Below, piece by piece: positions 1-36,277 of a stretch of DNA of 36,277 nucleotides. The stretch's first letter is position 1, and the number at the start of each line of letters is the position of its first letter. The notes below the pieces were generated by a model. It saw only the letters and a list, made by a program, of their open reading frames with translations. It was not told where the DNA came from and did no database searches. Position numbers and translations under genes: made by a program. Source of the DNA: Desulfurococcales archaeon (GTDB lineage Archaea > Thermoproteota > Thermoprotei_A > Sulfolobales > Desulfurococcaceae); the NCBI GenBank assembly GCA_015522345.1, contig WAML01000119.1, positions 1-36,277 on the forward strand, given 5' to 3'.

Positions 1-1566
1 TATTGTCTAAGATATAGACACGATTTTATTGATGTAAAAAAGTATTGGAGATACCTAGCTCTACTCTTTCTAATACTATACTTCGCCATCATAATAGATG
101 ACTATATATTATTTATAGCATTACTAGAAGTGGCTACAATATTCTTTATACTATTGATTATCGTAGAGAAAACTAGCCATAGGGCTAGGTCTGTTGCTCG
201 TTTATATATGGTTGTAGATATTATTGCTAGTACAATACTTATAATGGGCTTTATGATGTTCTATTTAGAGACGGGATCTACATCGTTTACGTCAATAGTT
301 TATTCGAGAGAATACATTTACTCATCAATGTACGTAGCCCTGGGATTCATTATTAAATCAGGTCTATTTCCATTTCACTGGTGGCTTCCACGCGTATATG
401 GAGAAGCTCCACCTCCAATTTCGGCGTTGGCCAGCGGGTTTTTATCTAGTATAGGTGTTTATGAAGTTCTTTTTCTGAGTACTTTAGCTAAAGGATTTAC
501 TAACTATGTTGTAGTATATTTACTACTCATAGTTGGATTGGTTAGTATGCTCTATGGTAGTTCTGTTGCTCTTGTTCAAAGAGATGTGAAGAAACTCATA
601 GCGTATAGTACAATAGCTCATAACGGATACATAACTTTTCTCCTAGGACTAACAAACTATATTTATTTAAAACAAGGACTTGGGGCTTCTATAGTATCCT
701 CTATACTATATGCATCTATACTACTGTATATCCTGGGATATTCACTAACAAAAATAAGTCTCTTCTTGATTGCAGGTAAGCTGGAGGTTTTACTTGGAGT
801 AAGAGATATGTATAAATTTGGTGGGTTAAGGAAGTATATGCCGGTAACATATATTGTCTCTATAATAACAGCTTTCTCTTTAATAGGATTGCCTCCTACA
901 ATAAGCTTTCTCGCAAAATCTATTGTACACGTATCTCTTTTAAAAACGAGTTTATCGTTTATAACAGATGTTTCTATAGCAGGTTTTATATCGTTACTTA
1001 CTGCATCTTATATGATAAAGCTTATACATCACGTATTTCTATCAGAGTTAAGGCATGGTAGAATCTATAGTGTTGTTGTAAAACATATGCCTTGGGAAGA
1101 TAGAGTAGCATTAGCTTCAATAATTGTTCCACTCATACCAACTATAGTATTCTCTATACAACCAACATACTTAATCTACATGATTAATTCACTTATAAGC
1201 AAGTTTGGTCTATCTATAGATGTTAGCGAATATTTAGGAATATATCCGTTTATAGTATTTATATATTCAAGACCTCCACTACCACCGATATCTAAGGTTG
1301 AAGAAATATTCATAATATTAATTGCATTAACTACTATACCTCTATCTGCATTTACAGGGTTGTGGATATGGCTTCATATAGAGAAAATAAGCACTATATT
1401 CCATGAGTTAATGGATAGAGTGTATAGAAGGCATGTCCTCGATAGATTTTATCAAATAAAAACGTCTTTAGTAGACTTAATAGAGTCTTTTGAAGAAAAT
1501 TATATATTACCATTAATTATATCCCTATTACTGCTTTTAACTCTAGTAATACTTATAATCTTCTAA
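1..1566 (+). CDS. Mrp/Mnh-type antiporter-like large membrane subunit (MrpA/MrpD, NuoL/M/N family), 5' end cut by window edge
   Basis: The frame of the listed ORF (130..1566) stays open back to nt 1 (I translated 1-129 and found no stop), so the gene begins upstream of the window. Polytopic protein with antiporter-subunit motifs FPFHWWLPRVYGEAPPPISALASG and KKLIAYSTIAHNGY. Confidence 0.8.
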   Translation, partial: YCLRYRHDFIDVKKYWRYLALLFLILYFAIIIDDYILFIALLEVATIFFILLIIVEKTSHRARSVARLYMVVDIIASTILIMGFMMFYLETGSTSFTSIVYSREYIYSSMYVALGFIIKSGLFPFHWWLPRVYGEAPPPISALASGFLSSIGVYEVLFLSTLAKGFTNYVVVYLLLIVGLVSMLYGSSVALVQRDVKKLIAYSTIAHNGYITFLLGLTNYIYLKQGLGASIVSSILYASILLYILGYSLTKISLFLIAGKLEVLLGVRDMYKFGGLRKYMPVTYIVSIITAFSLIGLPPTISFLAKSIVHVSLLKTSLSFITDVSIAGFISLLTASYMIKLIHHVFLSELRHGRIYSVVVKHMPWEDRVALASIIVPLIPTIVFSIQPTYLIYMINSLISKFGLSIDVSEYLGIYPFIVFIYSRPPLPPISKVEEIFIILIALTTIPLSAFTGLWIWLHIEKISTIFHELMDRVYRRHVLDRFYQIKTSLVDLIESFEENYILPLIISLLLLLTLVILIIF

Positions 1567-1628
1567 GTAGAAGATAGACAGAGAATTTCATTCACTCTTA
1601 AACTATGTAAACACTTCTCTCTAAGGAA

Positions 1629-2474
1629 ATGACTTTCAATACAAATAATGTGGTAGAGTATATGTCGTGTAGAAGTAAGAGATGGCTGGGTATATTAATT
1701 GTTATCGTGAGTATAGTTGTAGTTGGAGTAGTCTATACGTTATCTACGAGCAAACTAATAGTGCCGATTAATACTCCTAATAGAAATATAGTGGAACAAT
1801 ATATTAGATTCGCATACAATCCATTCAATAAATCTTCGTCTCTAGTGCCAGCAATAGTGAATAGTATTGTATGGGATTTCCGTGGACTAGATACTCTTTT
1901 TGAAACAATAGTTTTCTATACAGCAATTATAGCTTCTATAGCCATATACCATGAGTACTTGACCGAGACGTATCTCGATACTGTAGAACTATCTAAAATA
2001 CCTAAGACAGTTGCTATACTAGTCATCGGAGCTTCAATTGCTATAGGGCTCGCTGTAGCTTTTAAAGGACATTTAACTCCAGGTGGAGGTTTTCAAGGAG
2101 GAGCAGTAATAGCGGCTACATTATTTATTTTAGCAGCTACATGGTCTACGTACTACATTAGTAAATTAGGTATTTCTGTGAAACATTTAATTGTACTAAG
2201 ATCTCTTGGTCTTCTAGGAATAATCCTCCTATCCTTCTACCCACTAGTCTATTGTTTACTCAACAGCTGTTCTGCATTTATTTTCCAGAATCAATGGAAG
2301 GATAATAGTGGTTATCTAGGCTACAGATACTATATGGGAGACGATCCTGTCTCTCTCACCATAATATTCTATAACGTTTTTGAATCAATAGCTATTGCAA
2401 ACGGCTTCATTATCCTCTTGTATATACTTGTTGTCTCCGGCTATAGAGAGAAATTTGAAGAGGAGAGCTCATGA
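1629..2474 (+). CDS. Mrp/Mnh antiporter subunit B-like membrane protein (MnhB domain)
   Basis: GHLTPGGGFQGGAVIA matches the MnhB/MrpB-domain signature. Several TM helices. Lies between two MrpD-like genes. Confidence 0.75.
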   Translation: MTFNTNNVVEYMSCRSKRWLGILIVIVSIVVVGVVYTLSTSKLIVPINTPNRNIVEQYIRFAYNPFNKSSSLVPAIVNSIVWDFRGLDTLFETIVFYTAIIASIAIYHEYLTETYLDTVELSKIPKTVAILVIGASIAIGLAVAFKGHLTPGGGFQGGAVIAATLFILAATWSTYYISKLGISVKHLIVLRSLGLLGIILLSFYPLVYCLLNSCSAFIFQNQWKDNSGYLGYRYYMGDDPVSLTIIFYNVFESIAIANGFIILLYILVVSGYREKFEEESS

Positions 2475-2893
2475 ACTACGAATTTACAGTATTAAATATA
2501 CTAGTATTAGCGTTATTAGCGAATATAGTGTTTGGCGTCTATGGATTAATAGTAAAACGTAATTTAATAAAGAAGATCATTGCCCTCAATATAGCTAGCG
2601 ATAGTGTTTGTGTACTAGCTATTTATATAGGGTATAGGATGCCCCATGCTATTCCACCAGTACATGTACTGCCTTATAGTGAATCTAAAGTAGTAGAGCT
2701 AGTTAACTATAGTGTAGATCCTCTAGTCCAAGCTCTAGTATTAACAGCTATAGTTATAGGACTCGGTTTTACAGTCTACTTATCTATAATCACTATTAGG
2801 ATCTATGAATTAAGTGGTTCTCTAGACATTCACTCACTTCTACGTATGGAAATGCATACTGAAGAAATTGAAGAGGCTGAAGAAATTGATTGA
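2471..2893 (+). CDS. Mrp/Mnh antiporter subunit C (NuoK-like)
   Basis: 140 aa with three hydrophobic helices, positioned between the B- and D-like subunits. ATGA start/stop overlap with the upstream gene. Acidic tail EEIEEAEEID. Confidence 0.65.
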   Translation: MNYEFTVLNILVLALLANIVFGVYGLIVKRNLIKKIIALNIASDSVCVLAIYIGYRMPHAIPPVHVLPYSESKVVELVNYSVDPLVQALVLTAIVIGLGFTVYLSIITIRIYELSGSLDIHSLLRMEMHTEEIEEAEEID

Positions 2894-4391
2894 CTATCAA
2901 ACACTATTCTCTCTAACGCCGCTACTCCTGGTATTCAATGCAGTAATAATACCCTTAGCTAGTGTAGTATATAAAAAGAAGGTCTTGCTTGAACTAGTGT
3001 TTTCTATAGCATTAGCAGTCAACTTCCTGCTTACATCACTAGTATTTCTACGAATATCTACTGGCGCTACAATAGACTATTGTTTTGCAGGATGGAGTAA
3101 ACCACTTGGAATATGCTATAGCGTTAACGCATATAACGGATTTATTGCTTTTCTAGTATCATCTATAGCTTTAGCCATAGGCTTATACTCTATATGGTAT
3201 TCAAGGCATTTGAGAAACTATGTGTACTTCTACACACTATACTTAATCCACTTAAGTGGATTACTAGGATTCATTTACACCACAGATATCTTCAACATAT
3301 ACGTAATGATCGAAGTAGTTGGGCTTTCAGCTTACTCTCTAGTATCCCTGCATCATCATAGACTAAAGGCCCTAGTCTCATCTATACGCTATGCTTTACT
3401 AGGAGCCTTATACTCGATATTATTCCTGTTCTCTATAATACTGCTCTACAATTATGTGGGTGTACTTAGTATAGACTATATTATTTATAGAACAGCTGTT
3501 GTTGACCTAAGTATAGAGGTAGCCATTATATTCATACTAGTGACTATATGGTTTAGTTTATTCTTATCAGCTATATTCCCTAATCACTTCTGGCTACCAG
3601 ACGCTCATACGGAAGCTCCTATACCTGCATCGGCTATACTGTCTGGTTTAACAGTAATTGCAGGTTTCTACCTAGTATCTCGGATAATGCGTATAATAAT
3701 TTTGGTCGACAGCTATTATGCAGTGGGCATCAATTATATTCTAAGCAATATACTCTTAGTGTTTTCAACGATAAATGTATTCTATGGAGTAGTAATGCTA
3801 TCTATAGAAGATGATGTAAAGCGTATACTAGCATATAGTACGCTACTAAATATGGGCTATATATTCATGGGATTAAGCCTAGGAACACCACTAGGTATTG
3901 CAGCATCACTACTGCATATATTAAACCATTCTATCGGAAAAGCACTTGCTTTCTTGAGCATAGGGTATATTATTAGAAAGTATAGAACACGAAACATATA
4001 CTCACTAGAGGGTAAAGGTAGAGAAAACCCTGTAACTACGTTGTTTCTTGCAATAGCTTTACTCCACTTAATAGGTATTCCACCAACTGGCGGATTTTAT
4101 AGCAAGCTATTATTGTTTCAAGCATTTGTTGAAGTTGGTGCATACTATAGTGCTATTACAGTTGTTATAGGTACTGCACTATCTGTTTATGGCTATACTA
4201 GACTGCTTGAACACTTATGGCATCCACCAGTATATCCTACGCTAGAGTCTAAGAGAGTAGAGCATTTACCAGTAACCGTACTAGCTTCATTCACTGTACT
4301 CGCTACATCAATATTCTTAGTAAGCATATTATATCCATCAATAAACGAGTTCTTAATTAACATAGGTATTGAATTATTTGAAGCATTGTAG
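2868..4391 (+). CDS. Mrp/Mnh antiporter subunit D (NuoM/N-like proton-conducting subunit)
   Basis: FPNHFWLPDAHTEAPIPASAILSG and KRILAYSTLLNMGY motifs in a long polytopic protein. TTG start at 2868 (alternative TTG 2886) overlaps the end of the C subunit. Confidence 0.8.
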   Translation: MKRLKKLIDYQTLFSLTPLLLVFNAVIIPLASVVYKKKVLLELVFSIALAVNFLLTSLVFLRISTGATIDYCFAGWSKPLGICYSVNAYNGFIAFLVSSIALAIGLYSIWYSRHLRNYVYFYTLYLIHLSGLLGFIYTTDIFNIYVMIEVVGLSAYSLVSLHHHRLKALVSSIRYALLGALYSILFLFSIILLYNYVGVLSIDYIIYRTAVVDLSIEVAIIFILVTIWFSLFLSAIFPNHFWLPDAHTEAPIPASAILSGLTVIAGFYLVSRIMRIIILVDSYYAVGINYILSNILLVFSTINVFYGVVMLSIEDDVKRILAYSTLLNMGYIFMGLSLGTPLGIAASLLHILNHSIGKALAFLSIGYIIRKYRTRNIYSLEGKGRENPVTTLFLAIALLHLIGIPPTGGFYSKLLLFQAFVEVGAYYSAITVVIGTALSVYGYTRLLEHLWHPPVYPTLESKRVEHLPVTVLASFTVLATSIFLVSILYPSINEFLINIGIELFEAL

Positions 4392-4401
4392 GTGCAAACA
4401 T

Positions 4402-5769
4402 TTATTGTTGAACAGAGAATTCTTTCTTAATACACTTATCCTCTAGATTACTCGATAGAGTCAGTAAGTTATTGAATGCTTCATCAATTGTATCTCTGGA
4501 AACTAGTGCCAGGAGTTTCCTTAATAGTCTTTCAATATTCTTTGTTCTCCTAGCTTTCTCTATTTCTCCCCTCAATTGCTTGTATAAACCTATTTTATCT
4601 ATTACTTCATTGAACTCAGGTTTATCAATACATTCTTTAATGTATTCTGAAATCTTTTTGTATAGCAAGATAATTTGTTGTCCTTTATTCCTTATCCCAT
4701 GGTATTCTGTAAGCATATTAACTGCTTCTTCACTATATCCATAGGATGCTAGTATAAGTAGTGATTTAGGGCTTGACTGATATTTTACAGCCATTGCTTC
4801 TGGATATAGTTTTGACTTTACTTCAATAGTGTATGGTCTATAGTTATCCCTTGAATCATACCTTATGAAGACGCTTCTACTATAGAGTATTTTCTTAGCT
4901 TTTTCAATGAATTCACTTAATTCACTATAGGACTTCAACTCTATTAATTCAATAGGTACTGTCTCCCACTCAAGTATCTTCTTTGACTCAGATACTGTAA
5001 GTAGTGTACCATCGGGTTTACGTATTGTTAGCAAGTATAGTTTGAACGAACTAATATCATACAACTCTACATTCGGCTTAAGTATTGCTGGCTCTGGAGG
5101 CTCTAGAATAAAAGTTATTGTCCATTTAGGGCTGAACTTAACTATTTTATCGTATAAGCCTATTTGTTTAGCGAGTTCATAGGCTATGTATGCTCTAGGA
5201 TTTATTACTTCATTGATATCTTCTACTATAAGTTGTCTACCCAAGAACTGCATGTTATGCATTAGATACTTTGTTGCTGGAACCCACTTCTTTATAAATG
5301 GGTTATAGTAGAATGTTATCTGGTATCCATCTACTCTATGCGTTACTTCGGTAACCCTATATTCTCTTGGATCAAGTATTTTTACTCTCCTACCCTCTAT
5401 ATCGTGGCTCCTATGTATTGGATAAGCTATTGTTTCTACACTACCATCTCTCCCTATATACAGTATAGTTCCAGTAGCATCTATGCTTACGGGGAAGTAT
5501 CTTATATACATACGTGGGTTCCACGAATAAATACAGAGTTCTCCATTAGATACTTCTATACAGTTCTTTTGTATAAGTCGAGTAAACACGTCTATGTACC
5601 TTCCTTTAACAACACTAATTTTCTTAGAAGGTTCTCCCAAGAGACTGCCTATATACTTTATTTCATCTGGTGATGGTTCGTAGCCTTTTTCTACAGCATT
5701 GATAAATTCTTCAACAATACATATACTATTGCCCATGCATTTCTCAAACAATTTCTCTCCACCCAGCAT
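4402..5769 (-). CDS. Uncharacterised 455-aa protein with an Rnl3/Pab1020-type RNA-ligase-like motif pattern; motif-I lysine position is arginine
   Basis: The long ORF is clearly real. VTHRVDGYQITF (aa 142-153) fits nucleotidyltransferase motif I KxDGxN except for R145 (codon 5335-5337). FILEPPEP (motif III-like), FKLYLLTIRKPDG (IIIa-like) and IEVKSK (motif V-like KxK) follow in the right order. Only the functional call is low confidence. Confidence 0.45.
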   Translation of the reverse strand: MLGGEKLFEKCMGNSICIVEEFINAVEKGYEPSPDEIKYIGSLLGEPSKKISVVKGRYIDVFTRLIQKNCIEVSNGELCIYSWNPRMYIRYFPVSIDATGTILYIGRDGSVETIAYPIHRSHDIEGRRVKILDPREYRVTEVTHRVDGYQITFYYNPFIKKWVPATKYLMHNMQFLGRQLIVEDINEVINPRAYIAYELAKQIGLYDKIVKFSPKWTITFILEPPEPAILKPNVELYDISSFKLYLLTIRKPDGTLLTVSESKKILEWETVPIELIELKSYSELSEFIEKAKKILYSRSVFIRYDSRDNYRPYTIEVKSKLYPEAMAVKYQSSPKSLLILASYGYSEEAVNMLTEYHGIRNKGQQIILLYKKISEYIKECIDKPEFNEVIDKIGLYKQLRGEIEKARRTKNIERLLRKLLALVSRDTIDEAFNNLLTLSSNLEDKCIKKEFSVQQ

Positions 5770-5893
5770 CTTTATCTAAACACTATCTATGTTAGCTAGA
5801 TTGATAAGTAAATCTATAGAGTGTTAAATAGAGACTTGTTCTTATAGTGCTAGAGTATATTAGGCATAGTATAATATTATGTAATTATGGAGT

Positions 5894-5945
5894 GTGCTGA
5901 AAACGGCCGATGCTGAAGCATGGTGATGACCAACACCTAGGCTTA
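5894..5945 (+). ncRNA. Candidate box C/D sRNA-like module A
   Basis: GUGCUGA(5894-5900)-12 nt-CUGA(5913-5916)-6 nt-GUGAUGA(5923-5929)-12 nt-CUUA(5942-5945). Spacing is exactly that of an archaeal C/D sRNA. The outer boxes are imperfect and the inner boxes perfect. Lies in a GC-enriched island. Confidence 0.3.
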
Positions 5946-6079
5946 GATGGGATGAAGAAGCTGGCCTGTACAGATACTGTGGAAACTACTGGCTTGATGA
6001 AGAACCTTCGCTTTCCAGACCGATGGTTATTAGTAAATTTTACTGTTTCTCTAGTATACTAGGCGATTTCATCCAAAAT

Positions 6080-6129
6080 GTGAAGAAACCAACGTGGACT
6101 GAATATGTGATGAAATCGGCCTCTGCAGA
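6080..6129 (+). ncRNA. Candidate box C/D sRNA-like module B
   Basis: GUGAAGA(6080-6086)-12 nt-CUGA(6099-6102)-4 nt-GUGAUGA(6107-6113)-12 nt-CAGA(6126-6129). Same architecture as module A, again with degenerate terminal C and D boxes. Confidence 0.3.
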
Positions 6130-6149
6130 TCATGTTTAATGGTGGTTTT

Positions 6150-6872
6150 ATGGAGCTTTATATAGGTACTAGTGGTTGGAGCTATAGTTGGAACCCTAAT
6201 GGGTTTAAATGGTATGTTAGAAATTCTAGATTAAACGCTGTTGAACTCAATGCTAGCTTCTATAGAATACCTTATAAGACTATAGTGGTTTCTTGGAGTA
6301 GGCTTGGTAAAGAACTTAGGTGGTCTATTAAAGTCTATAGAGCAGTAACTCACTGGTATAAACTAAAGGCTCCTAGGTCGCTTGAAATATTTAATTATTT
6401 CAGAAGAGTTTTTGAGCCTTTGGAGAGCATTGGTGTTATAGATTTTTATTTATTTCAGTTACCACCATCGTTTCATGCATCGATTAAAAACTGGTCTAGG
6501 ATTGAAGAAATTGCTTCTAAGACAGAGCTTGGAGAGAGGATGGCTATTGAGTGGAGGCATAGGTCTTGGTTTTCTCATGAATGGCTTGACCGAGCAAAGT
6601 CTCTTGGAGTAACAATTGTCTCTGTAGATTCTCCAGAAATAATATACTATACTAGAACTAGTGAGAGTGTATACGTTAGAATGCATGGTAGAAGCTACTG
6701 GTATAGCCACTACTATACAGATGAAGAACTACTTGATGTTATAAGGAATGTATTGAGGCTTAAGCCTAAGAAGATCTATGTTTTCTTTAACAACGACCAC
6801 GCTATGCTTGAGAATGCTCGTAGGATGATGGAGTTGTTTAGAAAGTGTTTAGAAGACAATGCTTGTTTATAA
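6150..6872 (+). CDS. DUF72 (UPF0759) family protein
   Basis: N-terminal MELYIGTSGWSY, then FYR and IEWRHRSWF motifs typical of DUF72. The ORF opens at ATG 6132, but ATG 6150 follows a GGTGG SD-like motif and gives the family-typical N-terminus. Confidence 0.8.
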   Translation: MELYIGTSGWSYSWNPNGFKWYVRNSRLNAVELNASFYRIPYKTIVVSWSRLGKELRWSIKVYRAVTHWYKLKAPRSLEIFNYFRRVFEPLESIGVIDFYLFQLPPSFHASIKNWSRIEEIASKTELGERMAIEWRHRSWFSHEWLDRAKSLGVTIVSVDSPEIIYYTRTSESVYVRMHGRSYWYSHYYTDEELLDVIRNVLRLKPKKIYVFFNNDHAMLENARRMMELFRKCLEDNACL

Positions 6873-6877
6873 ACGTG

Positions 6878-6882
6878 TTTTT
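6878..6882 (+). terminator. Oligo-T tract after the DUF72 gene
   Basis: TTTTT 6 nt after the stop codon. Archaeal terminators are oligo-T runs. Confidence 0.3.
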
Positions 6883-6910
6883 CCCAGCATTATTTTATTG
6901 GGGGAAGAAA

Positions 6911-6921
6911 TATTTAAAATA
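6911..6921 (+). promoter_or_regulatory. TATA-box-like element for the rps13 operon
   Basis: TATTTAAAATA about 68 nt upstream of the TTG start at 6989. A GGTGAT SD lies at 6976-6981. Confidence 0.35.
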
Positions 6922-6988
6922 GGTTCTAGAATAGGTTTCCTAAGGTGCATGTAACGGGGGAGAGATATAGATTTAGGTGATGCAGTAG

Positions 6989-7441
6989 TTGAGTGCTTCA
7001 GCGTTTAAGTATATTGTGAGAATAGCTGGCACAGATATTGATGGTAGTTTAAAGACTGCATATGGTCTAGCAGAGATCAAAGGTATTGGTGTAAACTTAG
7101 CTTATGCATTATGTAGAGCACTCGGTATTGATCCTGAGAAGAGAATTGGTTATTTAACTGATTCCGAAGTCAAAAAGATTGAAGAAGCTCTAAAGAATCC
7201 TCTTGCATATGGAATAGCTCCTTGGATGCTTAATCGTAGGAAAGACTATGAGACAGGCAAAGACATGCATTTAATTGGGGCCGAACTCATATTCTATGTA
7301 AAACAGGATATTGAGAGAGAAAAGAGGATAAAGAGCTACCGCGGTATAAGGCATGCTCTTGGATTAAAGGTCCGTGGACAGAGAACACGTACTACTGGAC
7401 GTACAGGTATAACTGTTGGTGTAAAGAAGAGGAGGAAGTAG
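6989..7441 (+). CDS. rps13: 30S ribosomal protein S13 (uS13)
   Basis: FKYIVRIAGTDIDG...GIGVNLAYALCRALGID. Canonical first gene of the S13-S4-S11-rpoD string. Confidence 0.95.
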   Translation: MSASAFKYIVRIAGTDIDGSLKTAYGLAEIKGIGVNLAYALCRALGIDPEKRIGYLTDSEVKKIEEALKNPLAYGIAPWMLNRRKDYETGKDMHLIGAELIFYVKQDIEREKRIKSYRGIRHALGLKVRGQRTRTTGRTGITVGVKKRRK

Positions 7442-7456
7442 CCTGGGGTGGTCTAA

Positions 7457-7969
7457 ATGGGTGATCCACGTAAACCTCGTAAGAAATGGGAAGGACCTGG
7501 CCATCCCTGGAGAAAAGAGCGTTTACTCCAGGAAATGAAGCTTGTTGGAGAATATGGGCTACGTAATAAACGTGAGTTGTGGATAGCTCAAACACTTGTC
7601 CGTAAATTCCGTCACCAAGCACGTGCACTACTTGCTGTACCTCGTGAAATACGTGAGGAGAGAGAAAGAGCTCTCCTTCATAGATTATACGAATTAGGTC
7701 TTCTACCCGAGAATGCTACTCTCGATGACGTTCTATCATTAACTACTGAAGATATTCTCGAGAGGAGGCTACAGACTATAGTCTATAGGAAGGGATTGGC
7801 TAAGACAATATATCAGGCTCGACAACTCATAGTCCATGGACACATAGCTATTGGTGGACGTAGAGTTACTGCTCCAGGATACCTTGTTAGAAGAGATGAA
7901 GAAGATTTAATAGATTATGCACCTACAAGTCCCTTCAAGAAAATGGCTGAAGAACAAGCTAGTGGGTGA
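7457..7969 (+). CDS. rps4: 30S ribosomal protein S4 (uS4)
   Basis: [19 protein letters not shown]-terminus and a C-terminal S4 RNA-binding domain ([18 protein letters not shown]). Confidence 0.95.
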
Positions 7970-7974
7970 AGAAC

Positions 7975-8376
7975 ATGGCTTTCTCTCTACGTGAACTAAA
8001 ATGGGGTGTAGCCCACATATATAGTTCACCAAATAACACCATAATACATATAACTGATTTAACTGGAGCTGAAACAGTTAGTAGAGCTAGTGGTGGAATG
8101 GTTGTAAAAGCTGATCGTGAGAAACCTAGTCCATATGCTGCAATGCTTGCTGCAAGCCGTGTAGCTACAGAAGCTATGGATAAAGGAATTACTGCTCTCC
8201 ACATAAAAGTAAGAGCTCCTGGAGGACATGGCCCTAAAACACCTGGTCCTGGAGCTCAAGCAGCTATACGTGCACTAGCTCGTGCAGGCTTCATTATTGG
8301 TAGAATAGAAGATGTTACACCACTTCCACACGATACAACGCGTAGGCCTGGAGGAAGACGTGGTAGGAGAGTCTAA
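7975..8376 (+). CDS. rps11: 30S ribosomal protein S11 (uS11)
   Basis: [25 protein letters not shown]...[14 protein letters not shown] 7975 follows a GGGTGA SD. The ORF opens at GTG 7966. Confidence 0.93.
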
Positions 8377-8377
8377 G

Positions 8378-8383
8378 TTTTTT
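8378..8383 (+). terminator. T6 tract between rps11 and rpoD (possible partial terminator/attenuator)
   Basis: TTTTTT starts 2 nt after the rps11 stop. It is followed by GGTGAT and the rpoD TTG start. Confidence 0.2.
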
Positions 8384-8400
8384 ACTATGGTGATGCTGTA

Positions 8401-9246
8401 TTGGAGATTACTGTATTAGAAAAGAATCCTTTAAGAGTAAGACTTTACATAAAGGATATTCCTCTCCATGTATTGAATGCTATAAGGCGTGTATCTATTA
8501 GTGAAGTACCTACTATGGCTGTTGATTCTGTAGTATTTACTCTAAACTCTAGTGTATTTGATGACGAGATAATAGCTCATCGCCTAGGCCTCATACCATT
8601 AACTAGCGAAGAAGCTCTTGAGAAATACAAGTCTCCAGAGGAATGCAGTACTGTTGCTGAAGAAGCTATTTTTCCTGAAGAATGTTTTGTAAAACTTGAT
8701 CTAGAGGCATCTAGTCCTCTTGAATCTAATAAAAACATTATAGTTTATAGCAGAGACTTAAGGACAAGCGACCCTAGTGTAAAGCCTGTCTATGATTCAA
8801 TTCCTATATTAGTCCTTGGGCCAGGTCATGAAATACGTTTAGAAGCATATGCCCGCCTAGGTAGAGGTAAGGAACACGCTAAATGGAGTCCAGTATCTGT
8901 TGCCGCGCACAAGTATATAGCTAATATATCGATTGATTATAGCAAATGTATTGAAGGATGCAGTAGATGCGTTGAAGCATGTCCTAGAGAAGTACTTGAG
9001 CTAAAGAATGGCAGGCCTGTTGTGAGAAAGGATAAAATTATAGAGTGTACTCTTTGTAGAGCCTGTGAAAACGTTTGTCCAACAAATGCATTGAAGCTCG
9101 GTTATAGAGAGAAAGAATATATACTCACTATTGAGTCAACAGGCTCCCTTTCCCCCAGGAGAATACTTATTGAAGCTGTACGTATTCTTGATCAAAAATT
9201 GAATGATTTCTTAGATAAACTTAGGCAGAATGGTGTTATAGAATGA
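8401..9246 (+). CDS. rpoD: DNA-directed RNA polymerase subunit D (Rpo3) with ferredoxin-like domain
   Basis: Position after S11. HRLGLIPL motif. An insert carries CxxxCxxCxxxCP and CxxCxxCxxxCP motifs. Confidence 0.92.
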   Translation: MEITVLEKNPLRVRLYIKDIPLHVLNAIRRVSISEVPTMAVDSVVFTLNSSVFDDEIIAHRLGLIPLTSEEALEKYKSPEECSTVAEEAIFPEECFVKLDLEASSPLESNKNIIVYSRDLRTSDPSVKPVYDSIPILVLGPGHEIRLEAYARLGRGKEHAKWSPVSVAAHKYIANISIDYSKCIEGCSRCVEACPREVLELKNGRPVVRKDKIIECTLCRACENVCPTNALKLGYREKEYILTIESTGSLSPRRILIEAVRILDQKLNDFLDKLRQNGVIE

Positions 9247-9605
9247 AGAGGACTGGACCCACAAATATAGTGTTGAGGAAGACTATTAGAGAGCTCCGTA
9301 AAGCAGCTAATAAAAATAAAGCACCAATATGGGATGCTGTAGCTGATCTACTTGAGAAGCCTCGTAGGAAGAGAATAGCTGTTAACGTAAGTAGGATAAA
9401 CAGGTATACTAGGAACGGCGAAGTTGTTGTAGTACCTGGTAAAGTACTTGGAGCAGGCTCCTTGGATCACCCGGTAACTGTAGCAGCTATATCGTTTTCT
9501 AAGAAGGCATTAGAGAAAATACTTGCTGTCGGTGGCAAAGCTATGCATATACTTGATCTAGTTAAAGAGAATCCTCGGGGAAGCAATGTTAAGATCATTG
9601 GGTGA
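9243..9605 (+). CDS. rpl18e: 50S ribosomal protein L18e (eL18)
   Basis: MKRTGPTNIVLRKTIRELRKA...VVVPGKVLGAG. ATGA overlap with rpoD. Confidence 0.93.
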   Translation: MKRTGPTNIVLRKTIRELRKAANKNKAPIWDAVADLLEKPRRKRIAVNVSRINRYTRNGEVVVVPGKVLGAGSLDHPVTVAAISFSKKALEKILAVGGKAMHILDLVKENPRGSNVKIIG

Positions 9606-9611
9606 TCTATT

Positions 9612-10073
9612 ATGAGTGAACAAAAGACTCTATTAATAGATGCTTCAAATCAGATCTTGGGTAGATTAGCTAGTATTATAGCTAAGAAACTCCTAGAAGG
9701 ATATAGAGTTATTGTAGTAAATGCTGAAAAAGCTGTATTGAGTGGAGAACCTAAGAGAGTTATCATGGGGTATAAGCTACTAGAGGAAGTTAGGACGCTC
9801 CATAACCCCTATAAAGGAGGTATTAGGAGGCCTAAGGCACCAGATAGAATATTTAAGAGAACTGTGAGAGGTATGCTGCCTATAGATAAGCCTAGGGGTA
9901 GGAATGCCTATAAGAGGCTTCGTGTATATATTGGAGTACCTCCAGAGTTTGAGGGTAAAGAAAAGGAGTTCATTAGATTCAAAGAAGCTGACGCATCTAG
10001 GCTTAAAGGCAAGTATATAACTCTCTTTGAACTCTCTAAACACCTTGGATGGAGGGGTGCCTGGAGGAAATGA
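9612..10073 (+). CDS. rpl13: 50S ribosomal protein L13 (uL13)
   Basis: LIDASNQILGRLASIIAKKLLEG...VVNAEKAVLSG. Confidence 0.93.
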   Translation: MSEQKTLLIDASNQILGRLASIIAKKLLEGYRVIVVNAEKAVLSGEPKRVIMGYKLLEEVRTLHNPYKGGIRRPKAPDRIFKRTVRGMLPIDKPRGRNAYKRLRVYIGVPPEFEGKEKEFIRFKEADASRLKGKYITLFELSKHLGWRGAWRK

Positions 10074-10498
10074 GCCAGAAAACTAAGCAGACTACAGCGA
10101 AAATAGTTATAGCCACTGGTAAGCGTAAGACAAGTATTGCTAGAGCTATAATAAAGCCTGGCGAAGGAAGAATATGGATTAACGGCATCCCCTTAGAAAT
10201 CTATCCTATAGAGCTTGCCAGACTCAAAATGTATGAACCTCTAGTTCTAGTAGGTGACCTCTGGAAACAAGTAGATATTAGAGTAACTGTTAAAGGCGGT
10301 GGAGTAATGAGTCAAGCAGATGCTGTTAGAATGGCTATTGCTCGTGGACTACTTAAGTATGCCGACGATAACGAAGAGTTGAAGAGGGTTTTGAACGACT
10401 ACGATAGATACATGTTATCCGGCGACCCACGTAGGACAGAGCCTGAAAAGTATATGAGGTACTCTGCCCGTAGAAGATGGCAGAAGAGCTATAGGTGA
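10070..10498 (+). CDS. rps9: 30S ribosomal protein S9 (uS9)
   Basis: GKRKTSIARA...GGGVMSQADAVRMAIARGL...RRRWQKSYR. ATG 10070 forms an ATGA overlap with the rpl13 stop. The ORF opens at 10049. Confidence 0.93.
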   Translation: MSQKTKQTTAKIVIATGKRKTSIARAIIKPGEGRIWINGIPLEIYPIELARLKMYEPLVLVGDLWKQVDIRVTVKGGGVMSQADAVRMAIARGLLKYADDNEELKRVLNDYDRYMLSGDPRRTEPEKYMRYSARRRWQKSYR

Positions 10499-10504
10499 AG
10501 AATT

Positions 10505-10705
10505 GTGATTATACCCGTACGTTGTTTTACATGTGGTGCTCCAATAGGGCATTTATGGGATGAGTTTAAGAAACGTGTAGAAGCTGGTGAAGACCCTGCT
10601 AAAGTACTTGACGATCTAGGTGTTAAAAGATATTGTTGTAGAAGAATGTTCTTGTCCCATGTAGAACTAGTTTATGAGATCCTTAATTTCCCGAAAATAA
10701 GCTAA
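10505..10705 (+). CDS. rpoN: DNA-directed RNA polymerase subunit N (Rpo10)
   Basis: [20 protein letters not shown]...RYCCRRM zinc motif. GGTGA SD upstream of the GTG start. Confidence 0.93.
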
Positions 10706-10724
10706 CTAGAAAGAGGTGTATTGT

Positions 10725-11384
10725 ATGGCTTCAGAAAGTACTCCGCAGCCTAGGCCTGAGAGAAAAGAGGAAGTTAAGAAAGGCATAGAACTACTTATTC
10801 CATTAGAACAATATCTTGCAGCTGGTACTCATATAGGTACACACATATGTACTAAGTTTATGGAGAAATTCGTTTATAGAGTACGCAATGATGGTTTATA
10901 CATACTTGATATACGGAAGATTAATGAAAGAATAAAGATTGCTGCAAAATTCCTAGCTAGATTCGAGCCAGCTAAAATAGCTGCTGTATCTGTTAGACCT
11001 TATGGGCAGAAGCCTGTTACTAAATTCTGTCAATACGTTGGATGTAGGCCGTTCATAGGTAGATTCATGCCTGGTACATTCACTAATCCTTCTCTAAAAT
11101 GGTATTTCGAGCCAGATGTAGTAGTTATAACTGATCCTAGAGCAGATTCTCAAGCTCTAAGGGAATCAGCTGAAATAGGTATACCTATAGTTGCATTAAC
11201 AGATACAGATAATAGGACAGAATTCATAGACTTGATAATACCTGCTAACAATAAGGGTAGGAAGAGCTTAGCACTCATATACTGGCTACTTGCTAGACAA
11301 GTATTGAGGGAAAGAGGAGCTATACCTCCCGATGGAGATCTGCCTGAGCCTCCTACAGAATTCGAAGCTCGTCTAGAGAGGTGA
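10725..11384 (+). CDS. rps2: 30S ribosomal protein S2 (uS2)
   Basis: [10 protein letters not shown]...[13 protein letters not shown]...[17 protein letters not shown] 10725 lies 7 nt after a GGTG motif. The ORF opens at 10716. Confidence 0.93.
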
Positions 11385-11394
11385 ATCTAGGTCT

Positions 11395-12270
11395 TTGGAG
11401 ATATACCCTGATGTCCGTGGGCCAGCTGTTTCAGGTTATTTTTATCCAGCTGACCCAAGTGATTTAAAGAAGCTTATTGAAGAATCTTTTCTACACCATA
11501 TAGGGCCTGGGAGAATCCCTAGTGTATCTAGTGTTAGAAATAAGTTGAGCACAGGTTTTGTAGTTCCTCATGCAGGCTATATCTATAGTGGTCCTGTAGC
11601 AGCTCATACCTACTATTATTTAGCAATGGAGGGGATGCCTGAAACATTCATTATAATAGGTCCTAACCACACAGGTTATGGTGCTCTAGTATCTGTATAT
11701 CCACAGGGTTTGTGGGAGACTCCTCTAGGTCAAGTAGAAGTAGATGCTGAGTTAGCTAGAACTATTATAAATAATAGCAATTATGCAGAACTAGACGTTC
11801 ACGCTCATATCGATGAACACTCTATTGAAGTACAGATACCGTTTCTCCAATACCTGTTTGGCAACAAATTCAAGATAGTGCCCATAGTGCTAGCGTTACA
11901 GACTCCAGATGTAGCTAGAGACTTAGCTAAAGCGATATACGATTCAGTAGCTCACTTAGGCAGAGATATTGTAGTGATTGCTAGTAGTGATTTTACACAC
12001 TATGAACCCCACGAAGTAGCTATGAAGAAGGATTTAGAGGCTATTAAGAAAATAGAAGAACTAGATACTGAAGGCTTCTACAATACTATTAGAGAACTTA
12101 ATGTAACAGCTTGTGGGCCCGGAGGAATAATGGTTCTCATGGAATACACTAAGCTAGTATATGGAGATAAAGCTAGAGCTAAACTATTAAAGTATGCTAC
12201 ATCAGGAGATACTTCTGGAGACAAATCAGCCGTAGTAGGCTATGCATCAATAAGGTTTTATCGAGAATAA
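11395..12270 (+). CDS. MEMO1/AmmeMemoRadiSam system protein B family (UPF0103)
   Basis: AVSGYFYP, VPHAGYIYSGPVAAHTY and EHSIEVQIPFLQ motifs. TTG start. Confidence 0.85.
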   Translation: MEIYPDVRGPAVSGYFYPADPSDLKKLIEESFLHHIGPGRIPSVSSVRNKLSTGFVVPHAGYIYSGPVAAHTYYYLAMEGMPETFIIIGPNHTGYGALVSVYPQGLWETPLGQVEVDAELARTIINNSNYAELDVHAHIDEHSIEVQIPFLQYLFGNKFKIVPIVLALQTPDVARDLAKAIYDSVAHLGRDIVVIASSDFTHYEPHEVAMKKDLEAIKKIEELDTEGFYNTIRELNVTACGPGGIMVLMEYTKLVYGDKARAKLLKYATSGDTSGDKSAVVGYASIRFYRE

Positions 12271-12401
12271 TAGTTCTAGAAATATATAACTTCCTTATTC
12301 GTAGATAGTATATTCTAGTTTATCAGCAAATTAGGGTTACTGATTAATGGATAGTATAGTAAAAGCTTTTGCTTGAATATCGTCAAAAATGTATACTTGA
12401 G

Positions 12402-13205
12402 ATGACTATAATGTGCAGTAGAGAAGTAATTGTTCCAATACCTTTGTTTTCTACGCCTATTGAATCAAGTAATCCAGTATTTATTGTGAATACTAGTAAG
12501 TGCATAGATTTCGAAATAGACTTCATAAACGAGCCTAGAGTAGTTGTATACTTAGATAAAGTACATGAATATAGTGATGAAGATTATCGGAGAACGCTGA
12601 TTGAGTATTTAACGAAATTCTTTCAAACAATCGTTGCAAAAGTTCTTGGAAATAAAGGAGTTAGATTAACTATAGATAAAGCGTTTCCATATAACTTACT
12701 AGTGTATGTATTTATTACACAAAAGGCTATAGAGTACATGGGCTTGGATAGTAGAGAAGCTTTCGAAGTAGCTAACAGTATTGATAGAGTTATTGGGATT
12801 AGAGACTCGATAATCCCTGGTTTAAGGAAAGCTCTTCTACTAGGCAAAAACCTTGTCTACCGTAATGAAGAAGAACATGTAGTTTTACCTGATGATCTAG
12901 GTTTAGAAATTGATGTTAGAGAGCATATGAGGTTTTCTAGAGAAGAAGTATTATCCATCGTTAATGAATCAGCTATAAGGTCTTCTATTATACACTTAAG
13001 TGGTTACGCTGTAATTGAGTTGACTCGCTGTATATTATCTCATGGTTTTAGAGAATGTATTAGTGTATTCTATGATACAGTAAGAATCTTTAATGGTTTA
13101 TACTATATAGTTTATAACATATATCCGAGAACCTATGGAGTATATGTCCGTGATCTAGGAGACTATGTTTCAATAGCTACAGTATCTGGTGTAGAAATTG
13201 TTTAA
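12402..13205 (+). CDS. Hypothetical protein; GHMP-kinase-shaped but lacking the GLGSSAA and GAGGGG loops (weak by-eye call)
   Basis: The ORF opens at TTG 12369 and the first in-frame ATG is 12402. KGVRLTIDKAFPYNLL... occupies the position where GHMP kinases have the motif-2 P-loop. Sits where mvk/ipk normally precede IDI-2. Confidence 0.35.
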   Translation: MTIMCSREVIVPIPLFSTPIESSNPVFIVNTSKCIDFEIDFINEPRVVVYLDKVHEYSDEDYRRTLIEYLTKFFQTIVAKVLGNKGVRLTIDKAFPYNLLVYVFITQKAIEYMGLDSREAFEVANSIDRVIGIRDSIIPGLRKALLLGKNLVYRNEEEHVVLPDDLGLEIDVREHMRFSREEVLSIVNESAIRSSIIHLSGYAVIELTRCILSHGFRECISVFYDTVRIFNGLYYIVYNIYPRTYGVYVRDLGDYVSIATVSGVEIV

Positions 13206-14319
13206 TGAGACGTCTTTGAGGAAGTTTGAACATATAGATGTAGTTCTAAAAGAAGATGTTAGTGTACCGGGTTACTGTGAAGATATATACTCTGGTATTC
13301 GGCTTGTACACAATGCTTTCCCGGGCTTTGACTACAGCGATATTGATACAGCTATAGAGTTTCTAGGATATACTCTTAAAGCACCTATAATGATAACTGG
13401 TATGACGGGCGGGCATAACGAAGTTACTAAAGTAAATGAATTACTAGCTAGAATAGCTCAAGAAGAAGGTATTGCTATAGGTGTTGGTAGTCAGAGAGCT
13501 CTTATTGAGAATAAGAGTGTCGAAGAAGTTGTTCGCTCATATACTATTGTAAGAGAAATTGCAAAAGATGTCCCGGTTATAGGGAATATCGGTTTGAATA
13601 CTTTAAATGATCTAGAGATTAGTGATGTAGAGTATATAGTTAAAACACTTAACGCTGATGCATTAGCTATCCACTTAAATCCTGGACAAGAACTTATTCA
13701 ATTAGAGGGAGATACTAGGTTTAACGAAGATCTCTTGGAGAAAGTACGTGATATAAAGTATGCTATTGGGGTTCCAGTAATAGTTAAAGAAGTAGGCAAT
13801 GGATTGTCTATGGAGGTAGTTAAGAAATTCCATGGAATAGGAGTTAACTACTTCGATGTAGCTGGGGCTTGTGGAACCAACTGGATTCTTGTAGAAGGCT
13901 ATAGAGCTTTAAGGAAAGGTGATGAAAAAAGGTTTTTCTTAGCTAAGAAACTATCTAGATGGGGTATTCCAACGCCTTTATCAGTTATAGAGACTAGGTG
14001 GACAGCTCCTTCATCATTTATAATAGCTAGTGGAGGAGTATGGGATGGATTTAAAGCTGGTATAAACATCGCTATAGGAGCTGATATGGCTGGTTTTGCT
14101 GCATCAATACTCCGGGTTCTCCTATCTAAAGGATATAGTATGGCTAGAGAATATGTACGTAACTATATTAACGAGCTAAAAACACTCATGTTCTTAGTTG
14201 GAGCATCGAATGTGAAAGAACTCAAGGGTAAACCTGTATACTTGAGTGAATATGTAAACAACCTTATTAAGTCGAGAGGTATTGATTGGAACTTATACCA
14301 AGAGTTAATTAAGAGTTAA
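13198..14319 (+). CDS. fni: Isopentenyl-diphosphate delta-isomerase type 2 (FMN-dependent)
   Basis: FEHIDVV, MITGMTGG, GVGSQR, VKEVGNGLS and ASGGV motifs of IDI-2. TTG start overlaps the upstream stop. Confidence 0.9.
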   Translation: MFNETSLRKFEHIDVVLKEDVSVPGYCEDIYSGIRLVHNAFPGFDYSDIDTAIEFLGYTLKAPIMITGMTGGHNEVTKVNELLARIAQEEGIAIGVGSQRALIENKSVEEVVRSYTIVREIAKDVPVIGNIGLNTLNDLEISDVEYIVKTLNADALAIHLNPGQELIQLEGDTRFNEDLLEKVRDIKYAIGVPVIVKEVGNGLSMEVVKKFHGIGVNYFDVAGACGTNWILVEGYRALRKGDEKRFFLAKKLSRWGIPTPLSVIETRWTAPSSFIIASGGVWDGFKAGINIAIGADMAGFAASILRVLLSKGYSMAREYVRNYINELKTLMFLVGASNVKELKGKPVYLSEYVNNLIKSRGIDWNLYQELIKS

Positions 14320-14349
14320 CAAACATAGTTTGCAGTAAAGGTGGATTTT

Positions 14350-14847
14350 ATGGAGAAATACGAATATCCAGAAGTATACGTTGAAGACGTTGATGGTGAC
14401 TACTACATAGTATATGATGGCATTGAATACAGGTTTTCAAGTGAAAAAAAGGGTGTAAAAAGCTATGGCCACATATTGTATGAAGACGTTATTGATAAAG
14501 CAATTGATTTAGTTAATGGAAAGACTACTAGAGGAATCATAGTTATACCTAGGTTTAGGAAAGACCGAGAAATTGAAGCACTACATGTAGATAAAGGCGT
14601 GGATGTATGTCTTATGGAGATAAAAGCTTATCAGCCATACGTATTTGTTAGTGAAGGAGATGTTGTTGAAGAAAGAGATAAGATTGCTTATATGGTTACT
14701 GGTAAGGGGGAAGTAAGAGTCTATAAGAGTGCGTGTAGTGGTATAGTTTTCTTGGTTGTAAATATTCCTTGGGAACGCCCCGAGAAATACATACTCGTGG
14801 TTGTGAGTGAAAATGACGTTAGAAGAATCACTATTAAAAGAAGTTAA
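14350..14847 (+). CDS. Conserved archaeal hypothetical protein with a C-terminal lipoyl/biotinyl-like barrel-sandwich hybrid pattern (DUF2118-like, from memory)
   Basis: VFVSEGDVVEERDKIAYMVTGKGEVRVYKSACSGIVFLV resembles the hybrid-barrel hairpin. ATG 14350 lies 6 nt after a GGTG motif. The ORF opens at GTG 14341. Confidence 0.4.
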   Translation: MEKYEYPEVYVEDVDGDYYIVYDGIEYRFSSEKKGVKSYGHILYEDVIDKAIDLVNGKTTRGIIVIPRFRKDREIEALHVDKGVDVCLMEIKAYQPYVFVSEGDVVEERDKIAYMVTGKGEVRVYKSACSGIVFLVVNIPWERPEKYILVVVSENDVRRITIKRS

Positions 14848-16570
14848 GGAAATTGCATACAAACACGCTCTACTTAATGCAGTAAAACATAGTGGTAAAG
14901 CCGCCTTAGGTCCTGTTGTATCTAAAGTTATTGGGGAAAAACCCGAGCTTAGAAAGATAGTGAAACAATTAATTCCGATAATTAAGGAAGTTGTTGAAGA
15001 AGTGAATAAACTATCTCTGGTTGAACAAAAGAGGATTATCGAGGAGAAATGGCCTGAATTACTTGAGGAGAGAACTAGAGAAGAAAAGAAGGAACTGCCT
15101 CCTCTACCAAATGCTGTAGCAGGAAAAGTAGTTACTAGATTTGCTCCTAACCCAGACTATACTATTCACTTAGGAAATGCTAGACCTGCTTACCTCAGCT
15201 ACCTCTATGCTGTCATGTATAAGGGTAGGATGATACTTAGATTTGAAGATACTGATCCTAGAACTAAAGCTCCATTCCCAGATGCTTATGAACAGATAAA
15301 GAATGATCTTAAGTGGCTGGGTATCAAATGGGATGAAGAATATATTCAGAGCCTTAGGCTCCCAATATACTATGAAGTATTAAAAGAGCTTATCAGTCGT
15401 GGAGGTGCCTATGTTGATAAATGTAGTCCTAGCGAGTTCAGGAAATATAGAGATCAAGGAAGGGCTTGTCCCCATAGAAATACTAGTGTTGAAGATAATT
15501 TAGAAGAATTTGATAAAATGCTTGAAGGATATTATGGTGAAGGAGAAGCTGTTGTAAGAATAAAAACGGATCTCAAGTATCCTGATCCTAGTGTTAGAGA
15601 CTGGGTTGCTGTAAGAATAATAGATACTAGTAAGACTCCACACCCAGTTGTCGGCGATAAATATATTGTGTGGCCTACATACAATTTTGCGGCTGGAGTA
15701 GACGATCACTTAATGGGTGTAACACATATACTAAGAGCTAAAGAACACGAGACAAATACTATCAAGCAAAAGTTCATGTATTCCCATATGGGCTGGGAAT
15801 ACCCTGTTACAATACATTTTGGTAGACTGAGTCTCGAAGGAGTTATGCTAAGTAAGAGTCTCATGAGGAAGAAAATTAGTGAGGGATTTTTAGTATATGA
15901 TGATCCTAGATTCGGTACATTAGCTGCTCTTAGGAGAAGAGGAATCGTTCCAGAGACTATACATGAGATTATAAAAGATGTTGGTATTAAGAAAATTGAC
16001 GCTAGAATAAGCTATGTCAACTTAGCAGCGATTAACCGTAAGATCATAGACCCTAGATCACCAAGGTACATGATGGTTGTAAAACCAGTTATTATTGAAG
16101 TAATTAATGCACCAGAGGAGTTAGTTGCCCATATAACTAGGCATCCATCTACTAAGGAGGTGTATGAGTACAGGTTTGATGGGCCTACATTCAGAGTCTT
16201 TGTCTCAGGAGAAGACTTGAAACTGTTTAGAGAGAACAAAATTGTTAGACTAATGGAGCTGGCTAACGTAGTTTATAGTGGCGTCTCTATAGATGGAGAA
16301 CAACTTATTGTTAAAACAAAATTTATAGACACAAGCTTAGATACAGCTAGAAAGTATAAGGCTCCGATAATACAGTGGGTTCCCTACAAAGACTATGTCG
16401 ATGTAGAAATATGGGTTCCTGAAGGAGAAGAACTTAGAGTAATCCATGGTATTGCGGAGAAAGCCTTAGAGGGAATAGAAGATGGGAAAACAATACAGTT
16501 CTATAGATATGGTTTTGTGAGAATAGAGAAAACGTATGAAGGCATAAGAGCTATATATGCTCATCCTTAA
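14813..16570 (+). CDS. gltX: Glutamyl-tRNA synthetase, archaeal type
   Basis: RFAPNPDYTIHLGNARPA (HIGH-type motif), LSKS (KMSKS-type), and length and N-terminal NAVKHSGKA typical of archaeal GluRS. GTG 14807 or ATG 14813 start. Overlaps the upstream gene. Confidence 0.88.
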   Translation: MTLEESLLKEVKEIAYKHALLNAVKHSGKAALGPVVSKVIGEKPELRKIVKQLIPIIKEVVEEVNKLSLVEQKRIIEEKWPELLEERTREEKKELPPLPNAVAGKVVTRFAPNPDYTIHLGNARPAYLSYLYAVMYKGRMILRFEDTDPRTKAPFPDAYEQIKNDLKWLGIKWDEEYIQSLRLPIYYEVLKELISRGGAYVDKCSPSEFRKYRDQGRACPHRNTSVEDNLEEFDKMLEGYYGEGEAVVRIKTDLKYPDPSVRDWVAVRIIDTSKTPHPVVGDKYIVWPTYNFAAGVDDHLMGVTHILRAKEHETNTIKQKFMYSHMGWEYPVTIHFGRLSLEGVMLSKSLMRKKISEGFLVYDDPRFGTLAALRRRGIVPETIHEIIKDVGIKKIDARISYVNLAAINRKIIDPRSPRYMMVVKPVIIEVINAPEELVAHITRHPSTKEVYEYRFDGPTFRVFVSGEDLKLFRENKIVRLMELANVVYSGVSIDGEQLIVKTKFIDTSLDTARKYKAPIIQWVPYKDYVDVEIWVPEGEELRVIHGIAEKALEGIEDGKTIQFYRYGFVRIEKTYEGIRAIYAHP

Positions 16571-16581
16571 CGCAGGCACAG

Positions 16582-16586
16582 TTTTT
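16582..16586 (+). terminator. Oligo-T tract after gltX
   Basis: TTTTT 11 nt after the stop codon. Confidence 0.3.
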
Positions 16587-16613
16587 ACTATTGCAGAGTA
16601 TATGAGACAGATA

Positions 16614-16624
16614 CATTTATAAAT
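16614..16624 (+). promoter_or_regulatory. TATA-box-like element for rpl7ae
   Basis: CATTTATAAAT about 60 nt upstream of ATG 16682. This predicts a roughly 30-nt leader containing GGGAGGAGG. Confidence 0.35.
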
Positions 16625-16681
16625 CCAATTCTCTCTTGATTAGAACTAGATTGGACGACCGTTAGGGAGGAGGATGAGCGT

Positions 16682-17068
16682 ATGAGTAAACCATTTTATG
16701 TAAAATTCGAAGTACCTCAAGAACTTGCTGAGAAGGCGTATGAGGCTCTTAAGAAAGCCAGAGAAACAGGTGGTAAAATAAAGAAGGGTACTAACGAAAC
16801 TACTAAAGCTGTTGAGAGAGGACAGGCAAAACTAGTTCTAATAGCCGAAGACGTTGATCCACCGGAGATAGTAGCTCATCTCCCACTTCTCTGCGATGAG
16901 AAAAAGATACCGTATGTCTATGTGCCTAGTAAGAAGAGATTGGGTGAAGCAGCCGGTATAGAAGTTGCAGCAGCTAGTGCAGCAATAATAGACCCTGGTG
17001 CAGCAAAAGAACTTGTTGAAGAAATCATTAAGGCTGTTCAAGAACTTAGAGCTAAGGCTGGTAAGTAA
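16682..17068 (+). CDS. rpl7ae: 50S ribosomal protein L7Ae (eL8), k-turn binding protein
   Basis: [48 protein letters not shown]. Confidence 0.95.
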
Positions 17069-17105
17069 GTAGATTAAAAACTAGCTAAATTAAAGCCCCA
17101 AACAG

Positions 17106-17111
17106 TTTTTT
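17106..17111 (+). terminator. Oligo-T tract after rpl7ae
   Basis: TTTTTT 38 nt after the stop codon. Confidence 0.3.
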
Positions 17112-17200
17112 AATAAATCATTATAGTAGTACTGTTATATTGTAAAAACTAGTTTGGTCAAAGAGGGTATTCTGTGTATGGAAAATTCATAGAGGATTCT

Positions 17201-17464
17201 TTATCTTCTTCTACTAAGTCTTCTAGCTTCACGCTCAGTTTCTCTAAGTATTAATATATCTCCTATTCTAACAGGGCCCTTCACGTTTCTCGTAATAATC
17301 CTTCCTTTATCGCGTCCTTCTAGTACTCGTACTCTAACTTGTATAATTTCTCCAGTTACACCAGTTCTACCTATGATCTGTATGACTTCAGCTGGGAAAC
17401 CTATTTCTTCTATTACGTTGACAGGAGGTTGTTCGGCATAGATCTTCTTTTCTTCATTACTCAA
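17201..17464 (-). CDS. rps28e: 30S ribosomal protein S28e (eS28)
   Basis: [60 protein letters not shown]. Confidence 0.93.
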
Positions 17465-17608
17465 TATCTATCACTCTCTCTACTGGTTTTACAACTAGTT
17501 CTTTCTAGACTCTGTATATATTATTATAAAGATTACGATAAAACTTATATAGTTATTAAAGGTTTTTATGGATAGCAGACGGTGTTGAGAAGGGAGAAAT
17601 AAGGGTGG

Positions 17609-17803
17609 ATGCTTGTGCCTAAGATAGTGCATTGTAGTTTCTGTGGACGTGTTATAGAGCCTGGCACTGGGTTGATGTATGTTAAAAACGATGGTAGTGT
17701 ACTATGGTTTTGTAGTAGGAAGTGCTTCAAAAGCTATTTAGTTCTACGTAGGGATCCCAGGAAGTATAAGTGGACTTTAAAGGCTCGACAAGCAAGTAGG
17801 TAG
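17609..17803 (+). CDS. rpl24e: 50S ribosomal protein L24e (eL24)
   Basis: [32 protein letters not shown]. Alternative GTG start at 17615, 7 nt after a GGGTGG motif. Confidence 0.92.
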
Positions 17804-17858
17804 TATTGGATAAATCTTTTATTCAACAACAATACTTATCATCATCTCGGTGAAGCCG

Positions 17859-18281
17859 ATGGCTGTCGAAAAAACACTTATAATGATTAAACCAGACGGT
17901 GTTTCTAGGAGATTAGTTGGTGAAATAATTTCTCGTTTTGAGAAAAAAGGGTTTAAAATAAAAGCTTTGAAAATGTTTAAGTTCACGCGGGAACAAGCCG
18001 AGGAATTCTATAAAGTACATAAAGGTAAGCCGTTCTTCGAAAGCCTTATAGACTTTATAACAAGTGGGCCTGTAGTGGCAATGGTTATTGAAGGAGATAG
18101 CGCTATATCTGTTGCTAGGCTCATGATAGGGCCTACTGATGGTAGAGAAGCGCCTCCGGGTACAATAAGAGGAGACTATGCTTTATCTAAAAGAGAGAAC
18201 GTCATACATGCTAGCGATAGTCCTGAGAGTGCTGAGCATGAAATAAGAGTTGTCTTTAGAGAAGAAGAAATACTTGAGTAG
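17859..18281 (+). CDS. ndk: Nucleoside diphosphate kinase
   Basis: [21 protein letters not shown] and NVIHASDS motifs. ATG 17859 follows a GGTG motif. The ORF opens at GTG 17850. Confidence 0.93.
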
Positions 18282-18344
18282 ACCAGTGTTCTTCTCCATC
18301 CTTTATATACTTCTTAGGCAAGTATTTTTCCCGTTTCTCACCTA

Positions 18345-20156
18345 CTAAAAAGCTAGTCCATAGAATGGATCCTTCTTCCTCTTAATACTTATTATTTCCT
18401 TCAACACCATTTTCTCATCATCACTTAATTCATTCTTGTATTTTGTAAGCCATAGTTTCGTGTGTTCCTTCGGTATATCTGTGTAGAGAATATCTCCTTC
18501 ATCTATTTGTCTACCAACCATTACTCTACCTCTAATTGATATAGCAACAGCTTGTCCTACAATAGCTTCCTTAAGTACTTTATCACGATCCCTTATCTGC
18601 ATGATCTCCCCTATCCTCATACCATCTTCCCTCATTAATGGGTATCCAGGCTTTATTCTACCGCCTAGAACCTCGATACCTACTATTGCTGGCTCACTTC
18701 TCCTGAATATATAGCCTGGTAGAATCCTGATTTTACCTGGTCTAATGAGGGATTCTAGTTCTCTTCTTTTCTCTTCTTCTTTAAGCTTCTTTATCCACTC
18801 GGTAAAATCTTCTATTAATCTATAAATTACGTTGTTTGAAAAGATCTTTATAGATTCTTTTTCAGCTAATGCTCTAGCGTCAGGTAGTACTTTTACGTTA
18901 AAGACTAGTATAACGCCGTATTCTGGCCTAGATTTTTTAACAACTATAGCCTCTAGTACATCGTTCTTAGATACTGGTCCTACGTCAGCGTATCTAACTG
19001 GTATGTTCTCTCTTTTAAGTGCTGCTACAAGTGCTTCAAGTGTTCCAAGAGTATCGGCTTTGACAACTACTCCTACATTATCGGTCTTTATTCTTATAGA
19101 CTCTATTTCCTCTATAATCTTCCTAGTATACTCTCCTATAAGGTCGTTTGAGGGAACAACGTATATTGGTGACCCAGCTAGTGCATCTTCTAGATTAGGA
19201 GCGGAAATCTTTACACCAGTTGCAGCTACTACTTCATCTACTGTTCTAAACCTTCCTTCGTGAGCACGCATGTCCTGGAGTGGACGAGGCATTAGTAAGG
19301 CTCTAACTTTTGTTACAATAGGCTTTTGTTTCCCGCCAACAACTATTATGTCTCCTTTCCTCAATACACCATCATATATTATTACGTCTATTGTAGTTCC
19401 TAGACCAGGTTCTTCTTTAACTTCTAGAATAACTCCTTGAGCTGGTTCATCGCTTGTAACAAGTCTTTTCTTCATATACTGTTGTACAAGACCTGCTAGT
19501 AGAGCTAGTAGCTCTGGTATACCTTCTCCTGTTTTAGCCGATACTGGGACTATTGATACTGTTCTTCTAAAGTCCTTTATTCTATCAAATCGTTCTGCCA
19601 TAAATCCTTGTCTATAGAACTGGTCTATGAGTCTATATATTAGTTCATCTAGTCTTGCCTGTACTCTAGGGTCTTGTTTCTGTATTGTCTCAAGGAATGG
19701 TTTATCTGGATTTGGTCTCCAACCAGGTATTCTATCTATCTTATTAGCAGCTACTATAAAAGGTACTCGTCTCTCCTTGAGTATCTGTATACTCTCTATA
19801 GTCTGAGGCTGAAACCCCTCTATAATATCTATAACTAGTATAGCTATATCGGCTACACTACCTCCTCTCTTCCTAAGGTTACTGAAGAGCTCGTGTCCTG
19901 GAGTATCTATAAAGAGTAGCCCTGGAAGATCTATTCTTAGCCTTGGAAAGTATTTTTTAAGAGGTTCTTCAGCTACTTTCTTTAAAACACTCATAGGTAC
20001 AATACTTGCTCCAACATGTTGTGTTATTTCACCTGGCTCCTTCTTTGCTACTGTAGTCCCTCTTATTTTATCTAGTAGAGTAGTTTTTCCATGGTCTACA
20101 TGGCCTAGTACTACTACTATAGGTTGTCTAATCCACTCTTTTTTTGCAGCAACCAT
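18345..20156 (-). CDS. infB: Translation initiation factor aIF5B (IF-2 homologue)
   Basis: [27 protein letters not shown] and NKID G-motifs. 603 aa. GGTGAT SD 6 nt upstream of the ATG. Confidence 0.93.
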   Translation of the reverse strand: MVAAKKEWIRQPIVVVLGHVDHGKTTLLDKIRGTTVAKKEPGEITQHVGASIVPMSVLKKVAEEPLKKYFPRLRIDLPGLLFIDTPGHELFSNLRKRGGSVADIAILVIDIIEGFQPQTIESIQILKERRVPFIVAANKIDRIPGWRPNPDKPFLETIQKQDPRVQARLDELIYRLIDQFYRQGFMAERFDRIKDFRRTVSIVPVSAKTGEGIPELLALLAGLVQQYMKKRLVTSDEPAQGVILEVKEEPGLGTTIDVIIYDGVLRKGDIIVVGGKQKPIVTKVRALLMPRPLQDMRAHEGRFRTVDEVVAATGVKISAPNLEDALAGSPIYVVPSNDLIGEYTRKIIEEIESIRIKTDNVGVVVKADTLGTLEALVAALKRENIPVRYADVGPVSKNDVLEAIVVKKSRPEYGVILVFNVKVLPDARALAEKESIKIFSNNVIYRLIEDFTEWIKKLKEEEKRRELESLIRPGKIRILPGYIFRRSEPAIVGIEVLGGRIKPGYPLMREDGMRIGEIMQIRDRDKVLKEAIVGQAVAISIRGRVMVGRQIDEGDILYTDIPKEHTKLWLTKYKNELSDDEKMVLKEIISIKRKKDPFYGLAF

Positions 20157-20291
20157 AGTGTATCACCTTTCTCTTACAGTATGTCTATTAGATAGTTTAT
20201 TCCTATAGTAATTATTATAGTATTTTAGTAGCTCGATAAAACATATATAGTTATATACCTGTTTGTATACGAGACAATGGTATAGTATAGG

Positions 20292-20311
20292 CTGGTGCCG
20301 TAGGGCACCGG
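20292..20311 (+). promoter_or_regulatory. GC-rich 8-bp hairpin in the rps6e leader
   Basis: CUGGUGCC-GUAG-GGCACCGG, immediately followed by GGGGAUC (SD-like) and the GUG start at 20322. Confidence 0.35.
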
Positions 20312-20321
20312 GGGATCTATA

Positions 20322-20966
20322 GTGCCTGATTTCAAGATCGTGATATCTGATCCAGAGGCTCCTAAGTTAGAGAATATTGTTAAAGTAAAAGTTGTTGGAG
20401 ACGCTGATATAGAGTACGGTAGAGATGAAAAAGAAGGATTTAAGCTACCGATAGCGAAACTAAATAAATTGTTATACGAGAAACTAGCTCCCAAACACAA
20501 TGTAATTACTATAAGGATTAGGAAAGAGACTGGGGACAAAGTGAATATTAGAGCATGGGTTGTAGTAGACGATAATATACCCGATAACGAGATACATGTT
20601 AGCGCTGATTTACTTGTAGAGAAAACAGGTATGTCAGAGGCAGAAGCTGAAGCTTTTAGAGCTCGTGCATGGCAGATAAGGATTAAAGATGATCGTGCTA
20701 AACAATTAATTGGTCTAAGAATTGGAGATACTTTTGATGGATCTATTGTTGGCTTAAAAGGTGTTAAACTAGAGATAACCGGTGGGAGCGACTACAGCGG
20801 TTTCCCCATGAGACCAGATATCATGGGTGGTGTAAAGAAGAGAGTACTACTATCTGGTCCACCAGGTTTTAGGCCTCGTGAAAAAGGCGAGCGTAGAAGA
20901 AAGATGGTGCGTGGAAACACTATTACTGAAGATATTGTACAGATTAATACAAAGATAGTGCCTTAG
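20322..20966 (+). CDS. rps6e: 30S ribosomal protein S6e (eS6)
   Basis: MPDFKIVISDP...GGSDYSGFPMRPD...RRRKMVRGN. Confidence 0.93.
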   Translation: MPDFKIVISDPEAPKLENIVKVKVVGDADIEYGRDEKEGFKLPIAKLNKLLYEKLAPKHNVITIRIRKETGDKVNIRAWVVVDDNIPDNEIHVSADLLVEKTGMSEAEAEAFRARAWQIRIKDDRAKQLIGLRIGDTFDGSIVGLKGVKLEITGGSDYSGFPMRPDIMGGVKKRVLLSGPPGFRPREKGERRRKMVRGNTITEDIVQINTKIVP

Positions 20967-20973
20967 CTAGTTG

Positions 20974-20978
20974 TTTTT
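20974..20978 (+). terminator. Oligo-T tract after rps6e
   Basis: TTTTT 8 nt after the stop codon. Confidence 0.3.
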
Positions 20979-21084
20979 CTTAGACAAGTTTTTGACTAGA
21001 AATACTTTTTGTATAGTATACACTATATGAATACAATAGTTTATGCTGTAACAAGATATAGTGTTGAGATGGGGGTGTAGGAGA

Positions 21085-22329
21085 ATGCCTTGGGAGCTTA
21101 GGCAACCTGAAGTAAACATAGGTGTTGTAGGTCATGTAGATCATGGAAAAACTACGTTAGTACAAGCAATAACTGGTATATGGACTGCAAGACATAGTGA
21201 AGAACTAAAGCGTGGTATGACTATAAAGCTTGGCTACGCTGATGGAAATATAGCTTATTGTGAAAACCTTGAACCCCCTGAAGCATATACTACTGAACCC
21301 ACTTGTCCTGGAGGGCTCGAGTCTAAGCTTTTACGTAGAGTAAGTTTTGTCGATGCTCCCGGCCATGAAGCGCTTATGGCTACAATGCTTTCTGGAGCAG
21401 CTTTAATGGATGGAGCAATACTAGTAATTGCAGCTAATGAGCCATGTCCCCAGCCTCAAACTAGAGAACACTTTGCTGCATTGGATATAATTGGTGTTAG
21501 AAACATTATTGTTGTACAGAATAAAATTGATGTTGTATCTCGTGAACAAGCTCTAAAGAATTATAAAGAGATTAAGAAGTTCTTAGAGGGTACATGGGCT
21601 GAGGATGCTCCTATAATACCTGTTAGTGCTCTCCACAAAGCTAATATAGATGTATTGCTTCAGGCGATCCAAGAGATCATACCTACTCCTGAAAGAGATC
21701 TTTCAAAACCGCCTCTTATGTATGTTGCTCGTAGCTTTGATGTAAATAAACCTGGTACTCCACCTGATAAATTAAGAGGAGGAGTTATAGGTGGTTCTCT
21801 AATACAGGGAGTTCTAAGAGTAGGTGATGAAATAGAGATTAGGCCTGGAATAAGAATACCCATAGGACCTGGTAGGTACAGATACGAACCCGTTGTAACA
21901 GAGGTAGTGAGCCTTAGATTCGGCGATCTAGAAGTAGATGAAGCTAGGCCTGGGGGATTATTAGCTATAGGTACTAAACTAGACCCAAGTTTAACTAAAG
22001 CTGATGCACTAGTAGGTAATATTGTTGGGAAACCCGGTCAACTACCTCCTATAGCTACTACACTAGTTGTTAAATACAGGCTTATGGAGCGTGTAGTTGG
22101 TACTAAAGAATTAGTCAAGATATCTCCGATAAGAGTACGTGAACCCATAATAGTTACTGTTGGAACAGCGATAAGACTTGGAATAGTTACTCGTGTAAAA
22201 GGAGATGAAATAGAGATTAGGTTAAGAGACCCAGTATCTACAAGGGAAGGCTCTAGAGTAGCTATTAGTAGGCAAGTACTTGGTAGATGGAGATTAACTG
22301 GATGGGGTACTATAGAAGAACTTTCTTAA
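21085..22329 (+). CDS. eif2g: Translation initiation factor aIF2 gamma subunit
   Basis: [27 protein letters not shown] and QNKID motifs. ATG 21085 follows AGGAG. The ORF opens at GTG 21061. Confidence 0.93.
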
Positions 22330-22333
22330 AGCA

Positions 22334-22762
22334 ATGTATTGTCTATGGGATATAGTGTTGAAGAAATACAGAGTTCTCCTAGACACTAATATGTTAATGC
22401 TCTTAGGTAAAGGAGTAGATGTATTTGAGCAAATAGAGGAGATTCTCTTAACTAAACCAGAGTACTATGTTATAAAGCCTGTAATAGAGGAGCTAGAGAG
22501 AATAGCTAGTAGAGGCGGAGTAAAAGAGAGGAAAGCTGCAAGACTAGCTCTAGATATTGTTAAGAAGAAGTGCAGAGTAATAGATATTGAGAGACCCCGT
22601 GGCGTTACAGTAGATGATTTAATACTTGATATAGCTTCTAAAGAGAAATTTATTGTAGCTACAAATGATAGAGTACTAAGACGTAGATTGAGGGAGAAGG
22701 GTTTACCCGAGATATATTTTAGGGAGGAGAAACATTTACTTGAAGCACAAGGTGTAGATTAA
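22334..22762 (+). CDS. PIN-domain protein (Fcf1/Utp24-like, conserved neighbour of aIF2-gamma and rpoE)
   Basis: VLLDTNMLM ... VATNDRVLRRRL pattern of PIN acidic residues. Conserved synteny. Confidence 0.8.
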   Translation: MYCLWDIVLKKYRVLLDTNMLMLLGKGVDVFEQIEEILLTKPEYYVIKPVIEELERIASRGGVKERKAARLALDIVKKKCRVIDIERPRGVTVDDLILDIASKEKFIVATNDRVLRRRLREKGLPEIYFREEKHLLEAQGVD

Positions 22763-22823
22763 AAACTATTTTAATACATGTAATATAATACACAATAACT
22801 GTATAACTAAGTGGTGTATGGAA

Positions 22824-23381
22824 ATGTACAGGATCTATAGACTAAGGGATGTTGTTAGAATACCGCCAGAAGACTTCAATAAACCATTAGATGAAGCTGC
22901 TTTAAGAGTTTTGAGGGATGTGTATGAAGGTAGAGTAAGCAAGGATCTAGGCATAATAGTTGCTGTAATAGATGTAAAAGTATCTCCAGAAGGAAGGATA
23001 ATACCTGGTGATGGCGGAACATATCATGAAGCAGAGTTTACTGTACTCTCCTTCAATCCATTTGTACAAGAAGTAGTTGAAGGAAGCGTAGTTACTGTAA
23101 CAAGTTATGGATTATTCATAGACTTAGGAGCGACAGATGGTTTTATACATAAATCTCAGATAGCTGATGAACAAATTGAATACGATCCAACTAGGCCTGG
23201 ACTAAGACTTGTTGAATCACGTAGGCTCGTTGAAAGAGGCGATGTTGTTAGAGCTAGAGTTTATAATGTATCTCTAATGCCTGGCAAGGGATTAAGAGTA
23301 AATCTTACACTGAGACAGCCTTTCTTAGGTAAAATTGAATGGATTGAAAAACTTAAAGAAGAAGCTAAGAAGAGGAAGTAG
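22824..23381 (+). CDS. rpoE: DNA-directed RNA polymerase subunit E' (Rpo7), S1 domain
   Basis: MYRIYRLRDVVRIPPEDF N-terminus and an S1 fold (GSVVTVTSYGLFIDLG). The ORF opens at ATG 22818. ATG 22824 is better spaced from the GGTG motif. Confidence 0.9.
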   Translation: MYRIYRLRDVVRIPPEDFNKPLDEAALRVLRDVYEGRVSKDLGIIVAVIDVKVSPEGRIIPGDGGTYHEAEFTVLSFNPFVQEVVEGSVVTVTSYGLFIDLGATDGFIHKSQIADEQIEYDPTRPGLRLVESRRLVERGDVVRARVYNVSLMPGKGLRVNLTLRQPFLGKIEWIEKLKEEAKKRK

Positions 23382-23390
23382 AGTTTCTAG

Positions 23391-23612
23391 GTGTATGCCT
23401 TGCCAGCTAGAATTAGGAGAAAACCCTTCAAAGCTTGTAGGAAATGTAAATACCTTGTTCCTAGAGAAGCTGAGGAATGCCCATTATGTGGCTCAAGAGA
23501 TTTTAGTGAAGACTGGGAAGGAATGGTTATAATAATAGATCCGGAGGTCTCTGAAATAGCTAAATCACTTGGAATAACTAAACCTGGCCGCTATGCTTTG
23601 AGAATAAGGTAG
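23391..23612 (+). CDS. spt4: Transcription elongation factor Spt4 (RpoE'')
   Basis: ACRKCKYLV...CPLCGSRDFSEDWEGMVIIIDP zinc ribbon. Position after rpoE. Confidence 0.9.
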   Translation: MYALPARIRRKPFKACRKCKYLVPREAEECPLCGSRDFSEDWEGMVIIIDPEVSEIAKSLGITKPGRYALRIR

Positions 23613-23619
23613 TGCTTTT

Positions 23620-24135
23620 ATGATTTGTATACCAGTATTGAAAATGCCTTTTTGGCTTAGGAAAATACTTAGTATACCCCAGGGAATTCTCTATACTAAA
23701 ATCAAGAGTACAATATCTATAAGCGACTTAGAGAAAAACATTGATGTATGTGTAGGTGATTATGTATCCAATACTCTAGGTTGTAGAGAAAAAGTCTTTG
23801 ATGGAAAAACTATGCGTAGAGACTATCTAAGCTATACATCTAATAGAAGCTACGATGTTATAGTATATAATCCGCGTGGCACTATTTCGTTAAATTCTAA
23901 AACAATGATTTCCCTAGGAGACATTGGAAGAAATATCTATGTTGTTGGAGAAGAAGACTTGATTCCTTTTGTCTACGTCTATCGTAGAGAAGCATTGAGT
24001 ATAGTCTATGGACAACCAGGTGTAGGAGTAGTTGTTTCAGAATATAATTATGTAGTGAAGAATAGAGTTATTAAGATGCTCAAAACATTTAAACCAGATA
24101 TAGTATGCATAAAAGAGAGGATAGAGTATACTTAG
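23620..24135 (+). CDS. DUF359/COG1909 family, GTP-dependent dephospho-CoA kinase type
   Basis: VGDYVSNTL, DGKTMRR and VVGEEDLIPF motifs. Conserved slot between spt4 and rps24e. Confidence 0.7.
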   Translation: MICIPVLKMPFWLRKILSIPQGILYTKIKSTISISDLEKNIDVCVGDYVSNTLGCREKVFDGKTMRRDYLSYTSNRSYDVIVYNPRGTISLNSKTMISLGDIGRNIYVVGEEDLIPFVYVYRREALSIVYGQPGVGVVVSEYNYVVKNRVIKMLKTFKPDIVCIKERIEYT

Positions 24136-24174
24136 AGCTATACACAGGATACTCGTATAAAGGGTGTAGATGAA

Positions 24175-24510
24175 ATGGCTAAAGTAATAAAGATAGGTGA
24201 TGAATACCAGGGAGAAGTTGTTAATGAGAAATATAATCCATTGATAAAGAGGCTTGAATTAGATATAAGGATTGCACATATAGGTAAAGGAACACCCTCT
24301 CGTGGAATTCTAAGAAAAGCTATTGCAGAGGCCTACAACGTTGATATAGAGAAAGTATATGTTAGGAAGATAGAGTCTGAGTTTGGATGGGGGGTTACGA
24401 GAGTAGAAGTACATATCTATGATTCTCCTGATCGAGCGAAATTGTTTGAACCAGAGTATGTTATTAAGAGGAACGAGTATGCTACACAAGCTCTATCTCT
24501 CCAGCAGTAG
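24175..24510 (+). CDS. rps24e: 30S ribosomal protein S24e (eS24)
   Basis: [23 protein letters not shown]...[12 protein letters not shown]. Confidence 0.92.
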
Positions 24511-24524
24511 AGGGGTGTATGACT

Positions 24525-24695
24525 ATGGCTCATGTACATAAATTGTATGAATTTGATTATAGTAAAGGGTATATTAGGCTTAAGAACAAAAAATGCCCTA
24601 GATGTGGAAGCATAATGGCTTTCCACAAGAAACCTAGGCCTAGATGGCACTGTGGCAAATGCGGATATACAGAGTTTATTAGAGAATCTAAGTAA
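24525..24695 (+). CDS. rps27ae: 30S ribosomal protein S27ae (eS31), zinc ribbon; not in the supplied ORF track
   Basis: My own translation gives [60 protein letters not shown]...CGKC ribbon. GGGGTG SD 7 nt upstream (alternative ATG 24519). Canonical position after rps24e. Confidence 0.88.
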
Positions 24696-24705
24696 GGAGT
24701 ATCTT

Positions 24706-25734
24706 GTGTTGAAGACTATTGTTTTAGGTATAGAATCTACTTCTCATACATTCGGTGTTGGAATAGCTGGTATAATTGATGGAAAACCCTCTATTCTAGC
24801 CAATGAGAAAGCACAGTATGTTCCAGAGAAAGGAGGCATTCACCCTAGAGAAGCTAGTCTACATCATATGAGAGAAGGGCCTCGAGTACTAAAGAGGGCT
24901 TTAGAGAAAGCTGGTGTTAAAATAGATGATCTAGATGCTATAGCTGTAGCTTTAGGACCTGGTCTAGGTCCATGTCTTAGAGTAGGTGCATCTATAGCTC
25001 GTTTCCTATCATCGTATTATAGTAAGCCTTTGGTTCCAGTAAATCATGCTGTAGCTCATGTAGAGATAGGTAAATTAGTGAATAACTTAAGTGATCCACT
25101 AGTCATATATGTTTCTGGAGGAAATACGTTAATTGCTATACAGAGGAGGAAGAGATATAGAGTACTTGGTGAAACACTAGATATACCTCTTGGGAATCTC
25201 TTAGATACTTTTGCTAGAGAAGTAGGTCTTGCACCACCTTATGTTGTTAAAGGAATGCATCAAGTAGATATTTGTGCTGAATGGGGTAGTGAATTCATTG
25301 ATTTGCCCTATACTATAAAGGGGAATGATCTTTCATTCTCGGGCTTATTAACAGCAGCTCTTAGAGAAGCAAAAAAAGCCAAGAATAGGAGAGAACTAGG
25401 TAATGTCTGTTTATCTCTTAGAGAGACAGCGTTTAATATGTTAGTCGAAGTTTCTGAAAGAGCACTAGCTCTTACTGGTAAAAAAGAGGTATTACTGACA
25501 GGTGGTGTAGCAGCTAATGAAGTCCTTAATAGTAAGCTTGATAAAATGTCTAGACTACATGATGCTAAATACTATACTGTACCTCTAGAGTATGCTGGAG
25601 ATAATGGAGCTATGATTGCCTGGACAGGACTACTAGCGTATCTTCACAATATATTTGTTGATCCCGAGAAAGCCTTTGTTAGACAGAGATGGAGGCTTGA
25701 TGAGGTAGACTTACCATGGCTTCCGGAGGACTAG
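24706..25734 (+). CDS. kae1: tRNA N6-adenosine threonylcarbamoyltransferase Kae1 (KEOPS)
   Basis: LGIESTSHTFGVGI, HPREASLHH and LLTGGVAANE motifs. GTG 24706 follows AAGGAG. The listed start 24652 would overlap rps27ae. Confidence 0.9.
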   Translation: MLKTIVLGIESTSHTFGVGIAGIIDGKPSILANEKAQYVPEKGGIHPREASLHHMREGPRVLKRALEKAGVKIDDLDAIAVALGPGLGPCLRVGASIARFLSSYYSKPLVPVNHAVAHVEIGKLVNNLSDPLVIYVSGGNTLIAIQRRKRYRVLGETLDIPLGNLLDTFAREVGLAPPYVVKGMHQVDICAEWGSEFIDLPYTIKGNDLSFSGLLTAALREAKKAKNRRELGNVCLSLRETAFNMLVEVSERALALTGKKEVLLTGGVAANEVLNSKLDKMSRLHDAKYYTVPLEYAGDNGAMIAWTGLLAYLHNIFVDPEKAFVRQRWRLDEVDLPWLPED

Positions 25735-26399
25735 AGCTTTTAGCTAGAGGAGCTGAAGCACTATTATACAAAATAGACTATTATGGTTTACCAGCTGTAC
25801 TTAAAGTGAGAATTTCTAAGCCTTACCGCCATCCAGAGTTTGATAAATTGTTTAGGTATAGAAGGACTATTGTTGAAGGAAAAGTTATGTCTCAACTCCA
25901 TGGTATGGGGTTAAGGGTTCCAGCGGTTTATCTAGTTGATCCAGATAACTACTGTATTGTCATGGAGTATATAGAGGGTGCTAGATTAAGTAATGTTTTT
26001 GGCGAACTTGATTCTAATGCAGTATATTCAATAGCGTATAACTTAGGATTATCGGCTGCTGTAATGCATGAGAAAACAATATATCATGGAGACTTTACTA
26101 TTGCAAATATTATTGTAGACAAGAATAATACACCGTATATTATAGACTTTGGATTATCAGGTTATAGTAGAGATATAGAGGAATATGCTATTGATATACA
26201 CTTGCTGTTGAGGAGTATTGAAGCATTATATCCTGAGAAAACAAGTATCTTTATGGATACTTTTTGGAAGAGTTATGAAGAATATAGAGGACATGATTTT
26301 GTAGTTAAGTTGAAAGATAAAGTGAAGGATATCAGGCTCCGCGGTAGATACGTAGAGGAGAGATTGAGGAGGAAGATTTCTCTTGACAAATACGTGTAG
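25716..26399 (+). CDS. bud32: Kae1-associated kinase Bud32 (KEOPS)
   Basis: RGAEALLYK, LKVRISKPYRHPEFD, HGDFTIANIIV and IIDFGLS motifs. 19-nt overlap with kae1. Confidence 0.88.
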   Translation: MASGGLELLARGAEALLYKIDYYGLPAVLKVRISKPYRHPEFDKLFRYRRTIVEGKVMSQLHGMGLRVPAVYLVDPDNYCIVMEYIEGARLSNVFGELDSNAVYSIAYNLGLSAAVMHEKTIYHGDFTIANIIVDKNNTPYIIDFGLSGYSRDIEEYAIDIHLLLRSIEALYPEKTSIFMDTFWKSYEEYRGHDFVVKLKDKVKDIRLRGRYVEERLRRKISLDKYV

Positions 26400-26979
26400 T
26401 ATTAAACTATTCTTTGCCACAGGAAATATCCATAAACTTAATGAAGTAAAGCCTATTGCTGAAAGGTATGGTATATGTCTAGAGCAGATGATAGAGTCTA
26501 GAGCTAAAGTAGAGATACAGAGTAGTGATCTTATAGAAATAGCAAGATACGCTGTTCTCGAGAACTATAAATTGTTTAAAAAACCTGTTTTAGTAGAAGA
26601 TGCTGGTTTATTTATTGAGGCATTAAATGGATTTCCTGGTCCATATAGTAGCTACGTATATAAAACCATAGGCGTTAATGGTATACTTAAGCTAATGGAA
26701 GGAGTTGATAATAGGAGAGCATATTTTATGTCTGTTGCAGCTATAGTCTATGAACCATTCTTTATCATTGAAACAGCTAGAGTAGAAGGAGTTATAACTA
26801 AAGAGCCTAGAGGTAGTGGAGGCTTCGGTTTTGACCCAATATTTGTACCCCGCAGTTCAAAGAAGACATTTGCTGAAATGAGTATCGATGAAAAGAATAT
26901 GTATAGTCATAGAGCTAAAGCAGTTTCTAAAGCATTTTCTAAACTAGTACACCTACTTAAAACTTATAATACCCTATAA
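26383..26979 (+). CDS. Non-canonical purine NTP pyrophosphatase (HAM1/RdgB family)
   Basis: [32 protein letters not shown] and GFGFDPIF motifs. TTG start overlaps the bud32 end. Confidence 0.88.
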
Positions 26980-27025
26980 CCTTTTCCTTTTAGGTAGAAA
27001 CAAGTGTGTAGAAGAGGTACAGGCT

Positions 27026-27490
27026 ATGAATAAACGTAGAGAAAAAGGACAATCACATTCAACAAGGCCAGCTAGAGCTGGTCCACCGCGTTGGCTAAAG
27101 CTAGACATGAGCCCAGAAGATGTAGAATTATTAGTTGTTGAACTAGCTAAGAAAGGATATACTCCTTCAATGATAGGCATTATTCTCAGAGACCAATTTG
27201 GTATACCCTTAGTTAAACAAGTTACTGGAAAGAAACTGACTAAGATCCTAGAAGAGCATGGTGTAACTCTACCTGTCCCAGAAGACCTACTATTCCTTAT
27301 GAAGAAAGCAGTTAATCTACGTAGACACCTAGAAGAGCATCCTAAGGACTTCCATGCAAAGAAGGGATTAATCGACTTAGAATCAAAAATACATAGACTA
27401 GTAAAGTACTATAAACGAGTTGGAAAACTACCTCCAGACTGGAGATATGATCCTGAGAAAGCAAAACTTATTGTATCAGGTTTCTTATAA
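27026..27490 (+). CDS. rps15: 30S ribosomal protein S15 (uS15/S13e)
   Basis: KGQSHSTRP...[26 protein letters not shown]...[13 protein letters not shown]. Confidence 0.93.
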
Positions 27491-27754
27491 CGTTCTACTT
27501 AATTTGTGTTACCATCGTTATTTCCAAAAGCATCATTCCTAATAAACAAGTATTCATAACTTTAGTGCTAGTTCTTAATTATTTGTTGCCTGTATACCTG
27601 GATGTATTTTGTTAGAGAAGTATCCATTGTAGTATCCTAACCTGATTTACTCATATATACTTATTTATTTAGACCATCTCTGTAAATAGTGAAAGTACTA
27701 GTGTATACTTAGTGTTTTCCAGTGTTTTTGTAATAGGTTTAGTGCATTTACAAG

Positions 27755-28954
27755 GTGTGTAAATTGGCTGATATAGATGCTGTAAATAAATTATTTAGTA
27801 GTTTCATTACTAGAGCTAAACGTGAAGGTATTGTAAGGATAGTTCCTCTAATATCTGTTGACAATATCATAGCTACATCTATACTTAATAAGGTGTTAAC
27901 TGAAAACGGTTTTGAAGTAGTCATATCTTTAAAGCCTAACGCTGTTGTTCGTGAACCAACTATATTCTTGGACTTAGACTACTGTAATAGTGGACAATGT
28001 ATGTCTATAGTTTATGATAGAAAAACTAGTGGTTTATCTATAAAAAACGAAAATATTATTCTAACTAATTCAAGTATATCAGCAACTATAGCTGAAATTG
28101 TCGAATATTATTGGGTAACAGATTTTACTGATAAAGGATTAGCGATTATAGGTGGTATTGATAGAAATCTAGACCTTAATAAAAATGGTTTTATGGGGCT
28201 TGAAGCAAAGCTTGTAGCAGATCTTGATAAATCAAATAAAGTATTTAGTGAAATAGGGTTTAGGCTATGGGGGTGGAAGAGGAGAAAGCTCGTTGAAATA
28301 CTAGCTTATACACTATCTCCATACCTACCAGGAATAACTGGTTCTATAGATAAAGCTGTAGAATTCCTTCAGAGACTAGGCGTAAAAGACCCATCTAGTA
28401 TGAGTAGCGGAGATATTGTTACAGATACTAAGTTGTTAAAGTTACTTGCTGAAAAACTAATTACATTGATTAAATCCAGTAGTTTTAGGGAAAGAAGCCC
28501 TATAGAAATTATAGGTAAACTTTATTTCATAGATATCTTTGGGAAAATAATAGATTTACTAGATCTTTATGGAATGTATTTAGTATTGATGAGTCTTGGA
28601 GGAGACTACTTGATTAATCTATTCTATCTACCCTACGATACAGGCCTTATTGATAGAGTATATGGTTTCTATGAAAGAATAATCGGGGATGTTGTAAAAG
28701 AAGTAAGTGAGCATATTGAACTCTATAGACTTAATAAGAAACTTCCATACATTAATGCAGGGATCATAAAGAGACCTGAAGTCTATATAAGAATACTAAA
28801 TGAATTAGGACTATTAGATGAAAAAGATCCTGTCTACATGAAGAATGGAGATAAATACTATACAGTACTCTCTGAATTCAAAAGAACTAATAAGAAAATA
28901 GTGTTTGAAGAAATAAGTGATGAACAAGTTATTGAGGTATCTGAGATTGTCTAG
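27755..28954 (+). CDS. RecJ/Cdc45-like protein with degenerate DHH motifs (RecJdbh-type)
   Basis: DHH-fold order is retained, but motif I reads LISVDNIIATS and the DHH position reads GIDRN. Conserved archaeal slot between rps15 and pcc1/rps3ae. Confidence 0.55.
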   Translation: MCKLADIDAVNKLFSSFITRAKREGIVRIVPLISVDNIIATSILNKVLTENGFEVVISLKPNAVVREPTIFLDLDYCNSGQCMSIVYDRKTSGLSIKNENIILTNSSISATIAEIVEYYWVTDFTDKGLAIIGGIDRNLDLNKNGFMGLEAKLVADLDKSNKVFSEIGFRLWGWKRRKLVEILAYTLSPYLPGITGSIDKAVEFLQRLGVKDPSSMSSGDIVTDTKLLKLLAEKLITLIKSSSFRERSPIEIIGKLYFIDIFGKIIDLLDLYGMYLVLMSLGGDYLINLFYLPYDTGLIDRVYGFYERIIGDVVKEVSEHIELYRLNKKLPYINAGIIKRPEVYIRILNELGLLDEKDPVYMKNGDKYYTVLSEFKRTNKKIVFEEISDEQVIEVSEIV

Positions 28955-29210
28955 TAGAAGAGATGAAGTAGTTCGTGTAATTCTCAGAGTATATGGAGCT
29001 GATAAAAAGTATATAGAATCTATATATAAAATGCTGTCTCCAGATAATAGAGTAGCTCCAGATTATATGGTCATTAAGGACGCATATGATGATAATATGT
29101 ATAAAGTAGTTTTTGAAGCACCTCTTAATAGTAGATACATAGACTCCATAAAACAAAGTATTGATGAAATACTTGCACTAATACAGACGATAGAGAAAAC
29201 TATAAAATAA
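28947..29210 (+). CDS. pcc1: KEOPS subunit Pcc1-like protein
   Basis: ESIYKMLSPDN...YKVVFEAPLNSRYIDSIKQSIDEILALIQTIE matches the Pcc1 pattern (L.PD..., FEA, helix). TTG 28947 follows GAGGT. The ORF opens at GTG 28917/ATG 28920. Confidence 0.6.
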   Translation: MSSRRDEVVRVILRVYGADKKYIESIYKMLSPDNRVAPDYMVIKDAYDDNMYKVVFEAPLNSRYIDSIKQSIDEILALIQTIEKTIK

Positions 29211-29311
29211 TAAATTAGATAATATTTGTAGCGTTATTACTGTATGTATGTGTCTCTAGCTAAATTTTAATACCCCTATATACAGACAAGGGCTAGTATA
29301 GGTGAATAAGT

Positions 29312-29950
29312 GTGTCTGCGAGAAGAAGAGTAGCTATTAGAGATAAGTGGAAGCTAAAGAAATGGTATCAAGTAGTTGCTCCTCCCGTGTTTGGTGGTGT
29401 AGTACTGGGTACAACTCCTGCTGACGATCCTCTCAAGCTTATTGGTAGAGTAATGGAGGTAACATTATATGATATAACCGGTGACTTGACTCAAGTACAT
29501 ATCCACTTGTTCTTCCAAATAATAGATGTACAAGGAGATAAAGCTATAACGCGTTTCAAGGGACACGAGCTTTCACGTGATTATATGAGGAGTCTTATTA
29601 GGAGGAAGAGTAGTAAAATACAGGGTATCTTTGATGTCTATACAAAGGATGGATATAAGCTTAGGATAACAGCAGTTACTTTAACTAGCTATAGGTGTAA
29701 GACGAGTCAGAAGAAAGCTATTAGAAAAGTTATGAGAGACATTATAATGAATAAAGTGCCTCAAATGACGCTGGACGAGACAATACAGGCAATGATCTTC
29801 GGTAAATTCTCGCAAGAAATTGCTGAAGCTGCTAGAAAAATCTATCCTATAAGAAAAGTAGAGATATACAAATCTAAATTACTTGAAGTACCTTCGCCTG
29901 AAGGACCTAAACCCGCTGTAGTAGTATCTCCACTTATGTTTAAGAGGTAG
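29312..29950 (+). CDS. rps3ae: 30S ribosomal protein S3Ae (eS1)
   Basis: RDKWKLKKWYQVVAPPVFGG...TLYDITGD. GGTGA SD upstream of the GTG start. Confidence 0.93.
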   Translation: MSARRRVAIRDKWKLKKWYQVVAPPVFGGVVLGTTPADDPLKLIGRVMEVTLYDITGDLTQVHIHLFFQIIDVQGDKAITRFKGHELSRDYMRSLIRRKSSKIQGIFDVYTKDGYKLRITAVTLTSYRCKTSQKKAIRKVMRDIIMNKVPQMTLDETIQAMIFGKFSQEIAEAARKIYPIRKVEIYKSKLLEVPSPEGPKPAVVVSPLMFKR

Positions 29951-30091
29951 ATTTCTTCCTTTTATAAATAAGCTAGTGTAAGAACGAGTTCATTATTCTT
30001 CATAATTTCTGATGTATAACAAGTTTAGTGATGACTCTATAGTAGTGACTTTATAATAGTTTGGCGCTAGAGATATTTATGGCGGAAGATA

Positions 30092-31159
30092 ATGAGTTAT
30101 GGTAAAAAATATGATTTATTAATTAAGACTGGTCTAGGATTTGAGAAAATAGTTGCTACGAGAATTAAGGAAATAGATTCTAAGGCTACGGTTATTCCTT
30201 CTCCTAAGGGATTCAAGGGTTTAGTTCTTGTGAAAGCCGGTGAACTTGATCCCAGTACCTTGTATAAACGAATAGTTAGTGAAGTTGTTGAAGCAGATAA
30301 GATTATCCCTATAGACATAGTTGCTAATGCCTCACTCGAGGATATATCTAGAGCTGTTTCAGAAGTTATTGATAATAGGATTAGTGAGAGAGAATCTTTT
30401 GCTGTAAGAACAACTAGGAGAGGCAAACACAGCTTCACTAGTATTGATGTAAATGTTGTTGTTGGCGATGTAGTGCGTAAGATAACTGGAGCTAGTGTTA
30501 ACCTAAAGTATCCCGACAAAATAATTTTAGTAGAGATCATAGGCGATGAAGCACTAATATCTATTCAACCAGGGACTATAGAATACCATAAAATGACTCC
30601 TTCTAAGAAATCGTTGATAGAGTTTTTCAAGAAAATAGCTGTTATTCAAATGCCTTACTTAGGCCCTAGAGACTCCATTATTGTTATGGGGAAACGTATT
30701 GGTCGTGAAATACAGAATTTCGAAGTTAGAGAACTAGTCATTTCCCCTATAGGTATAGTGGATGCTGAACAACTAATGTTGTTTATACAAGCTGTTTTAG
30801 AAGGAATTAATTCTAGGTATGAGGTACAGAAGAAAAGTTATCATAGGAGAGTACATAGAGTGCCCGTGTATCTCATGGATTTACACCAGCTCGTTAGAGA
30901 TAGATCTAGTGAACCAATTATAGTGTTTGAACCCGAAGGAAAGTATATAACTGATGTAGTTGATGAACTCGAGGAACTAGTTTTGAAGAGTAAAAAGAGG
31001 GTTAACCTATTATTTGGTTCTAGAGAAGGTATACCAGTCGGTATATATAGGTTTGCAGACTTAGTAGTTGATATAGCTCCTGGAATAACTTTATCTACAG
31101 ACTATGCAGCAGCCGCTGGATTAATAGCATTAGCTACAGCCCTCTATAATAGAATATGA
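30092..31159 (+). CDS. THUMP domain fused to a SPOUT-type (knotted) methyltransferase-like domain; predicted RNA methylase of unknown target
   Basis: N-terminal half: FAVRTTRRGKHSFTSIDVNVVVGDVV...VNLKYPDKIILVEIIGDEALIS (THUMP). C-terminal end: LLFGSREGIP...VDIAPGITLSTDYAAAAGLIALATALY (SPOUT knot-like). Confidence 0.6.
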   Translation: MSYGKKYDLLIKTGLGFEKIVATRIKEIDSKATVIPSPKGFKGLVLVKAGELDPSTLYKRIVSEVVEADKIIPIDIVANASLEDISRAVSEVIDNRISERESFAVRTTRRGKHSFTSIDVNVVVGDVVRKITGASVNLKYPDKIILVEIIGDEALISIQPGTIEYHKMTPSKKSLIEFFKKIAVIQMPYLGPRDSIIVMGKRIGREIQNFEVRELVISPIGIVDAEQLMLFIQAVLEGINSRYEVQKKSYHRRVHRVPVYLMDLHQLVRDRSSEPIIVFEPEGKYITDVVDELEELVLKSKKRVNLLFGSREGIPVGIYRFADLVVDIAPGITLSTDYAAAAGLIALATALYNRI

Positions 31160-31179
31160 TTTAGTGGTGTAGTTAAAGT

Positions 31180-32451
31180 ATGAAAGCCATAGTTTTAGCT
31201 GCTGGACGTGGAGAACGTCTAGAACCTATAACAGAGACTAGGCCTAAGCCATTAATGCCTATACTATGTAAGCCACTACTATACTGGCACTTGGATGCTC
31301 TATCTCGTTTAAATGAATTAGATGAAATAATAATTGTAGTTAACTACATGAAAGACGTTATTGAAGAAGCTGTTAAGAAACATAGGATAGCTAATAAAGT
31401 TAGTTTCGTTGTTCAAGGAAAAGAACTTGGTACAGGGCATGCTATTAAGAGAGTTTTTGAGGAAAAAGATTTAGATGATGAAGTTATTGTTGTTTATAGT
31501 GATTTATTTTTAACTAATTGGGGTATTTATGAGAGAATTGCTAGAGATAATTCAAAGAATATCGTTGTTGGAGTAATACATAGTGATCCTAGAGAATATG
31601 GTGTATTATTAGTTGAAGATGGAGCAGTAAAAGGGATTATAGAGAAACCTGAGAATCCTCCATCAAATATTGTTAACGCAGGTATATACAAGTTTGATTC
31701 TATACAACTTAGAAAGTACGTCAATGAACTAAAACCCTCTACAAGGGGAGAGTATGAATTAACTGATGTAATAACCAACGCTTCTAGAGATGGTGTAGAA
31801 TTTAAGCTTATAACCTTGGGTGAAAGAGAATGGATTGATATAGGTAGGCCATGGAATTTATTAGATGCTAACACTCGAGCCTTGAATAATATTGAGAACA
31901 AAATATACGGTGCCATAGACAATAATGTAGTTATTAAAGGAAGAGTTTTCATAGGTAAAAACAGTATTATAAAACCATTTACCTATATAGAAGGCCCTGT
32001 TTTCATAGATGAAGATGTTGTTATCGGTCCCTTTACAAGAATAAGACCATATACTGTAGTATGTAGAGGCTCACATATAGCTTTCTCAGTGGAGATAAAG
32101 AATAGCCTTATAATGGAGAATGTGAAAATACACCACCACGCCTATGTAGGCGATAGTATTGTATGCGAAAACGTCAATATAGGGGCAGGGACTATTACAG
32201 CTAATCTAAGATTTGATGGAAAAGCTGTTAAAATGTATATTAGAGGAAAGAGGGTTTCTACAGGGAGAAGAAAGTTTGGTGCAGTAATAGGAGGCTATGT
32301 TAAGACAGGGATTAATGTATCTATACTGCCTGGGAGAAAAATAGGTTCTTATTCATGGATAGCTCCTGGTGCAGTAGTAGATGTTGATGTGCCTCCAAAG
32401 AGTTTCTATAAAACAAAGATAGAACACTATATAGAGCCTATTAGACAATAA
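31180..32451 (+). CDS. Bifunctional sugar-1-phosphate nucleotidylyltransferase / acetyltransferase (GlmU-like, left-handed beta-helix C-terminus)
   Basis: MKAIVLAAGRGERLEPITETRPKPLMPI nucleotidyltransferase motif. C-terminal hexapeptide repeats (IGAGTITANL..., VKTGINVSILPG). Confidence 0.85.
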   Translation: MKAIVLAAGRGERLEPITETRPKPLMPILCKPLLYWHLDALSRLNELDEIIIVVNYMKDVIEEAVKKHRIANKVSFVVQGKELGTGHAIKRVFEEKDLDDEVIVVYSDLFLTNWGIYERIARDNSKNIVVGVIHSDPREYGVLLVEDGAVKGIIEKPENPPSNIVNAGIYKFDSIQLRKYVNELKPSTRGEYELTDVITNASRDGVEFKLITLGEREWIDIGRPWNLLDANTRALNNIENKIYGAIDNNVVIKGRVFIGKNSIIKPFTYIEGPVFIDEDVVIGPFTRIRPYTVVCRGSHIAFSVEIKNSLIMENVKIHHHAYVGDSIVCENVNIGAGTITANLRFDGKAVKMYIRGKRVSTGRRKFGAVIGGYVKTGINVSILPGRKIGSYSWIAPGAVVDVDVPPKSFYKTKIEHYIEPIRQ

Positions 32452-32489
32452 ATTTACTTGATAGCATAGCTAAAGGTGCTATATAGGGC

Positions 32490-32876
32490 ATGAGATATAG
32501 TATTGACGAATTCAAGAGAAAATATCCTGCTTTGTTTAAGGAATTATTTGAAGAAAAGCAGAAGGAGAATACTGATATAACTCTCTATTTTGAAGGAGTA
32601 ATGCATGATCCTTGGAGAGGATACGTGCCTGGGCCAGTAGACTATATTAGGCGTTCTAAATCTCTTGAAGAAGCACTTGATGTAATAGATTATCTTGAAA
32701 AACGTGGAGAGATAAGTAGTGAAGAAGCTAGACTGTATAGAGATAAGTTATTGAATGAAGGGCTAGAGGCTTTTGGTCCAAGGAAGGAGGATAATTACTA
32801 TTACAAGAGAGCTAAAAAGTATTGGAAAGAACTAGAGAAGATCATTAATGATGCGCGCCAGCAGCAACAATCTTAA
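32490..32876 (+). CDS. Small conserved archaeal protein (DUF2095-like, from memory)
   Basis: DPWRGYVPGPVDYIRR and YLEKRGEISSEEA blocks. 128 aa. The 3' end overlaps the convergent NTPase gene. Confidence 0.5.
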   Translation: MRYSIDEFKRKYPALFKELFEEKQKENTDITLYFEGVMHDPWRGYVPGPVDYIRRSKSLEEALDVIDYLEKRGEISSEEARLYRDKLLNEGLEAFGPRKEDNYYYKRAKKYWKELEKIINDARQQQQS

Positions 32877-34086
32877 TTACATCATTGTCTTTAAGTTTAT
32901 AGTCTTCGCCTAATTTCTCTCCAGTTTTTGCATTAATTGCATAGAGAAACGTCTTTCCTAGATCTGTGTGTATCATGTAGGCTAACTCTCTCGCTGTAGT
33001 ACCATTGGGTACTAAGTAGGCGTCTGGAAGTATGTTTCCATAGTGATCAGTGTATTTATGATGATCTTCTACAGGGTACACAGTTATTAATTTAAGTACG
33101 TTAAAGACTGCTCTATTAACTAATTCTTGGACTCCCGTAGATCCCCATTTCTCTAACACTCTTTCTTCAATATATTTTAAGCCTCTCAACTGTTGTTTAG
33201 ATAATTTACTAGAATCTACTATTGTAAAACTTTTTTCACCCGGTATATACTCGATTAACCCTTTTTCTAGAGCTTTCTTCAATACATACTCGGCTATAGC
33301 TGATACAGGAACAACCCATTCTTCCCCAAATTCTTCTTTAAGCCTTGCTACATTTTCTTCAGCTGGCTCGAGATCTATTTTATTAGCTGCTATTATAATT
33401 GGTTTAGATACCCTCCTTAGGTTTATAGCAAACGTTCTAACATCGTCTTTGCTCCATGATATAAACTTCTTATCTTCTAGACCACTTCTTCTAATAGCTT
33501 CAACTACATGGTATCTATTGACTGAGAGGCCTGAAAGACTTTGTACTAAGAGGTCAAGTGGGTTTTTAGAGCTTAGTACTCTTCTAGTGAATCTATCCCA
33601 TAAACTCGTTATTACTGAAGCAAACCATTCATCTACTTCTCTTTGTATAAGCTTAGCTTCTTCTACGGGATCATATGTTCCCGGGGGAACAGGATTTCCA
33701 TCACTATCTGTTGAACCACTTGCATCTACTACATGGATTAGTACATCGGCTTTCCTTAGATCGTCCATGAATTTGTTACCTAGACCCTTACCTTTATGAG
33801 CTCCGGGGATTAGGCCGGCTACATCCATTATCTTTACTGGAATGAATCTATAGCCTTTTATACAAAACCCTGTTCTTGGCTGACATTTTTCTAGCCCTAG
33901 CTCTATGTGTACACAGCGTTTCTTTACGTAGCCTACTCCTACGTTAGGCTCTATTGTAGTAAAGGGATGGTTAGCTATTTTAGCGGGGGCTAGAGTGAGT
34001 GCTGCAAATAATGTTGTTTTACCTACATTAGTCTTACCTATTATACCTATAAGTTTCTCAGGGGGAGGCATAATATGTTTCTCCAT
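32845..34086 (-). CDS. Obg-family P-loop NTPase, YchF/OLA1-like, with C-terminal TGS domain
   Basis: IGIIGKTNVGKTTLFAALT, NHPFTTIEPNVGVGYV, DVAGLIPGAHKG and ANKIDL motifs. C-terminal LKDNDVIKIV (TGS-like). Confidence 0.82.
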   Translation of the reverse strand: MEKHIMPPPEKLIGIIGKTNVGKTTLFAALTLAPAKIANHPFTTIEPNVGVGYVKKRCVHIELGLEKCQPRTGFCIKGYRFIPVKIMDVAGLIPGAHKGKGLGNKFMDDLRKADVLIHVVDASGSTDSDGNPVPPGTYDPVEEAKLIQREVDEWFASVITSLWDRFTRRVLSSKNPLDLLVQSLSGLSVNRYHVVEAIRRSGLEDKKFISWSKDDVRTFAINLRRVSKPIIIAANKIDLEPAEENVARLKEEFGEEWVVPVSAIAEYVLKKALEKGLIEYIPGEKSFTIVDSSKLSKQQLRGLKYIEERVLEKWGSTGVQELVNRAVFNVLKLITVYPVEDHHKYTDHYGNILPDAYLVPNGTTARELAYMIHTDLGKTFLYAINAKTGEKLGEDYKLKDNDVIKIVAAGAHH

Positions 34087-34173
34087 ATATTTTTATATTT
34101 TATTCACTATACTATCCTTATGTATATGTGTAGTAAAATTATAGTTGTTTGTAGGATACATACTTACTTATCT

Positions 34174-34353
34174 CTAATGCTTTATAATATGCTTTAATAC
34201 TGCTATAGCTAATGGTATATTTATACCTATTACTATAGACGTAGATACTATTGTTGGAAAAACTACTGGATTCATATAAACCAGAGGCCCATCATGTATT
34301 ATAACAGCTAGTGATACTAAAGATGAAAACAAGATCAAAAATAATGCTATCAT
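34174..34353 (-). CDS. Possible 59-aa two-helix membrane peptide (below the ORF-track cutoff)
   Basis: My own translation gives MIALFLILFSSLVSLAVIIHDGPLVYMNPVVFPTIVSTSIVIGINIPLAIAVLKHIIKH*. Two hydrophobic segments. Sits in an otherwise empty 341-bp spacer upstream of, and co-oriented with, the NTPase gene. Confidence 0.3.
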   Translation of the reverse strand: MIALFLILFSSLVSLAVIIHDGPLVYMNPVVFPTIVSTSIVIGINIPLAIAVLKHIIKH

Positions 34354-34448
34354 AGCAATTACTAGACGATATTTCTACTTCTCTATTGATAAAGACTCTA
34401 TATTATTAAATATTCTGTGGAAGTATATTGTATTCAGGTGGATCTACT

Positions 34449-35186
34449 ATGGTTACTGGTAAAGATAGTGTAGAAGAGGCTAAAAAGAATGCTGCTCGTG
34501 AAGCTTGTAATATTGTTTCTAAGAAAATAAGTTCTAATACTATACTTGGATTAGGAACTGGTTCTACTATAAAGTACTTCATAGATGAATGTAGGGAATT
34601 TATTGAAGAAGTGAAAGGAGCTGTTGTATCGTCCTATGATACACTATATTATATGTTAGAGAGAGAACTTGATATACCTATATACGATCCCTTGAGTATT
34701 AAGAAAATAGATATATATGTTGATGGGGCGGATGAAGTTTCAACAACCTTAGATCTCGTGAAAGGGCGTGGAGCTGCACTACTTAGAGAGAAGTATCTAG
34801 CGCTGAGGTCTAGTACTAGAGTATATGTTGTGGATTATACAAAGTATACTGGGCTCGAGTACCTATATAAGAAGCCTATACCAGTTGAAGTAATTCCTTT
34901 TGCTCTACCTATAGTATTAGAGAGTGTTAGAGAACTAGGCTTGTTCACTCCAGTACTTAGGCACGGTATTAAAAAGGATGGTCCTATAGTTACTGATAAT
35001 GGGAACTTCATTGTTGATTTAAAACCTATTAAACCTATAGAGGATCCTTTTGAAATTGATAGAAAGCTTAGGCTTATACATGGTGTTGTTGAAACAGGGA
35101 TTTTTCCTAGTAGAGAACTTGTGGATGTAGTTGTTGTAGGATATAGCGATCACGTGGATATTTTAGAGAAGAAATCTATTGAATAG
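34449..35186 (+). CDS. rpiA: Ribose-5-phosphate isomerase A
   Basis: LGLGTGSTIKYFID, VDGADEV and KGRGAALLREK motifs. The ORF opens at TTG 34428 and the first ATG is 34449. Confidence 0.9.
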   Translation: MVTGKDSVEEAKKNAAREACNIVSKKISSNTILGLGTGSTIKYFIDECREFIEEVKGAVVSSYDTLYYMLERELDIPIYDPLSIKKIDIYVDGADEVSTTLDLVKGRGAALLREKYLALRSSTRVYVVDYTKYTGLEYLYKKPIPVEVIPFALPIVLESVRELGLFTPVLRHGIKKDGPIVTDNGNFIVDLKPIKPIEDPFEIDRKLRLIHGVVETGIFPSRELVDVVVVGYSDHVDILEKKSIE

Positions 35187-35274
35187 TATTCGCTAGCTTT
35201 AATATTTATAAACTAGAATATGTGTCTATAGCTTTACTAGATGTCTTGAAGAGAAGCGATTGGGTTGGTAGAGT

Positions 35275-35937
35275 ATGGTTAAGGGAATGTACCACTATAT
35301 TGCTGAGCTATGGAAGAGACCATATGATGGAGAAATGGGTTTATTGATGAAGCAGAGGATTATAAAGTGGAGGAGACAACCTACAGTAGTTAGGATAGAG
35401 AAGCCTACAAGACTAGATAGAGCTCGTTCTCTTGGTTACAAGGCTAAACAGGGATTTGTAGTAGTTAGAGTAAGAGTTAGAAAAGGTGGTTTAAGAAAAC
35501 CGAGGCCTAATAAAGGACGTAGGCCTAAGAGAATGGGTATCTACGGTTTTGCTCCAGCTAAGAGCCTTAGATTAATTGCTGAAGAAAGAGCTGCTCGTAA
35601 ATACCCTAACTTAGAAGTACTCAACAGCTATTATGTAGGAGAAGATGGATTGTATAAATGGTTTGAAGTTATTCTAGTAGACCCGCATCATCCAGCAATA
35701 TGTAGAGACCCCGATATAAACTGGATATGTGAGAAACAACATCGTGGAAGAGTATTTCGCGGATTAACTAGTGCTGGTAAGAAAATGAGAGGTCTTAGGA
35801 AGAGCCGTGGACTAAAGTATACTGTAAAGCATAAGTGGAAGAAGAAGCAGAAGGAGAGATTATTGAAGAAGAGACATGAAGCTAGTAGAGGAGCTAGAGA
35901 TCTATGGGTTGAAGCAGAAAAGAGAGCTGAAGGCTAG
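35275..35937 (+). CDS. rpl15e: 50S ribosomal protein L15e (eL15)
   Basis: [12 protein letters not shown]...[27 protein letters not shown]. Confidence 0.93.
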
Positions 35938-36067
35938 TACTCATCTTTTGTTAAACAATACTTTGTATCTATATCACCATGATCGTAGTATAATCGTAGT
36001 TACTTCATAGTTTTTAATAAGGTTTAAGATGTAGACTAGACATTATTCTCGTCTGGAGTAAACAACC

Positions 36068-36277
36068 TTGCTGAGCATAAACTATATTGAAGTAAAGACG
36101 TACTGTCATGCTACAGAAGATTTGGGTAAAGTAGAGAAGGCTTTACTGAATATTTTTCCAAAGGAATTACGTAGTAGAGTTAAAATAAGCAAATATATTG
36201 TTAAAGGACATTACGGTAATCCTATAACAGTACTTAGAGCTATTGTTAAAGGAGAAAACGCCGTTAAAACTCTAGAG
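36068..36277 (+). CDS. DUF54/COG1325 family protein (predicted RNA-binding, exosome-superoperon gene), 3' end cut by window edge
   Basis: Open frame from TTG 36068 to the window end: LLSINYIEVKTYCHATEDLGKVEKALLNIFP...GHYGNPITVL. The TED..kV..aL pattern and the position after rpl15e fit the family. Confidence 0.5.
   Translation, partial: MLSINYIEVKTYCHATEDLGKVEKALLNIFPKELRSRVKISKYIVKGHYGNPITVLRAIVKGENAVKTLE

Follow-up and report, generated by a model that had tools for sequence, protein, structure and literature searches.

An archaeal protein family derived from T4-type RNA ligase 1, with a conserved but rewritten active site, is probably a repurposed pseudo-ligase

Covalent nucleotidyltransferase RNA ligases are defined by lysyl-AMP chemistry, and replacing the motif I lysine with arginine is reported in older mutational literature to abolish nucleotidylation in ligases and capping enzymes. 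In active ligases, the Thr-Arg/Lys pair of motif Ia recognizes the 5′-phosphate, and the helical C-domain gives T4 Rnl1 its tRNA specificity. To our knowledge, 5′-P/3′-OH RNA repair has not been studied in Crenarchaea. The residue roles used below are taken from the Michaelis-complex paper on Trl1 and T4 Rnl1, according to which Arg54 and Lys75 of T4 Rnl1 contact the ATP γ-phosphate, Phe76 contacts the adenine, and binding of the RNA 5′-PO4 has been proposed for the motif Ia residue (PMC6379707). The ligase domain of Trl1 (Trl1-LIG) combines an Rnl1-like adenylyltransferase domain with a helical C-domain, the latter stated to be unique (PMC6379707). Rnl3 enzymes retain the KxDG, EG, and KxK signatures and circularize RNA (PMC4797309, PMC2577357, PMC9014305); these residues are absent from the family described here. 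The phage family of Rnl1 (phrog_562) is annotated as "RNA ligase and tail fiber protein attachment catalyst," which is a precedent for a noncatalytic role.

The gene described here lies in a window of 36,277 nucleotides (the whole stretch of archaeal DNA that was analyzed). According to the list of open reading frames (ORFs) and direct translation, it encodes 455 amino acids plus a stop codon and begins with ATG, a start that is uncertain because a 92%-identical orthologue, which lacks an ATG further upstream, is called from a TTG equivalent to L7. The surroundings are as originally predicted: among ORFs of at least 100 amino acids, it is the sole minus-strand gene in the first 17 kb; it is flanked by an Mrp operon and housekeeping genes (Mrp antiporter genes versus DUF72, ribosomal-protein, and RpoD genes); and it faces a k-turn RNA island, with C/D-box-like RNA elements filling the upstream intergenic region on the plus strand. 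Rfam at gathering thresholds gave no match in the window, and a search with the K-type HMM (built from the lysine-bearing archaeal relatives introduced below) found no second ligase gene there. A scan of the window for bacterial promoters and terminators was uninformative, the host being an archaeon.

Searches of Pfam, NCBIfam, PDB, PADLOC, and PHROGs with the ORF protein sequence returned nothing significant, and the family profile matched PDB sequences only through coiled-coil noise from the C-domain; neither query found an Rnl3 sequence in the PDB. PF09511 scores the ORF protein at 12.5 bits, below its gathering cutoff of 28.3 bits, and matches just 1 of 31 family members. When the AF2 model (pLDDT, 93.5; pTM, 0.88) was compared with the PDB by Foldseek, every one of the 25 matches at an E value of ≤1e-3 was an RNA ligase, led by T4 Rnl1 (1e-12) and Trl1-LIG (1e-10) and followed by Rnl3 (Pab1020 and MthRnl, ∼5e-7) and Rnl5 (1e-6), with alignments of 404 to 431 columns against the 375-residue T4 enzyme. 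Viral RnlA-type ligases in BFVD were matched at an E value of 2e-14. By hhalign, the family (termed R-type) aligned with archaeal PF09511 ligases (termed K-type) at 99.6% probability and an E value of 2e-23 over 373 columns, up to residue 447; the partner set comprised six archaeal K-type proteins, five of which are PF09511 at the Pfam cutoff. The K-type HMM matched the R-type protein at an E value of 1.7e-20. The K-type relatives themselves belong to PF09511 and phrog_562 (T4 RnlA-type) and match T4 Rnl1 at ∼1e-16 with all motifs aligned, the alignment extending into the T4 C-domain to residue ∼282 (2c5u chain position 283).

The resemblance to ligases is thus not a matter of chance, and the protein as modeled has the covalent-nucleotidyltransferase (RNA ligase) fold, so that both profile-profile and structural searches bear out the original prediction of a ligase-like protein. 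The more specific Rnl3/Pab1020 label did not hold up: T4 Rnl1 and Trl1-LIG score 5 to 6 orders of magnitude better, ten Rnl1 and Trl1 entries (1e-12 to 8e-10) stand ahead of the Rnl3 chains (4.6e-7 and weaker, ranked 11th and lower), and the nearest sequence relatives are PF09511/phrog_562 proteins. The gene and its domains are laid out as follows:

4402..5769, minus strand: whole ORF, an uncharacterized member of the Rnl1-derived R-type family
5575..5769, minus strand: N-terminal helical extension, aa 1 to 65, with helices at 15-27, 34-43, and 51-65 (DSSP, AF2 model)
4810..5574, minus strand: adenylyltransferase core, matched by Foldseek to T4 Rnl1, Trl1-LIG, Rnl3, and Rnl5 and by hhalign to archaeal PF09511
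4405..4809, minus strand: all-helical C-terminal domain, aa 321 to 455, with helices over 322-454 (DSSP), aligned by hhalign with K-type relatives to residue 447

The three-part Rnl1 architecture is intact, comprising the N-terminal helical extension, the adenylyltransferase core with an apparent Rnl1-like submodule, and the all-helical C-domain. The extension holds the conserved segments C-x-G-N-S-I-C-x-V-E and LLGEPTKK, with N14, E20, and G45 invariant, and a model of the K-type paralogue has the same N-terminal helices. R-type and K-type proteins also have in common two conserved Cys residues where the core begins. Conservation is highest in the core, which holds 37 of the 44 invariant columns and whose Rnl1-like submodule is present and alignable by Foldseek and hhalign, with the signature residues reading T99, R120, and S121. 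Conserved basic residues of the C-domain are K329, K335, R360, K405, R414, R417, and K418; K335 is the only invariant lysine of the family.

Substitutions at the active site were tabulated from a MAFFT master alignment in which 52 family members were combined with 8 K-type relatives and T4 Rnl1; the equivalences below rest on profile and multiple alignments and should be read as sequence-level assignments:

5473..5475, minus strand: T99, at the position of T4 Rnl1 Arg54; T in 42/52 family members and R in 0/52, with R in 8/8 K-type relatives
5404..5412, minus strand: R120-S121-H122, at the positions of T4 K75-F76-F77; Lys replaced by Arg, both Phe residues gone
5326..5337, minus strand: motif I, R145-V-D147-G148; Arg for the Lys nucleophile, aligned with the K of K-type relatives and T4 K99
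5269..5274, minus strand: motif Ia, T166-K167, at T4 S118-K119; basic residue kept
5107..5109, minus strand: I221, at the motif III Glu position (T4 E159, a metal ligand); Glu lost
5020..5022, minus strand: R250, equivalent to T4 R182 on the motif IIIa strand; R in 52/52 family members and 8/8 K-type relatives
4873..4878, minus strand: R298-S299, at motif IV E-G (T4 E227-G228); charge reversal
4816..4824, minus strand: E316-V317-K318, at motif V K-x-K (T4 K240 and K242); first Lys replaced by invariant Glu

Direct translation gives VTHRVDGYQITF at aa 142 to 153, with codon 145 reading AGA (plus-strand TCT, 5335-5337), and codon and alignment agree with the prediction that R145 occupies the motif I nucleophile position. 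That prediction had left open whether orthologues keep the residue; opposite the K-type lysine, Arg is found in all 52 family proteins, accompanied by D in 51 and G in 52. Across 39 genome loci, the residue is R in 38 and apparently K (codon AAG) in one, from the Ignisphaera MAG JAWASI01 (L024). The protein of this MAG has neither the motif III and IV Glu nor either motif V lysine, so its motif I Lys fits a role for positive charge and not that of a nucleophile. At the K75 position, 48 members carry R and 4 carry K, while F76 is replaced by A, T, or S and F77 by H, Y, or L; the K-type relatives retain K-F-F. In motif Ia, T166 does not vary, and at least 90% of members carry K or R at position 167; the equivalence of "aaTr" to "KSK" comes from the alignment of K-type proteins with T4 Rnl1 together with hhalign, the master alignment having left the T4 column unresolved.

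Two of the motifs had been misplaced in the original prediction. The motif III acidic residue had been sought in the LEPPEP stretch of FILEPPEP (aa 220 onward), where E223 is variable and E226, although invariant, lies 5 residues downstream of I221. The catalytic Glu aligns instead with I221, a position that is I in 24 members, V in 21, and E in none (E in 8/8 K-type relatives), and hhalign sets "TFiL" against "mfEl." Further downstream, FKLYLLTIRKPDGTLL runs from aa 242 onward by direct translation. The departure of motif IV from EG was correctly predicted: the segment SRSVFIRY begins at aa 297, R is found in 49/52 and S in 52/52 family proteins, all 8 K-type relatives have E-G, and hhalign sets "RS~f~R" against "EGvVv." The motif V KxK had been placed at K318-S-K320 within IEVKSK (aa 315 onward). 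Since K-x-K aligns with E316-V-K318, the first Lys corresponds to an invariant Glu (52/52), and 28/52 members have K at the second position, the others having R, S, P, G, or E. An Ignisphaera-like subclade reads "ELES[DE]" here and has therefore lost both lysines.

The 44 homologues are all "hypothetical," and none has a Pfam domain; neither Pfam nor NCBIfam has a model for the family, and "hypothetical" is used wherever a source name is given. The family is confined to Desulfurococcales-like Thermoprotei and is monophyletic beside the K-type group in a neighbor-joining tree. The closest relative from a GTDB genome (L001) is 58% identical, and a K-type protein (P0073, contig CAYZRH010000066) is found in the same MAG as this R-type gene (contig CAYZRH010000015), the one MAG in which such a pair is documented. 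No relative was found in IMG/VR contigs, and a viral origin was rejected on this ground. The frame is intact and full-length in ∼40 species-level genomes, with a dN/dS ratio of 0.11 against the 92%-identical orthologue; this conservation indicates a functional gene that is not in decay.

Among 42 related loci, the only recurring neighbors were promiscuous ABC ATPases (11 loci, at variable distance and strand) and GlmS (7 loci of one subclade). No functionally telling neighbors emerged from these loci, most of which have wholly different surroundings, and no end-healing genes (kinase or phosphoesterase) were found near the R-type genes in their neighborhoods. The hinted link to the k-turn/C/D box RNA fared poorly as well: a C/D-box sRNA adjoins DUF72 in 8/8 loci that possess one, and in L001 it lies ∼4 kb away from the ligase-like gene. 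A functional tie between the gene and the sRNA was rejected, because the sRNA travels with DUF72.

The catalytic Lys and most other residues used for ATP are replaced in a fixed, conserved manner, and the protein is therefore probably a repurposed "pseudo-ligase"; no pseudo-ligase of this family was found described in the literature searched. To the fuller version suggested by the alignments, an Rnl1-derived, nonadenylylating pseudo-ligase that binds RNA ends or tRNA-like stem-loops beside a canonical K-type paralogue, we give an even chance. The family would have originated when an archaeal ATP-dependent RNA ligase of the T4-Rnl1 type (PF09511) was duplicated; the adenylylation site of the family has been systematically rewritten and then frozen. 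A lysyl-AMP intermediate could presumably no longer form, which would mean that the protein is not a classical ligase. Its most likely role would be nonligating binding of RNA ends or tRNA-like stem-loops by the retained parts, namely, the motif I Asp-Gly, the motif Ia Thr-Arg/Lys, Arg250, and the basic helical C-domain; the elements on the RNA side (motif Ia basic residue, R250, and C-domain basic residues) are indeed conserved. The rebuilt, strictly conserved polar pocket (R120, R145, R298, S299, R303, E316, and S319) may hold a terminal phosphate or nucleotide without metal-dependent catalysis, and the protein would work alongside the canonical K-type paralogue, not as its replacement. Against the pseudo-ligase reading, no conserved neighborhood suggests a pathway, and the co-occurrence with a K-type gene comes from one MAG. 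In addition, a pocket that was rebuilt and has stayed strictly invariant is at least as compatible with a new catalytic activity as with passive binding.

The original prediction had posed an either/or between a dead RNA-binding paralogue and a ligase-fold enzyme with altered chemistry, and the conserved rewrite of the pocket suggests that this was the right dichotomy. The second branch, possible though rather unlikely in our estimate, is an enzyme with noncovalent chemistry whose Arg-rich pocket would act on RNA ends or nucleotides without lysyl-AMP, for example by step-3-only sealing of AppRNA, by deadenylylation of abortive AppRNA, or by metal-independent phosphoryl or nucleotidyl transfer with R298 replacing the catalytic metal. 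The pocket is refilled by polar residues that are invariant or nearly so (R145, S299, and E316 in 52/52; R298 in 49/52), the core is the most conserved portion of a protein under strong purifying selection, and the kept motif I Asp-Gly and motif Ia basic residue both act in ligase steps 2 and 3 (PMC6379707). However, of the three acidic ligands of the catalytic metal in Rnl1 and Trl1, two are gone, the second motif V Lys is kept in just 28/52 members and is Glu throughout one subclade, and the end-healing genes are absent nearby; recognition of AMP or AppRNA is doubtful because the adenine-contacting F76 is lost, as is F77. A sharper form of this idea, which we consider unlikely, is a new ligase-fold enzyme of hyperthermophilic Crenarchaea with an arginine-based, largely metal-independent site (R145, R298, R120, R303, E316, and S319) for RNA termini. 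Such an enzyme might possibly process or seal preactivated (App- or cyclic-phosphate) RNA ends or remove abortive adenylates.

It is improbable that the protein serves as a noncatalytic partner, a pseudoenzyme regulator or scaffold that would form a heteromer with the K-type ligase and tune its substrate choice or high-temperature stability. The two types share one MAG (P0073 and L001), their length and domain order, and the conserved Cys pair, but this co-occurrence comes from a single MAG, and the genes are never adjacent: within ±6 kb at L001 to L042, the K-type HMM matches the R-type gene alone. K-type relatives are, moreover, rare (word-index searches for further ones yielded almost nothing) and very divergent, with at least one in a virus-like context.

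A classical ATP-dependent, circularizing ligase of the Rnl3/Pab1020 type, acting on the neighboring C/D-box sRNAs with R145 or another lysine as nucleophile, is very improbable. The ligase fold, the C/D-box-like RNAs upstream of the gene, and the Lys at the motif I position of one family member speak for it, and we also count in its favor that knockout of Rnl3 in Thermococcus is reported to repress C/D box sRNA circularization (PMC9014305). Yet six catalytic positions beyond the nucleophile are replaced, the sole invariant lysine (K335) sits in the C-domain, Rnl3 structures score far below Rnl1 and Trl1, and the sRNA is tied to DUF72 while the family neighborhood is not conserved. A decaying relic without function, as the loss of most catalytic residues might suggest for a dying enzyme gene, is refuted by the conservation data: the full-length frame in ∼40 species-level genomes, the dN/dS ratio of 0.11, 44 invariant columns with the replacements invariant themselves, and a very confident AF2 model.

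The R-type family is a monophyletic, strongly constrained archaeal lineage with a complete Rnl1 architecture in which different pocket residues have been fixed. The lineage thus represents either a pseudo-ligase that arose in nature or a case of new chemistry on an old scaffold. As a pseudo-ligase, it would offer a clean natural case for separating RNA recognition from catalysis in the ligase fold; if the arginine-based site were true, it would add a seventh branch, distinct in mechanism, to the RNA-ligase superfamily. The analysis also brings to light the barely known canonical Rnl1-type ligases of Crenarchaea and their viruses, and with the family defined, Desulfurococcales genomes would be better annotated.

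Among known systems, T4 Rnl1 (RnlA; PF09511, phrog_562) gives the strongest structural match, at 1e-12 in the PDB and 2e-14 in BFVD, and almost all of its 375 residues are spanned by the alignments. D101, G102, the motif Ia basic residue, R182, and S243 of the T4 enzyme are kept, whereas seven signature positions (R54, F76, K99, E159, E227, G228, and K240) are replaced: beyond the nucleophile, R54 has become T, F76 is lost together with F77, E159 has become I or V, E227-G228 has become R-S, and K240 has become E. Relative to T4 Rnl1, there is also an extra N-terminal helical extension of ∼65 residues, common to the archaeal K-type relatives. The fungal Trl1 ligase domain (Rnl6 clade) forms the second-best structural group (1e-10), but it is catalytically complete and fused to a kinase and a cyclic phosphodiesterase, whereas the R-type protein has no healing domains and no healing genes nearby. 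The archaeal Rnl3 enzymes of P. abyssi (Pab1020), M. thermautotrophicus (MthRnl), and Palaeococcus pacificus share the core, the origin in archaeal thermophiles, and a similar size, but their match (∼5e-7) is weaker by 5 to 6 orders of magnitude than those of Rnl1 and Trl1. As in pseudoenzymes in general, the fold is kept and catalytic residues are lost under strong purifying selection, with an active paralogue coexisting. Unlike that of a typical, purely structural pseudoenzyme, however, the R-type active site has not relaxed and carries a new set of invariant residues instead.

The ORF at positions 4402 to 5769 (minus strand) encodes 455 amino acids from an ATG start. Direct translation confirmed all of the strings and positions quoted in the original prediction, including the AGA codon for residue 145 (plus-strand TCT, positions 5335 to 5337):

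residues 142-153, VTHRVDGYQITF
residue 220, FILEPPEP
residue 242, FKLYLLTIRKPDGTLL
residue 297, SRSVFIRY
residue 315, IEVKSK

Among ORFs of at least 100 amino acids, it is the sole minus-strand gene in the first 17 kb, and, in line with the predicted Mrp and housekeeping surroundings, it is flanked by Mrp-type antiporter subunits on one side and by DUF72, ribosomal proteins S13/S4/S11, RpoD, and L18e on the other. The start codon is ambiguous (positions 5749 to 5769, minus strand, and upstream to ∼5782): the ATG (M1) is absent from the 92%-identical orthologues, which are called from a TTG equivalent to L7. A TATA-like TTTAGATA(A/G)AG is conserved just upstream and would fit a leaderless transcript beginning near L7. 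At the start of the core lies an invariant cysteine pair, C70 (5560 to 5562, minus strand) and C79 (5533 to 5535, minus strand), in the context KNC...LCIYSW; such a pair is also present in most archaeal relatives with lysine at motif I (K-type; RC...LCIY) and could form a disulfide or bind a metal, as is typical of hyperthermophile proteins.

By themselves, sequence searches were nearly uninformative as to whether the protein resembles a ligase. Pfam returned RNA_lig_T4_1 only, below threshold (12.5 bits, with the cut-off at 28.3), a match seen in just 1 of 31 family members, and searches of NCBIfam and of PDB sequences gave no match. It is the predicted structure that settles the question. 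The AlphaFold2 model, computed from an alignment of 31 homologues, had a mean pLDDT of 93.5 and a pTM of 0.88, and Foldseek returned 25 significant matches in the PDB, every one an RNA ligase. The predicted ligase fold was thus borne out. The closest were T4 Rnl1 (E values of 1e-12 to 2e-11) and the ligase domain of fungal Trl1 (1e-10 to 8e-10), followed by Rnl3 enzymes (MthRnl, Pab1020, and Palaeococcus; ∼5e-7) and Naegleria Rnl5 (∼1e-6); the nearest kind is therefore Rnl1/Trl1 and not the originally proposed Rnl3/Pab1020. Because the T4 Rnl1 alignments cover 404 to 431 columns against a 375-residue chain, the match includes the helical C-domain, which is basic in the family. In the viral library, RnlA-type ligases ranked on top (Rhodothermus phage RM378 ligase, 2e-14). 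Foldseek TM-scores were modest (0.4 to 0.5) and the rmsd large, which probably reflects inter-domain orientation.

An exhaustive profile search over 1.84 billion representative proteins showed that the family with arginine at motif I (R-type) is small (15 clusters at E < 1e-30), with few distant relatives (E of 1e-8 to 1e-4). All six full-length distant relatives are K-type, with canonical KxDG, EG, and VKVKS motifs, and five of them reach the Pfam cut-off for PF09511. The K-type profile matches T4 Rnl1 in the PDB at ∼1e-16, with R54, K75, K99, E159, E227-G228, and K240/K242 aligned, and within the window its HMM finds this ORF (1.7e-20) and nothing else. Profile-profile comparison of the two types gave 99.6% probability (E of 2e-23 over 373 columns) and places R145 opposite the K-type lysine, as predicted. 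We then read the active site from a MAFFT alignment of 52 full-length R-type members, 8 K-type archaeal relatives, and T4 Rnl1.

Active-site positions in T4 Rnl1, the window protein, R-type members (n = 52), and K-type relatives (n = 8)
T4 R54: window T99; R-type T in 42/52, never R; K-type R 8/8
T4 K75: window R120; R-type R 48, K 4; K-type K 8/8
T4 F76: window S121; R-type A/T/S; K-type F 8/8
T4 F77: window H122; R-type H/Y/L and others; K-type F 7, P 1
T4 K99: window R145; R-type R 52/52; K-type K 8/8
T4 D101: window D147; R-type D 51, E 1; K-type D 8/8
T4 G102: window G148; R-type G 52/52; K-type G 8/8
T4 E159: window I221; R-type I/V, never E; K-type E 8/8
T4 R182: window R250; R-type R 52/52; K-type R 8/8
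T4 E227: window R298; R-type R 49/52; K-type E 8/8
T4 G228: window S299; R-type S 52/52; K-type G 8/8
T4 K240: window E316; R-type E 52/52; K-type K 8/8
T4 K242: window K318; R-type K in only 28/52; K-type K 8/8
T4 S243: window S319; R-type S 52/52; K-type S 5, D/N/T 3

In the Michaelis complexes of Trl1 and T4 Rnl1, Arg54 and Lys75 of the T4 enzyme are ligands of the gamma-phosphate of ATP, and Phe76 touches the adenine; the glutamates of motifs III and IV coordinate the catalytic metal through waters, both lysines of motif V reach the alpha-phosphate, and the basic residue of motif Ia is a likely ligand of the RNA 5'-phosphate (PMC6379707). Set against these roles, the R-type family has lost the greater part of the residues required for step 1 (lysine adenylylation), the ATP- and metal-binding residues having been systematically replaced and the replacements fixed. 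Motif IV reads R298-S299 in place of E227-G228, as already noticed; the acidic residues of LEPPEP, proposed as motif III, are misplaced and the catalytic glutamate is gone, and motif V is E-V-K rather than the suggested K-S-K. Judged by sequence, several elements tied to RNA handling are retained, namely, the motif I Asp-Gly, R250, and the motif Ia pair (T4 S118-K119), which is T166-K/R167 and always basic.

Arginine occupies motif I in 38 of the 39 full-length genes from GTDB genome loci. The exception, an Ignisphaera sp. gene (L024; JAWASI010000005.1, 6001 to 7296), has lysine (AAG; VTKKVDGW), which may be a genuine K/R exchange or stem from the assembly; its nearest relative has arginine. 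Since it is otherwise R-type, lacking both lysines of motif V as well as the glutamates of motifs III and IV, its lysine cannot restore a classical site, which suggests that the position may need a positive charge and not a nucleophile. Lysine is also kept at the T4 K75 position (P-K-A/I-L) in L024 and in the deep-branching proteins P0047, P0048, P0050, and P0051, and an Ignisphaera/Thermosphaera-like sub-clade (L023 to L037) reads ELES[DE] at motif V, both lysines being lost, where the window-like sub-clade has HR and E[VI]KSK, respectively. These differences suggest that the pocket diverged stepwise.

Purifying selection is strong, with a dN/dS of 0.11 over 442 codons between the window gene and its 92%-identical orthologue. 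Across the 31 aligned sequences, 44 columns are invariant, 37 of them inside the nucleotidyltransferase core, the replacement residues of the pocket are themselves invariant, and a neighbor-joining tree places the family as one clade beside the archaeal K-type group. Together, these data exclude a decaying relic.

When one genome was scanned for each GTDB species, the gene turned up at 42 loci, every one in a metagenome-assembled genome (MAG) labeled Desulfurococcaceae, Desulfurococcales, Ignisphaera, Thermosphaera, "Sulfolobales," Thermoprotei or Thermoproteota, or, in one case, Thermoproteaceae; no relative was found among IMG/VR viral contigs. The order Mrp, gene, sRNA, DUF72, S13-S4-S11-RpoD is confined to the closest relatives, and no neighbor is conserved family-wide, the only recurring ones being ABC ATPases, whose position varies, and, in one sub-clade, GlmS. 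Within 6 kb on either side of the gene in the 42 loci, R-type and K-type genes are never adjacent. The MAG CAYZRH01, home to the window gene's closest GTDB relative, encodes on another contig a K-type paralogue, P0073 (456 amino acids; KYDG, EG, VKVKN), whose lower-confidence model follows the order of the window protein, with a helical segment at the N terminus, then the core, then helices at the C terminus. In this one documented genome, a real ligase is therefore present beside the R-type protein and has not been replaced by it. Another canonical K-type Rnl1-like ligase, P0093 (PF09511/phrog_562), lies at 6018 to 7235 of an 87-kb ENA metagenome scaffold, surrounded by numerous small genes of unknown kind together with genes for a STIV_B116-like protein and an ERCC4 nuclease; the scaffold looks like an archaeal virus or provirus coding for a T4-Rnl1-type ligase. 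In PHROGs, both proteins hit phrog_562, which is annotated as "RNA ligase and tail fiber protein attachment catalyst."

The predicted k-turn RNA island facing the gene does hold C/D-box-like RNAs (intergenic region 5770 to 6131, plus strand), with weak Rfam matches to Sulfolobus sR families:

about 6079-6131, plus strand, C/D-box sRNA candidate immediately upstream of the DUF72 start codon
5890-6030, plus strand, one or two C/D-box-like elements (GGTGATGA...GGGATGAAGA...CAGA; TTGATGAAGA...CAGA)

The first comprises a box C-like GTGAAGA, CCAACGTGG, D' CTGA, C' GTGATGA, ATCGGCCTCT, and a D-like CAGA/CGGA; it is conserved in five aligned genomes, with both guide-like segments invariant, and matches sR14/sR17 below threshold only. 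The second region matches sR18/sR9 weakly, is conserved only in the 92%-identical relative, and ends in CAGA boxes (usually CUGA). The signature GATGARATCGGCCTCT occurs in eight related loci, directly adjoining DUF72 in all eight, and in the closest GTDB relative (58% identical) the sRNA lies ∼4 kb from the ligase-like gene; the juxtaposition is therefore local synteny and not a functional link. Circularization of C/D box sRNAs by Rnl3, as reported for Thermococcus (PMC9014305), is correct background that does not transfer to the window protein, and a classical Rnl3-like ligase circularizing the adjacent sRNAs is very improbable.

Lys-to-Arg exchange at motif I, though conservative, abolishes nucleotidylation in DNA ligases and capping enzymes. 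From the residues present, we infer that the window protein would be unable to form lysyl-AMP and is no classical ligase. Between the two options first offered, a dead RNA-binding paralogue and altered chemistry, the non-ligating binder is better supported: a pseudo-ligase that would bind RNA ends or tRNA-like stem-loops has about an even chance of being right. Binding would rely on the RNA-side elements that were kept and on the C-domain, the source of tRNA specificity in T4 Rnl1 (PMC6379707), and a terminal phosphate or a nucleotide would sit in the rebuilt pocket. That the new residues are so strictly invariant favors the main rival, a new catalytic activity in this pocket, but the second motif V lysine is variable and metal ligands and adenine contacts are lost, leaving this a possible but rather unlikely alternative. 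That the protein is a partner of the K-type paralogue is doubtful, a single co-occurrence being its basis.

No Pfam, NCBIfam, PHROG, or PADLOC model covers the R-type family, source names, where available, are all "hypothetical," and our literature search found no description of it. With clean charge swaps and complete invariance of its new pocket, it is well suited to experiments. The family descends from Rnl1 and has a pocket that is fixed yet non-canonical; since pseudoenzymes are common, the existence of one is only moderately surprising.

Follow-up and report, generated by a model that had tools for sequence, protein, structure and literature searches.

Three probable tandem box C/D sRNA genes with paired kink-turn variants upstream of a DUF72 gene in an uncultured Staphylothermus-related archaeon

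Results

Three guide-RNA-like modules upstream of a DUF72 gene

The window, i.e., the whole 36,277-nucleotide stretch of DNA analysed here, is a segment of an archaeal chromosome carrying genes for S13, S4, S11, RpoD, aIF5B, aIF2-gamma, GluRS and Kae1. Its aIF5B is 84% identical to that of Desulfurococcaceae archaeon MEX13E-LK6-19 and 80-81% identical to those of Staphylothermus marinus and S. hellenicus, and DNA of the window is contained in hydrothermal-vent metagenomes. On the basis of these relatives and metagenomes, the host is an uncultured, Staphylothermus-related hyperthermophile of the Desulfurococcaceae, with MEX13E-LK6-19 and Staphylothermus as its nearest named relatives; an earlier note on this DNA, made from the letters alone, had rightly taken it for an AT-rich hyperthermophile.

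The region under study lies on the + strand, between a divergent 455-aa ORF (4402-5769, minus strand), for which no match was found in Pfam or NCBIfam, and a DUF72 gene that adjoins the S13/S4/S11/RpoD cluster downstream in the window, an order also seen in some relatives. It contains an island of elevated G+C: positions 5891-6030 hold 68 G+C in 140 (48.6%), exactly as had been counted by hand, between flanks of 26-29% (26.4% at 5770-5890 and 28.6% at 6031-6079) in a window of 36.6%.

Three complete modules follow one another here on one strand, each in the order C box, guide, D' box, spacer, C' box, guide, D box, and all six guides are exactly 12 nt long. Module A (5894-5945, + strand) opens with the C box GUGCUGA (GTGCTGA in the DNA, 5894-5900), followed by the D' guide AAACGGCCGATG (5901-5912; RNA AAACGGCCGAUG), the D' box CUGA (CTGA, 5913-5916), a 6-nt spacer (5917-5922), the C' box GUGAUGA (GTGATGA, 5923-5929), the D guide CCAACACCTAGG (5930-5941; RNA CCAACACCUAGG) and the D box CUUA (CTTA, 5942-5945). 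After a gap of 6 nt comes module M (5952-6019, + strand), with the C box AUGAAGA (ATGAAGA, 5952-5958), the D' guide AGCTGGCCTGTA (5959-5970; RNA AGCUGGCCUGUA), the D' box CAGA (5971-5974), a variable spacer of 22 nt (5975-5996), the C' box AUGAAGA (ATGAAGA, 5997-6003), the D guide ACCTTCGCTTTC (6004-6015; RNA ACCUUCGCUUUC) and the D box CAGA (6016-6019). A D'-C' spacer of 22 nt is long for an archaeal sRNA. An AT-rich stretch (6020-6079, + strand) separates M from module B (6080-6129, + strand), which consists of the C box GUGAAGA (GTGAAGA, 6080-6086), the D' guide AACCAACGTGGA (6087-6098; RNA AACCAACGUGGA), the D' box CUGA (CTGA, 6099-6102), a 4-nt spacer (6103-6106), the C' box GUGAUGA (GTGATGA, 6107-6113), the D guide AATCGGCCTCTG (6114-6125; RNA AAUCGGCCUCUG) and the D box CAGA (6126-6129).

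The earlier note had placed A and B just so, boxes, 12-nt guides and coordinates included, and had overlooked M; it had also described CUUA as two positions off CUGA, from which it differs by one substitution (G to U). Upstream of A lie two AT-rich blocks (within 5851-5890, + strand), GAGTATATTAGG at 5851-5862 and ATATTATGTAATTATG at 5875-5890, both nearly unchanged between the window and the related locus L076. We regard them as candidate archaeal TATA/initiator elements of a transcript of A and M, two modules that would probably be carried on one RNA (a dicistron).

The box layout exceeds chance expectation

When both strands of the 36-kb window were scanned for this layout with at most 3 box mismatches, the island was the sole location recovered, with three overlapping matches, and the same C-12-D'-spacer-C'-12-D scan on shuffles gave an expectation of 0.07 matches. 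A scan in which the GA cores were fixed and the 3b/3n position was left free returned M and B only, with 0 matches in 100 shuffles. The order of boxes in the DNA is standard and non-permuted in all three modules, and the circular or permuted form that had been proposed for A and B is not needed to explain them.

Across the whole window no Rfam family reached its gathering threshold, the best scores (bits against gathering) being those of sR18 (17.6 against 45), sR14 (16.9 against 38), sR9 (16.7 against 36) and sR17 (16.5 against 36); since Rfam families are guide-specific, the absence of a family match is expected. The guide strings, when sought in the literature, returned unrelated primers only. 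Folding of the segments 5885-5952, 5944-6028 and 6070-6140 was no better than that of shuffles (z of -0.1 to +0.5), and such a lack of stable fold is as expected for guide RNAs.

Boxes and guides are conserved relative to their spacers

Near relatives were drawn from Logan contigs (runs X4 and X7) and from loci L076-L079. L076 is 91% identical to the window in the DNA of DUF72, with a third-codon divergence of 15-18% in DUF72 and S13. Across 5891-6131, boxes and guides differ between the two at 4 of 138 positions and spacers at 41 of 105 (Fisher p=1.6e-13), spacer divergence near A being ~39%. The earlier note had held that a lack of box conservation in related genomes would speak against its reading; checked in this way, the boxes are conserved relative to the spacers.

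The four differences are a G in place of A at position R of the C' box of M (the boxes and guides of M being otherwise identical), a C-to-U change at the 5' end of A's D guide, a change of B's D box from CAGA to CGGA, and a 3-nt deletion in A's D'-C' spacer, next to the C' box, which leaves an RUGAUGA box (AUGAUGA in L076) and a 12-nt guide. All four are conservative. Run X7 independently shows the same distribution, with 10 substitutions and 1 deletion in spacers, 0 changes in guides and only 5997 A>G and 6127 A>G in boxes; the former, where R stays R, is the sole box change in M, whose other variation falls in its spacer, and the latter is found in run X4 as well. Evolution is fastest in M's 22-nt internal spacer, where 8 of 22 positions differ from L076, and in the stretch between M and B (6020-6079), the most diverged between relatives, where X4, X7 and L076 all carry numerous substitutions and indels.

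The comparison with relatives thus shows purifying selection on boxes and guides, as read from the distribution of substitutions. For A, whose boxes and guides are kept in L076, L078 and L079, this comparison spans the window's own species-level lineage, to which the module is limited, and its odd outer boxes are conserved over shallow divergence only: the 11 unchanged nucleotides have a neutral probability of 0.004-0.15, depending on the rate.

Module B lies directly upstream of DUF72 in several lineages

Orthologues of B were found upstream of DUF72 in L074, L075, L076-L079, L080 and L084. They comprise six distinct versions, in lineages whose DUF72 proteins are 63-65% or at least 90% identical to that of the window; in the four at 63-65% (L074, L075, L080 and L084), the single module upstream of DUF72 is B, and the same spacer is without A. 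In all versions the 5' half reads RUGAAGA, 12-13 nt with the core CNAACGUGG, CUGA and 4-8 variable nt, and the 3' half reads GUGAUGA, RAUCGGCCUCUR and C[AG]GA. B was not present in lineages whose DUF72 is 58-61% identical; among genome contigs retrieved by DUF72, the nearest genomes (at most 61% identity) are GC-rich and non-syntenic, with a spacer that is not comparable.

The distance from the end of B to the start of DUF72 is 5-20 nt in all six versions, and a G-rich, SD-like GGGTG or GGTGG follows B in all orthologues except that of L080 (AAGGT). In the window (6141-6152, + strand) the SD-like GGTGG occupies 6141-6145, 11 nt past B's terminal turn, and an ATG lies at 6150-6152, 20 nt past B's D box. 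The mechanically called start, ATG at 6132, is not conserved (TTG in L076 and in run X7), and the sequence MELYIGTSGW is conserved from position 6150; ATG 6150 is probably the true DUF72 start. B would then probably lie in the DUF72 leader and be co-transcribed with the gene. Archaeal sRNAs within 25 nt of ORFs, as well as clusters of 2-3 sRNA genes, are known (PMC7994747), and co-transcription of an archaeal sRNA with a neighbouring gene is known as well (PMC7994747, PMC6009581).

Such a position raises the question of whether the main role of B, or a further one, is to bind L7Ae in the DUF72 5' leader and so to control translation or stability, in the manner of the k-turn of the l7ae leader. 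The constant proximity of B to the DUF72 start in six versions would suit this role, as would the SD-like element that follows in all but L080, the lack of space for a separate TATA box, and the fact that B's guides have so far found no rRNA match. There is also precedent, as L7Ae represses translation via 5'-UTR k-turns in Sulfolobus (PMC5539422) and a 5'-overlapping sRNA lowers the expression of its downstream gene (PMC7994747). However, both of B's guides are conserved across lineages in which spacer and flanks vary, a constraint that a mere protein-binding site does not need, and the full double-guide architecture is kept. A leader role agrees with the data and could exist alongside a guide function; as an account of B we deem it rather unlikely.

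Deviations from the box consensus fall on pairing partners

In the box C/D k-turn, positions 3, 4, 5 and 6 of the C box lie opposite positions 4, 3, 2 and 1 of the D box and form the pairs 1b.1n G.A, 2b.2n A.G, 3b.3n U.U and 4b.4n G-C (PMC6009581 Fig. 2; PMC7994747). Viewed as pairs, the six K motifs of the window fall into a simple pattern. At 3b.3n, the canonical K-loops, those of A and B, have U.U, whereas M has A.A in its two motifs, as does the window in the terminal turn of B, where all relatives have A.G (CGGA). In A's terminal turn, C-box position 4 and D-box position 3 are both changed, making 2b.2n a C.U (GUGCUGA with CUUA). RUGAAGA is accordingly partnered by CAGA or CGGA, and GUGCUGA by CUUA: in all four non-consensus motifs the deviations sit at mutually pairing positions, and five of the six motifs retain both G.A pairs and the G-C pair (C6-D1). 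If each box had received one random substitution, the chance of hitting the pairing partner in all four motifs would be ~(1/4)^4, a figure to be read as an upper-bound argument, as M's halves and B may share ancestry.

The 3b.3n position is known to be variable and tunable, with A.G, the pair of Kt-7, folding best in Mg2+ and U.U as the box C/D norm, and L7Ae folds all of its variants, U.U, A.A and A.G alike (PMC4382518, PMC5689011). The earlier note had described the outer boxes as degenerate, in reverse of the usual pattern. Between relatives they are conserved like the inner ones, and their deviations are paired, which speaks against random degeneration; judging from these pairs, the outer boxes are in our view coherent variants of the k-turn and not products of decay. 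Reading A in a shifted register (CUGAAAA with UAGA) was rejected: the D' guide would drop to 9 nt, and A5947 is a G in run X4 and L076.

The same pairs bear on how the boxes of A and M are to be divided into genes. They could be partitioned differently, into one sRNA at 5923-5974 (C GUGAUGA, D' CUUA, C' AUGAAGA, D CAGA) with an orphan half-module on either side, at 5894-5916 (GUGCUGA-12-CUGA) and at 5997-6019 (AUGAAGA-12-CAGA). The C box of this frame is perfect, its guides are 12 nt long and its D'-C' spacer, at 6 nt, is of typical length. The box scan accepts it with 3 mismatches, the weak sR9 and sR18 alignments of Rfam follow it, and the most variable stretches, 5917-5922 and 5975-5996, turn into inter-gene spacers. 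On the other hand, it leaves unexplained two 23-nt half-modules, both fully conserved in L076, makes the 3b.3n pairs Watson-Crick (U-A and A-U) and one 2b.2n an A.U, and lets the orphan half at 5894-5916 face C with G, a combination unable to form the sheared pair (PMC8450098). The three-gene partition, unlike this one, puts all deviations on mutually pairing positions, and we hold the 5923-5974 frame to be unlikely.

The D guide of module A matches a site in 16S rRNA

The archaeal rRNA loci that served as targets were found through spurious ORFs inside rRNA genes, which were matched by a translated crenarchaeal 16S fragment used solely as a probe. This yielded seven non-cognate loci, L086-L092; L086-L088 carry Rfam-annotated rRNAs (16S and 23S), and L089-L092 have AT-rich flanks and share their assembly series with L080.

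In the 16S rRNA of L089-L092, nucleotides N2-N12 of A's D guide all form Watson-Crick pairs (11/12) with GCUAGGUGUUGG, directly after AAACGAUGC(G/A)G. The pairing of N2-N12 is identical in the 16S of L087, where the target is ACUAGGUGUUGG after AAACGAUGCAG, so that five related archaeal rRNAs offer the 11/12 match, and 10/12 positions pair at the same homologous 16S site in L086 and L088. The site corresponds to ~825-836 of E. coli and places N+5 on a G at ~829. A match of 11/12 was reached by 5 of 300 shuffled guides, and the L076 variant of the guide (5' C-to-U) retains a G.U pair. A matching 16S target in the host itself would read GCUAGGUGUUGG or CCUAGGUGUUGG after AAACGAUGCGG. Two pattern scans of metagenome contigs for guessed targets of this guide gave 0 matches; the first used a wrong 23S site guessed from E. 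coli similarity, and the second, with the right 16S site, required a C next to box D, at which place the rRNAs carry G or A. Taking the E. coli rRNAs in place of the host's was uninformative.

The other five guides, including both of B, showed no match of at least 11/12 to the rRNA of the seven non-cognate loci, to the one RNase P RNA or to the ~18 tRNAs of the fetched loci. On these non-cognate RNAs, the complementarity to rRNAs and tRNAs that had been suggested as a check was seen for A's D guide (11/12 on 16S) and for none of the other five. Since archaea commonly have guides without a target as well as guides directed at tRNAs (PMC6009581), the missing targets neither support nor refute those guides. 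Two candidate sites were discarded: an 11/12 match of M's D' guide at L089:3944 lies in the antisense flank of a tRNA-Leu gene, with ~0.4 such matches expected by chance, and the match between the D guide of M and a 23S site, G[AU]AGGCGAAGGG (10 Watson-Crick pairs and 1 G.U), was equalled by 144 of 300 shuffles and hence not above chance.

Going by complementarity, it is the guide beside the oddest box, CUUA, that has the best target evidence. This matters for the view that A is a decaying or non-functional copy, its inner K-loop intact and its terminal k-turn destroyed by an A-to-C and a G-to-U change. In favour of decay, a k-turn normally needs A2b.G2n in order to fold and to bind L7Ae (PMC5539422, PMC4382518), and A is confined to its own species-level lineage, L074, L075, L080 and L084 being without it. 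Yet L076 has the boxes and guides of A without change, bar the shifted C' box and one pairing-keeping guide-end transition, the guide by the odd D box is the one with the only strong rRNA match, and the two defects are the two partners of a single pair, giving an isosteric C.U. C-U falls into one isosteric trans-Hoogsteen/sugar-edge (tHS) group with A-G and left the geometry of the motif intact in sarcin/ricin constructs; C-G is unable to pair in this way (PMC8450098). Decay strikes us as quite unlikely.

That sRNA A carries a natural, functional k-turn in which the sheared A2b.G2n, regarded as invariant, is swapped for an isosteric C.U is a more specific idea, which we put forward tentatively and with some doubt; the folding of such a turn is something we infer from the isostery of the pair. 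In k-turns, A2b also makes a cross-strand A-minor contact that a C may not reproduce.

A single long RNA or a small protein gene is improbable

The earlier note had also entertained one longer L7Ae-binding RNA, i.e., a structured or scaffold RNA spanning 5891-6130 with L7Ae at two K-loops. The two perfect CUGA-N4-6-GUGAUGA units, at 5913-5929 and 6099-6113, are what such an RNA would offer the protein; nevertheless, the AT-rich 6020-6079 between them is the fastest-diverging part of the region, indels included, B stands alone in four other lineages, the three module stretches fold no better than shuffles (z ~0), and conservation is modular, limited to boxes and guides. Such variation is the signature of guide RNAs and not that of one long structured RNA, and we consider the long RNA highly improbable.

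Although no listed ORF was said to cover the region, two mechanical ORFs overlap it, at 5910-6062 (50 aa) and 6023-6139 (38 aa). The 50-aa ORF has the same ATG and stays open for 47 codons in L076, where the 3-nt deletion is in frame, but it is almost certainly not a small protein gene, as its 16 differences fall 5/4/7 by codon phase (against 9/11/43 in DUF72 and 1/0/22 in S13) and in two short clusters with 5 of 9 residues changed, its C-terminus is frameshifted, X4 and X7 carry 1-nt deletions inside it, and it is absent from the L074, L075, L080 and L084 spacers. The check for a coding signature, which covered the 50-aa ORF, revealed none.

Discussion

We consider it likely that the region holds three tandem archaeal box C/D sRNA genes, A, M and B, on the + strand. 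The core of the earlier reading, box C/D sRNA-type genes, is in this sense supported by the pattern of conservation, the orthologues and one rRNA target. Geometry, its excess over chance, purifying selection, the orthology of B and the 16S match are shown by the sequences. RNA-seq runs were searched, and no run was found to contain the region. If expressed, and by analogy with the family, each RNA would bind L7Ae at its terminal C/D kink-turn and at its internal D'/C' K-loop; the L7Ae-bound RNA would then recruit Nop5 and fibrillarin, and in the assembled RNP the 12-nt guides would direct 2'-O-methylation of the target nucleotide that pairs with guide residue five, counted upstream from D or D'.

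On this account, three unannotated guide-RNA genes would be added to an uncultured member of the Desulfurococcaceae, one of them, B, conserved in several vent lineages and tied to DUF72. What is unusual about the locus is that its non-consensus k-turns are consistently coherent pair by pair, a candidate C.U in place of the sheared A.G among them. The locus also suggests that off-consensus boxes are better read as k-turn base pairs than scored singly, as a candidate that appeared degenerate thereby becomes coherent; consensus-based sRNA finders would miss M, with four boxes off, as well as A. Should A's C.U turn bind L7Ae, the sequence rules of k-turns would be extended. A functional turn of this kind would mean that, in this hyperthermophile, L7Ae-dependent sRNP assembly can accept, or even make use of, k-turns that depart from the established sequence rules, and would account for such sRNAs being missed by searches based on covariance or boxes.

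Several known systems resemble the locus in part. Closest are the archaeal box C/D sRNAs of Sulfolobus, Pyrococcus and Pyrobaculum (Rfam sR and snoPyro_CD), which have the same box order, 12-nt guides and a length of 50-68 nt, and with which the modules further have in common GC-rich guides in an AT-rich genome without a stable fold, clustering of 2-3 genes, placement at ORF starts (PMC7994747, PMC6009581) and one N+5-compatible 16S match. Unlike them, the modules belong to no specific Rfam family, have four of six K motifs off consensus and, in M, a 22-nt D'-C' loop.

Individual elements have their own counterparts. The terminal turn of B, as found in relatives (GA-A / G-GA, with 3b.3n A.G), is like Kt-7, the best folder in Mg2+ (PMC4382518), from which it differs in its 4b:4n pair (G:C, the box C/D type, versus C:G), in the A.A of the window's strain, and in its setting, a guide RNP as opposed to the ribosome. 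A's double substitution at 2b.2n, A to C on the Hoogsteen edge and G to U on the sugar edge, recalls the one described for sarcin/ricin motifs (PMC8450098), although the C-U replacement was shown there for those motifs and not for k-turns. Finally, B resembles the archaeal, L7Ae-binding mRNA-leader k-turns of l7ae and nop5-fibrillarin (PMC5539422, PMC6298567) in lying directly upstream of an SD-like element and a start codon; unlike those leaders, it is a complete double-guide sRNA, and the gene downstream, DUF72, encodes no sRNP component.

Annotation of the genes around the sRNAs

The mechanical ORF call places the start of the DUF72 gene, which lies directly downstream of the box C/D sRNA gene B, at ATG 6132, yet this codon is TTG in both the near-relative locus L076 and the near-relative contig from sequencing run X7. 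Comparing the window with its relatives, the conserved start is ATG 6150, yielding a protein that begins MELYIGTSGW, with an SD-like GGTGG (6141-6145) 5' of it; the annotated length in close relatives is 240 aa. In the ENA contig of a more distant lineage, L080, the public DUF72 call (2342-3085) begins within the B orthologue (2318-2367), and looks like an over-extended ORF hiding an sRNA gene.

Upstream of the sRNA genes, a divergent 455-aa ORF (4402-5769, minus strand) matched nothing in Pfam or NCBIfam; it is conserved, again divergently placed at this site, in L074 (where it has 447 aa) as well as the near relatives L076 and L078 (442 aa). RNA polymerase subunit D (RpoD, 8401-9246) carries a ferredoxin-like 4Fe-4S domain by Pfam/NCBIfam matches, as does RpoD from L074, L075, L076 and L078.

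Sequence features of the guides and spacers

The D' guide of sRNA A (5901-5912, AAACGGCCGAUG) and the D guide of B (6114-6125, AAUCGGCCUCUG) are mutually complementary over 7 nt (GGCCGAU/AUCGGCC), and GGCC is present in three of the six guides of A, B and the intervening sRNA M. Both the complementarity and the recurrent GGCC may be due to chance. A small palindrome, AUGC-UGAA-GCAU (5909-5922), spans A's D' box and D'-C' spacer and is retained in L076; its pairing, if formed, would compete with A's K-loop, the internal D'/C' motif.

Introns in crenarchaeal rRNA operons

The crenarchaeal rRNA operons among the non-cognate loci searched for guide targets (L088, 9031-15449, and L089-L092) contain LAGLIDADG homing-endonuclease ORFs inside 16S and 23S introns, which gene callers join to translated rRNA exon sequence (P0283-P0285, P0271, P0293-P0296). 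In L088, an RNase P RNA gene lies directly 3' of the 23S gene.
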